DNA from: Alphaproteobacteria bacterium
GTDB lineage: Bacteria > Pseudomonadota > Alphaproteobacteria > UBA828
NCBI GenBank assembly: GCA_965214705.1
Contig: OZ243972.1
Span: 3,808,001-3,872,000, forward strand
DNA length: 64,000 nucleotides
Direction: 5' to 3'
The notes beneath the pieces are model-generated. The model worked only from the letters and a program-made list of their open reading frames with translations. It was not told the origin of the DNA and made no database searches. This document shows positions 1-64,000 of the stretch, piece after piece; positions within the stretch are counted from its first letter, which is position 1; each line of letters opens with the position of its first letter. The translations under genes were made by a program, and so were the position numbers.

Positions 1-1422
<1,422 letters not shown>

Positions 1423-1427
1423 CCGGC

Positions 1428-2969
1428 ATGACCGATTGGCCGATCCTGTCCACCGTCACGTTCCTGCCCCTGGTCGGAGTGTTCTTCATCCTCCTGATCC
1501 GCGGGGACGAGCGGCAGATCGCGGCCAACTCGCGGCACGTGGCGCTCTGGACCTCGGTAGTCACGTTCGCGCTCTCGATCGTGCTGATCGCCGACTTCGA
1601 CACCACGACGGCGGAGTTCCAGTTCGTCGAGTTCGTGCCGTGGCTGCCCGAGCACAACATCGGCTACCACTTGGGCGTGGACGGAATCTCGATCTTCTTC
1701 CTGATCCTGACCACGTTCCTGATCCCGCTCTGCATCCTCGCCTCGTGGGAGGCGATCGCGACGCGCGTGCGCGAATTCATGATCGCCTTCCTGGTGATGG
1801 AGACGCTGATCGTCGGTGTCTTCTGCTCCCTCGACTTCGTGATGTTCTACATCTTCTTCGAGGGCCAGCTGATCCCGATGTTCCTGATCATCGGCATCTG
1901 GGGCGGTGCGCGGCGGGTCTATTCCGCGTTCAAGTTCTTCCTCTACACGCTGGTGGGCTCGGTGCTGTTCCTGCTGGCGATCCTGTTCATGTACCTCGAC
2001 GCCGGCACCACCGACATCCCGATGTTGCTCGTGCACGAGTTCGCGCCGGCGATACAGACCTGGCTCTGGCTCGCGCTCTTCGCCTCCTTCGCGGTCAAGC
2101 TGCCGATGTGGCCGTTCCACACTTGGCTGCCGGACGCCCACGTGGAGGCGCCGACGGCGGGCTCGGTAATCCTCGCCGGCATCCTGTTGAAGATGGGCGG
2201 CTACGGCTTCCTGCGCTTCTCGCTGCCGATGCTGCCGGACGCGAGCGCCTTCTTCGTGCCCTTCATTTACTCGCTGAGCGTGGTCGCGATCATCTACACC
2301 TCGCTGGTCGCGCTCATGCAGCAGGACATGAAGAAGCTGATCGCGTACTCCTCGGTCGCCCACATGGGGATCGTCACCATCGGCATCTTCACCTTCACCG
2401 GCCAGGGCATCGAGGGCGGCATCATCCAGATGCTGAGCCACGGCATCGTCTCGGCGGCGCTTTTCCTCTGCGTCGGCGTCGTCTACGACCGCACCCACAC
2501 CCGTGAGATCGCGGACTACGGCGGGCTGGTGCACCGCATGCCGATGTACGCCTTCGTGCTCATGGTGTTCACACTGGCGGCCATCGGCCTGCCCGGCACC
2601 AGCGGCTTCGTCGGCGAGTTCATGGTGCTGGTGGGCGCCTTCCAGTCCAACACCTGGGTCGCCATGCTGGCGCTGACCGGCGTGATCCTGGGCGCCGCCT
2701 ACATGCTCTGGCTCTACCGGCGCGTGATCTTCGGCGATCTGACCAAGGAGAACCTGAAGTCGATCACCGACCTCAACTGGCGCGAGGTGGGCATCTTCGC
2801 GCCGCTGGTCTCGCTGGCGCTGGTGCTCGGGCTTTATCCGGAGCCCTTCCTCGACGTGCTGCACGTCTCGGTCGAGAACCTGATCGCGCAGACCAACGGG
2901 GCGCCCGATCTGCCCATCGCCGAGACGCCTACCCGCAGCCCGTTTGCTGCGCTCGCGGCGCTGAACTAG
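1428..2969 (+). CDS. nuoM: NADH-quinone oxidoreductase subunit M
   Basis: Start moved to ATG 1428 (MTDWPILS) within ORF 648..2969; motifs [38 protein letters not shown]. Confidence 0.97.
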
Positions 2970-2979
2970 GGGCCGGGCG

Positions 2980-4440
2980 ATGCAACCCTTCGTCGAGCCG
3001 GACTATCTGCCCGCCCTGCCGGAGCTCTTCCTCGCAGGCGCCTCGGTCACGCTGCTGATGGCGGGCGTCTTCATCGGCGACCGCTCGACTCGGCTGATGA
3101 CCTGGCTCGCCTGCGTTGCGATGGCGGCGGCCTTCGTCATGGTGCTGGTGCTCCCCGACGAGCGGACGACCACCTTCTTCGGCCTCTTCGTGACCGACCG
3201 CTTCGCCGCCTTCATGAAGTGCCTGGTGCTGGTGGGCGCGGCGGTGACGCTCATCGTCGGCCTCGGCTACGTGAAGCGCGAGGGGATGAACCGCTTCGAG
3301 TTCCCGGTGCTGATCGTCTTCGCCACCCTCGGCATGCTGCTGATGATCTCGGCGAACGACCTGATCGCGCTCTACGTGGGGCTCGAGTTGCAGAGTCTCT
3401 CGCTCTACATCGTCGCCGCCTTCCGCCGGGATTCGCTGCGCTCCACCGAGGCCGGGCTGAAGTATTTCGTGTTGGGGGCGATCTCGTCGGGCCTGCTGCT
3501 CTACGGCTGCTCCATGGTCTACGGCTTCACCGGCGTGACCGGGTTCGAGGGGATTGCGGAGGCGCTGGCCACCACCGTGCCGGGCAACGTGGCGGCGGAG
3601 ACGGGCGTCCTGATCGGGCTCGTGTTCATCGCCGCCGCGCTGGCCTTCAAGGTCTCGGCGGTGCCGTTCCATATGTGGACGCCCGATGTCTACGAGGGCG
3701 CGCCGACTCCGGTCACTGCCTTCTTCGCCGCAGCGCCCAAGGTCGCCGCGATGGCTCTGCTGCTCCGGGTCTTCCTCGGCCCCTTCCACGAGCTTGCCGG
3801 CCAGTGGGACCAGATCATTATTTTCGTCTCGATCGCCTCCATGGGCCTCGGTGCCTTCGCCGCCATTGGCCAGAAGAACATCAAGCGGCTGATGGCCTAC
3901 AGCTCCATCGGCCATGTCGGCTACGCGCTGGTCGGGCTCTCGGCGGGCACGCCTGAAGGCATCCGGGGCGTGCTCGTCTACATGCTGATCTACATGGTGA
4001 TGACACTTGGCGGCTTCGCCTGCATCCTCGCCATGCGCCAGCGCGGCCAGATGGTGGAGGAGATTAGCGACCTCTCCGGCCTCTCCAAGACCAACCCGTC
4101 GCTTGCGTTGGCACTCGCGATCTTCATGTTCTCGATGGCGGGTATCCCGCCGCTCGCCGGCTTCTTCGGCAAGCTCTACGTGTTCCTGGCGGCGGTTGAC
4201 GAGGGGCTCTACGGGCTCGCCATCTTCGGCGTGCTGGCGAGCGTGGTGGGCGCCTACTACTACATCCGGATCGTCAAGGTGATGTACTTCGACCAGCCGG
4301 CAGAGGGCTTCGACCGCCCGGTCGGCGTGGAGCTTTCCGCCGTGCTTGCGGGCACGGGCATCATCACACTGTTCTTCTTCGCCTACCCGGCGCCGATTCT
4401 GGCCGGGGCGGAAGCCGCTGCCGCGGCGCTCATGCCCTGA
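2980..4440 (+). CDS. nuoN: NADH-quinone oxidoreductase subunit N
   Basis: Motifs [45 protein letters not shown]. Confidence 0.97.
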
Positions 4441-4463
4441 CCGCGACCGCCGCCACCGCGCCG

Positions 4464-5252
4464 ATGCCGCCGGCGACACTGCCGCCGGGCTACGCTCTGA
4501 TCGCCCTCGACGAGGCCGGCAGCACCAACGACGAGGCCAAGACGCGTGCGGAGACGGGCGCGCCCGATGGCACTGTGATTTGGGCGCGGCAGCAGCGGGC
4601 GGGGCGCGGCAGAAGGGGCCGCGCCTGGGTCTCGCCGCCGGGCAATCTCTACCTATCGGCGATCCTCCGCCCCGCCTGCGAGGTGCGGAGCGTGGCGCAG
4701 CTCTCGTTCGTCGCCGCGCTCGCGGTGCTCGACCTGGTGGACGGGCCGCTGCCCGGCCGGGCGCGCTGCAAGTGGCCGAACGATGTGCTCGTGGATGGCG
4801 GCAAGGTCGCGGGGGTGCTGCTGGAGTCGGCGCTCGGGCCGGGGGGGCGCGTGGACTGGGTGGTGCTCGGCATCGGCGTGAACCTCGCGTGCCATCCCGG
4901 CATTGATGGCCCCATCCCGTCGACGAGCCTTGTCGACGCCGGTGTCCCGCTGCTTGCGCCGGAAGATGCGTTGCCCGCGGTGCTGGCGGCCCTCGCCCGG
5001 CGCAGGCAAGAATGGGAGGCGCAGGGCTTTGAAGCGGTTAGACGCGCCTGGCTCGCCCGCGCCCACGGGCTGGGCGGCCCGGTGACGGTTACGAACGGCG
5101 AGCGGAGCCTCACAGGCGTGTTCCAAGGGCTCGACGAGGAGGGCGCGCTGGTGCTCGCGCGGCCGGGCGCGGCCCCGCTCTCCATCTCGGCCGGCGATGT
5201 AAGCTTCGGCGATGGGGCCGATGCGGAGGCGGCGCATGCTGCTCGCGGTTGA
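4464..5252 (+). CDS. birA: Biotin--[acetyl-CoA carboxylase] ligase (no N-terminal HTH)
   Basis: [33 protein letters not shown] motifs; usual position after nuoN. Confidence 0.93.
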
Positions 5253-6021
5253 CGCCGGCAACACCAACACCGTCTTCGCGGTGTTCGACGGCGACGGGGA
5301 GGACGCGCCGCGCGGCCAGTGGCGCGCCATGACGGACGCCAGGCGCACGAGCGACGAGTACGCGGTCTGGCTCGGCCAACTCCTGGCGCAGAAGGGCCTC
5401 AGCCTCGCCGATATCGGCGAGGCCATCGTCTCCAGCGTGGTGCCGCAGGGGATCGGTGCGTTGAAGTCCCTCTGCGCCGATCATTGCGGTTGCGCGGCGC
5501 AGGTGATCGGAGAGCCGGGGGTCGCGCTCGGCATCGCGGTCAACGTGCCCCGGCCCGAGGAGGTGGGGGCCGACCGGCTGGTCAACACGGTGGGCGCGCA
5601 CATCCGCCATCCCGGCGCGCTCATCATCCTCGACTTCGGCACCGCGACTACCTTCGATTCCGTGAGTGCGGCGGGCGCCTACGAGGGCGGCATCATCGCA
5701 CCGGGCATCGGGCTCTCGCTGGAGGCGCTGCACCAGGCCGCCGCGCAGCTTCCACGCATCGCGGTCAAGCGCCCCGAACGGCTGATTGCCAAGGCGACGG
5801 TGCCGGCCATGCAGTCCGGCATCTACTGGGGCTACGTGGGCCTGATCGAAGGCATCATCGCGCGCATGAAGACCGAGATTGCGGCACCCGTGACCACGGT
5901 CGCGACCGGCGGGCTCGCCAGCCTCTTCGGCGATGCCACGGACGCGATCGACCGGGTCGATCCTGACCTGACGATTCGGGGATTGCGCGAGGTCCACCGG
6001 CGCAACCGGAGGGCGCCATGA
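5236..6021 (+). CDS. coaX: Type III pantothenate kinase
   Basis: [36 protein letters not shown] motifs; start at ATG 5236. Confidence 0.94.
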
Positions 6022-7703
6022 ACGCGCCCGAGAGGAACGCCGGGCCCAGCGTCCAGCGCGACGCGCTGCACTTCCTGCCCCTCGGCGGGGCCGGCGAGAT
6101 CGGCATGAACCTCAACCTCTACGCCTGCCAGGGCCAGTGGCTGATGGTCGATCTCGGCATCACCTTTGCGGGCGACACGCTGCCCGGCATCGACGTGCTC
6201 ATGCCGGACCCGGCATTCATCGAGGAGCGCCGGAAGGACCTGCTCGCCATCGTGCTGACCCATGCCCACGAGGACCATCTGGGCGCGGTCGCCTATCTCT
6301 GGCCGAGGCTGCGCTGCCCCGTGTACGCGACGCCGTTCGCCGCTGCGGTGTTGCGCGAGAAGCTGGCGGACGCGAAGCTGCTCTCGGAGGTGCCGCTGAC
6401 CGAGGTGGCGCTGTCCAGCCGGCTCAATCTCGGGCCGTTCGCGCTCACTTTCATCTCGCTCACCCACTCGATCCCCGAGCCGAATGCGCTGCTGATCGAG
6501 ACGCCCTACGGGCGCGTGATGCACACTGGCGACTGGAAGATCGATCCCGAGCCGCTGGTCGGCGAGAACCTGGACGAGGCCGCGCTGCGCCAGGCGGGCG
6601 AGGCCGGCGTGCTCGCGCTGGTCGGCGATTCCACCAACGCGACGGTCGAGGGCAAATCTGGATCGGAAGGCGCGGTGCGCGAGACTCTCACGCGCCTGAT
6701 CGCCGAACGCGAGCACGGCCTTGCCGTCACCCTCTTCGCCTCCAACGTCGCCCGGCTCGAATCGGTGGCGCTGGCGGCGTGGGATGCGGGCCGGGAGCCG
6801 GTGCTGGTCGGGCGCTCGCTCCATCGCTACGTGCGGGCGGCGCGCGCGTGCGGCTATCTTGAGGACGTGCGACTGCTCACGGAGGACGAGGGCGCGCCGC
6901 TGCACAGCAGCCAGGTGGTCTATCTCTGCACCGGCTGCCAGGGCGAGCCGCGTGCCGCCATGTCTCGGATTGGCTCGGATAACCATCCGCGGGTGAGCCT
7001 CGGCGAAGGCGATACGGTGATCTTCTCGTCGAAGATCATCCCCGGCAACGAGCGGACGATTGGCGACCTGCATAACAAGTTGCTGCGGCGCGGCATCGAG
7101 GTCATCACGGAGTACGACGCGGGCGTGCACGTCTCCGGCCATCCCTGCCGGGGCGAGCTGCGCCAGATGTACCAATGGATCCGGCCGCAGATCGCGGTGC
7201 CGGTGCACGGCGAGGCGCGCCACATGCAGGCGCATGGTGCGCTGGCCCGCGCGCTGCAGGTGCCAGAACCCGTCTTCGTCGAGAACGGCGATCTGCTGCG
7301 CCTTGCGCCGGGGCCGGCCACGGTGATCGGCCGCGCGCCGGCCGGGCGGCTCGCGCTGGACGGCGAGCAGATCGTCGCGACCAATCACGTCTCCATCGGC
7401 GCGCGCCGCAAGCTGATGCACAATGGGGCGATCTTCGTCTCGGTGGTGGTCGACCGCAGCGGGCGCACCCTGGTCTCGCCCCAGGTCTCGGGCCGGGGCA
7501 TCCTGGACGGGGAGGACGAACAGCCCGCGCGGGAGGCGATCGCGGCGGACGTGGCCGACGCGGTGGACTCCCTGCCGCGGGCGCAGGCACGCGAGGAGGG
7601 CCCGATCGAGCAGGCGGCACGGCAAGCCATCCGGCGCGCCTTGCGCGAGAGCCACGGCAAGCGCCCGGTGATCGACGTGCAGATCGCGCGGGTGCCTGGC
7701 TGA
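6018..7703 (+). CDS. rnj: Ribonuclease J (beta-CASP metallo-beta-lactamase fold)
   Basis: [43 protein letters not shown]; ATGA overlap with coaX. Confidence 0.95.
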
Positions 7704-7716
7704 GCGGAGCGGGATC

Positions 7717-8121
7717 ATGATCGGACGCCTGAACCATGTCGCCATCGCCGTGCCGGACCTCGCGGCGGCGAGCGCGCTCTATCGCGGGACCCTGGGCGCC
7801 GAGGTCTCCGAGCCCCTGGACCTGCCCGAGCATGGTGTGACGACGGTCTTCGTCACGCTGCCGAACACCAAGCTCGAGCTGCTGCATCCGCTGGGCGAGG
7901 GGTCGCCCATCGCGGGCTTCCTCGCCAAGAACCCGGCGGGCGGCATCCATCATCTCTGCTACGAGGTGGACGATATCTACGCGGCGCGCGACCGCCTGGT
8001 GGCGGAAGGCGCGCGAGTGCTGGGCGACGGCGAGCCGCGCACCGGCGCCCACGGCAAACCAGTGATCTTCCTCCACCCCAAGGACTTCTGCGGCACGCTG
8101 GTCGAGCTGGAGCAGGTCTGA
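7717..8121 (+). CDS. mce: Methylmalonyl-CoA epimerase
   Basis: MIGRLNHVAIAVPDL, GGIHHLCYEV, GAHGKPVIFLHPKDFCGTLVELEQ. Confidence 0.95.
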   Translation: MIGRLNHVAIAVPDLAAASALYRGTLGAEVSEPLDLPEHGVTTVFVTLPNTKLELLHPLGEGSPIAGFLAKNPAGGIHHLCYEVDDIYAARDRLVAEGARVLGDGEPRTGAHGKPVIFLHPKDFCGTLVELEQV

Positions 8122-8131
8122 GGCCGCCGCC

Positions 8132-8374
8132 GTGGACGCCTTCGGCATCATCGTCGTCTTCGTGATCGCCTGGTGGCTCTCCTTCTTCGTCGCGCTGCCC
8201 TTCGGGATCAGGCCGATCGAGAATCCGGAGCCCGGCCACGCGCCCGGCGCCCCTCAGCGTCCGCGGCTCTGGCGCAAGGCGGCCATCGCGACGGTGGCGG
8301 GCAGCGTGATTACCGGCGTCATCGTCGGCATTGTCGAGGCCGGCTGGCTTTCGCTCGAGACCTTCGCGGAATAG
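8132..8374 (+). CDS. DUF1467 family small membrane protein
   Basis: WWLSFFVALPFG...PGHAPGAP..P.LWRK pattern; typical position after mce. Confidence 0.85.
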   Translation: MDAFGIIVVFVIAWWLSFFVALPFGIRPIENPEPGHAPGAPQRPRLWRKAAIATVAGSVITGVIVGIVEAGWLSLETFAE

Positions 8375-8391
8375 GGGCAGGGCAGAGGGCC

Positions 8392-8928
8392 GTGACGAGC
8401 TACTGCGATATCGCGCCGGGGCATCCCTTCCACGGTCCCTATCACGACCGAGTTTACGGCTTCCCGGTGCGGGACGACGACCGGCTGTTCGAGCGCCTCA
8501 TCCTGGAGATCAACCAGGCCGGACTCTCCTGGCTCACGATCCTGAAGAAGCAAGAGGCCTTCGTCGCGGCCTTCGAGGGCTTCGAGATCGCGCGGGTCGC
8601 GGCCTACGGCGATGAGGAGCGGGCGCGCCTGCTGGCCGACGCGGGCATCATCCGCAACCGGCTCAAGGTCGACGCGGCCATCGAAAACGCCAAGCGCATC
8701 GCGGCGTTGCAGGAGTCCCACGGCTCCTTCACCGCCTGGCTCGACGCGCATCATCCGAGGCCCCACGCGGATTGGGTGAAGCTCTTCAAGGCCTGCTTCA
8801 AGTTCACGGGCGGTGAGATCTGTCGCGAATTCCTGCTGTCGACCGGCTATCTGGAAGGCGCCCACCGGCCCGACTGCCCCGTCTATGCAGAAATCCTGAA
8901 ACAGAAACCGCCCTGGCAGCGTGCCTGA
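8392..8928 (+). CDS. tag: DNA-3-methyladenine glycosylase I
   Basis: YHDRVYGFP, LFERLILEINQAGLSW, IIRNRLKV, H..DC; start assigned to GTG 8392. Confidence 0.9.
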   Translation: MTSYCDIAPGHPFHGPYHDRVYGFPVRDDDRLFERLILEINQAGLSWLTILKKQEAFVAAFEGFEIARVAAYGDEERARLLADAGIIRNRLKVDAAIENAKRIAALQESHGSFTAWLDAHHPRPHADWVKLFKACFKFTGGEICREFLLSTGYLEGAHRPDCPVYAEILKQKPPWQRA

Positions 8929-8934
8929 CTCAGG

Positions 8935-10110
8935 TCAGACGGCGACTTCGTCCACTCTCACCCAGCGCCGCTCGGCGTCGGAAAGGATGCAGGCGTCGAT
9001 TACCCGCTGGACCTCCGCCGCAAACCTGAAATCGGGATAGGCCGGCTTGCCGGCGGCAACCGCTTCGATGAGGTCCTGAACCTCCATCACCTTGAAGTCG
9101 TTGTAGCCGGCGCCAATGCCCGGAACCGGGTAGAACGCCCCGTAGCGCGGGTCGCTCGGCCCCGTCGAGATGTGCTTGAAGCCCGGTGTACCGGGATCGC
9201 CGTCCTCCTTGTAGACCTGCAGGTCGTTGATGCGGTCGTAGAAATAGCGGATTGCGCCCTGGGTGCCGGTCAGCTCGTAGCCGATATCCATGCGCTTACC
9301 GACAGAGACGCGGCTCATCTCCATGTGTCCGTTCAGGCCGCCGGCGGTCTTGAACATTGCGGTCGCGAGGTCGTCCGTGTCGACCTGCATCATCTGGCCG
9401 CTGCTACCGCCGGAATCCATGCTGAAGCCGCCGTGAGCCGCCGGTGCCGGGCGTTCCGGGATGACGATTTCGAGGTTGCACACCACTTCCTCGACCGGTT
9501 GGCCGACGAGGTGTTGCAGATAGGCGAAGCAATGCGCTCCGATGTCGCCGATCACGCCGGAACCGGCCTGCACCTTGTCGTTGCGCCATGAGAAGGGGAT
9601 CTCCGGCCGGCCGAGGAAGTCGGCGCTGAACGAGCCGCGGTAGTAGCTCGGCGCGCCGATCTCGCCGTCCGCGACCAGCCGCCGGGCGAGGGTCTGGACC
9701 GGATTCTTGATGTAGTTGAAGCCGACCATGGTAATGACGCCGGCCTTCTCGGCCGCCTCCGCCATCGCGAACGCTTCCTTTGCGTCGTTGGCGAGGGGCT
9801 TCTCGCAGTAAACATGCTTGCCGGCGGCGATCGCGGCCATCGTCATCTCGAAGTGGAGGTCGTTCGGCGTGTCGATGTCGACGATGTCGATGGTCGGGTC
9901 GTCGATAATCTCCCGCCAATCCGCCGTGTAGCGGCGGAAACCGAGCTCTCGGGCCGCGCGGCTCGCGATCTCCTCGTTCACTTCGGCCACGGCTTCCAGC
10001 ACGGGAACCGCCGGCTCGCCGCCGAAGGCGAGCGGCTGGGCGCGATAGCACATGGCGTGGGTCTTGCCCATCCAGCCGGCACCGATGAGGCCGATCTTCA
10101 ACTCTCTCAT
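8935..10110 (-). CDS. Gfo/Idh/MocA family oxidoreductase
   Basis: IGLIGAGWMG Rossmann motif, GKHVYCEKPLA, GVIGDIGAH; start moved to ATG 10110. Confidence 0.88.
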   Translation of the reverse strand: MRELKIGLIGAGWMGKTHAMCYRAQPLAFGGEPAVPVLEAVAEVNEEIASRAARELGFRRYTADWREIIDDPTIDIVDIDTPNDLHFEMTMAAIAAGKHVYCEKPLANDAKEAFAMAEAAEKAGVITMVGFNYIKNPVQTLARRLVADGEIGAPSYYRGSFSADFLGRPEIPFSWRNDKVQAGSGVIGDIGAHCFAYLQHLVGQPVEEVVCNLEIVIPERPAPAAHGGFSMDSGGSSGQMMQVDTDDLATAMFKTAGGLNGHMEMSRVSVGKRMDIGYELTGTQGAIRYFYDRINDLQVYKEDGDPGTPGFKHISTGPSDPRYGAFYPVPGIGAGYNDFKVMEVQDLIEAVAAGKPAYPDFRFAAEVQRVIDACILSDAERRWVRVDEVAV

Positions 10111-10390
10111 AATTCTTTCCAATCTCGGGGTTATTCGTTGGCGGAGAGGCCGCGAGGGAAGCAATAGGAGTAGGCCGAAGAGCACAGAACTGCCCGGCGG
10201 CGGCATCCTATCAAGGGCCTCGAAACCGAGCCAGACTCAGCCGGCGAATGGCGCTGGCCTTGGCATCCGCGATCGGTCACCATGCCGCGCAGCGCAGGCC
10301 CCGGTGGCGCAGCTAAATGCCGCGCGCGCCAGGCAGGGGAAACCACGCGCCGCAGGCTCCAGGCGGCGCCCAGGACCAGGGAGATGACAC

Positions 10391-11152
10391 ATGGATCTCG
10401 GATTGAAGGGCAGGAAGTCGCTGGTGACGGGTGGCACCAAGGGGATCGGCCGCGCAATCGCGAATGAGCTGGCGGCAGAGGGCTCCGACGTTGCGATCTG
10501 CGCGCGCACCGAAGCCGATGTGGAGGAGGCGGTCTCCGCGCTCGCCGCGACCGGCGTTCGCGCGTCGGGCCGCGCGCTCGATGTCGGCGACGGGCCGGCG
10601 GTACGTCAGTGGGTCGACGACGTGGCCGCAGAGTTCGGCGGGCTCGATATTGTGGTGCCCAATGTCAGCGCGCTTGCGGCCAGCCCGGACCTGGAGTCCT
10701 GGCAGAAGGAATTCAATGTCGACATGATGCACACCGTGCATGCGGTGGAGGCGGCGCTGCCGCACCTTGAGAAGTCCGATGCGGGCTCCATCGTGGTCAT
10801 TTCGAGCGTCTCGGGTATCGAGATCGACTTCGCGGCCGGTCCCTACGGCGTCTTCAAGGCGGCGCTGATCCATTATGCCGCAGGCCTTGCCCGCCAGCTC
10901 GCTCCCAAGGGCATCCGCGCCAACTCGGTCTCGCCCGGCAACACCTACTTCGAGGGGGGCTTCTGGCAGGACATCGAGAAAGGCAATCCGGACCTGTTCA
11001 ATCTGGCCTTGAGCCTCAACAAGACCGGGCGCATGGCGACCGCCGAGGAGGTGGCCAACGCAACGGTGTTCCTTGCGAGTCCCAGGGCGAGCTTCATCAC
11101 CGGCACTAATATCAAGGTGGACGGCGCGCTCACTGACGGCGTGCAGTACTGA
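10391..11152 (+). CDS. Short-chain dehydrogenase/reductase (SDR)
   Basis: TGGTKGIG, YGVFK (YxxxK), NSVSPG. Confidence 0.9.
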   Translation: MDLGLKGRKSLVTGGTKGIGRAIANELAAEGSDVAICARTEADVEEAVSALAATGVRASGRALDVGDGPAVRQWVDDVAAEFGGLDIVVPNVSALAASPDLESWQKEFNVDMMHTVHAVEAALPHLEKSDAGSIVVISSVSGIEIDFAAGPYGVFKAALIHYAAGLARQLAPKGIRANSVSPGNTYFEGGFWQDIEKGNPDLFNLALSLNKTGRMATAEEVANATVFLASPRASFITGTNIKVDGALTDGVQY

Positions 11153-11182
11153 GCCACTTCGCGGGCGATCGGGGAGGCGGCG

Positions 11183-11653
11183 ATGGCGGAAACGGAGTGG
11201 ACGGTCTACCTCTCCGGCGAGATACACACCGACTGGCGCGATCGGATCCGCGATGGGGCCAAAGCGGAAGGTCTCGATATCGCCTTCGTCTCCCCGGTCA
11301 CCGACCACGCGGCGAGCGACGATTGCGGCGTCGCCATCCTCGGCGCCGAGGAGAGGGCGTTCTGGAAGGACCACAAGGGCGCGCGGGTCAACGCGATCCG
11401 CAATCGCACCCTGATCCGGCGCGCGGATATCGTGGTGGTGCGCTTCGGCGACGAGTACCGGCAGTGGAACGCGGCTTTCGATGCCGGCTACGCTGCCGCA
11501 CTCGACAAACCCATCATCACGCTGCACGAGCCGGCTCTGACCCATGCGCTGAAGGAGGTGGACGGTGCAGCGCTTGCCGTGGCCGAGACGCCGGAGCAGG
11601 TGGTCGAGCTGCTGCGCTACGCGATGACCGGCACGCTCCCGTCCGCTGCTTAG
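11183..11653 (+). CDS. YtoQ family protein
   Basis: VYLSGEIHTDWR and YRQWNAAFDAGYAAAL motifs. Confidence 0.88.
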   Translation: MAETEWTVYLSGEIHTDWRDRIRDGAKAEGLDIAFVSPVTDHAASDDCGVAILGAEERAFWKDHKGARVNAIRNRTLIRRADIVVVRFGDEYRQWNAAFDAGYAAALDKPIITLHEPALTHALKEVDGAALAVAETPEQVVELLRYAMTGTLPSAA

Positions 11654-11666
11654 GAAAGCTCGCGAC

Positions 11667-12128
11667 ATGCCCAAGATCGATATCGACCGGGTGCCGGTGA
11701 AGACCGGCTCGCTCTATCCGCCGCCATACAACGCGATGGCGGACGGACGCATCAAGCAGGCGCTGGGCGATGCGGGCGGGTTGACCCAATTCGGGGTCAA
11801 CCTGACGCGCCTGCCGCCCGGCGCCGCCAGCGCGCAGCGCCATTGGCATGAAGCCGAAGACGAACTGGTCTTCGTCGTTTCTGGCGAGCTGGTCCTGATC
11901 GAAGAGGGCGGCGAAACCACGCTCAGGGCGGGGGAGGCGGCGACGTTCAAGGCCGGCCACGCCGATGGCCACTACCTGTTGAACCGCTCCACGGAGGATG
12001 CCGTGGTGTTGGAGATCGGGACCCGCGCCAGCGAGGAGCGCTGCCGGTATCCGGACATCGATCTCGTCTACGAGAAGCGTGGCGGCAAGGTCCACTTCAC
12101 CAACAGGGCAGGCGACCCCTACGACTGA
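11667..12128 (+). CDS. Cupin domain protein
   Basis: LGDAGGLTQFGVNL, RHWHEAEDE, YPDIDL. Confidence 0.88.
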   Translation: MPKIDIDRVPVKTGSLYPPPYNAMADGRIKQALGDAGGLTQFGVNLTRLPPGAASAQRHWHEAEDELVFVVSGELVLIEEGGETTLRAGEAATFKAGHADGHYLLNRSTEDAVVLEIGTRASEERCRYPDIDLVYEKRGGKVHFTNRAGDPYD

Positions 12129-12152
12129 TCCGCGCCGGGGAACGGCCCCGGC

Positions 12153-12563
12153 CTATTCGCCAATGGCCGGCCGGTAGGTCCCGAAGTTCCAGAGGTGGCC
12201 TTCCGGGTCGCGTGCCGAATAGTCGCGGGAGCCGTAAGGCGTATCCTCCAGCTCACGGACGATCTCGGCACCGGCTTCGACGGCGCGGGCGTAGTGGGCG
12301 TCCGCATCCTCGACCACGATATAGATCGACTGAGTGACGCCGCCGAGGTCACAAGGCGTCCGCATTTGCAGCTCGTCGTCTCGTATCGAGCCCACCATGA
12401 CCATGCCGCCATCGAACGCGAGCTGGGCATGGGCAATCGTGTCGTCGGGACCCGGAACGACGAAGTTTTCGCTGAAGCCGAAGGCCTTCTTGAGCCATTC
12501 GATCGCCGCGGGCGCGTCTCGGTAGCTAAGGCATGGAATGATGGAGGGACCTGTTTCGGTCAT
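12153..12563 (-). CDS. VOC family protein, possible independent start inside the fused ORF
   Basis: ATG at 12563 (MTETGPSII) preceded by AAGGA Shine-Dalgarno-like sequence; complete VOC domain. Confidence 0.6.
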   Translation of the reverse strand: MTETGPSIIPCLSYRDAPAAIEWLKKAFGFSENFVVPGPDDTIAHAQLAFDGGMVMVGSIRDDELQMRTPCDLGGVTQSIYIVVEDADAHYARAVEAGAEIVRELEDTPYGSRDYSARDPEGHLWNFGTYRPAIGE

Positions 12564-14042
12564 GGCGGCATCCTTCATGCTCTGGAGGAGGGGGTGCTCG
12601 GCGGGGCGTTCGGCCTCGACCTCAGCCTCTGGGGCTGGCGGCAGGGGCTGCTCCTCCGTCTCTGGCCGTATGGGCTCCACCACCGTCTCCGGTGGCTCGG
12701 GCTGGACTTCGGCTTCGGGCGGGGCGTGTTCGAAGCAGCGCGCAGTGTTGCGGCCTGGTGGGCCGAGGGCGAGGAACGCATCGTACGGCAGGCCGAGGGT
12801 CTGGCCGACCTCCTCCACCTCTTCGACCGTCCGTAGTTCAAGGAAGCCCTCATCCGCCTCTGCGACTTCGACGATGAAGGTGGTGGTCACGGCCTGCCGG
12901 TTTTCGTCCAGCACCACCGGCCCGCCGAACGGCGTGTCGAATTCCAGCTCGGAGAGGGCTTCGCGCAGGCTCTCGTGCCCCTCCCCGAGCTCACCGTCAG
13001 TCTCTTCCAGGGCGAGGAACAACGCCTTGGCATTGACGTAATAGGAAAGCGCGAAAAGGCTCGGCGCCGGGTCTGCGTCCGGGAAGCGTTTGCGGAAGTG
13101 TTCCGTGAACGCCTCCCAGTCGTCGTTGTCGTCGCTCTCCGATACCGGCAGCGCCGAAATCGCACCCTCCAGCAAGGGGCGGATGGCGTCGCCCGCGCGC
13201 AAGAGGCTGCCGCTGAGCGTCGTCGAGCTCGCCGCGATGACGGCCTGACCACCGGCCTTGCCATAGGCTTCGAGGAAGCTCTTCGCCGTGCGGGGGTCCA
13301 GCGCCAGGAGCAGCGCGTCCGTCTCGGCACGGGCGACCCTCTCTGCGAGACGCGCGGTATCGCTCGCGCCGGGGGAGACCCAGTGGTTCCCCAGCACGTG
13401 GCCGCCTGCGGCGCAATAATCCAGCATGAAGCCCATGAGCTGGGTGTAGGGCAGGGAGTAGTCCTCTCCGACCGTAACGATCGTGCGGATGTCCTTCTCG
13501 TCGTAAGCGTAGTGACCGAGTCCCCCGATCCACTGCATGCTGTCGGGGTTGAAGCGGAAGAAGTTCTCGGCCGGCGCACGCAAGGTGGCATCCTGCGCGG
13601 CCGACGCCCCGTTGATGAAAGTCACGTCCGGCACGCTCTTGGCGAATTCGCGGATCGCGATTCCTTCGATGCCGGCGAGGGGACCGATGACGATGTTGGC
13701 GCCGCCATCGATCAGCAGGCGCGCTTTCGCGACCACCGAGTCCGGCGTCCCGTCCGTGGACTCGATGAGGGTCTCGATGGGCCGCTCGCCGTCGCCCCCC
13801 TCGTGCTCCTGCACGGCAATTTCGTAGCCGCGCAGGGCATCCCGGCCGAGCGGCTCGAACGCGCCTTCGAGGGTCGCGAGCACGCCGATCTTTAAGGTCT
13901 CGGTCTCGGCATTCGCCTGAGTGCCGATCAGGAAAGGTGTGGCGAACAGGACGGCCCACGCCATGCGGCGAAGAGCGCACGGCGCGGGACCGCGTACTCG
14001 TCCAGGTCGTCCGCTTGCTGAGCGTGGCGGTGCCTTCGTCAC
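12153..14042 (-). CDS. Branched-chain amino acid-type (LivJ/K-like) ABC substrate-binding protein fused in frame, via a Pro/Glu-rich linker, to a VOC/glyoxalase domain; start uncertain (14042 or 13964)
   Basis: LKIGVLATLEGAF, IVIGPLAG, NFFRFN, GEDYSLPY for the SBP; PCLSYRDAPAAIEWL...YGSRDYSARDPEGHLW for VOC. Confidence 0.75.
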   Translation of the reverse strand: MTKAPPRSASGRPGRVRGPAPCALRRMAWAVLFATPFLIGTQANAETETLKIGVLATLEGAFEPLGRDALRGYEIAVQEHEGGDGERPIETLIESTDGTPDSVVAKARLLIDGGANIVIGPLAGIEGIAIREFAKSVPDVTFINGASAAQDATLRAPAENFFRFNPDSMQWIGGLGHYAYDEKDIRTIVTVGEDYSLPYTQLMGFMLDYCAAGGHVLGNHWVSPGASDTARLAERVARAETDALLLALDPRTAKSFLEAYGKAGGQAVIAASSTTLSGSLLRAGDAIRPLLEGAISALPVSESDDNDDWEAFTEHFRKRFPDADPAPSLFALSYYVNAKALFLALEETDGELGEGHESLREALSELEFDTPFGGPVVLDENRQAVTTTFIVEVAEADEGFLELRTVEEVEEVGQTLGLPYDAFLALGPPGRNTARCFEHAPPEAEVQPEPPETVVEPIRPETEEQPLPPAPEAEVEAERPAEHPLLQSMKDAAMTETGPSIIPCLSYRDAPAAIEWLKKAFGFSENFVVPGPDDTIAHAQLAFDGGMVMVGSIRDDELQMRTPCDLGGVTQSIYIVVEDADAHYARAVEAGAEIVRELEDTPYGSRDYSARDPEGHLWNFGTYRPAIGE

Positions 14043-14201
14043 GCTATGCCGATCATGTCAAATGTATGCCACTCAAAACATTGGAAGTTTGGCGGAGCGT
14101 CCCAGCGCTCGCGCGACACCGGGGCAAGCCCTTATAGCCGCCTGCAACGGCCAATGCCATGCGCGCGTCGCAAGGCACGGCAGGAGCGTATGCTCGATTC
14201 C

Positions 14202-14234
14202 GGCCGTGACCGCTCTGGCCTCAGAGGCTAGGCT
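14202..14234 (+). promoter_or_regulatory. Putative promoter GTGACC-N17-TAGGCT upstream of ABC SBP
   Basis: Shares GGCCGTGAC and GGCTAGGCT blocks with the 38-bp repeats at 42234 and 46369. Confidence 0.45.
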
Positions 14235-14305
14235 ATCAGCCAGCGGGTAGCCGGCGCTTGGCTTCGTGAGTCCGGCCCGGCGCCCTGAAGAGGGAGGAAG
14301 CAAAC

Positions 14306-15604
14306 ATGGCTAAGACCAAGGAGCATCGGAGACTGGGACCGAGCCGGCGTTCGATCCTCAAGGGTGCCGCCGCGGTGGCCGGCGTCGCGGCCGGCACCAA
14401 GGCGCTCGGCGGATTTCCAACAGTCTGGGCGCAGGACACGAAAGACATCACGATCAACCACTCCGGTATGTCGTATTCGACGATCATCCAGATCGCCGAG
14501 CAGGCGACTGTGGATCTGCCGTTCACGGTGGAGATGTCCGTCACAGATCACGCCGGCATGCTCAACCGGCTGACCACACAGTCTGATTCCATCGATGTCG
14601 CCGATATCGAGCTCTGGATGCGGGTCATCACAGTGCCGCGCGGCATCTACCAGGCGGTCGAGCCGGCCAAGATCACACATTGGGACAAGGCAACCACGAT
14701 CTATCGGGACGGCCAGTTGGAGGGCAAGCAGATCTCGCGCCAGGGGGTCTCGCCCCATGAGGTGATGTATTTCACCGATGCCGACGCGAATGCGCTTGCC
14801 GACGGCAACACCGATTACGCGACCATGATCCCGGGCGTGTTCAACGCCGATACGCTCGGCATCCAGCCGGTCGAGATCGGCCGCCCCATCAACAACTGGC
14901 ATGAGCTCTTCAACGACGAGTTCAACGGCCGCGCAGCGGGCATGGACATCCCGCCGATCATGATCATGGATGCAGCACTCGCGATCGAATCGACCGGCGA
15001 GTACACCTATGCCGACAAGGGCAACATGACCAAGGAAGAGATCACGATGACCGTGGACCGGCTCATCGATCTCAAGAAGAAGGGGCATTGGCGGGCACTC
15101 TGGGGCACCTTCGACCAGTCGGTGCAGCTGATGACCTCGGGCGAGGTGGTGATCCAGTCGATGTGGTCCCCGGCGGTAACCGCCGTGCGCGCCCAGGGCG
15201 TGCCCTGCGTCTATCAACCGCTCGCCGAGGGCTACCGGGGCTGGGGCAACGGGCTCAGCTTGATGAGCCACCTCGAGGGCAAGAGGCTCGGCGCGGCCTA
15301 CGACTACCTCAACTGGTACTACAGCGGCTGGATGGGCGCCTTCATCGCGAAGCAGGGCTACTATCTCGGTGTCTCGGAGACCGCGAAGGCCTTCATGGAG
15401 CCCTTCGAGTGGGATTACTGGTACGAGGGCAAGCCGGCTGAAGATACGATCCACGATCCCTACGGCACCCCGATGGAGAAAGCGGGGCACGTGCGCGACG
15501 GCGGCTCGTTCTCGCAGCGGTTCGGCAACATGGCGTGTTGGAACACGCTGATGGACAACCACCAGTTCCTGCTCAAGAAGTGGACCGAGCTGCAGACGGC
15601 CTAA
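14306..15604 (+). CDS. PotD/PotF-like ABC substrate-binding protein, Tat-exported
   Basis: SRRSILKG twin-arginine signal; GEVVIQSMWSPAV; EGYRGW; followed by two permeases. Confidence 0.85.
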   Translation: MAKTKEHRRLGPSRRSILKGAAAVAGVAAGTKALGGFPTVWAQDTKDITINHSGMSYSTIIQIAEQATVDLPFTVEMSVTDHAGMLNRLTTQSDSIDVADIELWMRVITVPRGIYQAVEPAKITHWDKATTIYRDGQLEGKQISRQGVSPHEVMYFTDADANALADGNTDYATMIPGVFNADTLGIQPVEIGRPINNWHELFNDEFNGRAAGMDIPPIMIMDAALAIESTGEYTYADKGNMTKEEITMTVDRLIDLKKKGHWRALWGTFDQSVQLMTSGEVVIQSMWSPAVTAVRAQGVPCVYQPLAEGYRGWGNGLSLMSHLEGKRLGAAYDYLNWYYSGWMGAFIAKQGYYLGVSETAKAFMEPFEWDYWYEGKPAEDTIHDPYGTPMEKAGHVRDGGSFSQRFGNMACWNTLMDNHQFLLKKWTELQTA

Positions 15605-15620
15605 GTATCGTTATCCGCGC

Positions 15621-15648
15621 GGGCGGGGCTGGTGAACCAGCCCCGCCC
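15621..15648 (+). terminator. Intercistronic stem-loop after SBP gene (partial terminator or mRNA stabiliser)
   Basis: GGGCGGGGCTGG-TGAA-CCAGCCCCGCCC, 12-bp perfect stem. Confidence 0.6.
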
Positions 15649-15662
15649 CGATCTTTCGCTCG

Positions 15663-16556
15663 ATGCGACTCAGACTTTCATTGAGTAACGGCACCGGCGC
15701 CAAGCGGAGGCCGGGGGTGAAGGCGGTGCCGCTCGGCTTCGCTCTGGGGGTCTTCTTCATCCTGCCGCTGGGTGTGCTGCTCGCAGTCAGCTTCTTCGAG
15801 AACGACATGATCTTCGGCATGCGGCCTGCGCTTACGCCGGAGAGTTATGTCGAGCTGTTCACCACCATGAACACGCTCTGGCTCTATCTGAGCACGTTGA
15901 AATTCGCGGCGATCGTCTGGGCCGTTACGCTGCTGATCGGCTTCACCATTGCCTATTTTCTGGTGTTCCACGTCCGCTCGCTCTTGATCGCGATCGGTCT
16001 CTTTCTGCTTTGTACTGTTCCGTTCTGGACCTCCAACATCATCCGGATGATTTCGTGGATACCGCTGCTGGGTAAGCAGGGGCTGGTCAACCAGGCGCTG
16101 ATGGGTCTCGGTATCGTCGACGATCCGGTGGAGTGGCTGCTCTTCTCGGACTTCTCGGTGGTGGTGAGCTACGTCCACCTGTTCACGCTGTTCATGATCG
16201 TGCCGATCTTCAACTCGATGGCGCGCATCGACAAAGCGCTGATCGAGGCGGCGCGGGACGCGGGTGCGAGTTCTATGCGCATCATGTGGGAGGTCATCGT
16301 TCCGCTCTCCCGCAGCGGCATCGCCTTGGGCTCGATTTTCGTCATCGTGCTCGTGATGGGCGACTTCTTCGTCATCAAGGTGATGAGCGGCGGGCGCAGC
16401 GCTTCCGTCGTCTCCTCCATCTTCGAGGACATCAACGTGCTGCTCTACCCGTCCGGGGCGGCGAGTGCCGTGGTGCTGCTGATCGTCGTGGTGATGATGG
16501 TGATGGGTGTGCTGCGGGTGGTCAACATCCGCAGGGAACTCGCGGGCAGTTCGTAG
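15663..16556 (+). CDS. ABC permease (PotB-like)
   Basis: PFWTSNIIR, LIEAARDAGA EAA loop; hydrophobic. Confidence 0.88.
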   Translation: MRLRLSLSNGTGAKRRPGVKAVPLGFALGVFFILPLGVLLAVSFFENDMIFGMRPALTPESYVELFTTMNTLWLYLSTLKFAAIVWAVTLLIGFTIAYFLVFHVRSLLIAIGLFLLCTVPFWTSNIIRMISWIPLLGKQGLVNQALMGLGIVDDPVEWLLFSDFSVVVSYVHLFTLFMIVPIFNSMARIDKALIEAARDAGASSMRIMWEVIVPLSRSGIALGSIFVIVLVMGDFFVIKVMSGGRSASVVSSIFEDINVLLYPSGAASAVVLLIVVVMMVMGVLRVVNIRRELAGSS

Positions 16557-16566
16557 GAGCGGAGGC

Positions 16567-17421
16567 ATGGCGCGATCGGCGAAGACTCATAAGCCTCGGC
16601 CCTGGACCTTCTATCCGCTGGCGGCGTTCTTTGGGTTGTTCGTGCTGTTCCTCTATGGCCCGATGTTCTGCATCTACATCCTTTCGTTCCAGGGGCCGAA
16701 CGCCTCGCTGGTATTCCCCATGCAGGGCCTCTCGCTGCACTGGTTCGAGGCTCTGTTCGGCCAGGCGCGGACGGGCGACGTGGGCGGCGCGTTCGCGCGC
16801 TCGCTGCCGCTCTCGCTCATCATCCTGGGTATCACCGTGCTCTTCTCGGTGGCGGCGGGGCTCGCGTTCCGCAGCCGGTTCTTCGGCAACTCGGTGATCT
16901 TCTACACCGCGATCGGGAGCCTCGTGGTGCCGGGCCTCGTGCTCGGCGTCGGCATCACGCTGCTGCTCCAGCTGCTGGGCTGGAACGCGCATTGGTACTC
17001 GTCTGCGCTCGGCGCGCACCTCACCTGGACGCTGCCCTTCGGGCTGCTCATCATGTTCGCCGTGTTGAGCCGCTTCGATCCGCGCGTGGAGGAGGCGGCG
17101 CGCGACCTCGGCGCGAGCAACCTGCAGTCCCTGCGCTACGTGATGATCCCGATCCTGCTGCCGGGCATCATCGCGGTGGCGCTCTTCGGCTTCACGCTCT
17201 CTTACGACGAGTTCCCGCGCAGCACGTTTACCGTCGGCGCCCGCAACACGCTGCCGCTGGAAATCTGGAGCATGACCACCAACATCACCTCGCCGGCGCT
17301 CTATGCTCTCGGCACCGTGACGACGGCGATCTCCTTCTTCATCATTCTGATCTCGCTGACCGCCATCGGCCTGATCCAGTCGCGGCGCCAGCGCTCCCAG
17401 CGGCAGGGGCCGGGAGGGTAG
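16567..17421 (+). CDS. ABC permease (PotC-like)
   Basis: EEAARDLGA, FTLSYDEF, TLPLEIW; GGAGG RBS before ATG 16567. Confidence 0.88.
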   Translation: MARSAKTHKPRPWTFYPLAAFFGLFVLFLYGPMFCIYILSFQGPNASLVFPMQGLSLHWFEALFGQARTGDVGGAFARSLPLSLIILGITVLFSVAAGLAFRSRFFGNSVIFYTAIGSLVVPGLVLGVGITLLLQLLGWNAHWYSSALGAHLTWTLPFGLLIMFAVLSRFDPRVEEAARDLGASNLQSLRYVMIPILLPGIIAVALFGFTLSYDEFPRSTFTVGARNTLPLEIWSMTTNITSPALYALGTVTTAISFFIILISLTAIGLIQSRRQRSQRQGPGG

Positions 17422-17440
17422 GCGTGCGTCGCGGGGCCGA

Positions 17441-17980
17441 TCATGCCCGTTGACGCGTCACCATCCGCTTGGTGCCCTCGTAGCGGAGGCTCTTGCAGAG
17501 GCGGGCGAAGCCGTCGAGGTTCTCCACGATCCGCGCGAAGATGCAGCCCTGGTTGGGGTGCGGCGTATCGCCGTACCAGAGCGTGGTGGGGAAGCGCATC
17601 CCGGCGTGGCGGCCATAGGCGAAGGTGACCTCTTTGAGCCAGGGGTCCCAGATGAAGTCGCCGGGGGCCATCCTCGTCTGCCGGTTTTCCAGCTCGTAGC
17701 CGAGCGCCGGCACCATGTCGACGCGGTCCAAATAGAACGCCGCGTGGCCGAAGAAGGCGCAGTGGATGATGTATGCGTCGATCGGCATCACGTCCCAGAA
17801 GGCATCGCAGGTTTTGGGGGCGGCGGTCTCCAGCAGCGCGCCGACGCAGACCTCGCCGTCGATCTCGATCTCGAAGCGGCGGAAGCTGTCGGGGATGTCG
17901 TTGGGGATCTCGAACTGGTCGTACCACCACTCGTCCCACATCTCGCGCTGAGCAACCGTATCGACCGATTTGTCCGCCAT
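17441..17980 (-). CDS. DUF3830-like (cyclophilin-like fold) protein
   Basis: APKTCDAFW..P...IIH and LEN..R..PGD, FARIVENL patterns; GGAG RBS. Confidence 0.6.
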   Translation of the reverse strand: MADKSVDTVAQREMWDEWWYDQFEIPNDIPDSFRRFEIEIDGEVCVGALLETAAPKTCDAFWDVMPIDAYIIHCAFFGHAAFYLDRVDMVPALGYELENRQTRMAPGDFIWDPWLKEVTFAYGRHAGMRFPTTLWYGDTPHPNQGCIFARIVENLDGFARLCKSLRYEGTKRMVTRQRA

Positions 17981-18118
17981 GAATGTCTCCTTTGTTTTGG
18001 CGCCGTGCGTCCGGGGAGCGACGGTAATGATACGAAATCGTTGCCGGCACCAGGCAACCTCTTTGCCGTGCAGTCCGGAAGGAGCAGGACTGCGTCTGCG
18101 AACCGGTGTCAGCGTGGA

Positions 18119-18165
18119 CGAGGATGTGCTGATGAGCTACATTGTAGCCCATCAGCACATCCTCG
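18119..18165. promoter_or_regulatory. 47-bp inverted repeat, probable DinJ-YafQ autoregulatory operator
   Basis: CGAGGATGTGCTGATGAGCTACA-T-TGTAGCCCATCAGCACATCCTCG, 23-bp arms with one mismatch, 11 bp before dinJ ATG. Confidence 0.75.
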
Positions 18166-18176
18166 AGGATCGGATC

Positions 18177-18434
18177 ATGAACACCGTCATCCGCGCCCGT
18201 ATAGACGAAAAGACCAAGGACGAGGCCGCTGCCGTGCTGGCCGCGATCGGCCTTACGGTGTCTGACGCCTTTCGCTTGATGATGGTGCGGATCGCCGCAG
18301 AGAAGCGACTGCCCTTCGAGCCCCTGGTGCCCAATGACGAGACGATCGAAGCCATGAGAGCTGCTCGGCGCGGCGATTTGATCGCCGTCGGCGGCGTGTC
18401 TGAACTGATGGCCGATCTGAATGCGGACGATTAG
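18177..18434 (+). CDS. dinJ: RelB/DinJ family antitoxin
   Basis: VIRARIDE..K..A..VL..IGLTVSDAFR...LPFEPLVPNDETIEAM; overlaps toxin start. Confidence 0.9.
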   Translation: MNTVIRARIDEKTKDEAAAVLAAIGLTVSDAFRLMMVRIAAEKRLPFEPLVPNDETIEAMRAARRGDLIAVGGVSELMADLNADD

Positions 18435-18702
18435 ACGGACCGCCGCGTTCAAACGAGACTACAGACGCGAGAAGAAAGGCCGCTTTGCCAAGACCCTCGA
18501 CCAGGAGGTCGAGAACGTCGTAGCCGATCTGGCATCCGATCGGCCCCTACCGCAACGTCATCACGATCACGCGTTGACCGGGCCGTGGAAGGACCATCGC
18601 GACTGCCACGTTCGGCCCGATCGGGTTTTAATCTATCGCAAGCCGGATACCGACTATCTCGACCTCGTACGTTTGGGCTCCCACAGCGAGCTCGGTCTTT
18701 GA
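18421..18702 (+). CDS. yafQ: YafQ family mRNA interferase toxin
   Basis: FKRDY, DHALTGPW..RDCHVRPD.VLIY, RLGSHSEL. Confidence 0.92.
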   Translation: MRTIRRTAAFKRDYRREKKGRFAKTLDQEVENVVADLASDRPLPQRHHDHALTGPWKDHRDCHVRPDRVLIYRKPDTDYLDLVRLGSHSELGL

Positions 18703-18813
18703 CCGGAGCGGTTGTCGGGTGCAACGAGTCCTCTCTCGATGGAGTTGGTATTGGGGTGTTGGAGCAGGGCGCTGATGGTGGAGAGGGCGAGGCCATTCGA
18801 CATCGCGAGGGCC

Positions 18814-18822
18814 TGTTATAAT
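18814..18822 (+). promoter_or_regulatory. Extended -10 promoter (TGnTATAAT), near-leaderless transcript
   Basis: TGTTATAAT ends 8 nt before ATG 18831; no Shine-Dalgarno sequence in between. Confidence 0.55.
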
Positions 18823-18830
18823 ACCGCCCC

Positions 18831-20213
18831 ATGAATCTTCATCGGATGCTCGAGGAACGCGCGCGCGCCGGGAAGCCCGTGCGCGTCGGACTGATCGGGG
18901 CCGGCAAGTTCGGCACCATGTTTCTGGCCCAGGCTAGGCGGACGCCCGGCCTTCACGTGATGGCAGTGGCCGACCTCGACCCCGCCCGCGCCGATGCCGC
19001 GCTCGCCCGCGCCGGCTGGGAGGAGGGCGAGCGCCGCGTGCGCTCCTTCGCCCAGGCCTTGCAAAGCGGCGGCATCCACGTCTGCGACGACGCCTTCGCG
19101 CTGATTGGGGCGGACGGCCTCGATGTGGTGATCGATGCCACCGGGCATCCGGCCGCCGGCATCGCCCATGCCCGCGCCTGCTTTGCTGCCGGGCGGCACG
19201 TGGTGATGGTCAACGTGGAAGCCGACTGCCTCGCCGGGCCGCTGCTGGCCAGGGAGGCGGCGAAGGCCGGTGTGGTCTACTCGCTCGCCTACGGCGACCA
19301 GCCGGCGCTGATCGCGGAGATGGTGGACTGGGCGCGGGCTTCGGGCCTCGACGTCGTCGCCGCCGGCAAGGGCACGCGCTACCAGCCGGGCTTCCACCAT
19401 GTGACGCCCGACGACGTCTGGACCCACTACGGGCTCACGCCGGCGGAGGCGGAGGCCGGCGGCATGAACCCGCAGATGTTCAACTCCTTCCTCGACGGCA
19501 CCAAGTCGGCGATCGAGATGACCGCCGTCGCCAATGCCACCGGGCTCACGCCTGCGCCCGAGGGGCTCCGCTTCCCGCCCTGCGGGGTCGACGACCTGCC
19601 GAGCGTGCTCAGGCCGCGCGAGGACGGCGGCACGCTGCACCACAAGGGCCAGGTGGAGGTGATCGCGAGCGAGGCGCGGGATGGCAGCGCGCTCAACGGG
19701 CACTTGCGCTGGGGCGTTTATGCAGTGTTCGAGGCCGGTACCGACTATGTCGCGACCTGCTTCCGCGAATACGGGCTCTGTACCGATTCCACGGGGCGCT
19801 ATGCGTCGATGTACAAGCCTTATCACCTGATCGGGCTGGAGCTCGGCATCTCGGTGGCGTCCGTCGCGCTGCGCGGCGAGCCCACCGGCGCACCCACCGG
19901 CTTCCGCGCCGACGCAGTGGCCTGCACCAAGGCGCATCTGCAGGCCGGCACGCGGCTCGACGGGGAAGGGGGCTACACCGTCTACGGCCGGTTGATGCCG
20001 GCTGCGGCGAGCCTCGCCGGCGGCCACCTGCCCATCGGCCTCGCCCACGGCGTGAAGCTCATCCGTGCCGTGGAGCCGGACACGCCACTCACCTGGGACG
20101 ATATGACCGCCGACGAGGACGATACGGCGGCGGAGGCAGTGCGAACCCGGCGCGCGATGGAGGCAGCGTTCGCACCGGAAGAGTCGGCAGCGCAGGCGGC
20201 GACGCCTGCTTGA
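18831..20213 (+). CDS. Homoserine dehydrogenase-like NAD(P)-dependent oxidoreductase with C-terminal SAF domain (COG4091 type)
   Basis: GLIGAGKFG, MVNVEAD, GDQPA, FLDGTKSAIEM, LDGEGGY..YG, LPIGLA. Confidence 0.85.
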   Translation: MNLHRMLEERARAGKPVRVGLIGAGKFGTMFLAQARRTPGLHVMAVADLDPARADAALARAGWEEGERRVRSFAQALQSGGIHVCDDAFALIGADGLDVVIDATGHPAAGIAHARACFAAGRHVVMVNVEADCLAGPLLAREAAKAGVVYSLAYGDQPALIAEMVDWARASGLDVVAAGKGTRYQPGFHHVTPDDVWTHYGLTPAEAEAGGMNPQMFNSFLDGTKSAIEMTAVANATGLTPAPEGLRFPPCGVDDLPSVLRPREDGGTLHHKGQVEVIASEARDGSALNGHLRWGVYAVFEAGTDYVATCFREYGLCTDSTGRYASMYKPYHLIGLELGISVASVALRGEPTGAPTGFRADAVACTKAHLQAGTRLDGEGGYTVYGRLMPAAASLAGGHLPIGLAHGVKLIRAVEPDTPLTWDDMTADEDDTAAEAVRTRRAMEAAFAPEESAAQAATPA

Positions 20214-20224
20214 GGGGTAGGGTC

Positions 20225-21049
20225 ATGCCCAAGCACCTTTCCGCCGAGGCCGTCGCCCAATACGAGCGGGGCGGTTTCCACTTCCCGGTCCAGGCCATTT
20301 CGGCCGCGGAGGCCCGCGTGATCCGGGCCGACGTGGAGGTCGCCGAGCGGCATTTCGCAGAACAGGGCGAGCGGCTGCGCCATCGGCCCCACCTGCTGGT
20401 GACGGCGCTCGATCGCCTGATCCGTAACGAGACGGTGCTCGACGCGGTGGAGGACCTGCTCGGTCCCAACCTTCTCTGCTGGACTTCGCTCTTCTTCACC
20501 AAGGACGCGCACGATCCGGCTTACGTCTCCTGGCACCAGGATTCCACCTACTGGGGCCTGAGCAGTCTTGAGGTGGTGACCGCCTGGATCGCGCTCTCGC
20601 CCAGCACGGTGGAATCGGGTGCCATGCGGGTCGCGCCCGGCACCCATAAGCTGGATCAGATCTCCCACCGCGACGCCTACGGCGAGCACAACATGCTCAC
20701 GCGCGGCCAGATCGTCGAGCACGAGGTGGACGAGGACGCGGCCGTCGATGTCGTGCTGCAGCCGGGCGAGGCCTCGCTGCACCACGTGCGCCTGATCCAC
20801 GGCTCCGGCCCCAACAACTCCGACGACCGGCGCATCGGCTTCGCCATCCGCTACATCCCCACGCATGTAAAGAATGTGGTCGGGCGCGACTTTGCGGCGC
20901 TGGTGCGCGGCATCGACGAGTACGGATACTTCGATGCCGAGCGCCGGCCCGAGCGCGACCTGGAGCCCGAGGCGTTGGCGGCCTACGAAGCCGCGAACGC
21001 GAGCCACAATGCTGTGCTCTACGCGGGCGCGGCACAGATGCGCGGCTGA
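20225..21049 (+). CDS. Phytanoyl-CoA dioxygenase (PhyH) family Fe(II)/2OG oxygenase
   Basis: WHQD, WIAL, HGSGPN, RRIG motifs. Confidence 0.9.
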   Translation: MPKHLSAEAVAQYERGGFHFPVQAISAAEARVIRADVEVAERHFAEQGERLRHRPHLLVTALDRLIRNETVLDAVEDLLGPNLLCWTSLFFTKDAHDPAYVSWHQDSTYWGLSSLEVVTAWIALSPSTVESGAMRVAPGTHKLDQISHRDAYGEHNMLTRGQIVEHEVDEDAAVDVVLQPGEASLHHVRLIHGSGPNNSDDRRIGFAIRYIPTHVKNVVGRDFAALVRGIDEYGYFDAERRPERDLEPEALAAYEAANASHNAVLYAGAAQMRG

Positions 21050-21100
21050 TCCGTAACTCATCCCACCTTGTCTCCCTCCCCGGAGGAAAAGCGTAAAGCG

Positions 21101-23137
21101 ATGGCCGGCGACTCGCTGCTGTGGACGCCGTTTCGGCTGCGCAGACTCGAGCTTCGCAACCGCTTCGTCCTGCTGGCCCACTGGAACGGGCTCGACGCGC
21201 CTGACGGCACGCCGACCGACGACCTCGCCGCCTACTACGCGACGCGGGCGCGGGGCGGGGCCGGTCTCATCGTGACCGGCAGCCACGCCATGCATCCGAT
21301 CGGCCAAATGAGCCCGAACTACGGTCGGGCGTGGGATCGGGAGGCAATTCCGGCCTATCGGCGCCTCGTCGAAGCTGTCCATCCCCACGGCGCTCATGTG
21401 TTTGCCCAGCTCAGCCACGCCGGGCACACCAGCCTCAGCCATCCGCCGCAGGAACTCTGGGCGCCCTCCCAGATGCCCGAGCCGTACTCGCGCTACAACA
21501 CGGTCGAGATGGGGCCGGCGGAGATCGAGGCGGTCGTCGAGGGGTTCGCAGCGTCGGCGGTCAACATGCGCGAAGCGGGCTACGATGGGGTCGAGATCAA
21601 GGTCGGTCACGACGGCCTCCTGCGCAGCTTCGTCTCTCCCTTCTTCAACCGCAGGGAGGACGCCTACGGCGGCTCCTTCGAGAACCGCATGCGCCTTCCG
21701 CTCGAGGTTCTGGCGGCGATGCGGGCCGCGGTCGGCCCCGACTGGCCCATCTCGGTCCGCCTCTGCCTGCACGAGTACACCCCATTCGGCTACGGCCTCG
21801 ACTACGGTCTTGAAGTGGGCCGGGCGCTCGCGGCAAGCGGGCACGTCGATCTCTTCAGCTCCGACGCGGGATCGTTCAGCAGCTTCTGGATGGAGGTGCC
21901 GCCGGCAGCGGTGCCGCAGCTCGCCTTCAACGACCTGAACGCCGCCCTCAAGCGGGCGACTCCGCTGCCGGTGGTCGCCTTCGGGCGGATCAAGAAACCG
22001 GCGGACGCGGAGCGCATACTCCAAGAGGGCGATGCGGACCTCATCGGCATGGCGCGCCAGCTCATCGCGGACCCAGAACTCCCCAACAAGGTCCGCGAGG
22101 GCCGGCTTCGCGAAGTGCGGCCCTGCATCGCCTGCAACGACGCCTGCATCCTCCAGATCATGCAACGAGACCCGATCCGCTGCGTGTCGAACCCAGCGGC
22201 CGGGCGCGAGCTGCAGCGTGACATCTTGACGCCCGCTACGGCGCCCCGTCACGTTGCGGTGGCGGGCGGCGGTCCGGCCGGGCTGAGCGCCGCGGTGACC
22301 CTTGCGCGTCGCGGCCATCGCGTCACCCTGTTCGAACGCGAGAACGAGCCGGGCGGCCTCATCCGGCTCGCGGCGCGCCAGCCTCTTCACGACGAGATCG
22401 GGGACTCGGTGCGGCACCTTGCTTCGGAGGCGGAGCGTCTCGGGGTGGACGTGCGGCTGGGAGCGGAGGCGAGCGCGGACGCGATCGAGGCGCTCGGCCC
22501 CGACGCGGCGATTATCGCCACCGGCTCGCGACCCTACATGCCGGGGCGCGACGCGGCTGACGGACCGAGCCCGCCCCTCGCAACGGAGGGCCTCTGGGCC
22601 TCCATGGGCGGGCTCGTCCCCGGCGTTGCCGACGACCCGAGAGTGGTCTCCACCGACGACGTGATGTCGGGGCGCGTCGAGGCGGGGCGCAGCGTCGTGG
22701 TGCTGGACCGCAACGCGCACTGGGAGGCGTGCGGCACCGCCGAGTTCCTGCTGGAGGCGGGCCGGCAGGTCGAGTTCGTGACGCCGCTCGGGGCGGCCGG
22801 GGCGGACCTGGAACCCAGCAACGCTGCGCTCTACTACCAGCGCGTGCGACAGCAAGGGCTTCGCATCACCTTGCACTCGGATATCCGCTCGATCGAGCCG
22901 GACGGCGTGGTCCTGATCGACGTCCACACCGACGAGGAGCGGGTCCTCCGCGATGTCGATACAATCGTGCTCGCCATCGGGCGCCGGTCGAACGACGCGC
23001 TCTTCTGGGCGTTGCGGGAGCGGCTGCCCACCTTCCGCATCGGCGACTGCCGCGCGCCGCGCCTGCTCCAGCACGCGATCTACGACGGGGACACCATCGG
23101 GCGCGAGCTGGACGCGCGGCTCGCCGCGGCCGAATGA
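21101..23137 (+). CDS. FMN/FAD/[4Fe-4S] oxidoreductase, OYE-like (FadH/TMADH architecture)
   Basis: LRNR, QLSHAG, YGGSFENRMR, CIACNDAC...C Fe-S motif, GGGPAG, IGDC. Confidence 0.88.
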   Translation: MAGDSLLWTPFRLRRLELRNRFVLLAHWNGLDAPDGTPTDDLAAYYATRARGGAGLIVTGSHAMHPIGQMSPNYGRAWDREAIPAYRRLVEAVHPHGAHVFAQLSHAGHTSLSHPPQELWAPSQMPEPYSRYNTVEMGPAEIEAVVEGFAASAVNMREAGYDGVEIKVGHDGLLRSFVSPFFNRREDAYGGSFENRMRLPLEVLAAMRAAVGPDWPISVRLCLHEYTPFGYGLDYGLEVGRALAASGHVDLFSSDAGSFSSFWMEVPPAAVPQLAFNDLNAALKRATPLPVVAFGRIKKPADAERILQEGDADLIGMARQLIADPELPNKVREGRLREVRPCIACNDACILQIMQRDPIRCVSNPAAGRELQRDILTPATAPRHVAVAGGGPAGLSAAVTLARRGHRVTLFERENEPGGLIRLAARQPLHDEIGDSVRHLASEAERLGVDVRLGAEASADAIEALGPDAAIIATGSRPYMPGRDAADGPSPPLATEGLWASMGGLVPGVADDPRVVSTDDVMSGRVEAGRSVVVLDRNAHWEACGTAEFLLEAGRQVEFVTPLGAAGADLEPSNAALYYQRVRQQGLRITLHSDIRSIEPDGVVLIDVHTDEERVLRDVDTIVLAIGRRSNDALFWALRERLPTFRIGDCRAPRLLQHAIYDGDTIGRELDARLAAAE

Positions 23138-23165
23138 CGGCGGTCGCCTCAGGATGGAGGATTCC

Positions 23166-24578
23166 ATGACGGACTTGTCCCTCGCCTACACGCCGGCGAC
23201 GACGCTCGCCGGACTGATCCGGGAGAAGAAGGTCTCGCCCGTCGACGTGGTGCAGAACAGTCTCGCCCGCATCGAGGAGGTGAACGGCGCGCTCAATGCG
23301 TTCTGCTTCACCTATCCCGAGGAAGCGCTGGCCCAGGCGCGGGAGGCCGAGCGCGCGGTCATGGCGGGGGAGCCGCTCGGGCCGCTCCACGGCGTGCCCA
23401 TCGCCATCAAGGACCTGACGCCGACCAAGGGCAAGCGCACCACGCTCGGCTCCCTGATCTTCGAGAACTGGGTGCCGGATTTCGATGTGCCCATCGTCGA
23501 GCGACTGCGCGCGGCAGGCAGCATTCTGGTAGGCAAGACCACGACGCCCGAGTTCGCTTATGCGGGGTTTTGCAAGAGCGCGCTCTGGGGCGACACCAAC
23601 AATCCCTGGGACACGACGCGCTCGCCGGGCGGCTCGTCCGGCGGATCGGGCGCTGCGGTCGCGACCGGCTGCGTGCCAATCGCGGAGGGGACCGACGCAG
23701 GCGGCTCGGTCCGCATCCCGGCGGCCTATTGCGGCACCGTCGGACTGAAACCGACGTTCGGACGCATCCCGCTGCAGATGCTGCCGACCGCGTTCGACGA
23801 CCTGCTTCACTTCGGCCCGCTCTCGCGAACGGTTGCGGACGCGGCGCTCTTCCTGAGCGTGACTCAGGGCCCCGATGATCGAGATTTTCTCTCGTTGCCC
23901 GCGGGCCCCGAGATCCAGGTGCCCCCGCCGGCGGATGTCCGGGGCCTGAAGCTGGCGGTGAATTACGACTTCGGCTTCTACGCCATCGACGACGACGTGC
24001 GCGCCCGGACCCGGGAGGCTGCGCGTGCGCTCCAGGACGCCGGGGCCACGGTCGAGGAGGTGGAGATCGCCTGGACGCGTGACGTCATCGACCGCTGGGT
24101 CGATCATTGGGGCGTGCTGCAGGCCGCCTGCTTCGGCCAGCATCTCGACGAGTGGCGGGACCGGATGGATCCGGTCCTGGTCTCCTACATGGACAGGGGC
24201 CTCGCCATGAGCGCGGTCGATTTCAAGAACATCGAGATCTTTCGCACGCAAATGTGGGAGGACCTGCGGCCGATCTTCGCCGAGTACGACGCGCTGCTCA
24301 CGCCCACCTGCGCGCAGCCGCCCCCGCCCAACGACACGCTCGATCCCGACTACTACCGCGTGGACGAGCAGGGGCGCTTCTGCGGGCTCTACATGACCTA
24401 TCCGTTCAACTTCCTGCATCAATGCCCGGCGCTCGCGGTGCCCTCCGGGGTCACGAGATCGGGGCTGCCGACCAGCCTGCAGATCGTCGGCCGGCGCCAC
24501 GACGACAACGGCGTGCTGCGGATCGGCGCCGCGCTTGAGGCGGTCCGTCCCTGGGCCGCGCGCACGCCATCGCTGTAG
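23166..24578 (+). CDS. Amidase signature family protein
   Basis: LHGVPIAIKD, GKTTTPE, GGSSGGS, GTDAGGSVRIPA; GGAGG RBS before ATG 23166. Confidence 0.93.
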   Translation: MTDLSLAYTPATTLAGLIREKKVSPVDVVQNSLARIEEVNGALNAFCFTYPEEALAQAREAERAVMAGEPLGPLHGVPIAIKDLTPTKGKRTTLGSLIFENWVPDFDVPIVERLRAAGSILVGKTTTPEFAYAGFCKSALWGDTNNPWDTTRSPGGSSGGSGAAVATGCVPIAEGTDAGGSVRIPAAYCGTVGLKPTFGRIPLQMLPTAFDDLLHFGPLSRTVADAALFLSVTQGPDDRDFLSLPAGPEIQVPPPADVRGLKLAVNYDFGFYAIDDDVRARTREAARALQDAGATVEEVEIAWTRDVIDRWVDHWGVLQAACFGQHLDEWRDRMDPVLVSYMDRGLAMSAVDFKNIEIFRTQMWEDLRPIFAEYDALLTPTCAQPPPPNDTLDPDYYRVDEQGRFCGLYMTYPFNFLHQCPALAVPSGVTRSGLPTSLQIVGRRHDDNGVLRIGAALEAVRPWAARTPSL

Positions 24579-24612
24579 GCCACTGGGTCGCGGCCTGCGG
24601 CGCGCCGGCGCA

Positions 24613-24641
24613 TTGCGCTTTGACGCAGCCTTGGGCATAAA
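24613..24641 (+). promoter_or_regulatory. Putative sigma70 promoter of proS
   Basis: TTGCGC-N17-CATAAA upstream of proS. Confidence 0.4.
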
Positions 24642-24674
24642 CGCGGCGCGTTCGTTGGGAGTGAGGCGACGGTC

Positions 24675-25991
24675 ATGCGGCGCTCACGCTACTTCTTGCC
24701 GACCCTGAGAGAGAACCCGGCCGAGGCGCAAATCGTCTCGCACCGGCTGATGCTGCGCGCCGGCATGATCCGGCAGTCGAGCGCCGGCATCTACAGCTGG
24801 CTGCCGCTCGGCCACCGGGTGCTGCGCAAGATCGAGCAGGTGGTGCGCGAGGAGATGGACGCCGCCGGCTGCCAGGAGATCCTGATGCCGGCGATACAGC
24901 CGGCCGAGCTCTGGGAGGAGAGCGGCCGCTACCACGACTACGGCAAGGAGATGCTGCGTATCACCGACCGGCACGAGCGCCCGATGCTGTTCGGCCCGAC
25001 CCATGAAGAGGTCGTGACCGACATCTTCCGGGGCTCGGTGCGCAGCTACCGCGATCTGCCGCAGAACCTCTACCAAATTCAGTGGAAGTTTCGGGATGAG
25101 CTGCGTCCACGCTTCGGCATCATGCGGGGCCGCGAGTTCTACATGAAGGACAACTACTCCTTCGATATCGACCATGCCAGCGCCGTGCGCTCCTACAACA
25201 AGATGTTCGTGGCGTACCTGCGCACCTTCGCCCGGCTCGGGCTCACCTCGATCCCCATGCAGGCTGAGAGCGGGGCCATCGGCGGCGACTACAGCCACGA
25301 GTTCATCGTGCTGGCGGATACGGGCGAGAGCGCGGTGTACTGCGACCGCGCCTGGCTCGACACCGACCCGCTGGCGCTGGGAATCGACTACGAGGCGGAC
25401 CTGCAGCCCATCGTGGACGAGTGGACCCGGCTCTACGCCGCGACCGACGACAAGCACGACCCCGCCGCCTGCCCGGTGGCCGAGGACGCGCTCTACCAGG
25501 GGCGGGGCATCGAGGTCGGCCACATCTTCTACTTCGGCACCAAGTACTCGAAGGCCATGGGCGCCACGGTGACCGACCCGGACGGTGCCGAGGTCGCGGT
25601 CGAGATGGGCTCTTACGGCATCGGCGTCTCGCGCCTCGCGGGCGCGATCATCGAGGCGGGCCACGACGATGCGGGCATCATCTGGCCCGAGGTCGTGGCC
25701 CCGTTCAAGGTGGGCCTGATCAACCTGCGCGCGGGCGATGCGGCGTGCGACGAGGCTTGCGAGGCGCTCTATGGGCGGCTCGTGGAGGCGGGAGTCGAGG
25801 TGCTCTACGACGACAGGGACGAGCGCGCGGGCGTCAAGTTCGCCGAGATGGAGCTGATCGGGCTGCCCTGGCAGGTCGCGGTCGGCCCGCGCGGCGTCAA
25901 GTCCGGCACGGCGGAGCTGAAGGCGCGGGCCGGCGGAGAGGCCGAGGCGCTCTCGTTCGACTCGGTGTCGGCACGCTTGATCGGGGGCTAA
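24675..25991 (+). CDS. proS: Proline--tRNA ligase (short form without editing domain)
   Basis: [50 protein letters not shown]. Confidence 0.97.
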
Positions 25992-26000
25992 CCCACACGC

Positions 26001-27245
26001 ATGTTCTCGGCCTTCGAACGCCTCGTCGCGTTTCGCTACCTGCGCGCCCGCCGACAGGAAGGTCTCGTCTCGGTCATCGCGGCGTTCTCGCTGATCGGGA
26101 TTTTCCTGGGCGTCGCCACGCTCATCATCGTCATGTCCGTGATGAACGGCTTTCGCGAGGAGCTGCTGACCCGCATTCTCGGGCTCAACGGCCACATGAC
26201 CACCTACGCCTTCGAGGACGGCTTTACCGACTACGATGCGCTCGTGGGGCGCATCCAGGGAGTGGACGGCGTCGTCACCGTCTCGCCCATCGTCACCGGC
26301 CAAGTGATCGCAGCAGCGAACGGCAGGGCCACCTTCGGCCAGGTGCGTGGCGTGCGCGAGGCCCACCTGGAGGCGCGGCCTTTGTTGATGGAGAACGTCA
26401 TCGGCGGCACGCTCGACGGTTTCGCGGCCGGCGACGGCGTCGTGATCGGCAACCGCATGGCGCGCAAGCTCGGCGTCCGTGTCGGCGATTCGATCACGCT
26501 TCTCTCGCCGGAAGGCCGGACGACCCTGATGGGGTCAGTGCCGCGCTCGCGCGCCTACCCGGTGGCGGCAACCTTCGATATCGGCATGTTCGAATACGAC
26601 GCCACGTTCGTCTTCATGCCGCTCGATCTCGCCCAAATCTATTTCAGGAAGAAGGGCATGGTTACCGCCATCGAGATGACGGTCGCCGACCCCGAACGAA
26701 TTCGGGAGGTCGAGGCCGGCGTGAAGCAGGTGGTGGGTAGCCAGGGCTGGATCGTCGACTGGCGCCGGGCCAACGCGCAGTTCGTCAACGCGCTCCAGGT
26801 CGAGCGCAACGTCATGTTCGTGATCCTGACCCTGATCGTGCTGGTGGCTGCGTTCAACATCATCGCCGGGCTAATCATGGTGGTGAAGGACAAGGGGCGC
26901 GATATTGCGATCCTGCGGACGATGGGGGCGACGCGCGGGCAAATCCTGCGCATCTTCTTCATGAACGGCGCGGCGATCGGCGTGGCGGGGACAGTGCTGG
27001 GCGTGGGCGGCGGTGTCGCCTTCGCCGCCAACATCGACACCATTCGGGTCTGGCTCGAGGGCTTGACCGATACGGAGCTGTTCCCGGCCGAGATCCGCTT
27101 CCTCTCGCAACTGCCGTCGCGGACCGATCCGACCGAGGTGGTGATCGTGGCAGCGATGGCGATCGGGCTCTCGTTCCTGGCGACGATCTATCCCGCCTGG
27201 CGGGCGGCGCGGCTCGATCCGGTGGAGGCGCTCCGGTATGAGTAG
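26001..27245 (+). CDS. lolC: Lipoprotein-releasing ABC transporter permease LolC/E
   Basis: RYLRARR, GVATLIIVMSVMNGF, AAFNII, DIAILRTMGA, LDPVEALRYE. Confidence 0.93.
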   Translation: MFSAFERLVAFRYLRARRQEGLVSVIAAFSLIGIFLGVATLIIVMSVMNGFREELLTRILGLNGHMTTYAFEDGFTDYDALVGRIQGVDGVVTVSPIVTGQVIAAANGRATFGQVRGVREAHLEARPLLMENVIGGTLDGFAAGDGVVIGNRMARKLGVRVGDSITLLSPEGRTTLMGSVPRSRAYPVAATFDIGMFEYDATFVFMPLDLAQIYFRKKGMVTAIEMTVADPERIREVEAGVKQVVGSQGWIVDWRRANAQFVNALQVERNVMFVILTLIVLVAAFNIIAGLIMVVKDKGRDIAILRTMGATRGQILRIFFMNGAAIGVAGTVLGVGGGVAFAANIDTIRVWLEGLTDTELFPAEIRFLSQLPSRTDPTEVVIVAAMAIGLSFLATIYPAWRAARLDPVEALRYE

Positions 27246-27936
27246 CACGCAAGAGAGCAGTGCGTCCTCGCTGGAACTGCGCGGGGTGATGCAGACCTTC
27301 TATCAGGCGGGCAATGCCATCGAGGTGTTGAAGGGTGCCTCGCTCTCGGTCTCGCCGGGGGAGATGGTGGCGCTGGTGGGACCGTCGGGCGCCGGCAAGT
27401 CGACGCTGCTGCAGATCGCCGGGCTACTGGAACGGCCAGGTGCCGGCGAGGTCGCCATCGCGGGCGAGCGTTGCGAAGGCTTGCCGGACCGGCGCCGGAC
27501 CAGGCTCAGGCGCGAGCGTCTGGGTTTCATCTATCAATTCCACCACCTGCTGGCCGAGTTCTCGGCGCTGGAGAACGTGGTACTGCCGCAGATGATCGCA
27601 GGCCGCTCCAAGCGCCAGGCGCGGGAGCGGGCACGGGAACTGCTGGGCCGCCTCGGGCTCGATGCGCGCGAGGGGCACCGGCCCTCACGCCTCTCGGGCG
27701 GCGAGCAGCAGCGCGTCGCCATCGCGCGCGCCATCGCCAACAAGCCGGCGGTGCTGCTCGCGGACGAGCCCACCGGCAATCTCGACCACGACACGGCGGA
27801 CTCGGTGTTCGCGGCGCTTCTCGATATCGTGCGCACGACCGGGCTTGCCGCGCTCGTTGCGACCCACAACATGGCGCTGGCCGAGCGCATGGACCGGCGG
27901 CTCGCGCTGGAGAACGGTGTCCTCGTCTCGCTCTGA
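27238..27936 (+). CDS. lolD: Lipoprotein-releasing ABC transporter ATPase
   Basis: GPSGAGKS, GFIYQFHHLL, LSGGEQQR, LADEPTGNLD. Confidence 0.93.
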   Translation: MSSTQESSASSLELRGVMQTFYQAGNAIEVLKGASLSVSPGEMVALVGPSGAGKSTLLQIAGLLERPGAGEVAIAGERCEGLPDRRRTRLRRERLGFIYQFHHLLAEFSALENVVLPQMIAGRSKRQARERARELLGRLGLDAREGHRPSRLSGGEQQRVAIARAIANKPAVLLADEPTGNLDHDTADSVFAALLDIVRTTGLAALVATHNMALAERMDRRLALENGVLVSL

Positions 27937-27940
27937 ACCG

Positions 27941-28666
27941 ATGACCTCAAATAGAGAATCCGCGCCCGTTCTGCTCGTGACCCACGTCACGGCCGGCGAC
28001 GTGGGTGCGATCCCGGAATTGCTCGCCGGCTTGGGGTGGCAAAGCCGGGTCATGCGGGCCAACAAGGGCGAGCCCTTCCCCGCCGATGTCGAATCGCTCG
28101 GCGGCGTGGTCTCTTACGGCGGTCCGCAGAGCGCGAACGACGATCACACCGATTACATCCGGGCGGAACTGGAATGGATGCCGCGCGTGATGGCGGCTGG
28201 TGTGCCGCTGCTCGGCGTCTGCCTCGGCAGCCAAATGGTAGCGCGCACCTTGGGCGCGACGGTGGGGCCCGACCCCGATGGGCTCTACGAGTTCGGCTAC
28301 TACCCGATCGAGCCGGTGGACGGTGCGGCCGAAGACCTGGCCCTCGACGGGACGCTCAACGTGGCCCATCGCCACGGCGAGGCGTTCACCATCCCGGCCG
28401 GTGCGCGCCGGCTCGCACGGCGCGACGTGTTCGAGAACCAGGCGTTTCGCTACGGGGCGACGACCTGGGGCGTGCAGTTCCATCCAGAGGTCAACGACGC
28501 GGTGCTGGGGCGCTGGCTCAACGCGGACCCGCCGCCGGCCGATCTAGAGCGCAACGGCGCGCAGACGATAGCGTTGCAGCGCGCCCATCACGCGCGCCAT
28601 CAGCGGGCGATGCACGACTGGCTCGGGCGCTTCCTCGCGCTCTGGCTCGCCAGCGCGGAGCGCTGA
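27941..28666 (+). CDS. Type 1 glutamine amidotransferase-like protein
   Basis: GGPQS, nucleophile elbow GVCLGSQ, QFHPE triad; start ATG 27941. Confidence 0.85.
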   Translation: MTSNRESAPVLLVTHVTAGDVGAIPELLAGLGWQSRVMRANKGEPFPADVESLGGVVSYGGPQSANDDHTDYIRAELEWMPRVMAAGVPLLGVCLGSQMVARTLGATVGPDPDGLYEFGYYPIEPVDGAAEDLALDGTLNVAHRHGEAFTIPAGARRLARRDVFENQAFRYGATTWGVQFHPEVNDAVLGRWLNADPPPADLERNGAQTIALQRAHHARHQRAMHDWLGRFLALWLASAER

Positions 28667-28667
28667 C

Positions 28668-29261
28668 ATGGTCGCGAGCCTGATCGTCGGCGTGACCGGC
28701 GCGAGCGGCGCCGTCTACGGCGTGCGTCTACTCGAGGTGCTGCACGAGACGCCGGTCGAAACCCACCTTGTCGTCAGCAAGTGGGGGCAGCGAACGCTGG
28801 AGCACGAGACCGGCCGGAGCCTTGGTGACCTGCGCGCGCTCGCGGACCATCACTACGGCGCAGGGGACATGGCGGCGCTAATGTCGTCGGGCTCGGCGGC
28901 CATCGACGGCATGGCGGTCGCGCCCTGCTCGGCGCGGAGCCTCGCCGCGATCGCCTGCGGGCTCAGCGAGAACCTGATCCACCGCGCGGCCGATGTCATG
29001 ATCAAGGAGCGCCGGCCGCTCGTGCTCATGGTGCGCGAGACTCCGCTCAGTGCGATCCACCTGGAGAACATGCTCAAGCTGGCGCGGCTCGGGGTGACGA
29101 TCCTGCCGCCCGTTCCGGCCTTCTACAACGTGCCGGGATCGATCGACGAGATCGTCGATTACACCGTCGCAAGGGCGCTGGACCAGTTCGGGCTCAAGCT
29201 CGAACCGAACAAACGTTGGCGCGGCGAGCTTGTGCGTCATGCGGCATCCTCAGAGGGCTGA
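28668..29261 (+). CDS. ubiX: UbiX family flavin prenyltransferase
   Basis: GVTGASG, SSGS, APCS, RAADV.IKERR, RETPL, PAFY. Confidence 0.92.
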   Translation: MVASLIVGVTGASGAVYGVRLLEVLHETPVETHLVVSKWGQRTLEHETGRSLGDLRALADHHYGAGDMAALMSSGSAAIDGMAVAPCSARSLAAIACGLSENLIHRAADVMIKERRPLVLMVRETPLSAIHLENMLKLARLGVTILPPVPAFYNVPGSIDEIVDYTVARALDQFGLKLEPNKRWRGELVRHAASSEG

Positions 29262-29294
29262 TGTAAGTCGGGGCCGTATAGACCGGCCCCGAAA

Positions 29295-29963
29295 TCAGAA
29301 CGTGTGGGCTGCCGCGATCGCGATGGCCCGCTCGATATCGGCAATCGCCCCAGCCATCTCGCGCCCGATCAGGTCCATCTTGCGAATCTGCTCAATGCGC
29401 GGCTCGACCCGGTCGATCTCCCGCTTCGAGTAAATCGTCCGCAGGATGTTGCAGCTATCGACGAGGCAGATAAGGGCGACATCACGCGGGTCGGGAATTT
29501 CGTCCGAGAACAGCACGTCCGAGATGCGCTTCTTCGCCTCCTGCTCCACCTTGCCGTCGATGGTGGGGTAACGGCGGGAGCGAAAGACCCAAAGGAATTT
29601 TTCCTCCTGACGCTGCAACACGCCGCGCTCCACCAGTTTTTCGAGCGCAGTCGCCCGAATCGTCGCGTCGTGACTGGCGGATGCTTCCTCGGCGGAGAGG
29701 GTCTCGATCCACGCCCTGCTGTCCGCCGAACTCTTCTCGCCAGCGATCCGGGCCAGCGTGCGGTCCAGCAGGGGATCGCCGGTCGGGTTGGTATCGATGA
29801 CCATCAGTTGTTCGGGGTCGGTATCGATCCGGTTCGCGAACGCCAGGTCCATCAGGACCGCGCCCGTCAGCGCACGGTTGAGCGTGTGCTCGCTCACTGG
29901 CAGGAAGGTGCCGTTCTCGTCGTGGAGAAGCAGCACCATGATTTCTTCATAGAATGTCAGCAT
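29295..29963 (-). CDS. GPP34 (GOLPH3/Vps74-like) family protein
   Basis: EEI..LLL.D, GAVLMDL...RI, TGDPLLD, LVERGVL, FLWVF..RRYP. Confidence 0.8.
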   Translation of the reverse strand: MLTFYEEIMVLLLHDENGTFLPVSEHTLNRALTGAVLMDLAFANRIDTDPEQLMVIDTNPTGDPLLDRTLARIAGEKSSADSRAWIETLSAEEASASHDATIRATALEKLVERGVLQRQEEKFLWVFRSRRYPTIDGKVEQEAKKRISDVLFSDEIPDPRDVALICLVDSCNILRTIYSKREIDRVEPRIEQIRKMDLIGREMAGAIADIERAIAIAAAHTF

Positions 29964-30014
29964 GGCACCGAATTCCGGGGTCAGGTCAGGGCTGGAGACT
30001 GCGAGGACGGCACC

Positions 30015-30350
30015 TCATGCAAGCGCCGCAATAGCCGCCTCGCTCGTGTCATGGCACTCGATGATCGCTAGAAATCCGCTCATTTCCATGACCGATCGAC
30101 AATCGGGTTGCAGGGCGGCCACGGTCAGTTTCCCGCCGCCTTGCTGGCATTTCCTCGCGCTAACCAGCAATGCCCGCAGCCCCGCGCTGCTCACGTAACC
30201 CATCTCCGCGCAATCCAGTGCCACACGAACGTCTCCACGCTCCACAATCGCAGTAATCGTGGCCTCCAGATCCGGCGCAGTCACTCCGTCCAAGCGGCCG
30301 TTAAGGGAGACGACGACAGCTGCTCCCTCGGTCCTTTCAACAATGTCCAT
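30015..30350 (-). CDS. STAS domain anti-sigma factor antagonist
   Basis: GRLD...AP.L, YVSSAGLR (phosphoacceptor Ser), MSGF. Confidence 0.88.
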   Translation of the reverse strand: MDIVERTEGAAVVVSLNGRLDGVTAPDLEATITAIVERGDVRVALDCAEMGYVSSAGLRALLVSARKCQQGGGKLTVAALQPDCRSVMEMSGFLAIIECHDTSEAAIAALA

Positions 30351-30435
30351 CGCGGCCTCGCCCTCCGCTTTGGGTTACCCGCGCTCGGCGGCACGCGGGA
30401 CAAAGATACGCTGTTCGAGTCGTTTTCTGCAATGG

Positions 30436-31668
30436 TCAGACGCCGCCGCCGTCACGCCAGAGGCGAGGCCAGTTGAGGCCGAGGAGGAAGGCGGCGACCA
30501 ATCCTTCCGCCGCAACGATGCGCACGGCATTGGCGCCGCCGAACAGCTCGCCCATGAGGCCGATATTGGTGAAGCCGATCACGCCTGCGCCGATGGTGAG
30601 CGAGAGGATGCCGAGCAGCCGGCCACGCATCTCTGGCGGCGCGATCCCATAAATCAAGACGGTCTGCATGGTGGAGAAGCCGGCCGCGCCGAGGCCCACG
30701 AAGAAGATCACGATTGCCATTGGTGCGACGTCCGTCATCCAGCTCGCGACGAAGGCGAGCGCGGAGTAACTCGCCGTGCCGAAGAAGTAGAGGCGCCGAT
30801 ACGCCCCCGGCCGCACGCCGAGGGCGGCGATCAAGAGTGCACCGGCAAAGGCACCGCCGCCTTCCAGCGCGGCAAGGCCACCGATGGCGGCAGCATTCAG
30901 GCCGAGGTTCTCCGTGCCGATGACCGGGATCATCGAGACGAAGGGGAAGCCCCAGATGTTAAAGATCACCGTGACATAGAGGATGCGGCGGACCTCGGGC
31001 TCCTGCGCGAGAAAGCGAAAACCCTCACGAAAATCGCCCAGCAGCCTCGCGGAGCGCTGCCCGACACTGGAAGCAGCGAAGGCCTTGGGCACGCCCGGCG
31101 TCAGGATCAGGCAAAGCGCATAGAGTGCTGCCGCCAGGCCAAAGGCGCCGCCGAGGCCCAGCCACTGATAGAGCAGCCCGCCGAACAACGGACCAATGAG
31201 CCGCATGGCGTTGCTGGTGGCACTGTCGAGGCTCATGCCGGCGGCGATCCGCTCCGCCCCGGCAGCATCGCCGATCATCCGCCGCCTGACCGGCATGTCC
31301 GTGGTCCAGACGACTCCGGAGAGGAAGGTCGCCAGTGCAATGTGCCAATAGGCGGCGACGCCCGAGAGCGCGAGGGCGAGAACGGCGAGCGAGACCAGCG
31401 CCGCTAGCCCGAGCGAGCTATAGAGCAGAATTCGCGGGGCCAGGCGATCGGCGAAGGTGCCGACAATGGGGCCGAACACGGCGAGCGGCAGCATCCGCAG
31501 GATGACGAGAAGCGCCACCAGCACCGGCGCCCCCGTCGTCTCGACGGCGAAGACGCCGACCACCAGCAGCTCCAGCCAGCGGGAGCCCATGCTGAGGAGA
31601 CCGATGAGCCAAAGGCGCAAATAAAGGCGGTCGCCCAGAAGCTCGGTCAACCGGCGCGGCAGGATCAT
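30436..31668 (-). CDS. MFS transporter
   Basis: GTFADRL loop motif, RLIGPLFGG, MRGRLLG; about 12 hydrophobic segments; start ATG 31668. Confidence 0.85.
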   Translation of the reverse strand: MILPRRLTELLGDRLYLRLWLIGLLSMGSRWLELLVVGVFAVETTGAPVLVALLVILRMLPLAVFGPIVGTFADRLAPRILLYSSLGLAALVSLAVLALALSGVAAYWHIALATFLSGVVWTTDMPVRRRMIGDAAGAERIAAGMSLDSATSNAMRLIGPLFGGLLYQWLGLGGAFGLAAALYALCLILTPGVPKAFAASSVGQRSARLLGDFREGFRFLAQEPEVRRILYVTVIFNIWGFPFVSMIPVIGTENLGLNAAAIGGLAALEGGGAFAGALLIAALGVRPGAYRRLYFFGTASYSALAFVASWMTDVAPMAIVIFFVGLGAAGFSTMQTVLIYGIAPPEMRGRLLGILSLTIGAGVIGFTNIGLMGELFGGANAVRIVAAEGLVAAFLLGLNWPRLWRDGGGV

Positions 31669-31845
31669 CGATGGCGCCTCGCGTTGGGCGGCAGGGTTGA
31701 GGGGACAGAGGTCAGTCGTTGGCCCGGTCGGGCGATGGGACGTGCGGCTCCGAAGGCGCCGGCACCACACCACTATGACACGAACCGGCGCGGATTGGGG
31801 GACGGCGGTCTGCCCGGTGCGATTGTGCGTGAGTCTCGGCGTCAC

Positions 31846-31872
31846 GGCATTGATTGCATTGCTATCAATGCC
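31846..31872. promoter_or_regulatory. Inverted repeat operator upstream of FitA-like antitoxin
   Basis: GGCATTGATTGCATTGCTATCAATGCC; contains TGCTATCA, the half-site known for Neisseria FitAB. Confidence 0.7.
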
Positions 31873-31908
31873 TACATTTCATGAACTGAGAGGGATGGAG
31901 GCGGCGCA

Positions 31909-32151
31909 ATGGCCAGCATTACGATCCGCAACCTCGACGATGGTGTGAAGACACGGCTGCGAATTCGGGCGGCCGAGCACGGACGTTCGATGGAGGAAGA
32001 GGCGCGGGTTATCCTGCGGGATGCAGTCGGGGCGGAGGCCGGAGCGGACAACCTCGCCAGTGCCATCCGCGCGCGCTTCGCCCCGTTCGGCGGGGTGGAG
32101 CTTGATCTCCCGCCGCGCCAGCCCATTCGCGAGCCGCCCAGCTTCGATTGA
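31909..32151 (+). CDS. FitA/StbC-like ribbon-helix-helix antitoxin
   Basis: MASITIRNLDD.VK.RLRIRAA.HGRSMEEEAR.IL. Confidence 0.9.
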   Translation: MASITIRNLDDGVKTRLRIRAAEHGRSMEEEARVILRDAVGAEAGADNLASAIRARFAPFGGVELDLPPRQPIREPPSFD

Positions 32152-32160
32152 CGGCTGTCG

Positions 32161-32583
32161 ATGTTCGTGTTGGACACCAATGTCGTCTCCGAATTGATGC
32201 GCCCGGTGCCCGAGCCTGCTGTCCAGGCGTGGGTGGCGGTGCGCCGGGTGGGGGACATGTATTTCTCGGCCGTCAGCGAAGCGGAGCTCCGTTACGGGGT
32301 TGCGATCCTGCCTAAAGGCCGACGACGGGACGCGCTCGCCGAAGCGGTCGATGGGTTGGTGCGAGAGGACTTCGCCGGTCGAATACTGTCGTTCGACAGC
32401 CCGGCGGCGCAGGCCTACGCGGAGATTGCCGCGGCGCGCCGTGCTGCCGGACAACCGGTTTGTCAGGCCGATTGCCAGATTGCGGCGATCGTGCAGGCGC
32501 GCGGCTTCGCGGTAGCCACGCGCAACGTGCGCGATTTCGCTGGTATGGGTATCGAGGTCGTCGACCCATGGGCGGGTGTGTGA
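32161..32583 (+). CDS. vapC: VapC/FitB PIN-domain toxin
   Basis: LDTNVVSE, AELRYG, DCQIAA, ATRNVRDF, VDPW. Confidence 0.92.
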   Translation: MFVLDTNVVSELMRPVPEPAVQAWVAVRRVGDMYFSAVSEAELRYGVAILPKGRRRDALAEAVDGLVREDFAGRILSFDSPAAQAYAEIAAARRAAGQPVCQADCQIAAIVQARGFAVATRNVRDFAGMGIEVVDPWAGV

Positions 32584-32678
32584 ACATAGTCACCGCGGTG
32601 CTTACCTCTGGTTGCCTCCCCGTGACGCATGGTGAATTGTCCCCGCGACAGGACCGCCGGACGCACAAAGGGGGCCGC

Positions 32679-33767
32679 GTGCCGACAATCGAAAAGCTGG
32701 AAGTCGACCTGTTCCGCCTGCCGCTGCCGGTAGCGATGGGGGCCGCGGCGGCGGGCGTGATGACCGCCTTCGACATGGTCACGGCGCGGATCACGGACAG
32801 CGACGGCGTCACCGGCGTGGGTTACACCGTAGCGCACCAGGGGCAGGGCGGCCCCATCGCGGCGCTGTGCGACGGGTCTTTCCGGTCGAGCGTCGAGGGC
32901 CGCGACCCAGACCTGATCGAGACGATCTGGCGGGACATCTACAAGCGCCACCACTATGCCGGCCGGGGCGGGCCCGTGGCCTTTGCCATGGCGGCGGTGG
33001 ATGTCGCGCTCTGGGACCTGAAGGGCAACCGGCTCGGCACGCCGCTCTGGCGGCTGCTCGGCGGCGCCAATCCCTTGGTTAAGGCCTACGCCGGCAACAT
33101 CGACCTGAACTTCCCCATGGACCGGCTGCTGGAAGGCGGCATGGCGAGCGTCGAGCAGGGCTTCCGGTCAGTCAAGATGCGGCTCGGCCGCCCGACCCTC
33201 GCCGAGGATATCGCCCGCGTCGACGCCATGCGCAACCATCTGCCCGACGAGATCGAGCTGATGGCGGACGCGAACGAGGCCTGGCGGATGGATCAGGCGG
33301 TCCGCGCCATGACCCTGCTGCGACCCTTCGACCTGGTCTGGCTTGAAGAACCCATCGCGCCCGACAACACCGCCGGCTACGCCCATCTGCGCTCGCTCGG
33401 TACGGTGCCGCTGGCGGTGGGCGAGAACCACCACACGCTCGCGGAGTTTGCGGCGCTGATCGGAGCCGGCGGCGTCGATTTTCCGGAGCCCGACCTCACC
33501 ACCTGCGGCGGCATCACGCCCTTCATGAAGATCGCGCATCTCGCCGAGGCACACGGCCTGCCGGTGACGAGCCACGGCGCGCACGACCTGCACATCCACG
33601 TGCTGGCCGCGGCCCCGAACGCGGCCTATCTGGAGTGGCATGCCTTCGGCCTTGAGAAATTCATGGAGGATCCGCTGACCGTGGAGGACGGCTATGCCCG
33701 CGCGCCGGACCGGCCTGGCCACGGCATCGCATTCGACTGGCAGGCTCTCGCCGCCCACCGGCCATAG
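32679..33767 (+). CDS. Mandelate racemase/muconate lactonizing enzyme (enolase superfamily)
   Basis: AVDVALWDLKG, KMR, DANE, EEP, GEN metal ligands; GTG start 32679. Confidence 0.9.
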   Translation: MPTIEKLEVDLFRLPLPVAMGAAAAGVMTAFDMVTARITDSDGVTGVGYTVAHQGQGGPIAALCDGSFRSSVEGRDPDLIETIWRDIYKRHHYAGRGGPVAFAMAAVDVALWDLKGNRLGTPLWRLLGGANPLVKAYAGNIDLNFPMDRLLEGGMASVEQGFRSVKMRLGRPTLAEDIARVDAMRNHLPDEIELMADANEAWRMDQAVRAMTLLRPFDLVWLEEPIAPDNTAGYAHLRSLGTVPLAVGENHHTLAEFAALIGAGGVDFPEPDLTTCGGITPFMKIAHLAEAHGLPVTSHGAHDLHIHVLAAAPNAAYLEWHAFGLEKFMEDPLTVEDGYARAPDRPGHGIAFDWQALAAHRP

Positions 33768-33862
33768 CGCGCCTAACGCCTTGAGCCGGTCGGCCTCATC
33801 CCGGACTATCCCAGCATATCCAGGATTGGACCGTCATTCGGACGAGGAGAGGGAGGTGCGCG

Positions 33863-34579
33863 ATGGGCGAGAGCGAGAGGGGCAACGTCAAGGAGGGGTG
33901 GAGCGCCTGGTGGAGCTTCGCGCGCATTCCCGAGTTCCCGGTCGAGGCGGAGAAGACCGCGCTCATCGTGATCGATATGACCTATCAGCAGGCCCACCGG
34001 GACTACGGCCTCTGCAAGCGGATCATCGAGGCGGGCCTGGAGGACGACCTTGCCTACTACCTCGATCGGATCGACCGCGTGGTTGTACCGAACCTGGTGG
34101 AGCTCATCGCGGCGTTCCGTGAGGTGAGCGCGCCGGTGATCTACACGCGCTGCGCCTCGCTGGTGGGCGACGGTTCGGACCAGACCTGGCGTCACCGCCA
34201 CTTCGGCGTGGTCACGACCGTCGACTCCAAGGATGCGCAGATTCTCGAACTGCTCGCGCCACAAGAAGGCGACATCATGCTGACCAAGTCGGGCTCGGCG
34301 GTCTTCCCCTCGACCAACTGCGAGCATCTGCTGCGCGTGAAGGGGATCACCACCATCGTGGTGAGCGGCATCTTCACCAACAGCTGCGTGGAGGGGACGA
34401 TCCGGCTCGCGGGCGATCTCGATTTCCGCTGCCTGATGCCAGAGGACTCCTGTGCCGCCATGTCGCCGAGCGGACACGCTAACGCGGTCGAGTATCTCGA
34501 CGGCAACTTCTGCCACGTGAAGCCGACGGCGGAGATCATCCGCCTGCTGGGCGCGGGAGCCGGCGCGGCCGCAGCCTAG
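33863..34579 (+). CDS. Isochorismatase-like cysteine hydrolase
   Basis: ALIVIDM, LTK, TNSCVEGT (D-K-C triad). Confidence 0.87.
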   Translation: MGESERGNVKEGWSAWWSFARIPEFPVEAEKTALIVIDMTYQQAHRDYGLCKRIIEAGLEDDLAYYLDRIDRVVVPNLVELIAAFREVSAPVIYTRCASLVGDGSDQTWRHRHFGVVTTVDSKDAQILELLAPQEGDIMLTKSGSAVFPSTNCEHLLRVKGITTIVVSGIFTNSCVEGTIRLAGDLDFRCLMPEDSCAAMSPSGHANAVEYLDGNFCHVKPTAEIIRLLGAGAGAAAA

Positions 34580-34581
34580 CG

Positions 34582-35754
34582 TCACTCCGCCTGCCGGATG
34601 ACGCCGCCCTGGGCGAGCGCCGCGCAGGCAGCCTCGTCGTAGCCGATCTCTCGCAGGATCGCGGTGCTGTGCTGGCCGAGGGCGGGCACGGCTGTTTCGA
34701 TCCGGCCCGGCTCCTCCTGGAACTTGATCGGGATGCCGAGATGGGAAGCGCCGTCGCCGTCCCGCTCGACCATGTTGCGCGCGGCGAGGTGGGGATCGTC
34801 GAAGGCCTCCTTGAGGTCGAGGACCGGCGCGAAGCAGATGTCGCGGCCGGCGAACCACTCGACCCACTCGGCCTGGGTCCGCGTGGCGAAGGTCTCTTCG
34901 AGGAAGGCGTGGAGCGGCGCCTGGGCGGGGCCTGCCGGCTCGCGGCCGAGGGGGATCAGGTCGGGGCGGCCTACACCCTCCAGGAAGTTGACGACGAACT
35001 TCATCTCGCCGCCGCCCAGGGTGATGTAGCGGCCGTCCCTGGTGCGGTAGGGACGGTAAAACGCGGCGCCGCCCTGCGTGCGCTCGGCTGAGGGGGCAGG
35101 CGCGCGGCCGTCCGCGAACACACGGCCCGCCACGTGCGAAGTCCAGGACACCACCGTGTCGAACATGGCGAGGTCGAGGTAATCGCCCCGCCCGGTGGTC
35201 TGGCGGCGCAGCAGGGCCATGAGAATGCCGGCGAGCGCCATGAGCGAGCCCCCCATGTCGGAGGGCGGCAAGCAGGCCATGGCCGGCTTGCCGTCGCCAT
35301 CGACGCTGAGGCTGGCGACGCCGGCGAGCGCGTTGACGCTGAGGTCGTGGGCCGGGCGGTCGCGGTAGGGCCCGGACTGGCCGAAGGCGGAGATGGAGGC
35401 GTAGATCACCTGTGGCGCGCGTGCGCGCACGACCTCGTAGCCGATCCCCAGGCGATCGACCACACCAGGGCGGAAGGTCTCGAGCACCACGTCGGCGGTC
35501 TCCGCAAGGCGCATGAACGCTTCGCGCCCGGCTTCGCTCTTGAGATCGACCGCGAGGCTTCGTTTGCCCCGGTTCGCGTTGCGGAAATAGACCGTGTGGC
35601 CGGCCTGCACCGGCCCGATGGCGCGCGCGGGATCACCGCTCTTCGGGTCCTCGACCTTGATCACGTCGGCGCCATGGTCGGCCATCATCATCGCGAGATG
35701 TGGGCCGGGCAGGAACCGGGAGAGGTCCAGCACCCTGATCCCTTCGAGCTTCAT
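34582..35754 (-). CDS. CaiB/BaiF family (class III) CoA transferase
   Basis: LEGIRVLDLS...GP, GADVIKVE, NRGKRS, FRPGV..RLG, ISAFGQSGP. Confidence 0.92.
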   Translation of the reverse strand: MKLEGIRVLDLSRFLPGPHLAMMMADHGADVIKVEDPKSGDPARAIGPVQAGHTVYFRNANRGKRSLAVDLKSEAGREAFMRLAETADVVLETFRPGVVDRLGIGYEVVRARAPQVIYASISAFGQSGPYRDRPAHDLSVNALAGVASLSVDGDGKPAMACLPPSDMGGSLMALAGILMALLRRQTTGRGDYLDLAMFDTVVSWTSHVAGRVFADGRAPAPSAERTQGGAAFYRPYRTRDGRYITLGGGEMKFVVNFLEGVGRPDLIPLGREPAGPAQAPLHAFLEETFATRTQAEWVEWFAGRDICFAPVLDLKEAFDDPHLAARNMVERDGDGASHLGIPIKFQEEPGRIETAVPALGQHSTAILREIGYDEAACAALAQGGVIRQAE

Positions 35755-35939
35755 CGGTCGCCTCCATGCGCGGATTCGCTCTCGGTTGGCGCCGACATAC
35801 CCCGTGATCGCCGCGCGCGCCATGGCGCGCAAGCCCGAGCCCAACTGCTCGCGGCGAGGTGAGGGGATGTCATTGGCCGGGCGCGGAGCGTGTCGCTAAG
35901 GTCAGTCTCGATCGCGCACCGAGTCGCCCAGAGGACGCC

Positions 35940-37346
35940 GTGCAAGGACTCGCGGAATCGCTCGCCGTCTATTTCGAGCGGCGGATGGCCCGCATCCTCC
36001 TCCTCGGGATCATCAGCGGTTTCCCGTGGGTGCTCATCGGCAGCAGCCTCACCCTTTGGCTCACCGAAGACGGGCTCAGCCGCAGCACCATCGGTTGGGC
36101 CGGCCTGATCTTCGGCGTCTACGCGTTCAACTTCCTCTGGGCCCCGCTGATCGACCGCGTCCGGCTGCCGTGGCTCTCGCAACGGCTCGGCCAGCGGCGG
36201 GCGTGGATCCTGGTCCTGCAGGCGGCGGTACTGGTGTGCCTCGTGCTGTGGAGCGCGCTGGACCCGTCCGAAAACCTAGGGTCCGTCATCGCCATCGGCC
36301 TCGCCATCGCGGTGGCGTCCGCGACCCAGGACATCGCCATCGATGCGCTCAGAATCGAGCAGATCGGCAAAGAGGAAGGCGAGGCGATGGCCGCTGGCGC
36401 GGCGGTCGCGGTGGTCGGCTGGTGGAGCGGCTTCAAGCTCGGCGGCATCGTCGCCCTGGAAACCGCCGAAGCCTTCCAGACTGCAGGCATCGAGAACTAC
36501 TGGCAGGTCACGTTCCTCGTGCTCGGGATCGTGGTCGTCCTCTGCAACGTGGGCCTCCTGTTCGTGAGAGAGGCCGCAGCGGTGGCGCGCATGGCCGCCC
36601 AGGCAGAAGACGAGGAGCGGATCGCCGCGCGCCTGCGCGTGTCCGGCCCGCTCGGGCGCATCGCGGCGTGGCTGGGGGGCACGGTCTTCAGTCCACTCAT
36701 GCGCTTCTTCGAGAGGAACGGAGTGGCGATCGCCGCTGCGGTTCTGGGCTTCGTCTTTCTGTTCAAGATCGGCGAAGCCTTCATGGGGCGCATGTCGCTG
36801 GTCTTCTACACGGAGATCGGCTTCACCAAGTCGGACATCGCACTCTACTCAAAGGGCCTCGGCTGGATTGTTACCGTCGGGTTCACGCTGCTGGGCGGTC
36901 TCGTTGCGGTCCGCATCGGACTCATACGAGCCATGTTCGCATCCGGGATCGCCATGGCGCTCACCAATCTCATGTTTGCGCTGCTGGCCTGGTCCGGGAA
37001 GTCGGAGGTGCTGTTCGCGGCCGCGGTGGTGATGGACGACCTCACGAGCGCGTTCGCGACGGTCACCTTCGTCGCCTTCATCTCGATGCTTGTGGACCGG
37101 ACCTATACGGCCACTCAATACGCCCTGCTGGCCTCGCTCGGTACGGCGGGCCGGACGCTGCTCGCCGCGTCATCCGGTGAGCTGGTGGACTGGCTCGAGG
37201 GGGACTGGGGCACCTTCTTCGTCATCACGACGCTGATGGTGATCCCTTCGTTGGTGTGCCTCTGGGCGATCCGCGCGAAGCTGCGCGAGCTGCTGGCCGG
37301 TGCGCGGGTGCGGCTCATGGGGAAGGCCGCGGAGGAGGCACCCTAG
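35940..37346 (+). CDS. AmpG family MFS permease
   Basis: SGFPW, FLWAPLID, SATQDIAIDA.RIE, FKIGEA, TATQYAL; GTG 35940 after GAGGA. Confidence 0.87.
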   Translation: MQGLAESLAVYFERRMARILLLGIISGFPWVLIGSSLTLWLTEDGLSRSTIGWAGLIFGVYAFNFLWAPLIDRVRLPWLSQRLGQRRAWILVLQAAVLVCLVLWSALDPSENLGSVIAIGLAIAVASATQDIAIDALRIEQIGKEEGEAMAAGAAVAVVGWWSGFKLGGIVALETAEAFQTAGIENYWQVTFLVLGIVVVLCNVGLLFVREAAAVARMAAQAEDEERIAARLRVSGPLGRIAAWLGGTVFSPLMRFFERNGVAIAAAVLGFVFLFKIGEAFMGRMSLVFYTEIGFTKSDIALYSKGLGWIVTVGFTLLGGLVAVRIGLIRAMFASGIAMALTNLMFALLAWSGKSEVLFAAAVVMDDLTSAFATVTFVAFISMLVDRTYTATQYALLASLGTAGRTLLAASSGELVDWLEGDWGTFFVITTLMVIPSLVCLWAIRAKLRELLAGARVRLMGKAAEEAP

Positions 37347-37378
37347 CCCCGCATCACTCACCGCAGGCAGGCGCTACA

Positions 37379-38410
37379 TCAGCGGCGCAGGTATGAACGG
37401 AGCCCAGACAGAGGGCTCGTGTCGCGCTCATGATCCTGCGTTCCGCGCCGTTGGCCGGTGAAGAAATCGGCTGACATGGGTCCGAGGCTGATCAGCCCGC
37501 CGGGGAGGAAGCGCGTAACCAGCAGCAGGATCAGCGCGTAGCCCACGGTTTGGTATGCGGACGCCTCGCGCAGCAGCTCGAAGCCGCCGATCAGCAGGAC
37601 GGTTCCCAAAATCGGGCCGAGCGCGGTGCTGGTGCCGCCGATCACCACGTAAGCGACCGCGTAGATGGAGTCCCAAAGCGAGAACGCATCGGGATGGGCC
37701 AGGATCAGATAGTGCGCGTAGAAGCTGCCTGTGATCCCGGCAAAGAAGCAGGCGATGACGAAGGCGATGAGCTTGTAGATCGCGCTATCGACGCCGACGC
37801 TCCGCGCCAGGATCTCGCTTTGGCGAACCGCGCGCAGAACGGCGCCCATGGGCGAGCGGTCGATCCAATAGGCGATTCCGACGGCGGCAAGCCCGAGCAG
37901 CCAGACGAGATAGTAATAGGACGTCTTGTCCGTGAACGCGATCGTGCCGCCGCCGAAGGGCAGCGTTATCGGGTCGGGCGGCCGGATGTCGACCATGACC
38001 CCCATGCCCATGCTGCCGCCGGTGAAGTCGGGGGTCACCAGGATGATCTGGCGGATCACGATGTTGAGCACCAGCGTCACCATGGCGAAGTAGGCGCCGG
38101 TCAGGCGCAGTGCCGGAAAGCCGAAGAGCGCCGCAGCTACCGCCGCGATCAGCCCGGCCACGGGCATCGCCGCCCAGAACGACCAGCCCAGATGGCCGGC
38201 GAGCATGGCCGATGCGTAAGAGCCGATGGTCATGAACGCCGCCTGACCAAAGGTCCACTGGCCGATGATCAGGACCAGCCGAACTCCCAGCGAGACGATC
38301 GTGAACACCCCGATGGTGATGAAGACATGCAGGTAATAGGGGTGCTGCGTGATGACCGGGATCAACCCGGTCAGCACGACCAGTGCGGCGATCGCACCAA
38401 GTTTAAGCAC
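37379..38410 (-). CDS. Branched-chain amino acid ABC permease (LivM-like)
   Basis: GQAAF, LRLTGAYFAMVTL, TGGSMG, VVIGG...GPILG. Confidence 0.88.
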   Translation of the reverse strand: MLKLGAIAALVVLTGLIPVITQHPYYLHVFITIGVFTIVSLGVRLVLIIGQWTFGQAAFMTIGSYASAMLAGHLGWSFWAAMPVAGLIAAVAAALFGFPALRLTGAYFAMVTLVLNIVIRQIILVTPDFTGGSMGMGVMVDIRPPDPITLPFGGGTIAFTDKTSYYYLVWLLGLAAVGIAYWIDRSPMGAVLRAVRQSEILARSVGVDSAIYKLIAFVIACFFAGITGSFYAHYLILAHPDAFSLWDSIYAVAYVVIGGTSTALGPILGTVLLIGGFELLREASAYQTVGYALILLLVTRFLPGGLISLGPMSADFFTGQRRGTQDHERDTSPLSGLRSYLRR

Positions 38411-39263
38411 GGCCCAGCAACCCGCGCGGCCGGAAGATCAGGATCAGCATCACCGCGCTGAATGCGGCGAGCGACGAATATCCGCCAAAGAAGGTGGTGC
38501 CGAAGCTCTCCAACGCGCCGAAGGCGAGAGAGCCCACCACGGCACCTGGGATGCTGCCGAGGCCGCCCAAGATCACCACCATGAAGGCCTTGATGACGAC
38601 GGGGCCGCCCACGGCAGGCGTCAGCACCTGGATCGGCAGCAGGAGGCCCGCCGCTGCCGCCGCCAACGCGCTACCGATAAACATGCCGAGCGCGCTGATC
38701 CAGTCGACGTTGATGCCTTGCAGCATCGCCGCCTCCCGATCCTGCGCGACGGCGCGCATCGCTTGCCCTTCCTTGCTGCGCCAGACGAACAGGAAGAGGA
38801 GCGCGATGAGGGGCGCCGCGACGCCCAGGATCATCAGCCGCTCGCTGGGGATGACGATGGTGTCAAAAAACCAGACGGCGCCGTCCACCGGACTGCGAAA
38901 ACGCTTGTCGCGCTCACCGAACGCGAGCAGCGCGCTGCCTTCGATGAGGAGGAGAATTCCGAGCGTGACAATCATGCTCGGCAGGTCCTGCCCGCGCAGC
39001 GGGCGCAAAAATATGCGGTCGAGCACCATGCCGAGCATACCCACGGCGATGGCGGCGATGAAGAGCGCGGCGAAATAGTTCACGCCCAGTTCGGTCGCCA
39101 GATAGAACACGCAGAAGGCGCCCAGCATGTAGAGGTGGCCGTGGGCGAACTGGATCACCCGCATGATGCTGAAGACCAGGCTAAGCCCGACGGCAATCAG
39201 TGCATAGGTGGCGCCCAGCATGAGCGCGTTGACCGCGACCTGACCGTAGAGCATGGCCGTCAC
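38403..39263 (-). CDS. Branched-chain amino acid ABC permease (LivH-like)
   Basis: YALIAVGLSL, FAHG, ILGGLGS, RPRGLLG. Confidence 0.9.
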   Translation of the reverse strand: MTAMLYGQVAVNALMLGATYALIAVGLSLVFSIMRVIQFAHGHLYMLGAFCVFYLATELGVNYFAALFIAAIAVGMLGMVLDRIFLRPLRGQDLPSMIVTLGILLLIEGSALLAFGERDKRFRSPVDGAVWFFDTIVIPSERLMILGVAAPLIALLFLFVWRSKEGQAMRAVAQDREAAMLQGINVDWISALGMFIGSALAAAAAGLLLPIQVLTPAVGGPVVIKAFMVVILGGLGSIPGAVVGSLAFGALESFGTTFFGGYSSLAAFSAVMLILIFRPRGLLGRA

Positions 39264-39323
39264 GGGCGGACGCCTTTCGGTTGCGCGACCCTGGCGCCGG
39301 CGGCTGTGGGCCAGCCTCGCCGC

Positions 39324-40094
39324 TCAGGCCGGCGCCTGTTCGATTCCATGAATGTCCTCGTCGGCGCCGAGATAGGCGTCGATGACGCGCGGATCGTTCT
39401 GAATACGCTGCGGCGGCCCCTCGGCGATCAGCTTGCCGAAATCGAGGACCGCGATGCGGTCGCAGCAGCGCATGACGGCGCGCATGTTGTGCTCGACCAG
39501 CATGACGGTCGTGTCCCGGGCACGAATCCGCTCGATAGTGGAGACCATCGCCTCCGTCTCGCCCGCGTCCATGCCGGTCAGCGGCTCGTCGAGCAGAAGC
39601 AGCGACGGGGCGGCGGCCAGCGCGAGCGCGATACCGAGCGCCCGGCGGTGGCCGTGCGGCAGGTTTTCGGCGCGCTCATCGGTGAGGTCGCTCAGGTCCA
39701 CGAGCTCGATGATCTCGTGCACGGACATCCTCTCCGCTGCCTCGCGGCCACTCATGCGCCGGAAGCTGAGGCCGCTGTGCGCACGTGCGCTCACCAGGAC
39801 GTTCTCGAGCACCGTCATTTCCATGAACAGCTCGGTCTGCTGGAAGGTACGCACCAGGCCGTGCCGTGCGATGCGGTGCAGGGACCAGTGCGTGATGTCG
39901 GTGCCGTCGTAGATGATGCGTCCGGCACTCGCCGGCAGGACCCCGCTGATGACGTTGAAGAGCGTGGTCTTGCCGGCTCCGTTGGGCCCGATCAGGCCGA
40001 GAATCTCGCCCGGCTCAACCGTGAGATCGACTCCGCCGAGCGCCGCAAGGCCGCCGAAGTTCTTGCCGATTCCCGTGAGCTCGAGGAGTGCCAT
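39324..40094 (-). CDS. ABC ATPase (LivG-like)
   Basis: GPNGAGKTT, RTFQ, LLLDEP, V..AYLG. Confidence 0.9.
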   Translation of the reverse strand: MALLELTGIGKNFGGLAALGGVDLTVEPGEILGLIGPNGAGKTTLFNVISGVLPASAGRIIYDGTDITHWSLHRIARHGLVRTFQQTELFMEMTVLENVLVSARAHSGLSFRRMSGREAAERMSVHEIIELVDLSDLTDERAENLPHGHRRALGIALALAAAPSLLLLDEPLTGMDAGETEAMVSTIERIRARDTTVMLVEHNMRAVMRCCDRIAVLDFGKLIAEGPPQRIQNDPRVIDAYLGADEDIHGIEQAPA

Positions 40095-40121
40095 GGCTTG
40101 CGCGCCGGCGCGTGCGGAACG

Positions 40122-40850
40122 CTAACCCAGGTACACGCGCTTGACTTCCTCGTTCTGGGCCAGCGCGTCGGTCGCGCCGGTGATCACCACTTGCCCGGTT
40201 TCGAGGACGTAAGCGTGCTGAGCGATACGGAAGGCCATGCGCGCGTTCTGTTCGATGAGCAGGATACCGACGCGCCAGCGCCGCGTGATCGCGGCGATGA
40301 CCTGGGCGATCTCCTGAACCATCCGGGGGGCGAGGCCGATCGAAGGCTCATCCAGCAGGAGAAGGCGCGGACGGGCCATGAGCGCCCGCCCGATGGCAAG
40401 CATCTGCTGCTCACCGCCGCTGAGGCTGCCCGCGCGCTGGCGGGAACGTTCCTTGAGCCGCGGAAAGTGCTCGTAGGTAAGGGCGAGGTCGTCGTCGAAT
40501 GCGGAATCCCTGAGCATCAACTTGCCGCTGCGCAGTCTGCGGTAGGCGCCCATCCGCAAATTCTCGAACACGGTCATGTCCGGGAAGACGCGGCGCCCCT
40601 CCGGTACGTGCGCGATTCCCAAGCCAACGATCTTGTGGGCGGGCACGCGGTCGATGCGCTTGCCGTCGAACAGGATTTCGCCAGCGCTGGCCCGCTTGAG
40701 GCCCGAGATCGTGCGCACAAGGGTGGACTTGCCGGCCCCATTGGGCCCGACCAGCGCGACGAGGCTCCCCTCGGAGACGGCGAGGGTCACTCCCTTGAGC
40801 GCGGGCGCCCGCCCATGATGAACCCACAGGTCCTTGACCTCGAGCAGCAT
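40122..40850 (-). CDS. ABC ATPase (LivF-like)
   Basis: GPNGAGKST, VPEGRRVF, LSGGEQQM, DEPSIGLAP. Confidence 0.9.
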   Translation of the reverse strand: MLLEVKDLWVHHGRAPALKGVTLAVSEGSLVALVGPNGAGKSTLVRTISGLKRASAGEILFDGKRIDRVPAHKIVGLGIAHVPEGRRVFPDMTVFENLRMGAYRRLRSGKLMLRDSAFDDDLALTYEHFPRLKERSRQRAGSLSGGEQQMLAIGRALMARPRLLLLDEPSIGLAPRMVQEIAQVIAAITRRWRVGILLIEQNARMAFRIAQHAYVLETGQVVITGATDALAQNEEVKRVYLG

Positions 40851-40948
40851 GACCGACGGCACCCGTCTCGGGAACTGGCGGGCGTGGGCCGGCCGGGGGC
40901 GAACGCCTTACCCGCCCCCGTACCGGCCTGCCCTCATACGACTGCGGC

Positions 40949-42124
40949 TCACGGCACCGTTGGCGGCACCACGGAGACGGTGGTCGCTTTCCCGTCCTTG
41001 ATCGTGTTGAGCACGACGGGCACCTGCATCTGATGCGGCTGGCCCCACGTCTCGGCGCCGCCCCAAGTGATGGTCGGCTTGCCGGGCAGCAGTTCCTGCA
41101 CCACCGTGGATTGCCGGACGCCCTCCACGATCGCCGGGATGTCGTCGATCGAACCGGCTTTCTGGATGCCGGCGAGAAGCACCCTGATCCCCTGGTAGAA
41201 GGCGAGCGCAACGGCGGTCCATTCGCCTTCCCGCTCCGTGTATTTCTCACGGAACGCCACGAGCTCCGGGCCCTCGGGGAAGCCGTGGGAGCCGATGATG
41301 TAGAAGCCCTCGGCGGCCTCGGGGCCGGCGTGGTTGAGGTAGAGGTTGATATCGTCCTCGCAGCTGCAGCTCATCACGCCCTTATAGCCGAGCTGACGGG
41401 CGAGCTTCAGGAGTTGCGGCCCGGTCTGGCCGACGCAACCCAGGTTGAGCATGTCGGGGTTCAGCGCCAGCACCTTGGTTACCACCGGCAGCGGGTCCGC
41501 CAGGTCGGGATCGAAGTACTCGACGCCGAGCCACTCGAGGCCGAGGGCCTGCACCGCAGCCTTGTCGTTTTGCACGGCCATCTCCGGGAACTGTCCGCGC
41601 GGGGACAGCTCGACCACCGTCTTGAGGTCCGGGTTGTCCTCGAGAACCCTCCCGAACAGGACCGGCGCGAAATTCGGCGGCAGATTGAGCGTGCCGAAGC
41701 CGTTGTGCGGCGGCGAGAACACGTCCGGCCGCCACACCGGCGAGACGTGAATGAGTCCTTCCCGCACGTCGTCCGGCAGGCCGAGCCAGGCATCGGGACC
41801 GTTATCGAAGTGGATCATCAGGATCTTGATGCCTTCCTGATGGATGAAGCGCTCCAGGCCGGCTTTGGCGAGCTTGGTGTCCGCCTTGTGGTCGTCGACG
41901 AACAGCTCGATCATGTACGTCTTGCCGCCGACTTCGAGCCCGCCCTGTTCGTTGATCTCGTCGACGTACATTTCCGACGTCGCCCGCAAGGGTACCCCCC
42001 ATGCGGCGCCCCATCCCGTCATCGCTGACTGGAGCCCGATCTTGAGGGTGTCTTCGGCCTGCACGGCTGCGCCAGCGAATGACATCGCGAGCACCGACGC
42101 CGCGGCTACGAGGATTTTCCGCAT
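40949..42124 (-). CDS. Branched-chain amino acid-type ABC substrate-binding protein
   Basis: Sec signal peptide, TLKIG, INEQGG, first gene of the liv-like operon. Confidence 0.85.
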   Translation of the reverse strand: MRKILVAAASVLAMSFAGAAVQAEDTLKIGLQSAMTGWGAAWGVPLRATSEMYVDEINEQGGLEVGGKTYMIELFVDDHKADTKLAKAGLERFIHQEGIKILMIHFDNGPDAWLGLPDDVREGLIHVSPVWRPDVFSPPHNGFGTLNLPPNFAPVLFGRVLEDNPDLKTVVELSPRGQFPEMAVQNDKAAVQALGLEWLGVEYFDPDLADPLPVVTKVLALNPDMLNLGCVGQTGPQLLKLARQLGYKGVMSCSCEDDINLYLNHAGPEAAEGFYIIGSHGFPEGPELVAFREKYTEREGEWTAVALAFYQGIRVLLAGIQKAGSIDDIPAIVEGVRQSTVVQELLPGKPTITWGGAETWGQPHQMQVPVVLNTIKDGKATTVSVVPPTVP

Positions 42125-42233
42125 GGGTTAAGCCTCCCTATTTTGACCTTTTGCGTGCGTGGCAATGCTACGGACTTGGGCCACCAATTGACAAGGCTGG
42201 CTGCCCCACGCAGGGCGCCCCACGAGAAGCGAC

Positions 42234-42271
42234 GCAGGCCGTGACCGTGGCGAGACATCCGGGTTAGTCTG
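42234..42271 (+). repeat. 38-bp direct repeat copy 1 (putative promoter GTGACC-N18-TAGTCT)
   Basis: GCAGGCCGTGACCGTGGCGAGACATCCGGGTTAGTCTG; 34/38 identical to 46369-46406. Confidence 0.85.
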
Positions 42272-42315
42272 GCGCGGCGGCCCGAGTGGCCGCGCCGCGC
42301 GAGAGGGAGGAGACG

Positions 42316-44250
42316 ATGGCCAACCCTGCCGAGGTTGAGGCTTGGGAAGCGCCGGGAGAAATCGATCCCGGGACCTTCAGCGTCATCATGGGCATGTACG
42401 AGAACATCGGGCGCGAAATGATGATCACGCTCGAGCGCTCGGCCTGGACCTCGATCATCAATCTCTGCCGCGACTTCTCCGTCGGCATCGCGGACGACGC
42501 CTGCAATCTGGTCGCGGTGCCGGACACGGCGCTGCCGGTCCAGGCCATGACCATGCAGCGGATCATGAAGAGCACCGCCGAGTTCTTCGAAGGCGAGATC
42601 GAGGACGGCGACGTGCTGATGTGCAACCTCGCCTATCTCGGCAACACTCATATGGGCGAGCCGCTGCTGGCAAGCCCGGTGTTCCACGAGGGCGAGCTGA
42701 TGTTCTGGTCGATGGCGCGCGGCCATCTGGCGGACATGGGCACGCCCGCCTACGTGCCCACCTACCCCTACTCCAAGGACCTCTACAGCGAGGGGCTCAA
42801 GATCCCGCCGATCAAGCTGTTCGAGCGCGGCAAGCTGCGCAGGGACGTGCTGGAGCTCTACCTCGGCAATCTGCGCGCGCGCACCAACAGCCACGGCGAC
42901 CTGATGGCGCACGTGGCCTGCACCTGGCGCGGCAAGGAGCAGTTCGCCTCCCTGATCGAGCGTTACGGGCCGGAGACCGTGCGGCGCTACACCGCCGCGC
43001 TGCTCGACTACACCTCGCGCCGTGTCGGCGCCGATATCCGCAAGATGCGGCCCGGCACCTACTACGGCGAAGACTGGATGGACAGCAACGGCTACGGCAC
43101 CAAGAACGTGCCGGTGCGCACCAAGCTGACCGTCGAAGATGATATGTGGGTCGTCGATCTTTCCGAGTGTCCGCCGCAGATGATCGGCACGCTCAACGCC
43201 TCGCTCCATGGCGCGACGGAGGCCGCTGTCGTCGGCACACTGGCCTTTTGTGTCGATCCGAGCATCCCGAAGAACGAGGGCTTCCACCGCCACGTGGAGA
43301 TCATTTGCCCCGAAGGCACGATCTGCAGCGCGACCGCGCCGTTCTCGACCCAGCATTCGACCACGGGTGCCGCCGAGGTGGTCTACCGGGCGCTGATGCG
43401 TGCGGCCGCCGGGGCCACACCCGAGATGAGCGCGGCCGGCAGCACGTTGATCCAGTGGAGCACCTATATCGGCGTCGACGAGCGCAACGGGGATAACAAG
43501 CTTTGGGCCTATGCCAACTTCAACGAATGCGGCGGCGGTGGCGCGGCCAGCGGGGTCGATGGCAGCCCCTGCATGATGGAGATAGGAGTCGCCGGCGCCA
43601 TGACCTTTATGAGCACCGAGATGGAGGAATGGCTCTATCCGGTGCTGGTCAAGCAGCAAGAGATCAAGACCGATTCACAGGGCGCCGGCCAGTGGCGCGG
43701 CGGGCCCGGCGTGACCACCCACGTCACCGGGCACGGCTCCAGCGCGATGGACGTCTATACGGCGTGTTGGGGGCACAACAATTTGAGCCATGGGACTGTC
43801 GGCGGCAGCGGCGGAATCGGCGGCACGGTCTACGCCTTCGATCCGGCGAAGCCCGACGAGCGGCACTTCTATTCCGGTCTCGGCAAGTTCCAGCTGCCCA
43901 AGGGCTGGGAGTACGTGGTGATCGCGAGCGGGGGTGGGGGTTACGGCGACCCCTACGACCGCGATCCCGCCGCAGTGGCCGAGGACGTCCGCGACGAGAT
44001 CGTGAGCATCGAGGCGGCGCGACAGGACTATGGCATGGTGCTCGATGCCGAAACCCTCGCGGTGGACGAGGCGGCGACCGCAGCACTTCGCACCGAGCTC
44101 AAGGCGGAGCGCGGCCCCGCGCCGCTCAACTCGCCGATGGAGCCCGGCACCTCGACGCTGCGCCAGAGCCTGATGACCAACCGCGATACCTTCACCGACC
44201 TCGACCGCGACCCCGCCGAGGATTCCTCGCCCGACCTCTACGGCCGTTAG
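42316..44250 (+). CDS. Hydantoinase B / oxoprolinase family protein
   Basis: RDFS, EGLKIPP.KL, ECGGGG, GAGQWRGG, GGGGYGDP..RDP..V.EDV. Confidence 0.9.
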   Translation: MANPAEVEAWEAPGEIDPGTFSVIMGMYENIGREMMITLERSAWTSIINLCRDFSVGIADDACNLVAVPDTALPVQAMTMQRIMKSTAEFFEGEIEDGDVLMCNLAYLGNTHMGEPLLASPVFHEGELMFWSMARGHLADMGTPAYVPTYPYSKDLYSEGLKIPPIKLFERGKLRRDVLELYLGNLRARTNSHGDLMAHVACTWRGKEQFASLIERYGPETVRRYTAALLDYTSRRVGADIRKMRPGTYYGEDWMDSNGYGTKNVPVRTKLTVEDDMWVVDLSECPPQMIGTLNASLHGATEAAVVGTLAFCVDPSIPKNEGFHRHVEIICPEGTICSATAPFSTQHSTTGAAEVVYRALMRAAAGATPEMSAAGSTLIQWSTYIGVDERNGDNKLWAYANFNECGGGGAASGVDGSPCMMEIGVAGAMTFMSTEMEEWLYPVLVKQQEIKTDSQGAGQWRGGPGVTTHVTGHGSSAMDVYTACWGHNNLSHGTVGGSGGIGGTVYAFDPAKPDERHFYSGLGKFQLPKGWEYVVIASGGGGYGDPYDRDPAAVAEDVRDEIVSIEAARQDYGMVLDAETLAVDEAATAALRTELKAERGPAPLNSPMEPGTSTLRQSLMTNRDTFTDLDRDPAEDSSPDLYGR

Positions 44251-44290
44251 CCTTACCGCGCAGCCGCGGGCGCCAAACCAGGAGCCATCC

Positions 44291-46357
44291 ATGGCCTATG
44301 TCGCCGCCATCGACATCGGCGGAACCCACACGGACTGCGTCGCGTCTGACGGGCGCGCCGTCCAGTCAGCCAAGGTGCCGACCACCGAGGACCCGACCGA
44401 TGGCGTGATCCACGGCCTGGAGATGTTGGCCGGAAAGTTCGGCACCGATCTCGCCGTGTTGCTCGGCGACTGCGACCGCTTCGTGTACGGCTCGACGACC
44501 GCTACCAACATCTTCGTCCAGCGCCGCCTGCCGAAAACAGGCCTGCTCTGCACCCACGGCCATCGTGACATTCTGTGGTTCCGGGAGGGCAACAAGCCCG
44601 ACCGCTGGAACCTGCGCACGCCGCCACCGTGGTCGCTGCTCGACCGCTACCTGCGGCGGCCGATCCGCGAGCGGATCGATCAGACCGGCGCGGCGATCGT
44701 CCCGCTGGAGGAAGAGGACGTCCGCGAGGCGGCCAGGACGCTACGCGGCGAAGGGGTCGAGGCGGTCGCCATCGCTTTCCTCTGGTCGTTCATCAACCCG
44801 GCGCACGAGCGGCGCGCCCAGGCGATCGCGCGCGAGGAGCTGGGGGACGGCGTCCCGGTGCTCGCCAGCGTCGACGTCCTGCCCGTGATCCGCGAGTGGG
44901 AGCGCACCTTCTGCACCGTGCTCAGCGCCGGGATCATGGTGGAGACCCGCGCGCATCTGGAGAGCTTCCGCGCGCGCATGAGCGAGCTCGGCCTCAAGGG
45001 TGAGCCGCTGGTGATGCAGTGCAACGGCGGCCACGCGACGATCGACGCCATCCTGCGGAACCCGCTCCCGCTTGTGGCGAGCGGCCCGGCGGGTGGCGCG
45101 CTCGCCGGCGTCTACTACGGCGAGCTGACCGACAGCGCGGACGTCATGACGATTGATACCGGCGGCACCAGCTTCGACGTGTGCGTGCTGCCGGGCCGCT
45201 CGATCCCGATCACCAGGGCCAAGCGTCTCGACACCGAGCCGATCTCCATCCCCTCGGTCGATGTCCACACCATCGGCGCGGGCGGCGGCTCGATCGCGTG
45301 GCTGGATGCGGGCGGTGCGCTCCGCGTCGGCCCGCAGAGCGCGGGCGCTAATCCGGGGCCGGCCTGCTACGGGCGGGGCGGAGCCGAGCCGACGCTCACC
45401 GATGCGTTCGTGCATCTCGGCTACATCAACCCCGACTACTTCCTGGGTGGGCGCACCGCGCTCCAGCCGGCCCTCGCCGACCGGGCCATCACGGAGAAAA
45501 TCGCCGAGCCCCTCGGCCTCGACCTTACCGGCGCCGCAGCGCGGATCGTAGAGATCATGAACAGCCGGCTCGCGGGCGCCATGCGGCTCCTCTCGGTCGA
45601 GCGCGGCATCGACCCGCGCCCCTACACGCTGCTGGTGGGCGGCGGCGCCGGGCCGCTGCAGGCCGGCACGCTCGCCAGCAGGCTTGGCATTTCCCGCGTG
45701 ATCGTACCGCGCTGGCCGGGTGTGCTCTGCGCATCGGGCCTGATGCGGGCAGACGTGACGCACAACCTGGTGCGCTCTTTCAACACCACCGCCGAGGCAG
45801 CGGATCTCGACAGGCTCTCCGCCCTCTACGACGAGATGGAGCGCGCCCTCACGCGCACGCTGGAGGAGGAGGGCATCGCGCCGGAAGACATGACGCTCAG
45901 CCGCTTCATCGATGCCCGCTACTCCGGCCAGGTCTACGAGATCGAGACGCCCGTGCCATCGGCCGAGACCCTGACGACGGACCACCTCAAGGCCATCGTC
46001 GCCGCCTTCGAGGACGCCCACGAGGTGCTCTACCACTACCGCATGGAGGGTTATCCGGCAGAGTTCGTGTCCTGCCGGGTGGAAGCGGTCGGGCGGGTGG
46101 AGGCGGTAACGCCGGAAGAGCTGCCGGTGGCCGGGCCCGATCCCTCAGCGGCGGCGAAAGCGACTCGCCGCGCTTACCTGCCCGACGACGGGCGCTTCGC
46201 GCCGGTCGAGACCTTCGACGGCGAAAGACTCGAGCCCGGCAACCGTATCGCAGGCACCGCCATCATTGAGACCGAGGGCTCGACTCTGGTGGTCTGGAAG
46301 GATCAGCGGCTGACGGTCAACCGTTACGGCGACTTCGAGATCGACATTGGCGTCTAA
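44291..46357 (+). CDS. Hydantoinase A / oxoprolinase family ATP-binding subunit
   Basis: DIGGTHTD, SGPAGG, DTGGTSFD, IGAGGGS, SAGANPGPACY, RYSGQ. Confidence 0.92.
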   Translation: MAYVAAIDIGGTHTDCVASDGRAVQSAKVPTTEDPTDGVIHGLEMLAGKFGTDLAVLLGDCDRFVYGSTTATNIFVQRRLPKTGLLCTHGHRDILWFREGNKPDRWNLRTPPPWSLLDRYLRRPIRERIDQTGAAIVPLEEEDVREAARTLRGEGVEAVAIAFLWSFINPAHERRAQAIAREELGDGVPVLASVDVLPVIREWERTFCTVLSAGIMVETRAHLESFRARMSELGLKGEPLVMQCNGGHATIDAILRNPLPLVASGPAGGALAGVYYGELTDSADVMTIDTGGTSFDVCVLPGRSIPITRAKRLDTEPISIPSVDVHTIGAGGGSIAWLDAGGALRVGPQSAGANPGPACYGRGGAEPTLTDAFVHLGYINPDYFLGGRTALQPALADRAITEKIAEPLGLDLTGAAARIVEIMNSRLAGAMRLLSVERGIDPRPYTLLVGGGAGPLQAGTLASRLGISRVIVPRWPGVLCASGLMRADVTHNLVRSFNTTAEAADLDRLSALYDEMERALTRTLEEEGIAPEDMTLSRFIDARYSGQVYEIETPVPSAETLTTDHLKAIVAAFEDAHEVLYHYRMEGYPAEFVSCRVEAVGRVEAVTPEELPVAGPDPSAAAKATRRAYLPDDGRFAPVETFDGERLEPGNRIAGTAIIETEGSTLVVWKDQRLTVNRYGDFEIDIGV

Positions 46358-46368
46358 CGGCACCGGCG

Positions 46369-46406
46369 GCAGGCCGTGACAGTGGCGAGAAATCCGGGCT
46401 AGGCTG
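46369..46406 (+). repeat. 38-bp direct repeat copy 2 (putative promoter GTGACA-N18-TAGGCT)
   Basis: GCAGGCCGTGACAGTGGCGAGAAATCCGGGCTAGGCTG; starts 12 bp after the hydantoinase A stop. Confidence 0.85.
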
Positions 46407-46509
46407 CCGTATTGCCATGGCCGCCGTGCCGCCCGCGGGTCGCACCTCGGCAGCCGGGAAGCGACGGTGCGCGCGGTAGAAGGCGTGAAGCACGGCGCGA
46501 GGACCTCCC

Positions 46510-47568
46510 ATGCCGGCCAACCCACTCTCGGAAATTCCCCTGATCGACATCGGCCCCTATTTCGGGGGTAGCCGCGCCGACAAGAAGCGCGTCGCGGATG
46601 AGATCAGTCGTGCCTGCGAGCACATCGGCTTCTTCCTGGTTTCCGGCCACCAGGTGGACCCGGCGCTCATCGAAGGCGTGCAACGCGAGTCAAAGGCGTT
46701 CTTCGCCCTGCCGCTCGAGGAGAAGCTCGAAATCAAGCAGCGGAAGGAGGAAAAGGGAAGCCGGGGCTACGAACCGGTCGGCACGGAGCAGCTCTCGGCA
46801 ACGATCGGTGTGGAGACCCCGCCCGACCTCAAGGAATCCCTCTCGATCGGGCCGCTGGCGGTGCCGGACCATCCCTCCTGCCACACCGAGGAAGCGCTAC
46901 CTCTTTTCAGGTCCAACATGTGGCCTGAGAACCCGGCCACGCTTCGCCCTACCTACGAGGCGTACATCAGGGCGCTGGACCGGCTAAGCGAGCACTTGCA
47001 CCGGCTCGCCGCGATCGCGTTCGACCTGCCCGAAGACCACTTCAAGGACAAGATCGACCGGGGGTTCAGCATCCTGCGCGTGCTCAACTATCCGGATCAG
47101 CGGGAGGAGCCCGAGGAGGGTCAGCTCCGCGCGGGAGAGCATTCGGACTATGACAATCTGACCATCTGCCTGATCGAGGACAAGCCGGGCGGCCTGCAGG
47201 CGCGCGGCCCGGACGGCACCTGGGTGGACGTGCCGTTCGTCGCCGGCTCGTTCGTGGTCAATATCGGCGATTTCCTGATGCGCTGGACCAATGACCGCTG
47301 GAAGTCCACGCGGCATCGCGTGGTCAACCCGCCACTCGCCGCCGGGGAGCGCCTCTCCGCCTGCCACTTCATCATGCCCAACCACGATGCAGTGATCGAG
47401 TGCCTGCCGACCTGCCACGGGCCCGATCAGCCGGCGAAATACCCATCGATCCTCGCCGGTGACTACATGATCGAGAAATTCGAGAGCCAATCGTCCGGCG
47501 AAGAGTGGAGCGACGAGGACAGAGAGAAGTTCGGCACCGCGGATACGGAATCGCGCTTCACCCATTGA
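46510..47568 (+). CDS. Isopenicillin N synthase family Fe(II)/2OG oxygenase
   Basis: IPLIDI, ACEHIGFF, HSD...H facial triad, HRVVNP, RLS. Confidence 0.9.
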   Translation: MPANPLSEIPLIDIGPYFGGSRADKKRVADEISRACEHIGFFLVSGHQVDPALIEGVQRESKAFFALPLEEKLEIKQRKEEKGSRGYEPVGTEQLSATIGVETPPDLKESLSIGPLAVPDHPSCHTEEALPLFRSNMWPENPATLRPTYEAYIRALDRLSEHLHRLAAIAFDLPEDHFKDKIDRGFSILRVLNYPDQREEPEEGQLRAGEHSDYDNLTICLIEDKPGGLQARGPDGTWVDVPFVAGSFVVNIGDFLMRWTNDRWKSTRHRVVNPPLAAGERLSACHFIMPNHDAVIECLPTCHGPDQPAKYPSILAGDYMIEKFESQSSGEEWSDEDREKFGTADTESRFTH

Positions 47569-47613
47569 CCATCGCTCAGCGCTCAAATCGGACGCCGATC
47601 GACACTCTTGAGG

Positions 47614-47638
47614 CTACGCGTCGGCCGGCACCCAGGGC
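47614..47638 (-). pseudogene. Displaced original 3' end of the tautomerase gene (PWVPADA-stop)
   Basis: Reverse strand reads ccc tgg gtg ccg gcc gac gcg TAG; continues the tautomerase frame if the IS and one TSD copy are removed. Confidence 0.8.
47630..47638. repeat. Target-site duplication, left copy (ACCCAGGGC)
   Basis: Identical 9-mer at 49987-49995. Confidence 0.9.
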
Positions 47639-49986
47639 CTCACACCGGTCCACAGTTGACTCAATGAGTGGTGTGGGCTACATGTCGTGCCATGCAAGTT
47701 GGCCTTCACCAGTTTCACGCCGACACGATCGAGTGGTTGAGCAAGGCGGTCCTGGAGGAGGGCCGCACTCGCAGTTCTCTTGCCCGCGATCTCTGCGCGC
47801 TTGAGGACTGGACCGGCGATCGGGGCGAGCACTGTCTTGCGTCCGCGCGCAAGGCTCTGCCGGTTCTGGCGGACAAGCTCGGGCTCGCGCTGCCGGCGGC
47901 GCGGGCGGCGTTCGGCCGGGGGCGTCGCGAGAGTGCGCCCATCGAAGCCTACCCCGACCTTTCGCTTCGCTGCCGGCTTGCGGATCTGGGCTCGGTGACA
48001 CTGGAGCCGGTCGACGGCGATGCCGAGCGGCAACTGTGGCAAGCGATGATTGCGACGCACCACCCGCAAGGCTGGGCGCGGGCTCCGGGCGGGCAGCTGC
48101 GCTACTGGGTGCGTTCCTCGCTTCACGGCCGCCTCGGCGGCATCGGGTTTTGCGCCGCGAGCTGGCACCAGAAGGCGCGCGACGACTTTATCGGCTGGTC
48201 GGCGGACGCGCGGGCTTTGAACCTGCCGCTCCTGATCAACAACCATCGCTTCCTGCTTCTGCCCGGCGTGCGCGTCCACGGTCTGGCCTCGCGGGTGCTG
48301 GAGCTGGCGGCCGGGCGCGTGGCGGCGGACTGGGAGACGGCCTACAGGGCGCGGCCGGTCCTGGCCTACAGCTATGTCGGCCCCGAGCATGCCGGCACCT
48401 GCTACCGGGCGGCGGGCTGGCGGTGCTGTTCCCAGCACACCTCGGGCCAGCCGCCGGGGTCCGCCGCCGGGGCGGCGCGGACGGTGTGGATGAAGCCGCT
48501 GGCGGCGGATTGGCAGGCCATCTTGTGCGCCGAGCCGGCCCGGGACATCCGTGCGGCGCCGGCGTTGCACATGGACGAGGACACGGACTGGGCGGGGCGG
48601 GAATATGCGCGCAGCACGCATCCTGACGGCCGGGTCCGCGATCGGATCGAGCGCATGGGACGGGCGTGGCTGGAGCGCCCGGGGGCCGCGATCCCGGCGA
48701 TCTTTCCGGCCCGGCCGGAGCGCAAGGCGGCCTACCGGCTGCTGTCGAGCGGGAAGGTGAGCATGGAGCACATCCTGGAGCCGCACCGGGCAACGATGGT
48801 GGAGCGCTGCCAGCTTGAGGACATCGTTCTCGCGATCCAGGACACCACCACGCTGAACTACGACGGGCTCAAAGCGACCGAAGGCCTCGTCGGGGTGGGC
48901 GGCGGCGGCAAGGGCACGTGCGGACTGGTGGCGCATGTGGGTCTGGCGCTCAACGCGGCCGGGCGGCCGCTCGGCGTGTTCGCCCTTGATGCGAGCTTCC
49001 GCGACGGCGACGACAGGGAAATCGAGAGTGAACGCTGGCTGCGCGGGCACGAGCGGGCGCAGGAGTTGGCCCGCGCCTGCCCTGCGACGCGGGTGGTCAC
49101 GGTCTGCGACCGGGAGGGCGACATCTGGGCGTTGCTCACCAGGGCCGCATCGCAAGGCGCGGCGCTGCTGGTGCGCGCGCGCCGGTCGGCACAGCGGCGG
49201 GTGATCCTTGAGAGCGGCGAGGAGGAGAGCGTGTGGGAGCATGTCGCCGCTCTCCCGCGCCTTGCCGGCAAGACCGTGGAGATCGGCGCCTGCGGCGGCA
49301 AGCGGGCGCGGTCCAGGCGCACGGCAACGCTGGAGCTGCGCGCCGCCAGGGTCAGTCTGGCGCCACCGCGCGACGCCGAGAGCCGGGAGCCGGTCGACAT
49401 GCTCGTCGTGTCCGCGACCGAACCCGACCCGCCCGCCGGCAAGGACCCGCTCAACTGGCTGCTGCTGAGCACCGAGGGCAGCGCCGACGCCGAGACCGCC
49501 CAGACCGTCGTCACCTGGTACGAGCGCCGATGGACCATCGAGGAGTACTTCAAGGTTCTGAAGACCGGCACCCGCGTCGAGGACCGAAAGCTCGACCACG
49601 CCGACGACCTGCGAAAGTGTGTCGCCTTCGATGCCATCACCGCCTGCCACGTCTTCGATCTCGAACGCATCGCGCGCGACAAGCCGGACACCCCGGCCAA
49701 CCACGTCGTCTCGGACGACGAAATCGCCATCCTCTACATCAGGCTGATGGCCTACGGCATGGTTCGCGCCCGTCCGCCGCCCGACAAGCCCCCGGACATC
49801 CGCACCTTCGTCATCGATGTCGCCAGGTTCGCCGGCTTCGATCCACGAAAACGGCAGCCCCTGCCGGGAACCCAACTGCTCTGGAAGGGCTACGTCTACC
49901 TGCGACACGCCACCCTCACCTACCGTGCCTTGAAGGACCTGGACATGATCAAACATGGAACTGACTCAACAGTGGGTAGTTGAGAG
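47639..49986 (+). mobile_element. Complete IS4-family (IS50/Tn5-like) insertion sequence, 2348 bp
   Basis: Imperfect terminal IRs (CTCACACCGGTCCACAGTTGACTCA vs reverse complement CTCTCAACTACCCACTGTTGAGTCA, 18/25), 9-bp TSD, single transposase ORF ending inside the right IR. Confidence 0.92.
47692..49983 (+). CDS. IS4/Tn5-type DDE transposase with N-terminal DUF4338 (DruA-like) domain
   Basis: N-part: LRYWV, RDDFIGWS, INNHRFLLLP..RV..LASRVL, HAGTCYRAAGW. C-part: WAGREY..D.R, AAYRLL, IQDTT, VCDREGD, YERRWTIEEYFKVLK (YREK), PG...LWKG. Confidence 0.9.
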   Translation: MQVGLHQFHADTIEWLSKAVLEEGRTRSSLARDLCALEDWTGDRGEHCLASARKALPVLADKLGLALPAARAAFGRGRRESAPIEAYPDLSLRCRLADLGSVTLEPVDGDAERQLWQAMIATHHPQGWARAPGGQLRYWVRSSLHGRLGGIGFCAASWHQKARDDFIGWSADARALNLPLLINNHRFLLLPGVRVHGLASRVLELAAGRVAADWETAYRARPVLAYSYVGPEHAGTCYRAAGWRCCSQHTSGQPPGSAAGAARTVWMKPLAADWQAILCAEPARDIRAAPALHMDEDTDWAGREYARSTHPDGRVRDRIERMGRAWLERPGAAIPAIFPARPERKAAYRLLSSGKVSMEHILEPHRATMVERCQLEDIVLAIQDTTTLNYDGLKATEGLVGVGGGGKGTCGLVAHVGLALNAAGRPLGVFALDASFRDGDDREIESERWLRGHERAQELARACPATRVVTVCDREGDIWALLTRAASQGAALLVRARRSAQRRVILESGEEESVWEHVAALPRLAGKTVEIGACGGKRARSRRTATLELRAARVSLAPPRDAESREPVDMLVVSATEPDPPAGKDPLNWLLLSTEGSADAETAQTVVTWYERRWTIEEYFKVLKTGTRVEDRKLDHADDLRKCVAFDAITACHVFDLERIARDKPDTPANHVVSDDEIAILYIRLMAYGMVRARPPPDKPPDIRTFVIDVARFAGFDPRKRQPLPGTQLLWKGYVYLRHATLTYRALKDLDMIKHGTDSTVGS

Positions 49987-50333
49987 ACCCAGGGCGGGAG
50001 CGGCGTGCCGCCACAGTAGTGGTTCTCAGCCGGGTTCTCGCGGAACACGACGTAGATGTCGGCGGCGTCGACGCCCATCGTATCGTTCAGAATTTCGGCG
50101 ATGGCATCAACCAGCGCCTTCTTGCGTTCGGGCTCGCGGCCTGGCCTCAAGTCGATCTCGACCAGGGGCACGCCATCGCCGATCTCGGCGACCACCTCGC
50201 GCACGGCGACATAGTCGTACTTGGTCTGCTTGGGCGCGAGGGTCTTGAGCACCGCCGCTTTGACTGCGGTGCGGATGGTTTCCTGCGTGCCTGCAGGCGT
50301 ACCGACGGGGACTTCGAGGCTAATGACGGGCAT
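49920..50333 (-). CDS. Tautomerase family protein (Pro-1), C-terminus altered by IS insertion
   Basis: Starts M-P; GREPERKKALV, DIYVVFRE..N; last 21 aa are read from the IS right end. Confidence 0.8.
   Translation of the reverse strand: MPVISLEVPVGTPAGTQETIRTAVKAAVLKTLAPKQTKYDYVAVREVVAEIGDGVPLVEIDLRPGREPERKKALVDAIAEILNDTMGVDAADIYVVFRENPAENHYCGGTPLPPWVSQLPTVESVPCLIMSRSFKAR
49987..49995. repeat. Target-site duplication, right copy (ACCCAGGGC)
   Basis: Identical to 47630-47638. Confidence 0.9.
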
Positions 50334-50386
50334 GGGCGGTGTCTCCTCTCAGATGGCGAACGGCGTGTGGCGGGGCGCCCTGCGGG

Positions 50387-51280
50387 TCACGAATCGCCGG
50401 GTACAGTGCCCTGGGGCAGGCTCTCGATATGGGCGCAGATGTCGCGCGGGCGGGTCAGCCAGATTCGGTCGCGCTGGGGCGCGATGTGCTCGAAGAAACG
50501 GCGCAGGTGGCGTATGCGGTAGGGCCGCCCCATTACGAAGGGATGGAGCGAGACCGGGAACACCAGGGGCTGCCCATCGCTCTGGGCCAGCATCTCGTCG
50601 AAGCCGTCGATCAGCATGTCCACGAACTCGCGGGCGGTGTGGCCGTACCAGACGATGCCGCGGGTGTCGTTGCACTCGACCGGGTAGGGCATTGCCAGGA
50701 TGCGGCCCACGCGCGTCGTCATCCAAATGGGCTGGTCGTCGCAAGTCCAGTCCATGAAGTAGCGATAGCCCGCCTCCTGCAGCAGGTCGGCGGTGACCGC
50801 GCTGTTCGAGAGCCAGGGGCTCATCCAGCCCGAGGGGCGGCTGCCTTCATGTCGCTCGATGGTCTCGGTGACCTCGGCGATCAGTGCAGCCTCGGACGCC
50901 TCGTCGAGGTGCTCCTGCATGTCCGAGTTGGTGATGCCGTGGCCCAGGATCTCGTGACCGCGCTGCCTGAGCGCCTCCGGGATGTCGGGGCAGTGCTCGT
51001 AGACGCCGAGGTTCAACTGGGCTTCGATGGGCACGTCGAAGGCGTCGAACAGCTCGAGCAGGCGCCAGATGCCGACCCTGTTGCCGTAGTCGCGCCATGA
51101 GAAGACGCTGTGGCTGTTGGCCTGATCCGGCGGGGCGATAGCCGCGCCCTTGCCCTCGCCGAAGCTGAACTGCTCGATGTTGACGGCGACGTAGACGGCG
51201 AGACGCGTGCCGTTCGGCCAGTCGTAGACCGGGCGGCTGGTGATGCTGGAGTAGGAGTAGCGGCCGTGGGTGCGAATCAT
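50387..51280 (-). CDS. Polysaccharide deacetylase family (PuuE allantoinase-like) hydrolase
   Basis: WPNG.RLAV, DYGNRVG.WR, HEILGHG, GWMSP, DDQP, LHPF..G.P.R. Confidence 0.88.
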   Translation of the reverse strand: MIRTHGRYSYSSITSRPVYDWPNGTRLAVYVAVNIEQFSFGEGKGAAIAPPDQANSHSVFSWRDYGNRVGIWRLLELFDAFDVPIEAQLNLGVYEHCPDIPEALRQRGHEILGHGITNSDMQEHLDEASEAALIAEVTETIERHEGSRPSGWMSPWLSNSAVTADLLQEAGYRYFMDWTCDDQPIWMTTRVGRILAMPYPVECNDTRGIVWYGHTAREFVDMLIDGFDEMLAQSDGQPLVFPVSLHPFVMGRPYRIRHLRRFFEHIAPQRDRIWLTRPRDICAHIESLPQGTVPGDS

Positions 51281-51324
51281 GACGGCTTGGGTCCCGCGCG
51301 CCGCCCCGGATAATCCCGGCTCAC

Positions 51325-51672
51325 CTAGTCCTGCGCCGTAGCCTTGCCGACCGGATTGAAGTCGTGCTCGCCCACGCCCTGAACTAGGGTGACGCGGCAG
51401 CCTCGGCCGTCCTTGCCGGAGACCCGGTGCGCGGTCATCGGTGGCACGACGCAATGATTGCCGGGCTCAAGCTCGTGACGGGCGCGGGGCGCCCGGGTCT
51501 CGATCACCACCGTGCCTTCGACGCCGACGAACACGTCGGTCACGATTGTGTGGTAATGCCACGGAACCTCCTCGCCCGCGCCGATGGTCATGACCTGGAC
51601 GCGCATGCCGTCGGCCTCGGCGACGATGTCGTGGTCGGTGATCGTATAGGGCAAGTCTTCTAGCGCGGTCAT
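51325..51672 (-). CDS. Small cupin domain protein
   Basis: VPWHYH...D, VPPMTAHRV, QGVG.HDF. Confidence 0.8.
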   Translation of the reverse strand: MTALEDLPYTITDHDIVAEADGMRVQVMTIGAGEEVPWHYHTIVTDVFVGVEGTVVIETRAPRARHELEPGNHCVVPPMTAHRVSGKDGRGCRVTLVQGVGEHDFNPVGKATAQD

Positions 51673-51811
51673 CGCCTGCTCCCATCCAGGCTTTGGCTCG
51701 GACTGATCAAGATAGCGCCTTCGGCTGCGCCTGTGCATGGATTCGCGCGATTTCTCCCGTATCGCAAGTCTCGCTAGCATGGAGTGCTGATAATGTGGGA
51801 AGAGCAGTCGC

Positions 51812-52990
51812 ATGGCAGATGACGCGCATCCCTGCTGGGCGGTCTACGATCTGGGTCGGTTGCGCGCGAACCTCGCTGAGATTCGCCGTCGCATCGGGCC
51901 CGACCAGGCCTGCATCGCCGCGCTCAAGGGCAACGCCTACGGACATGGCGCGGTGCCCGTGGCGCGGGCGCTCGATGGGGAAGGGCTGGCGGCATTCATG
52001 ACCGGTTCTTTCGACGAGGCCTGCCGGCTGCGTGCGGAAGAGCTGCGCACCCCGGTGATCATGTTCGCAGGCGCGTTGCCGACGGGGATGGCCGCTCTCG
52101 TCGGCGCCGGGCTGGTACCGACGGTGGTCGATCGAGCGAGCGCCGAAGCTGCGGCGCGCGCGTCGCCGGCCGGGGACGCGGTTCCGGTCTACGTCAAGGT
52201 CAATGCCGGACTGGGGCGGCTGGGCGTGCCGCTTGAGGCAGCGGCAGTCTTTCTCGCCGAGCTGACTGCTATGCCGGGCCTCGAAGTCCAAGGTCTCTAC
52301 ACGCATCTGCCTTTCGGCGACTCGCAGGGGCGCGACTGGGCCGAGCAGAGGCTCACCGTCTTCGATGCGCTGCTCGCACGCCTCGACGAGCGCGGCCTGA
52401 CGCCGCCAGTCACTCAGGCGCGCGCGAGCGCTTGCGTTGCCGCCGGTCTGTCGGATCTGGCCAATGCGGTTTGCGTCGGCCACCTGCTCTACGGCCTCTC
52501 GCCCTTCGCCGATGACTCGCTCGCGGACCTCTCGGCGTACCGGCCTGTCCTGGCCGAGGTCGGGAGCCGGCTGATACAGGTCTCTGACCACCCGCAAGGC
52601 AGCGATATCGCGATCGGCGGCAGCTACGGCATACAGCATGGCCGACGCACCGGCGTCGCGCCGATCGGTGTCGCTCAAGGTTTGGTTCGACCCGTGCCGG
52701 GCAGCCAGCCGCAGGCGCTGGTACGCGGCTATCGGGCGCCGATCCTCGCGGTATCGCTCGAGCATCTGGTCCTGGATCTCTCCGATGTCGAAGACGCTGC
52801 AGTCGGCGATACGGTCCGGTTGCTCGGCGGCGAAGGCGACGCAGCGATCAGGCTGAACGAGCTCGCCGCGTGGTTCGGGGTGACGCCGCTCGATACGGTG
52901 ATGGCGCTCTCCGACCGACTGCCCGCGAACTATCGCGACGCAGCGGGCGGGGCGGCCGGACCGACTCCGCACCGAAGCGAGGCCCGATGA
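51812..52990 (+). CDS. Alanine racemase-fold PLP enzyme with divergent active site
   Basis: AALKGNAYGHG (PLP Lys), KVNAGLGRLG, GLYTH; canonical VRPG, VSYG, GYADG and CMD motifs altered. Confidence 0.82.
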   Translation: MADDAHPCWAVYDLGRLRANLAEIRRRIGPDQACIAALKGNAYGHGAVPVARALDGEGLAAFMTGSFDEACRLRAEELRTPVIMFAGALPTGMAALVGAGLVPTVVDRASAEAAARASPAGDAVPVYVKVNAGLGRLGVPLEAAAVFLAELTAMPGLEVQGLYTHLPFGDSQGRDWAEQRLTVFDALLARLDERGLTPPVTQARASACVAAGLSDLANAVCVGHLLYGLSPFADDSLADLSAYRPVLAEVGSRLIQVSDHPQGSDIAIGGSYGIQHGRRTGVAPIGVAQGLVRPVPGSQPQALVRGYRAPILAVSLEHLVLDLSDVEDAAVGDTVRLLGGEGDAAIRLNELAAWFGVTPLDTVMALSDRLPANYRDAAGGAAGPTPHRSEAR

Positions 52991-53772
52991 CGAGCCATCC
53001 CGATCTCCCTCGACTGAGCGAGGAGCAGTGCGCCCGCTACCGCGATGACGGCTTCGTGTTCCTGCCAGATCTCGTTTCCAGGGCGGACATCGCCCGGGTG
53101 CGGGACGAGCTCGACGGTCTGCGCCGACTCACCCGCGACGAGGTCATCCTGGAGAATGACGGCCGCACGGTGCGCTCGGTGATGAACCCGCAGGCGTTCA
53201 GTAATCTGTTCGGGCGCTTCGTGCGGCATCCGGCGCTCCTCGGCCCGGTGCGTCAGCTTTTGGAGCGGGAGACCTACCTGTTCCAGTGCGTGATCAACAT
53301 GAAACGCCCGTTCCATGGCGCGGTCTGGCAATGGCACCAGGATTTCCCGACCTATTTCCACGATGACGCGATGCCTGAGCCCCGCCTGGTCAACGCGCTG
53401 GTCTTCATCGACGAGGTGCGCGAGTTCAACGGGCCCCTGATGCTCGTCCCCGCCAGCCACAGGGCACCGGCCTACGAGACCGCCGTGGACGATACGACCA
53501 CGAGCTATCCGCTACGGGCGGCGGATGAGGTGGTTGTTGGCAGGCTCGCGAGCGAGCGGGGGATCGAAGCGCCGAAGGGCGGGCCGGGCTCGGTGATCTT
53601 CGCCCACACCAACATCGTGCACGGCTCGGGGCCGAACATGTCGCCCTGGCCGCGCACGCTCGCCTCGATCACCTACAATGCGATTGACAACAAGCACGGC
53701 CGCTCGCGGCGCCCCGATTGGGTGGTGCGCCGTGACTTCGAGGTTCTTGAACCGGTCACTTCGCCGATCTGA
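52987..53772 (+). CDS. PhyH family Fe(II)/2OG hydroxylase (ectoine/proline hydroxylase-like)
   Basis: WQWHQDF...DDAMPEPR, NGPLM, HGSGPN.SP..R; ATGA overlap with the upstream gene. Confidence 0.85.
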   Translation: MTSHPDLPRLSEEQCARYRDDGFVFLPDLVSRADIARVRDELDGLRRLTRDEVILENDGRTVRSVMNPQAFSNLFGRFVRHPALLGPVRQLLERETYLFQCVINMKRPFHGAVWQWHQDFPTYFHDDAMPEPRLVNALVFIDEVREFNGPLMLVPASHRAPAYETAVDDTTTSYPLRAADEVVVGRLASERGIEAPKGGPGSVIFAHTNIVHGSGPNMSPWPRTLASITYNAIDNKHGRSRRPDWVVRRDFEVLEPVTSPI

Positions 53773-53798
53773 GGAAGACGGTGGCGGTCGCCCAGGTG

Positions 53799-54719
53799 TC
53801 AGGAAGGCAGAGCGTCGATGCAGGTGGGCAGGGCCTCCTCCACCGAAACCGGGCGAATGCCCAGATCGTCCAAGGTGGACGCCTGCTTTCCGATGACATT
53901 GTCTCGCTTCATCAGAGTTACCTGATCGCGAGTGAGCGGCGGGTTGGGGTGCGTTGCCATCGCGGCCGCCAGAAATTCCCACGCAAGGAAGGGGCACGGG
54001 ACCATGAGCGCTCGTCCGGACACCCGGTCGCGCACCAACTGTACCAACTCTCTGTACGCGTAGATCCTTGGCCCCCCGAGCTCGTACACCCCGCCTCGCG
54101 TGGAGGGATCGGCCAGCACCCGTATGCAGGCCTCGGCGACGTTGCCGACGAATACGGGTTGCAGTCTGGTGTTCCCGGTTCCGAACAGGGGCATGATCGG
54201 AGATCGCTGCGTCATGCGAGCGAGCGTGTTGAGGAAGGCATCACCCGGCCCGAATATCACGCTCGGGCGCAAGATCGTGACGTCGTCGAACGCGTCCTTG
54301 ACGAGCGTTTCTCCGATCCCTCGGGCGCGAACGTAGGGTGAGGGCGACCCAGGATCGGCGCCCACTCCCGAGATGTGGACCAACCGCTCGGCCCCCGCCT
54401 GCTTCGCCTGTCGCGCCACATGCAGGGCCCCCTGGCCGTGGACCCTGTCGAATGTCGCGCCACCCTTCTCGACGTAATGACCGACGGTATTGACGACCGA
54501 GGCTGACCCCTCCACGGCACGCGCGACCGTCGCCTCCTTCCAAACATCGGCCTGCACGAGCTCGATCCGGCCGTCCGGGCCAAACCCGGAGAGGAACGAA
54601 GCGCGGTCCGGGTGACGCACGGCCACACGCACACGGTGGCCTGCCTCGACCAGGTGCTTGACGATCTGGCGGCCCAGAAATCCCGATCCTCCGAAGACCG
54701 TTACGGGTTTCGTCTCCAT
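53799..54719 (-). CDS. Complex I NDUFA9-like atypical SDR (NAD-binding)
   Basis: TVFGGSGFLG, RVAVR.P, RPSVIFG..D.F, QPVFV, YELGGP. Confidence 0.85.
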   Translation of the reverse strand: METKPVTVFGGSGFLGRQIVKHLVEAGHRVRVAVRHPDRASFLSGFGPDGRIELVQADVWKEATVARAVEGSASVVNTVGHYVEKGGATFDRVHGQGALHVARQAKQAGAERLVHISGVGADPGSPSPYVRARGIGETLVKDAFDDVTILRPSVIFGPGDAFLNTLARMTQRSPIMPLFGTGNTRLQPVFVGNVAEACIRVLADPSTRGGVYELGGPRIYAYRELVQLVRDRVSGRALMVPCPFLAWEFLAAAMATHPNPPLTRDQVTLMKRDNVIGKQASTLDDLGIRPVSVEEALPTCIDALPS

Positions 54720-54997
54720 CGGTTCGACGCCGCGTTCGTGTTCAGGAGATGGCGCATGGGGGCCGCGTCGTCTCCCGTCGCAGCCTTGCGTGTGTCGCCA
54801 CGGGACAAGGCTATGCCGCCGGCGCCGCGAATCGCAACCAGCGGTGCCCGTCTCGCTTCTGCCTCTCACGCCGCGCACGCCTCGTCTGCCCGCTCTCAGC
54901 CCGCCCGCGATGCTGCCATGACTCGGTGTGGCGTGTCGGTTAGCATCGGCACCGACCCGCGTGGCGGATGGGCGCCGAGCGCGGAAGGGAGGGACCG

Positions 54998-56410
54998 ATG
55001 GAAGGGCAAGCCGCAACCAATCTGAGCCTCGAGCAAATGGATGTGGAGACGACGCTCCACGCCTTCACCCCAATCCACGAGCACGAGAAGTCCGGCCCGC
55101 ATATCATCACAAACGGCGAAGGCATCTACGTCACCGATAACAAGGGTGACACATATATCGATGCGATGGCCTCGCTCTTCTGCGTCAACGCGGGCTACGG
55201 GCGGACCGAAATTGGCGAGGCGATTGCCGATCAGGCCCGGAGCTTCCCCTACTTCCACACCATGGCGGGGCACGCCAACGAGCAGCAGATCAGGCTGAGC
55301 GATCGGCTCATGGATATTCTGCCGGACAACATGAGCCGCATTCTCTACGCAAGCTCGGGCTCGGAGGCGAACGACGCCAACGTCAAGCTCGCCTGGATGT
55401 ATCAGCGCTGCCGCGGCAAACCCGAGAAGCGCAAGATGATCGCGCGGAGCATGGGCTATCACGGCGTGACCGGGATCGCGACCAACCTCTCCGGCCTGCC
55501 GCTCATGCACGAGGCCTTCGGGCTGCCGTTGCCGGGCTTCCTGCACACTGAGAAGGGTCACTACTTCTGGGAGGGCGAGGCCGGCGAAAGCGAGCGGGAT
55601 TTCTCCAAGCGAATGGCCGCCGCCCTGGAGGAGCTGATCATCCAGGAAGGACCGGAGACCGTCTGCGCTTTCATCGCGGAGCCCGTGATGGGGGCCGCCG
55701 CCTGCGTCTCGCCGCCCGAGGGCTACTTCGAGGAGATCCAGGCGGTGCTCAAGCGCCACGACGTGCTCTTCATCGCCGACGAGGTGATTACCGGCTTCGG
55801 CCGGCTGGGCTCATGGTTCGCGACCGAGAAGTACGGGCTTGATCCCGATCTGATCACGCTCTCCAAGGGCATCACCAGCGCCTACGTGCCGCTCTCCGCC
55901 TCGGTAATTTCGGACCGCGTATGGGAGGTGCTGCACGAGGGCTCGAAAGACATCCCGATCTTCGCCCACGGGCACACCGCGAGCGCCCATCCGCTCGCTT
56001 GTGCGGCTGCCAACGCGAACCTCGCGCTGATGGAGCAGGAGGACATGGTGGGGAACGCGGCCTCCACCGGCGCTTACTTCAAGCAGCAGCTCGAGGAGCG
56101 CGTCGGTCCCCACCCGCTGATGGGCGAGATTCGCGGCGACGGCCTGATGCTCGCGATCGAGCTGGTGGCGAACAAGGAGACCAAGGAAGAGCTCAATCTG
56201 GAGTGGGACTGCTCACACCGACTCTTCGATCTCTGTTTGGAGGAGAAGCTGATTACGCGGGGCTTCTTCGGCCACAACTCGACCTCGTTCGCGCCGCCGC
56301 TCTCGATCACGCCGGCTCAGGTGGACGACGTGATCGACCGCTTCTCCCGCGGCCTCGACAAGCTGACGGCAGACCTCAAGTCAGAGTACGGCTTCAGCCC
56401 GGCGGGCTGA
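54998..56410 (+). CDS. Class III aminotransferase (omega-amino acid/polyamine transaminase-like)
   Basis: SGSEAND, YHG, FIAEPVMG, ADEVITGFGR, LSKG. Confidence 0.92.
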   Translation: MEGQAATNLSLEQMDVETTLHAFTPIHEHEKSGPHIITNGEGIYVTDNKGDTYIDAMASLFCVNAGYGRTEIGEAIADQARSFPYFHTMAGHANEQQIRLSDRLMDILPDNMSRILYASSGSEANDANVKLAWMYQRCRGKPEKRKMIARSMGYHGVTGIATNLSGLPLMHEAFGLPLPGFLHTEKGHYFWEGEAGESERDFSKRMAAALEELIIQEGPETVCAFIAEPVMGAAACVSPPEGYFEEIQAVLKRHDVLFIADEVITGFGRLGSWFATEKYGLDPDLITLSKGITSAYVPLSASVISDRVWEVLHEGSKDIPIFAHGHTASAHPLACAAANANLALMEQEDMVGNAASTGAYFKQQLEERVGPHPLMGEIRGDGLMLAIELVANKETKEELNLEWDCSHRLFDLCLEEKLITRGFFGHNSTSFAPPLSITPAQVDDVIDRFSRGLDKLTADLKSEYGFSPAG

Positions 56411-56477
56411 GGAATAACCTTCGGATTTGTCACGACACCTCGCGCCGCTGCGACGGCGGGCGGGCGCGGCACCTCAC

Positions 56478-56506
56478 TTGTGAAATTATGGTGGATTTGC
56501 TATAAG
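56478..56506 (+). promoter_or_regulatory. Putative sigma70 promoter for TA operon, near-leaderless
   Basis: TTGTGA-N17-TATAAG, ending 5 nt before ATG 56512. Confidence 0.55.
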
Positions 56507-56511
56507 GCGGG

Positions 56512-56880
56512 ATGAAGCGCGACACGCTGAGGCCGGTCGAATGGGTCGCTTCGAGTAGGGCGGATTTGAAGGGTTTTCCGGAGGCCGTGCGAGCACGCGT
56601 GGGCTTCGCGATCTACCAGGCCCAGACCGGTCTCCGTCACCGCGACGCGAAGTCGCTCAAAGGCTTCGGCTCTGGCGTTCTGGAGGTGGTCTCACGCTAC
56701 GACGGTGACACATTCAGGGCGGTCTATACGGTCCGTTTCGAGGCGGCGGTCTATGTCCTGCACGCCTTCCAGAAGAAGGCCAAGCGGAGCGTGACAACGC
56801 CGAAACGGGAGCTCGATGTGGTTCGGCAACGGTTACGGGCTGCCGAGCGGCACTACCGAGACACACATGGCGGAGACTAG
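56512..56880 (+). CDS. RelE/ParE superfamily (Gp49-like/HigB-type) toxin
   Basis: W..SSR.DL..FP, K.LKGFG.GVLE, RAVYTV, VLHAFQKK. Confidence 0.88.
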   Translation: MKRDTLRPVEWVASSRADLKGFPEAVRARVGFAIYQAQTGLRHRDAKSLKGFGSGVLEVVSRYDGDTFRAVYTVRFEAAVYVLHAFQKKAKRSVTTPKRELDVVRQRLRAAERHYRDTHGGD

Positions 56881-57223
56881 AACCATGGGCAACCCGGACC
56901 CGACGGTCGAACACGGCAGCGGCAATGTCTTTGCCGACCTGGACTTCCCGGACGCCGATGCGCACTTGTTGAAGGCGGAACTCGTCAGCCGCATCGACGG
57001 AATCGTCCGGCAACACGGCATCACCCAGACCGAGGCCGCTAGACTGTTGGGCCTGTCGCAGCCCGATGTGTCGCGGCTACTGCGCGGTGACTTTCGCGCG
57101 TATTCGCTGGAACGCCTGTTCCGCCTTCTGAATGCGCTCGGACGCGACGTGGACATCGTCATCCGGCAACCGCGTTCGGCCGGCGGCGGCAGGCTCCGAA
57201 TCGCTGCCACCGATATTATCTGA
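56867..57223 (+). CDS. XRE family HTH antitoxin (HigA-type)
   Basis: GSGNVFADL, TQ.EAA.LLG.SQP.VS.L.RG, SLERL. Confidence 0.88.
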   Translation: MAETRTMGNPDPTVEHGSGNVFADLDFPDADAHLLKAELVSRIDGIVRQHGITQTEAARLLGLSQPDVSRLLRGDFRAYSLERLFRLLNALGRDVDIVIRQPRSAGGGRLRIAATDII

Positions 57224-57334
57224 CGACACCATCTCGTCGGCCGCCCGCGGAGTCACAATGAGACGGTTCGTTACCCAAATACTCGAGGATAGGCTCCCAC
57301 GCTGCCGGATAGAGCCGGGCTCGACAGGCGGCCG

Positions 57335-58795
57335 CTAAGCCGCCTGCTTCGACTTGAAGCCGTTCTTCTCGATCCAGCGGGTGGTGTCGTCGAGGGCCAG
57401 GGAGAAACGGCGCATCATCTCCTCGACCTCGGCCTCGGTCATCACCAGCGGCGGGGCGAAGGCGAGGCTGTCGCCGGCGAGCGCGCTTCTGATGATGAGA
57501 CCGTGCTCGCGGGCGCGGTTCACTGCATAGGTCTTGACGCCGAACGCCGGGTCGAAGGAGCGCCGGGTCTCCTTGTCTGCTACCAGCTCGATGGCGCCCA
57601 TCATGCCGACGCCGCGGGTGGTCCCCACCAGCGGGTGATCAGCGAACCCCCGAATGCGCTCCTGCAGTAGTGCGCCAACGCGACGCACGTTGCCGAGCAC
57701 GTCACGCTCCTCCATCAGCTCTTGGCAGCGGAGCGCGACCGCGACCGCCACCGGGTGGCCGGTGGTGGTGAAGGCGTGGGCAAAGAAGCCCAATTTGCGG
57801 CTCTCGGCCAGCATGGCGTCGTAGAGCTTCTGGTTGATCATCACCGCCGAGATCGGCTGATAAGCGCTGGCCAGCCCCTTGGCGAGAGAAAGGCCGTCCG
57901 GCCGGAGGTTGAAAGTCTCCGATCCCAGCCAGCTACCGGTCCTGCCGGAGCCGGTGATGACCTCGTCGGCGAAGAACAGGATCTCGTACTTGTCGAGGAC
58001 CGCCTGCACCTTCTCGAAATAGGTCCGGGGCGGCACGATGCAGCCGCCGCCGCCCATCACAGGCTCGGCGAAGAAGGCGGCGACGGTCTCGGGCCCCTCC
58101 TTTACGATCAGCTCTTCGAGGTTGCTGGCGAGCCTCGAGGCGTAGTCCTCCTCGCTCTCGCCCGGCTCACCGTAACGGTAGAAGTGTGGGCAGTCGGTCT
58201 TGAGGAAGAGGTCGTTGACCGGCAGGTCGAAATCCGTGTGCATCTGCGGGATGCCGGTGACGCTGGCCGCGCCGCAGGTGACGCCGTGGAAGCCCATGAA
58301 GCGGGAGATGATCTTCTTCTTCTCCGGCTTGCCGATGGCGTTGTGGTAGTACCAGGCGAGCTTGACCAGCGTGTCGTTCGCCTCGGAGCCCGAGTTGGCG
58401 AAGAAGACCCGGGCCATGGGCACGTGGGTCGAGCCCTTGAGCCGCTCGGCGAGACGCCCCATGGGCTCGGTCGTTTTGTCGATCAGCGAGTGATAGTAGG
58501 GCAGGGCACGGAACTGCTCGATCGCGGCATCGACCAGCTCGCTTTCGCTGAAGCCGAAGTTGGCGCACCACATGCCGGCGACGCCCTCGATGTAGTCGCG
58601 GCCCTCCTCGTCGATGATGGAGACGCCTTTGCCGCGGGTGACTACCAGCGGCGGGGTCCTCTCCAGCGCGTCGAGATTACCGTAGCCGTGGGCGACGTGA
58701 GCCACGTTGCGCGCGCCGAGTGAATTCGGCTTGCTGATCGGCGCGGCGCTCTCGGTGCCGCCGCTATCGGGTCTGCTGCTGGCATCGTCCATCAC
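57335..58795 (-). CDS. Class III aminotransferase
   Basis: NSGSEAND, FHG, FFAEPVMG, ADEVITG.GRTG, LAKG. Confidence 0.92.
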   Translation of the reverse strand: MMDDASSRPDSGGTESAAPISKPNSLGARNVAHVAHGYGNLDALERTPPLVVTRGKGVSIIDEEGRDYIEGVAGMWCANFGFSESELVDAAIEQFRALPYYHSLIDKTTEPMGRLAERLKGSTHVPMARVFFANSGSEANDTLVKLAWYYHNAIGKPEKKKIISRFMGFHGVTCGAASVTGIPQMHTDFDLPVNDLFLKTDCPHFYRYGEPGESEEDYASRLASNLEELIVKEGPETVAAFFAEPVMGGGGCIVPPRTYFEKVQAVLDKYEILFFADEVITGSGRTGSWLGSETFNLRPDGLSLAKGLASAYQPISAVMINQKLYDAMLAESRKLGFFAHAFTTTGHPVAVAVALRCQELMEERDVLGNVRRVGALLQERIRGFADHPLVGTTRGVGMMGAIELVADKETRRSFDPAFGVKTYAVNRAREHGLIIRSALAGDSLAFAPPLVMTEAEVEEMMRRFSLALDDTTRWIEKNGFKSKQAA

Positions 58796-58939
58796 GGGAC
58801 ATCTCCGTCTCTTGAGGTCGCCGGCGGGAGCGAGCGTCCGGCGAGGTCAGGCGGTTCGAAAGCACCGGGCTGCAAGCCCGGTCAGCGCGACCGCTCCGGC
58901 GCCGGCCGATACTGCGGATGCCGGAGCGATACTGGTTTC

Positions 58940-60031
58940 CTACGCGGCGAGGGGATATTCCTCGTAGTCGGATTCGCAGGGCTGCGTGTCGGTGATGTGG
59001 AGCGTCCGCTGCTTCAGCGAGATCATGATGGAGTGGTTGGTCTGCAGCCTCAGCGTCTCCGCCTCTTCCTCGTCATAGTGTGCGCAGATCGAGTGCGGAT
59101 AGCCGAAGTGGTCCGCCATCGCCGATCTGATGGTCTCCGAATCGAGCTCCTGCGACTGACGCAGCAACCGCTCCAGGCGCACATGGCGGTACATCGTGTT
59201 GGGCCAGAGCTTCACCACCTCCGACTCCACGTCCAGCTTGCAGAAGTGGTTGGAGTGAGTGAGCAGACCGTCATCCGGGTAGATGAAGGCTTCCTTGTCC
59301 GGGCTCGTCTCGATGTCGATGGCGATGCCGTCCTCATGGGCGATGAGGAAGTTCATCGATACCGAGCGATTGGTACCGCAGATCGCCAGGATGGCCTCCT
59401 GCATGTTGCGGGCGTTCATGATGTCGCGCACGCGCATGCGGTAGGGCTTCTCGTATTCGTACTTGCCGTCCTCCGGGGTCAGCAGCGCGTTGATGACCAC
59501 GCCGATGCCGTTCTCGTTGACGCCCTGGAGGCCGCCGATGGTGCCGACCTCGCCGATGTGGATGAAGTCGGGCCCATCGTCCCGATGCACCCGCGAGACC
59601 ACGGTGTTGATGTCCTTCACCCAGTCCCAATTCTGGCCGATCATCGTGTCGCCGTTCTTCGAGCGCTCGGGCAACACGGCGAACGAGGTGCAGGCGTCCA
59701 TCGCGGCGGGCTGGTATTGCGCCTGCGCATCGCTCTTCATCATGTTCACGAGCATTTCGTAGCGCACGTTGAGGAGGGTGATTTCCTCCAGGCTGCGGCC
59801 CGAACCCTCGACCACGCCGTCAATCTCCTCCCAGAAGATCGGGTCCTTGGGCCTCAGCGCCTCGGCCCACCTGGCCGATTCGGCCATCAATGCACCTTTC
59901 TCGAAGCCCAGAATCTGGAAGCGCTTGAGATAGCGCTCGAGGTTCTGGCTGATCTCCTTCGACATGATCTCGCCGTGAACGCGGCCACGATCCCTGGGAT
60001 CACCGGTCAGGTTGAGCACTGGCTTGGTCAT
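58940..60031 (-). CDS. Peptidase C45 / acyl-CoA:6-APA acyltransferase-like Ntn-hydrolase
   Basis: RGRVHG, LNVRYE, ACTS (putative nucleophile Cys), GQNWDW, GVNENG, HSNHF, SICAH. Confidence 0.85.
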   Translation of the reverse strand: MTKPVLNLTGDPRDRGRVHGEIMSKEISQNLERYLKRFQILGFEKGALMAESARWAEALRPKDPIFWEEIDGVVEGSGRSLEEITLLNVRYEMLVNMMKSDAQAQYQPAAMDACTSFAVLPERSKNGDTMIGQNWDWVKDINTVVSRVHRDDGPDFIHIGEVGTIGGLQGVNENGIGVVINALLTPEDGKYEYEKPYRMRVRDIMNARNMQEAILAICGTNRSVSMNFLIAHEDGIAIDIETSPDKEAFIYPDDGLLTHSNHFCKLDVESEVVKLWPNTMYRHVRLERLLRQSQELDSETIRSAMADHFGYPHSICAHYDEEEAETLRLQTNHSIMISLKQRTLHITDTQPCESDYEEYPLAA

Positions 60032-60307
60032 CGATCGCCTCCTGCATGGTCCCGTCGTGCGAATTGATCGCTTGTTCTTTGCCGCACGAACGAGCCGGTC
60101 GAATTCGTTGCCATCGGAGAATAGCGCGGCGACTGGAGCAAGAGAAGGCGGAAAGAGCGCAACGGTATGGGCGGACCGGAAGCGGCACGCGCGATCCTAG
60201 GCGGATGCGGGCAAGGCGCAGGCAGTGCTCTCGTGCTACCGTTGCGGCGTTGGGACTCGCCGCTTCCCCGAGAAGCGGGGAGACGGCTCCACCGGTCGGA
60301 GGCCGCC

Positions 60308-61168
60308 ATGAAGACGATACCAGCGACCCTTTCGGTCATTTTGGCGACGGTATTGCTCGCCGGGACGAGCGCCGCCGAGACCCCGCTCGAGCGGGGTACC
60401 TACCTGATGGAGAGCATCGCCGCCTGTCCGGTCTGTCACACGCCGTGGACCGAGGACGGCCAGATCGCCGACATGCATATGGCGGGTGGCCTGATGTTCG
60501 AGGAGGATGACTACACCGCCTACGCGTCCAACATCACGCCCGACCCCGAGACCGGAATCGGCAACTGGAGCGACGAGGAGATCATCACCGCGATCCGCGA
60601 GGGCAAACTGCCGGACGGTTCGATCATCGGCCCGGCCATGCCGATCTCGCTTTATCGGGGCCTCTCGGATCGGGACGTGCAGGCGATCGTCGCCTACCTG
60701 CGCTCGATCCCGCCGATCAAGAACGAGGTGTCTGCTTCCGAGTACGAGATCGATCTACCCGCCGATTATGGCCCGCCGCTCGGCGAGGTGCCCGAGGTCG
60801 CGTACTACGATCTCGGCGCCTACGGTGAATATCTGGCGGGCCCGATCGCCAACTGCACGTACTGCCATACGCCGATCGAAGACGGCTGGCGGGATTACGA
60901 GAACATGCTGGGCGCCGGCGGGCACGAGATGGAAGGCCCTTGGGGCGAGACGGTGGCCCGCAACATCACGCCAGACTGGGGTACCGGCCTCGGTCGCTGG
61001 AACAGCCGCAAGATGCGCACGGCCATCACCAAAGGGTTGAGGCCCGACGGCGACGAGCTCGGCCCGCCCATGCCTTACGCGCGCTATGACACGATGGATC
61101 GCCAGGACCTCAGTGCGATCCTCGCCTACGTGCGCTCGTTGCCCCAAATCGAGAACGACACTGATTAA
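60308..61168 (+). CDS. Periplasmic di-heme c-type cytochrome
   Basis: Signal peptide; CPVCH and CTYCH; duplicated NITPD..TG.G.W and MP motifs. Confidence 0.88.
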   Translation: MKTIPATLSVILATVLLAGTSAAETPLERGTYLMESIAACPVCHTPWTEDGQIADMHMAGGLMFEEDDYTAYASNITPDPETGIGNWSDEEIITAIREGKLPDGSIIGPAMPISLYRGLSDRDVQAIVAYLRSIPPIKNEVSASEYEIDLPADYGPPLGEVPEVAYYDLGAYGEYLAGPIANCTYCHTPIEDGWRDYENMLGAGGHEMEGPWGETVARNITPDWGTGLGRWNSRKMRTAITKGLRPDGDELGPPMPYARYDTMDRQDLSAILAYVRSLPQIENDTD

Positions 61169-61258
61169 CAGCCGCCCGCTGCGGCATGATTGCGCCTTGA
61201 CGGGTTAACGCGCGAACGGGCAAGCTTCCGCAACTTTTCGGGACGCGAAGGCAGAACC

Positions 61259-62281
61259 ATGACCCTTCAGCAGGTTCCCGTTATCGACATCGCGCCGTTC
61301 CTTGGCGGAGAGCGCGATGGCAAAGCGCGGGTGGCAGCCGAGGTCAAGCAGGCGTGCGAAGACATCGGCTTCTTCGTCATCACCGGCCACGGGGTCGACC
61401 CGGCGCTGACCAAGGCGACCCACGACGTCAGCCGGCGCTTTTTCGATCTGCCGCTTGATGAGAAGATGACGATCGAGCGCTGGGCGGACGACGTCATCAG
61501 GGGCTACAGCCCAGCCCTCAAGGAATGCCTGGCCGAAAGCCGCGGCGAGCGGGGTCCGGGCGATCTCAAGGAATCGCTGACCGTCGGCCCGCCGTTCGTG
61601 CCGGACGAGCCCTACTATCACTGCGCCGAGGCCGGCCAGCACTTCGTCGAGAATCGCTGGCCCGCGCGTCCTGCCGAGCTCAAGGAGACGTGGATCGCGT
61701 ACTGGGACGCGATGGAGCAGCTTGCCTTCACGCTCATGCGCATCTTTGCTTGCGCCCTCGACCTCGGCGAAGACTATTTCGATACGCGGGTCGACAAGCA
61801 CGTCAGCCAGTTCCGGGTGCTCAACTATCCGGACCAGCCGGCCCCACCGCTGGAGAACCAGTTCCGCGCGAGCGCGCACTCGGATTTCGGCGCCTGCACG
61901 ATCTGTGCGATCGAGGACAAGCCTGGCGGTCTCCAGGCCATGAATCGGGACGGCGAGTGGGTGAACGTGCCGGTGGTGCCCAATGCCTTCAGCATCAATC
62001 TCGGCGACCAGATGCAGATGTGGACCAACGACATGTGGGTTTCCACCCTGCACAGGGTTGTCAATCCGCCGCGGGACAAGGCGAACGACAGCCGCCGACA
62101 GTCGATGATCTTCTTCTTCTATACGAACTACGACTGCATGATCGAATGCTTCCCGGCCTGTCAGAGCGCGGACAATCCGGCCAAGTACCCGCCGGTCACC
62201 ACAAGCAAGAACCTGCTCGACAAGTTCCTGATGATGACCGCCATCGGCGCCTCGGGACAGAGGGCGTCCGATCAGCCATAA
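61259..62281 (+). CDS. Isopenicillin N synthase family Fe(II)/2OG oxygenase (paralog of 46510)
   Basis: VPVIDI, ACEDIGFF, HSD...HRVVNP, RQS. Confidence 0.9.
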   Translation: MTLQQVPVIDIAPFLGGERDGKARVAAEVKQACEDIGFFVITGHGVDPALTKATHDVSRRFFDLPLDEKMTIERWADDVIRGYSPALKECLAESRGERGPGDLKESLTVGPPFVPDEPYYHCAEAGQHFVENRWPARPAELKETWIAYWDAMEQLAFTLMRIFACALDLGEDYFDTRVDKHVSQFRVLNYPDQPAPPLENQFRASAHSDFGACTICAIEDKPGGLQAMNRDGEWVNVPVVPNAFSINLGDQMQMWTNDMWVSTLHRVVNPPRDKANDSRRQSMIFFFYTNYDCMIECFPACQSADNPAKYPPVTTSKNLLDKFLMMTAIGASGQRASDQP

Positions 62282-62347
62282 GGCGCCGGGCGGCGCCTCA
62301 AGAAACGACCAAGGAGCCGTTAAGGCTCGAAACCAAGGGAGGTAGAC

Positions 62348-63472
62348 ATGATCAAACGGGCGAGACTCGCGGTGCTGGCAACTGCTGCACTGGCACTGGC
62401 GGTGACGGGAATCTTCGGCCCATCGCCGGCTTCGGCCCAAGAGGACAAGTACAAGGTCTTCGTCAGCGTGGGCTTCGAGGGCAACACCTGGATGGATGCG
62501 GCGCAGAACCTGATCCGCTCCATGGCCAAGACCAAGGCCTTCAAGGACCGGGTGGAGCTCAACATGCAATCGGCGCGGGCCGATATCCAGACCCAGATCC
62601 AACAGGTCAACGCCATGGTCCAGGGCGATGCCGACATCATCATCCTGTGGCCGAACTCGCGCACCGCGCTCAATCGCTCGATCCGTCAGGCGTGCCAGAG
62701 GGGCATTATCGTGATGACCTTCGACGCATCGGTGACCGAGCCCTGCGCCTACCACATCGGCCTGGATCAGACCTGGGCCGGTGCGGGGCCTGCGGAATAT
62801 CTGGCCGAAGAGCTCGGCGGCAAAGGCAGCATCATCGTCATGGGTGGCTACCCCGGCCACTACATCGATCATGCCCGCACCGACGGCGCCATGGAGGTCT
62901 TCGCCGCATATCCCGAGATCGAGGTCCTGGTTCATGCTTACAGCAACTGGAACAACGCGCACGCCAGGCAGGAGCTGACCAAGATCGTGGCCACCCACGG
63001 CTGGGACAACATCGACGGGCTGTGGACCCAGGTGGGCTGCTACATGTTCTCGCAGATCCAGGTCGAGGCCGGCCGTGCGGACCAACTGGTGCCCTGCGCC
63101 GGTAACGGCACCAACGGGCATAGGATCGCCATCGCCGAGCCCGGCACGGTGCCGGGTGCGCTGGGCATGAAGAGCAGCTCCATGGGCTCGCCCAACTGGC
63201 TCGGTGCCTACGCGCTCAAGGTCGCCGTCGCCTATGCCGACGGCGGTGCGGAGCCGCCGCGCTTCACCCAGGTGCCGATGCCGCTGGTCGAGCCGGGCCA
63301 GGTTGTGGTGTGCACCGAGGGGACGCGCGAGGAGCTGCTCGCGCGCAACTGCAACACCTACCATCCCGATCTCGGGGTGCCGCCGAACTACTTCGTCGAT
63401 GTGTGGCATCCCTGGGTGAGTGAGCTCGACCTGTTCTCAGCGCTCGAAGGCAAGGTGCCGGAAGGTCAGTAG
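62348..63472 (+). CDS. Sugar-type (RbsB-like) ABC substrate-binding protein
   Basis: Signal peptide; GNTW, QIQQV, ADIII, FDA; followed by a sugar ABC ATPase. Confidence 0.82.
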   Translation: MIKRARLAVLATAALALAVTGIFGPSPASAQEDKYKVFVSVGFEGNTWMDAAQNLIRSMAKTKAFKDRVELNMQSARADIQTQIQQVNAMVQGDADIIILWPNSRTALNRSIRQACQRGIIVMTFDASVTEPCAYHIGLDQTWAGAGPAEYLAEELGGKGSIIVMGGYPGHYIDHARTDGAMEVFAAYPEIEVLVHAYSNWNNAHARQELTKIVATHGWDNIDGLWTQVGCYMFSQIQVEAGRADQLVPCAGNGTNGHRIAIAEPGTVPGALGMKSSSMGSPNWLGAYALKVAVAYADGGAEPPRFTQVPMPLVEPGQVVVCTEGTREELLARNCNTYHPDLGVPPNYFVDVWHPWVSELDLFSALEGKVPEGQ

Positions 63473-63501
63473 CAAAAGGCCTAACAGGGAGGCACCTTCT
63501 A

Positions 63502-63535
63502 CCGTGCGGGACCTGCGCAAGCGGGTCCCGCACGG
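63502..63535 (+). terminator. Intercistronic stem-loop with GCAA tetraloop after SBP gene
   Basis: CCGTGCGGGACCTGC-GCAA-GCGGGTCCCGCACGG, 15-bp stem with one G-U pair. Confidence 0.6.
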
Positions 63536-63563
63536 ACGCCTCCGACAGTCCTGACGCGTTGCC

Positions 63564-64000
63564 GTGGAAGAGAGCGGGAGCGAGGCGCCCGCCGCATTCG
63601 AGGTCGTCGGACTAAGAAAGCATTTCGGCGCCACGATTGCCCTGGATGACGTGTCGCTCGCCGTCGGGTCGGGCGACGTTCATGCGTTGCTGGGCGAGAA
63701 CGGCGCCGGCAAGTCCACTCTCGTCAAGATTCTCAGCGGTCTGATCCGGGCCGACGCCGGCGACATCCAATTGTTCGGCGAGCCCGCGCGGCTCGGCGAC
63801 CCGCGCACCGCGCACCGCGCCGGCATCCAGACCGCCTATCAGGAAATCTCGCTGATCAAGGACCTCACGGTCACCCAGAACATGCTCCTGCCCTACGAGC
63901 CCGCGTACCCAGGCGGGCAGGTGCGCCGGCGGCGATCGGAAGAGCTGGTGCGCGAGATGCTCCAGAGACTCGGCCTGGACGATATCGACCCGCGCGTGGA
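63564..64000 (+). CDS. Sugar ABC transporter ATP-binding protein (3'-truncated by window edge; start uncertain)
   Basis: KHFG...ALDDV, VHALLGENGAGKSTL, YQE.SL; in-frame TGA at 63552 bounds the start. Confidence 0.88.
   Translation, partial: MEESGSEAPAAFEVVGLRKHFGATIALDDVSLAVGSGDVHALLGENGAGKSTLVKILSGLIRADAGDIQLFGEPARLGDPRTAHRAGIQTAYQEISLIKDLTVTQNMLLPYEPAYPGGQVRRRRSEELVREMLQRLGLDDIDPRV

What the first reader, a model, noticed from the sequence alone, without database searches (positions are those of the whole stretch)
47639..49986. IS50/Tn5-type transposase fused to a DUF4338/DruA domain with a Mom-like motif: a transposon that may carry its own DNA-modifying module
Seen: one uninterrupted ORF of about 763 aa in an element with terminal IRs and a 9-bp TSD. 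The C-terminal ~465 aa are a full Tn5-type transposase (IQDTT, CDREGD, YREK). The ~300 aa before it are not part of Tn5 transposase and carry DUF4338 signatures (RDDFIGWS, NNHRFLLLP, LASRVL, HAGTCYRAAGW at 48388-48420). Established: DUF4338 is the family of DruA, a component of type I Druantia anti-phage systems; phage Mu Mom is a GNAT-fold DNA-modifying anti-restriction enzyme. Inference: HxGxxYxAxxW resembles my recollection of the Mom-family motif, so the domain may modify DNA to protect the element, mark its ends or targets, or regulate transposition. An in-frame ATG at 48571, just before the transposase domain, could give a transposase-only isoform. DUF4338-transposase associations probably exist in databases, but I know of no functional characterisation.
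Basis: partly seen in the sequence, partly recalled or inferred. Interest (0 to 1): 0.82.

Follow-up and report, generated by a model that had tools for sequence, protein, structure and literature searches.

The report
Tn5-type transposon with Mom-like enzyme domain
This is a recently active jumping gene whose transposase carries an extra front domain that most resembles the phage Mu enzyme Mom, which chemically modifies DNA; that suggests, but does not prove, that some transposons modify nucleic acid themselves.

Summary
Window 47639-49986 is a 2,348-bp IS4-family, IS50/Tn5-type insertion sequence. The genome holds six identical copies and one intact 94% copy, each with its own 9-bp target duplication.

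Its single 763-aa ORF (ATG 47692) has three parts:
- a small helical N-terminal module;
- a DUF4338/DruA-family GNAT domain;
- a complete Tn5-type transposase with DDE and YREK motifs.

Sequence-level support is weak. Mom's D149, R151 and its essential insertion are missing, and no activity has been shown. True Druantia DruA, also present in this genome, lacks these residues.

The same domain is joined to ISAs1-type and ISAzo13-type transposases, and is a separate gene in an IS66-type element. The proposed internal-ATG isoform is not conserved.

I found no paper on this fusion. It is best filed as a new variant of a known kind.

The parts
47630..47638 (.). Left copy of the 9-bp target-site duplication
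   Evidence: The same 9 bases recur at 49987-49995. Each of the seven intact copies in the genome has its own different 9-bp duplication.
47639..47663 (+). Left terminal inverted repeat (IRL), 25 bp
   Evidence: The boundary is set by where the seven copies stop being alike. 17 of 25 positions match the reverse complement of the right end. It fits 6 of the 7 specified positions of the IS50-subgroup end consensus in Table 1 of PMC2266710.
47692..49983 (+). Single ORF of 763 aa: helical module, GNAT domain and Tn5-type transposase
   Evidence: Open frame. The ATG start is supported by the 763-aa cluster representative P0001 and by loss of the upstream GTG in the 94% copy. dN/dS against the 94% copy is 0.28 overall.
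47692..47880 (+). N-terminal small helical module (residues 1-63): two short strand pairs and three helices
47977..48537 (+). DUF4338/DruA-family GNAT domain, closest in structure to phage Mu Mom
48388..48420 (+).
   Evidence: Y238 is kept in 144 of 144 fused homologues and G235 in 143 of 144. hhalign aligns Y238 with Mom Y159 in the paper's numbering.
48571..48573 (+).
   Evidence: This position is Met in only 16 of 103 aligned full-length sequences, so it is not a conserved feature.
48565..49941 (+). Complete Tn5/IS50-type transposase: DNA-binding, DDE catalytic and dimerisation parts
   Evidence: Tn5 transposase 1mus, E 1e-32 over residues 6-469 of 477. NCBIfam transpos_IS4_3, E 5.8e-89 over the whole profile. 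DDE and YREK are conserved.
49962..49986 (-). Right terminal inverted repeat (IRR), 25 bp; contains the ORF's stop codon
   Evidence: Copy boundaries. The stop codon at 49981-49983 lies inside it.
49987..49995 (.). Right copy of the 9-bp target-site duplication
   Evidence: Identical to 47630-47638.

Best explanation
**What it is.** This is an autonomous, recently active insertion sequence of the IS4 family, IS50/Tn5 subgroup. Its single protein has three parts: a small helical N-terminal module, a GNAT-fold domain of the DUF4338/DruA family, and a complete Tn5-type DDE transposase. The anatomy, the copy number and the purifying selection on the extra domain are shown.

**How it likely works.** This part is inferred.
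- The GNAT domain is a working group-transfer enzyme built like phage Mu Mom. It keeps counterparts of four Mom active-site residues, including the two the Mom authors call essential.
- It sits directly before the transposase's end-binding domain. It is therefore brought to whatever DNA the transposase holds.
- It most likely transfers an acyl or aminoacyl group to a nucleic-acid substrate there: transposon ends, the excised element or the target.
- The purpose would be to control transposition or to protect the element.

The donor (acyl-CoA or charged tRNA) and the acceptor are not known.
For: **Mobility**
- Six identical copies and one intact 94% copy, each with its own 9-bp duplication.
- Relatives at 46-60% identity are multi-copy in several Alpha- and Gammaproteobacteria genome records.

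**Transposase intact**
- Tn5 transposase E 1e-32.
- DDE residues kept in 103, 100 and 100 of 103 sequences.

**The extra domain is under selection**
- dN/dS is 0.21 for the domain and 0.30 for the transposase part.
- The fusion is kept across 144 homologues of 600 aa or more.

**Fold**
- Model pLDDT 90.4.
- 51 Foldseek PDB matches at E <= 0.001; the rows shown are GNATs.

**Mom is the closest solved structure**
- The model was made without templates.

**Active site**
- hhalign of the two family alignments covers 119 columns. It pairs H124, R186, S200 and Y238 (763-aa numbering) with Mom H58, R111, S124 and Y159.
- These are kept in 144, 144, 142 and 144 of 144 fused homologues.

**Recurrent link with transposases**
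- The same domain is fused to ISAs1-type transposases and is a separate gene inside an IS66-type unit in this genome.
- It is fused to an ISAzo13-type transposase in 1 of 43 long database relatives.
Against: **The sequence link to Mom is weak**
- hhalign probability is 14.4%, E 0.0019 for a single comparison. With a broader profile it is 7.8%, E 0.0044.
- HMMER profile-to-sequence scores reach at most 9.4 bits.
- Pfam Mom gave no hit at E <= 10.
- Mom as a single sequence scores 21.7, only just above the best of 8 ordinary GNATs from this genome, 20.9.
- The residue pairings rest on that low-probability alignment. No residue-level structural superposition was available.

**Mom features that are missing**
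- The counterparts of Mom's essential D149 and R151 are Gly and His here, and they vary in the family.
- Mom's essential helix-turn-helix-like insertion (residues about 175-209) is absent. The model has only a loop of about 14 residues at that place.

**Limits of inference**
- Part of Mom's higher Z comes from its greater aligned length.
- The Mom authors themselves write that Mom's donor and acceptor could not be predicted from the structure or from its closest structural relatives (passage read).
- No experiment bears on this protein.
Confidence: 0.5

Rival explanations
1. The domain is an ordinary acetyl-CoA-dependent GNAT. It acetylates a protein, such as the transposase itself or a host DNA-binding protein, or a small molecule, and in that way tunes transposition. 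It does not touch nucleic acid.
For: - Apart from Mom, all high-ranking structural matches are CoA-dependent acetyltransferases such as SpeG, RimI, AAC(6') and the Naa enzymes.
- This protein has R-x-x-G-x-A at the strand-4/helix-3 loop. I recall that pattern as the GNAT pyrophosphate-binding motif.
- Mom's D149 and R151 counterparts and its insertion are missing.
Against: - The Gly of that loop motif is kept in only 81 of 144 fused homologues; it is Asn in 47.
- Mom stands about 2 Z units above every CoA-dependent GNAT.
- The family's invariant R and S match the two residues essential in Mom.
Confidence: 0.25
2. The domain no longer catalyses anything. It serves as a structural, DNA- or RNA-binding, or ligand-sensing module that helps the transposase find its ends or targets, or restrains it.
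For: - Real Druantia DruA, in the same Pfam family, lacks the H, R and S, so non-catalytic family members are plausible.
- The domain sits next to the transposase's DNA-binding part.
Against: Polar residues placed like an active site are invariant or nearly so across 144 diverged fused homologues: H124, R163, D164, R186, S200 and Y238. That is more than a scaffold needs.
Confidence: 0.15
3. The domain is anti-phage cargo: a DruA-like defence component that the transposon carries for the host's benefit.
For: - The Pfam family is named after Druantia DruA.
- DUF4338 also occurs as an N-terminal fusion on DndF (PMC10853773, passage read).
Against: - PADLOC DruA1 scored only 13.3 bits, E 0.0081.
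- The element has one ORF and no DruB-E partners.
- The genome's real Druantia-like operon lies elsewhere, and its DruA differs at the conserved residues.
- The domain is in frame with the transposase and recurs with four transposase families.
Confidence: 0.05

Closest known systems
IS50 / Tn5 transposase (IS4 family, IS50 subgroup)
   Same: - Homologous over the whole Tn5 transposase: E 1e-32, residues 6-469 of 477.
- DDE and Y-2-R-3-E-6-K motifs present.
- 9-bp target duplication.
- Ends begin with CT and fit 6 of the 7 specified consensus positions at each end (and my own reading).
   Different: - The element is 2,348 bp, against the 1,350-1,550 bp given for the subgroup in Table 1 of PMC2266710.
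- The protein has about 290 extra N-terminal residues: a helical module and a GNAT domain.
- The internal start that would mimic Tn5's inhibitor protein is not conserved.
- The list of subgroup members in that paper's additional files could not be seen.
Phage Mu Mom (PDB 8bv8; Pfam PF25680)
   Same: - Closest solved structure to the GNAT domain.
- Counterparts of H58, R111, S124 and Y159 are invariant or nearly so in the fused family.
- Both proteins belong to transposable elements. That Mu is a transposing phage is recalled.
   Different: - No Pfam Mom hit at E <= 10.
- 12-13% identity in the structural alignments.
- D149 and R151 counterparts are not kept.
- No helix-turn-helix-like insertion.
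- This domain has an extra conserved R-D...G-W...R block that hhalign places opposite a gap in Mom.
- It is fused to a transposase rather than free-standing.
- No activity has been shown.
DruA of type I Druantia (PF14236)
   Same: - Same Pfam family: 78.9 bits against a cut-off of 27.
- Shared R-D...I-G-W-S...R block and the motif B Tyr.
   Different: - Only profile positions 52-176 of 297 match.
- PADLOC DruA1 is weak.
- The genome's own DruA matches the full profile at 275 bits, next to an 1,878-aa helicase with DEAD, Helicase_C and MZB domains.
- That DruA has Val and Gly in place of the conserved R and S, has no counterpart of the conserved His, and has an insertion of about 45 residues before the last strand.
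SETMAR, a primate fusion of a histone methyltransferase domain with a mariner transposase (recalled from memory, not checked here)
   Same: A modifying-enzyme domain joined to the N-terminus of a DDE transposase.
   Different: As I recall it, SETMAR is a single domesticated host gene and no longer moves. The element here is a multi-copy, recently active bacterial insertion sequence, and its fusion recurs in several transposase families.

Membership tests
IS4 family, IS50 subgroup | DDE catalytic triad and Y-2-R-3-E-6-K motif | tested here: met
   D384, D473 and E617 are kept in 103, 100 and 100 of 103 sequences. Y610, R613, E617 and K624 were read from the translation.
IS4 family, IS50 subgroup | Target duplication of 8-9 bp | tested here: met
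   9 bp at all seven intact copies. The range is taken from Table 1 of PMC2266710.
IS4 family, IS50 subgroup | Ends of the form CW------Y---CA-A--W- | tested here: met
   Each end fits 6 of the 7 specified positions (my reading).
IS4 family, IS50 subgroup | Typical size 1,350-1,550 bp | tested here: not met
   The element is 2,348 bp. The excess is the extra N-terminal coding region.
IS4 family, IS50 subgroup | Transposase homologous to that of Tn5 | tested here: met
   1mus E 1e-32 over residues 6-469 of 477. NCBIfam transpos_IS4_3 scored 298.9 bits against a cut-off of 160.
Pfam DruA / DUF4338 (PF14236) | Score above the curated cut-off | tested here: met
   78.9 bits against 27, but only profile positions 52-176 of 297 match.
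Type I Druantia DruA (system component) | Match to the PADLOC DruA1 model | tested here: inconclusive
   13.3 bits, E 0.0081, over 46 residues.
Type I Druantia DruA (system component) | Encoded next to DruB-DruE | tested here: not met
   The element has one ORF between its inverted repeats. The genome's Druantia-like operon is on another contig.
Mom family (PF25680) | Match to the Pfam Mom model | tested here: not met
   No hit at E <= 10, while Mu Mom itself scores 253 bits.
Mom family (PF25680) | GNAT fold closest to Mom | tested here: met
Mom family (PF25680) | Essential R111 and S124 | tested here: met
   hhalign pairs them with R186 and S200, which are kept in 144 and 142 of 144 fused homologues. 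The alignment itself has low probability, 14.4%.
Mom family (PF25680) | Essential D149 and R151 | tested here: not met
   The aligned positions are G230 and H233 here. In 144 fused homologues the first is G in 84 and D in 20; the second is H in 55, Q in 22 and R in 22.
Mom family (PF25680) | Essential helix-turn-helix-like insertion (residues about 175-209) | tested here: not met
   The model has only a low-confidence loop of about 14 residues between its last two strands. The feature is described in section 13 of the Mom paper.
Mom family (PF25680) | Glycyl-tRNA-dependent modification of adenine in double-stranded DNA | not testable with these tools
   This needs biochemistry.
GNAT superfamily | GNAT fold | tested here: met
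GNAT superfamily | Q/R-x-x-G-x-G/A cofactor loop (motif recalled from general knowledge) | tested here: inconclusive
   The motif is present in this protein, but its Gly is kept in only 81 of 144 fused homologues.

The most novel reading that the evidence does not exclude
DUF4338 is a transposase-tethered enzyme of the Mom type. It would use an activated acyl or aminoacyl donor, possibly charged tRNA, to modify bases in the DNA that the transposase holds. Several DDE transposase families (IS50-type, ISAs1-type, ISAzo13-type, and IS66-type as a separate gene) would each have recruited it. The resulting mark would control transposition or shield the element from host nucleases. The Druantia DruA would then be a derived, probably non-catalytic, offshoot of this transposon enzyme.
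Probability: 0.2. Interest if true: 0.9.

Novelty: new variant of a known kind. Interest (0 to 1): 0.66.

Why it matters
**For transposon biology.** As I recall, bacterial insertion sequences are usually taken to encode little beyond the transposase. Where DNA modification controls them, as Dam methylation does for IS10 and IS50, the mark comes from a host enzyme. Here a likely active enzyme domain, closest in structure to the only GNAT known to modify DNA, is built into the transposase. It is kept under selection and recurs with four transposase families. If it does modify nucleic acid, transposons would be writing their own marks.

**For DUF4338/DruA.** The family has 4,293 representative clusters at E <= 0.001 and includes the unexplained first gene of type I Druantia. 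This gives it a concrete, testable biochemical hypothesis.

**What is in print.** Searches of the held library found nothing on the transposase fusion: 'DUF4338' in 4 papers, 'PF14236' in 2, 'DruA' with 'acetyltransferase' in 2, and 'Mom-like' with 'GNAT' in 3. The 2026 Mom paper contains no word starting with 'Druantia', 'DruA' or 'transpos'. ISfinder could not be consulted.

Tried and rejected
- **Repeats.** The repeat finder on 47000-50600 did not report the terminal repeats. They are too imperfect and were found from copy boundaries instead.
- **Other collections.** No near-identical DNA in the plasmid collection. No protein match of the domain in the phage collection at E <= 0.001.
- **PDB by sequence.** A profile of the domain family found no solved structure at E <= 10.
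- **Mom by sequence.**
  - BLASTP of the domain against Mu Mom gave E 0.45.
  - The family profile against the single Mom sequence gave probability 1.9%.
  - HMMER in both directions gave at most 9.4 bits.
  - Controls for the profile-profile score of 28.0: twenty column-shuffled Mom alignments scored 8.2-24.0, with 19 of 20 at or below 15.6, and the reversed alignment scored 17.7. Eight ordinary GNATs of this genome, taken as single sequences, scored 10.3-20.9 against 21.7 for Mom as a single sequence.
  - I read this as suggestive only.
- **Foldseek and Mom.** Mom was not among the Foldseek PDB rows shown. It appeared only in the VIA-align runs.
- **Homodimer.** The prediction for the 300-residue N-terminal part scored 0.01 against a mark of 0.42. 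The verdict was 'no answer', so this is evidence neither way.
- **Promoter and terminator.** The scan of 47560-47760 found nothing.
- **Internal ATG at 48571.** Rejected as a conserved feature: Met in 16 of 103 sequences.
- **Rows dropped.**
  - For the conservation counts, I kept 210 of 273 candidate sequences, those covering more than 200 profile positions.
  - In one search, one of the 14 locus pairs (L035/L041) shared 4,051 bp and gave no element boundary, so I left it out.
- **Not available.**
  - Supplementary files of PMC13219725 (alignments and structure tables) and of PMC2266710 (IS50-subgroup member list) could not be seen. They may bear on the residue pairings and on whether long IS50-type elements were already listed.
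Full report
**1. The observation**

It runs from 47668 (GTG) or 47692 (ATG) to 49983 on the plus strand, 771 or 763 aa.

A search of the window's own genome with 47600-50020 found:
- six copies at 100% identity;
- one copy at 94%;
- one copy split by an insertion;
- a 173-bp remnant.

Each of the six identical copies is flanked by a different 9-bp direct duplication. The 94% copy is also 2,348 bp without gaps, has its own 9-bp duplication and an intact frame.

The ends form an imperfect 25-bp inverted repeat, with 17 of 25 positions matching by my reading. The repeat finder missed it.

The 94% copy has no start codon at the GTG position, and the database representative of this protein is 763 aa. 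I therefore take ATG 47692 as the start and number residues from it unless stated otherwise.

**2. What the parts are**

*Transposase.*
- The C-terminal 460 residues are a full Tn5-type transposase. Tn5 transposase 1mus scores E 1e-32 over residues 6-469 of 477.
- NCBIfam transpos_IS4_3 scores E 5.8e-89 over its whole profile.
- There are weak Pfam hits to the Tn5 DNA-binding, DDE and dimerisation models.
- The DDE residues D384, D473 and E617 are kept in 103, 100 and 100 of 103 aligned full-length sequences. Y610-R613-E617-K624 has the Y-2-R-3-E-6-K spacing.
- With the 9-bp duplication and CT-initiated ends, each fitting 6 of 7 specified positions, the element belongs to the IS50 subgroup of the IS4 family as defined in PMC2266710 (Table 1 passage read). 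The exception is its size: 2,348 bp against 1,350-1,550 bp.

*The extra 290 residues.*
- They match Pfam DruA (PF14236, the former DUF4338) at E 4.8e-22, over profile positions 52-176 of 297.
- An AlphaFold2 model of the first 300 residues of the 771-aa frame has mean pLDDT 90.4.
- It shows a small N-terminal module of three helices, a linker, and an alpha/beta domain over residues 104-290 (771-aa numbering).
- Foldseek against the PDB gave 51 matches at E <= 0.001. The rows shown are GNAT acyltransferases.
- PMC10853773 also calls DUF4338 a GNAT domain, as one of the N-terminal fusions on DndF (passage read).

**3. Is it Mom-like?**

*Sequence.*
- Pfam Mom gives no hit at E <= 10.
- BLASTP gives E 0.45.
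- HMMER profiles reach at most 9.4 bits in either direction.
- Profile against profile (34 domain sequences against 42 Mom-family sequences) gives probability 14.4%, E 0.0019, over 119 columns.
- A broader 120-sequence profile gives score 28.0, E 0.0044.
- That score beats all 20 column-shuffled controls (8.2-24.0) and the reversed control (17.7).
- However, Mom as a single sequence (21.7) barely exceeds the best of eight ordinary GNATs from this genome (20.9).
- Sequence alone is therefore only suggestive.

*Structure.*
- The model used no templates.
- Some of Mom's margin comes from its longer aligned length.

*Active site.*
- The Mom paper names H58, Y59, R111, S124, D149, R151 and Y159 as the likely active site. 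Its abstract calls R111 and S124 essential (PMC13219725, abstract and section 13 read). The paper's numbering is that of the translated gene plus 10.
- The hhalign alignment pairs Mom H58, R111, S124 and Y159 with H124, R186, S200 and Y238 of this protein.
- Among 144 fused homologues of 600 aa or more, these are kept in 144, 144, 142 (the other two are Thr) and 144.
- The spacing between them is also similar: R to S is 14 residues here and 13 in Mom; S to Y is 38 here and 35 in Mom.

*Points against.*
- The positions opposite Mom D149 and R151 are Gly and His here, and they vary in the family.
- Mom's essential insertion at about 175-209 has no counterpart.
- The family has its own invariant R163-D164, G168-W169 and R174, which hhalign places opposite a gap in Mom.

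My reading is that this is not a member of the Mom family. Mom is nevertheless its nearest characterised relative in fold and in the core of the active site.

**4. Relation to Druantia**

The genome also has what looks like a real type I Druantia operon on another contig:
- a 398-aa protein matching the whole DruA profile at 275 bits;
- then ORFs of 822 and 369 aa with no Pfam family;
- then an 1,878-aa helicase with DEAD, Helicase_C and MZB domains.

Aligned with the transposon-borne domains, that DruA keeps the R-D...I-G-W-S...R block and the motif B Tyr. It has Val and Gly in place of the conserved R and S, has no counterpart of the conserved His, and carries an insertion of about 45 residues before the last strand.

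The PADLOC DruA1 model scores the IS protein at only 13.3 bits. The label 'DruA' therefore marks family membership, not a Druantia function.

**5. The domain goes with transposases in general**

*In this genome.* PF14236 matches 55 places, against none in 14 control genomes. In a sample of 301 genomes of the phylum, counting this one, 21 have a match, mostly one to three each. Besides the eight copies of this element, the matches include:
- domains fused in front of ISAs1-type transposases (DDE_Tnp_1_assoc plus DDE_Tnp_1), as full frames of 610 and 619 aa;
- a 2,040-bp ISAs1-type element with about two dozen near-identical copies, in which the two halves lie in frames offset by one base;
- a separate domain-only gene at the right edge of a 3.45-kb repeated unit whose other gene is an IS66-family transposase.

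*In the databases.*
- The domain alone finds 4,293 representative clusters at E <= 0.001.
- Of the best 150, 43 are 600 aa or longer.
- Of those 43, all carry DruA, 37 carry the Tn5 DNA-binding domain, 16 DDE_Tnp_1, 15 the Tn5 dimerisation domain, and one a DDE_Tnp_ISAZ013 transposase domain.
- The three relatives that carry a source name are called 'IS4 family transposase'.

*In other genomes.* Relatives of the whole protein at 46-60% identity occur in many copies per genome. The records are labelled Rhodobacterales, Thalassobaculaceae, Paracoccaceae, Alphaproteobacteria, Gammaproteobacteria and Arenicellales. There were 207 confirmed loci, of which 80 were kept. Their ends share an inner block with this element's ends.

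**6. Selection**

Between the main copy and the 94% copy, dN/dS is 0.21 for the N-terminal 292 residues (13.5 non-synonymous and 21.5 synonymous differences). It is 0.30 for the transposase part. The extra domain is at least as constrained as the transposase.

**7. How it most likely works**

*Shown:* an intact, recently mobile IS50-type element, and an extra domain that is conserved, constrained, GNAT-folded and closest to Mom.

*Inferred:*
- The domain is catalytically active.
- It sits directly before the transposase's end-binding domain, so it acts on whatever that domain holds.
- Given Mom's chemistry, a nucleic-acid acceptor is the leading candidate.

The donor and acceptor cannot be read from the fold. 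The Mom authors say the same of Mom itself (passage read). I put the main reading at 0.5. Within it, DNA modification in particular is nearer 0.2-0.3.

The rivals are an ordinary acetyl-CoA-dependent protein or small-molecule acetyltransferase (0.25), a non-catalytic module (0.15), and defence cargo (0.05).

**8. Novelty**

The architecture is already in the sequence databases under a generic transposase name, so the object itself is not new.

I found no paper that discusses it, the recurrence of DUF4338 with several transposase families, or the structural link between DUF4338 and Mom (searches; the term search inside the Mom paper).

I file it as a new variant of a known kind, with interest 0.66.

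Noticed in passing
G000 contig C3:2053161-2055200 (locus L014:1161-3200) and about two dozen other places: A 2,040-bp ISAs1-type element has about two dozen near-identical copies. Its first frame (DUF4338 plus DDE_Tnp_1_assoc) ends just after a run of seven A. The DDE part continues in the frame one base back. This looks like programmed frameshifting or transcriptional slippage, which would yield both a domain-only protein and a full fusion.
   Followed up: partly
G000 contig C2:530537-533991 (locus L015:1538-4992), with a 99.9% copy on C3 and about 80% copies elsewhere: A repeated unit of about 3.45 kb holds an IS66-family transposase gene (745 aa). It is followed by a separate DUF4338 gene that ends about 35 bp before the unit's right edge. 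Here the domain is a stand-alone gene inside the mobile unit.
   Followed up: partly
G000 contig C3:1256127-1268360 (locus L016:128-12361, minus strand): A Druantia type I-like operon: a 398-aa DruA with a full-profile match at 275 bits, ORFs of 822 and 369 aa with no Pfam family, and an 1,878-aa helicase with DEAD, Helicase_C and MZB domains. Its DruA lacks the H, R and S that are conserved in the transposon-borne domains.
   Followed up: partly
G000 contig C3:2635192-2639655 (loci L009, L008): One copy of the element is split by a 2,096-bp insertion that has its own inverted ends and a long ORF of about 628 aa. A 40-base core of that insert occurs 18 times in the genome, so it is another active insertion sequence.
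   Followed up: partly
window 47658-47662 and 49967-49971: Both terminal repeats carry a GANTC site at positions 20-24. As I recall, this is the recognition pattern of the CcrM methyltransferase of Alphaproteobacteria. By my reading, both ends of 4 of the 9 related element types I examined in other genomes also have one at that place. It may be only part of the transposase-binding block.
   Followed up: partly
window 49920-50333, minus strand: The insertion lies in the last codons of a 120-aa ORF. I judged it tautomerase-like by eye only. The last 4 residues are replaced by 21 residues read from the element's right end.
   Followed up: partly
database relatives listed (P0058, P0071, P0073) and one member of alignment A4: The same domain also occurs with an HNH_2 nuclease domain (496 aa), with ankyrin repeats (762 aa), in a 1,320-aa protein, and fused to a DDE_Tnp_ISAZ013 transposase domain.
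   Followed up: no
G000, whole genome: The genome has 55 PF14236 matches. Other genomes sampled from the phylum that have any match have one to three. It also carries several other multi-copy insertion sequences.
   Followed up: partly
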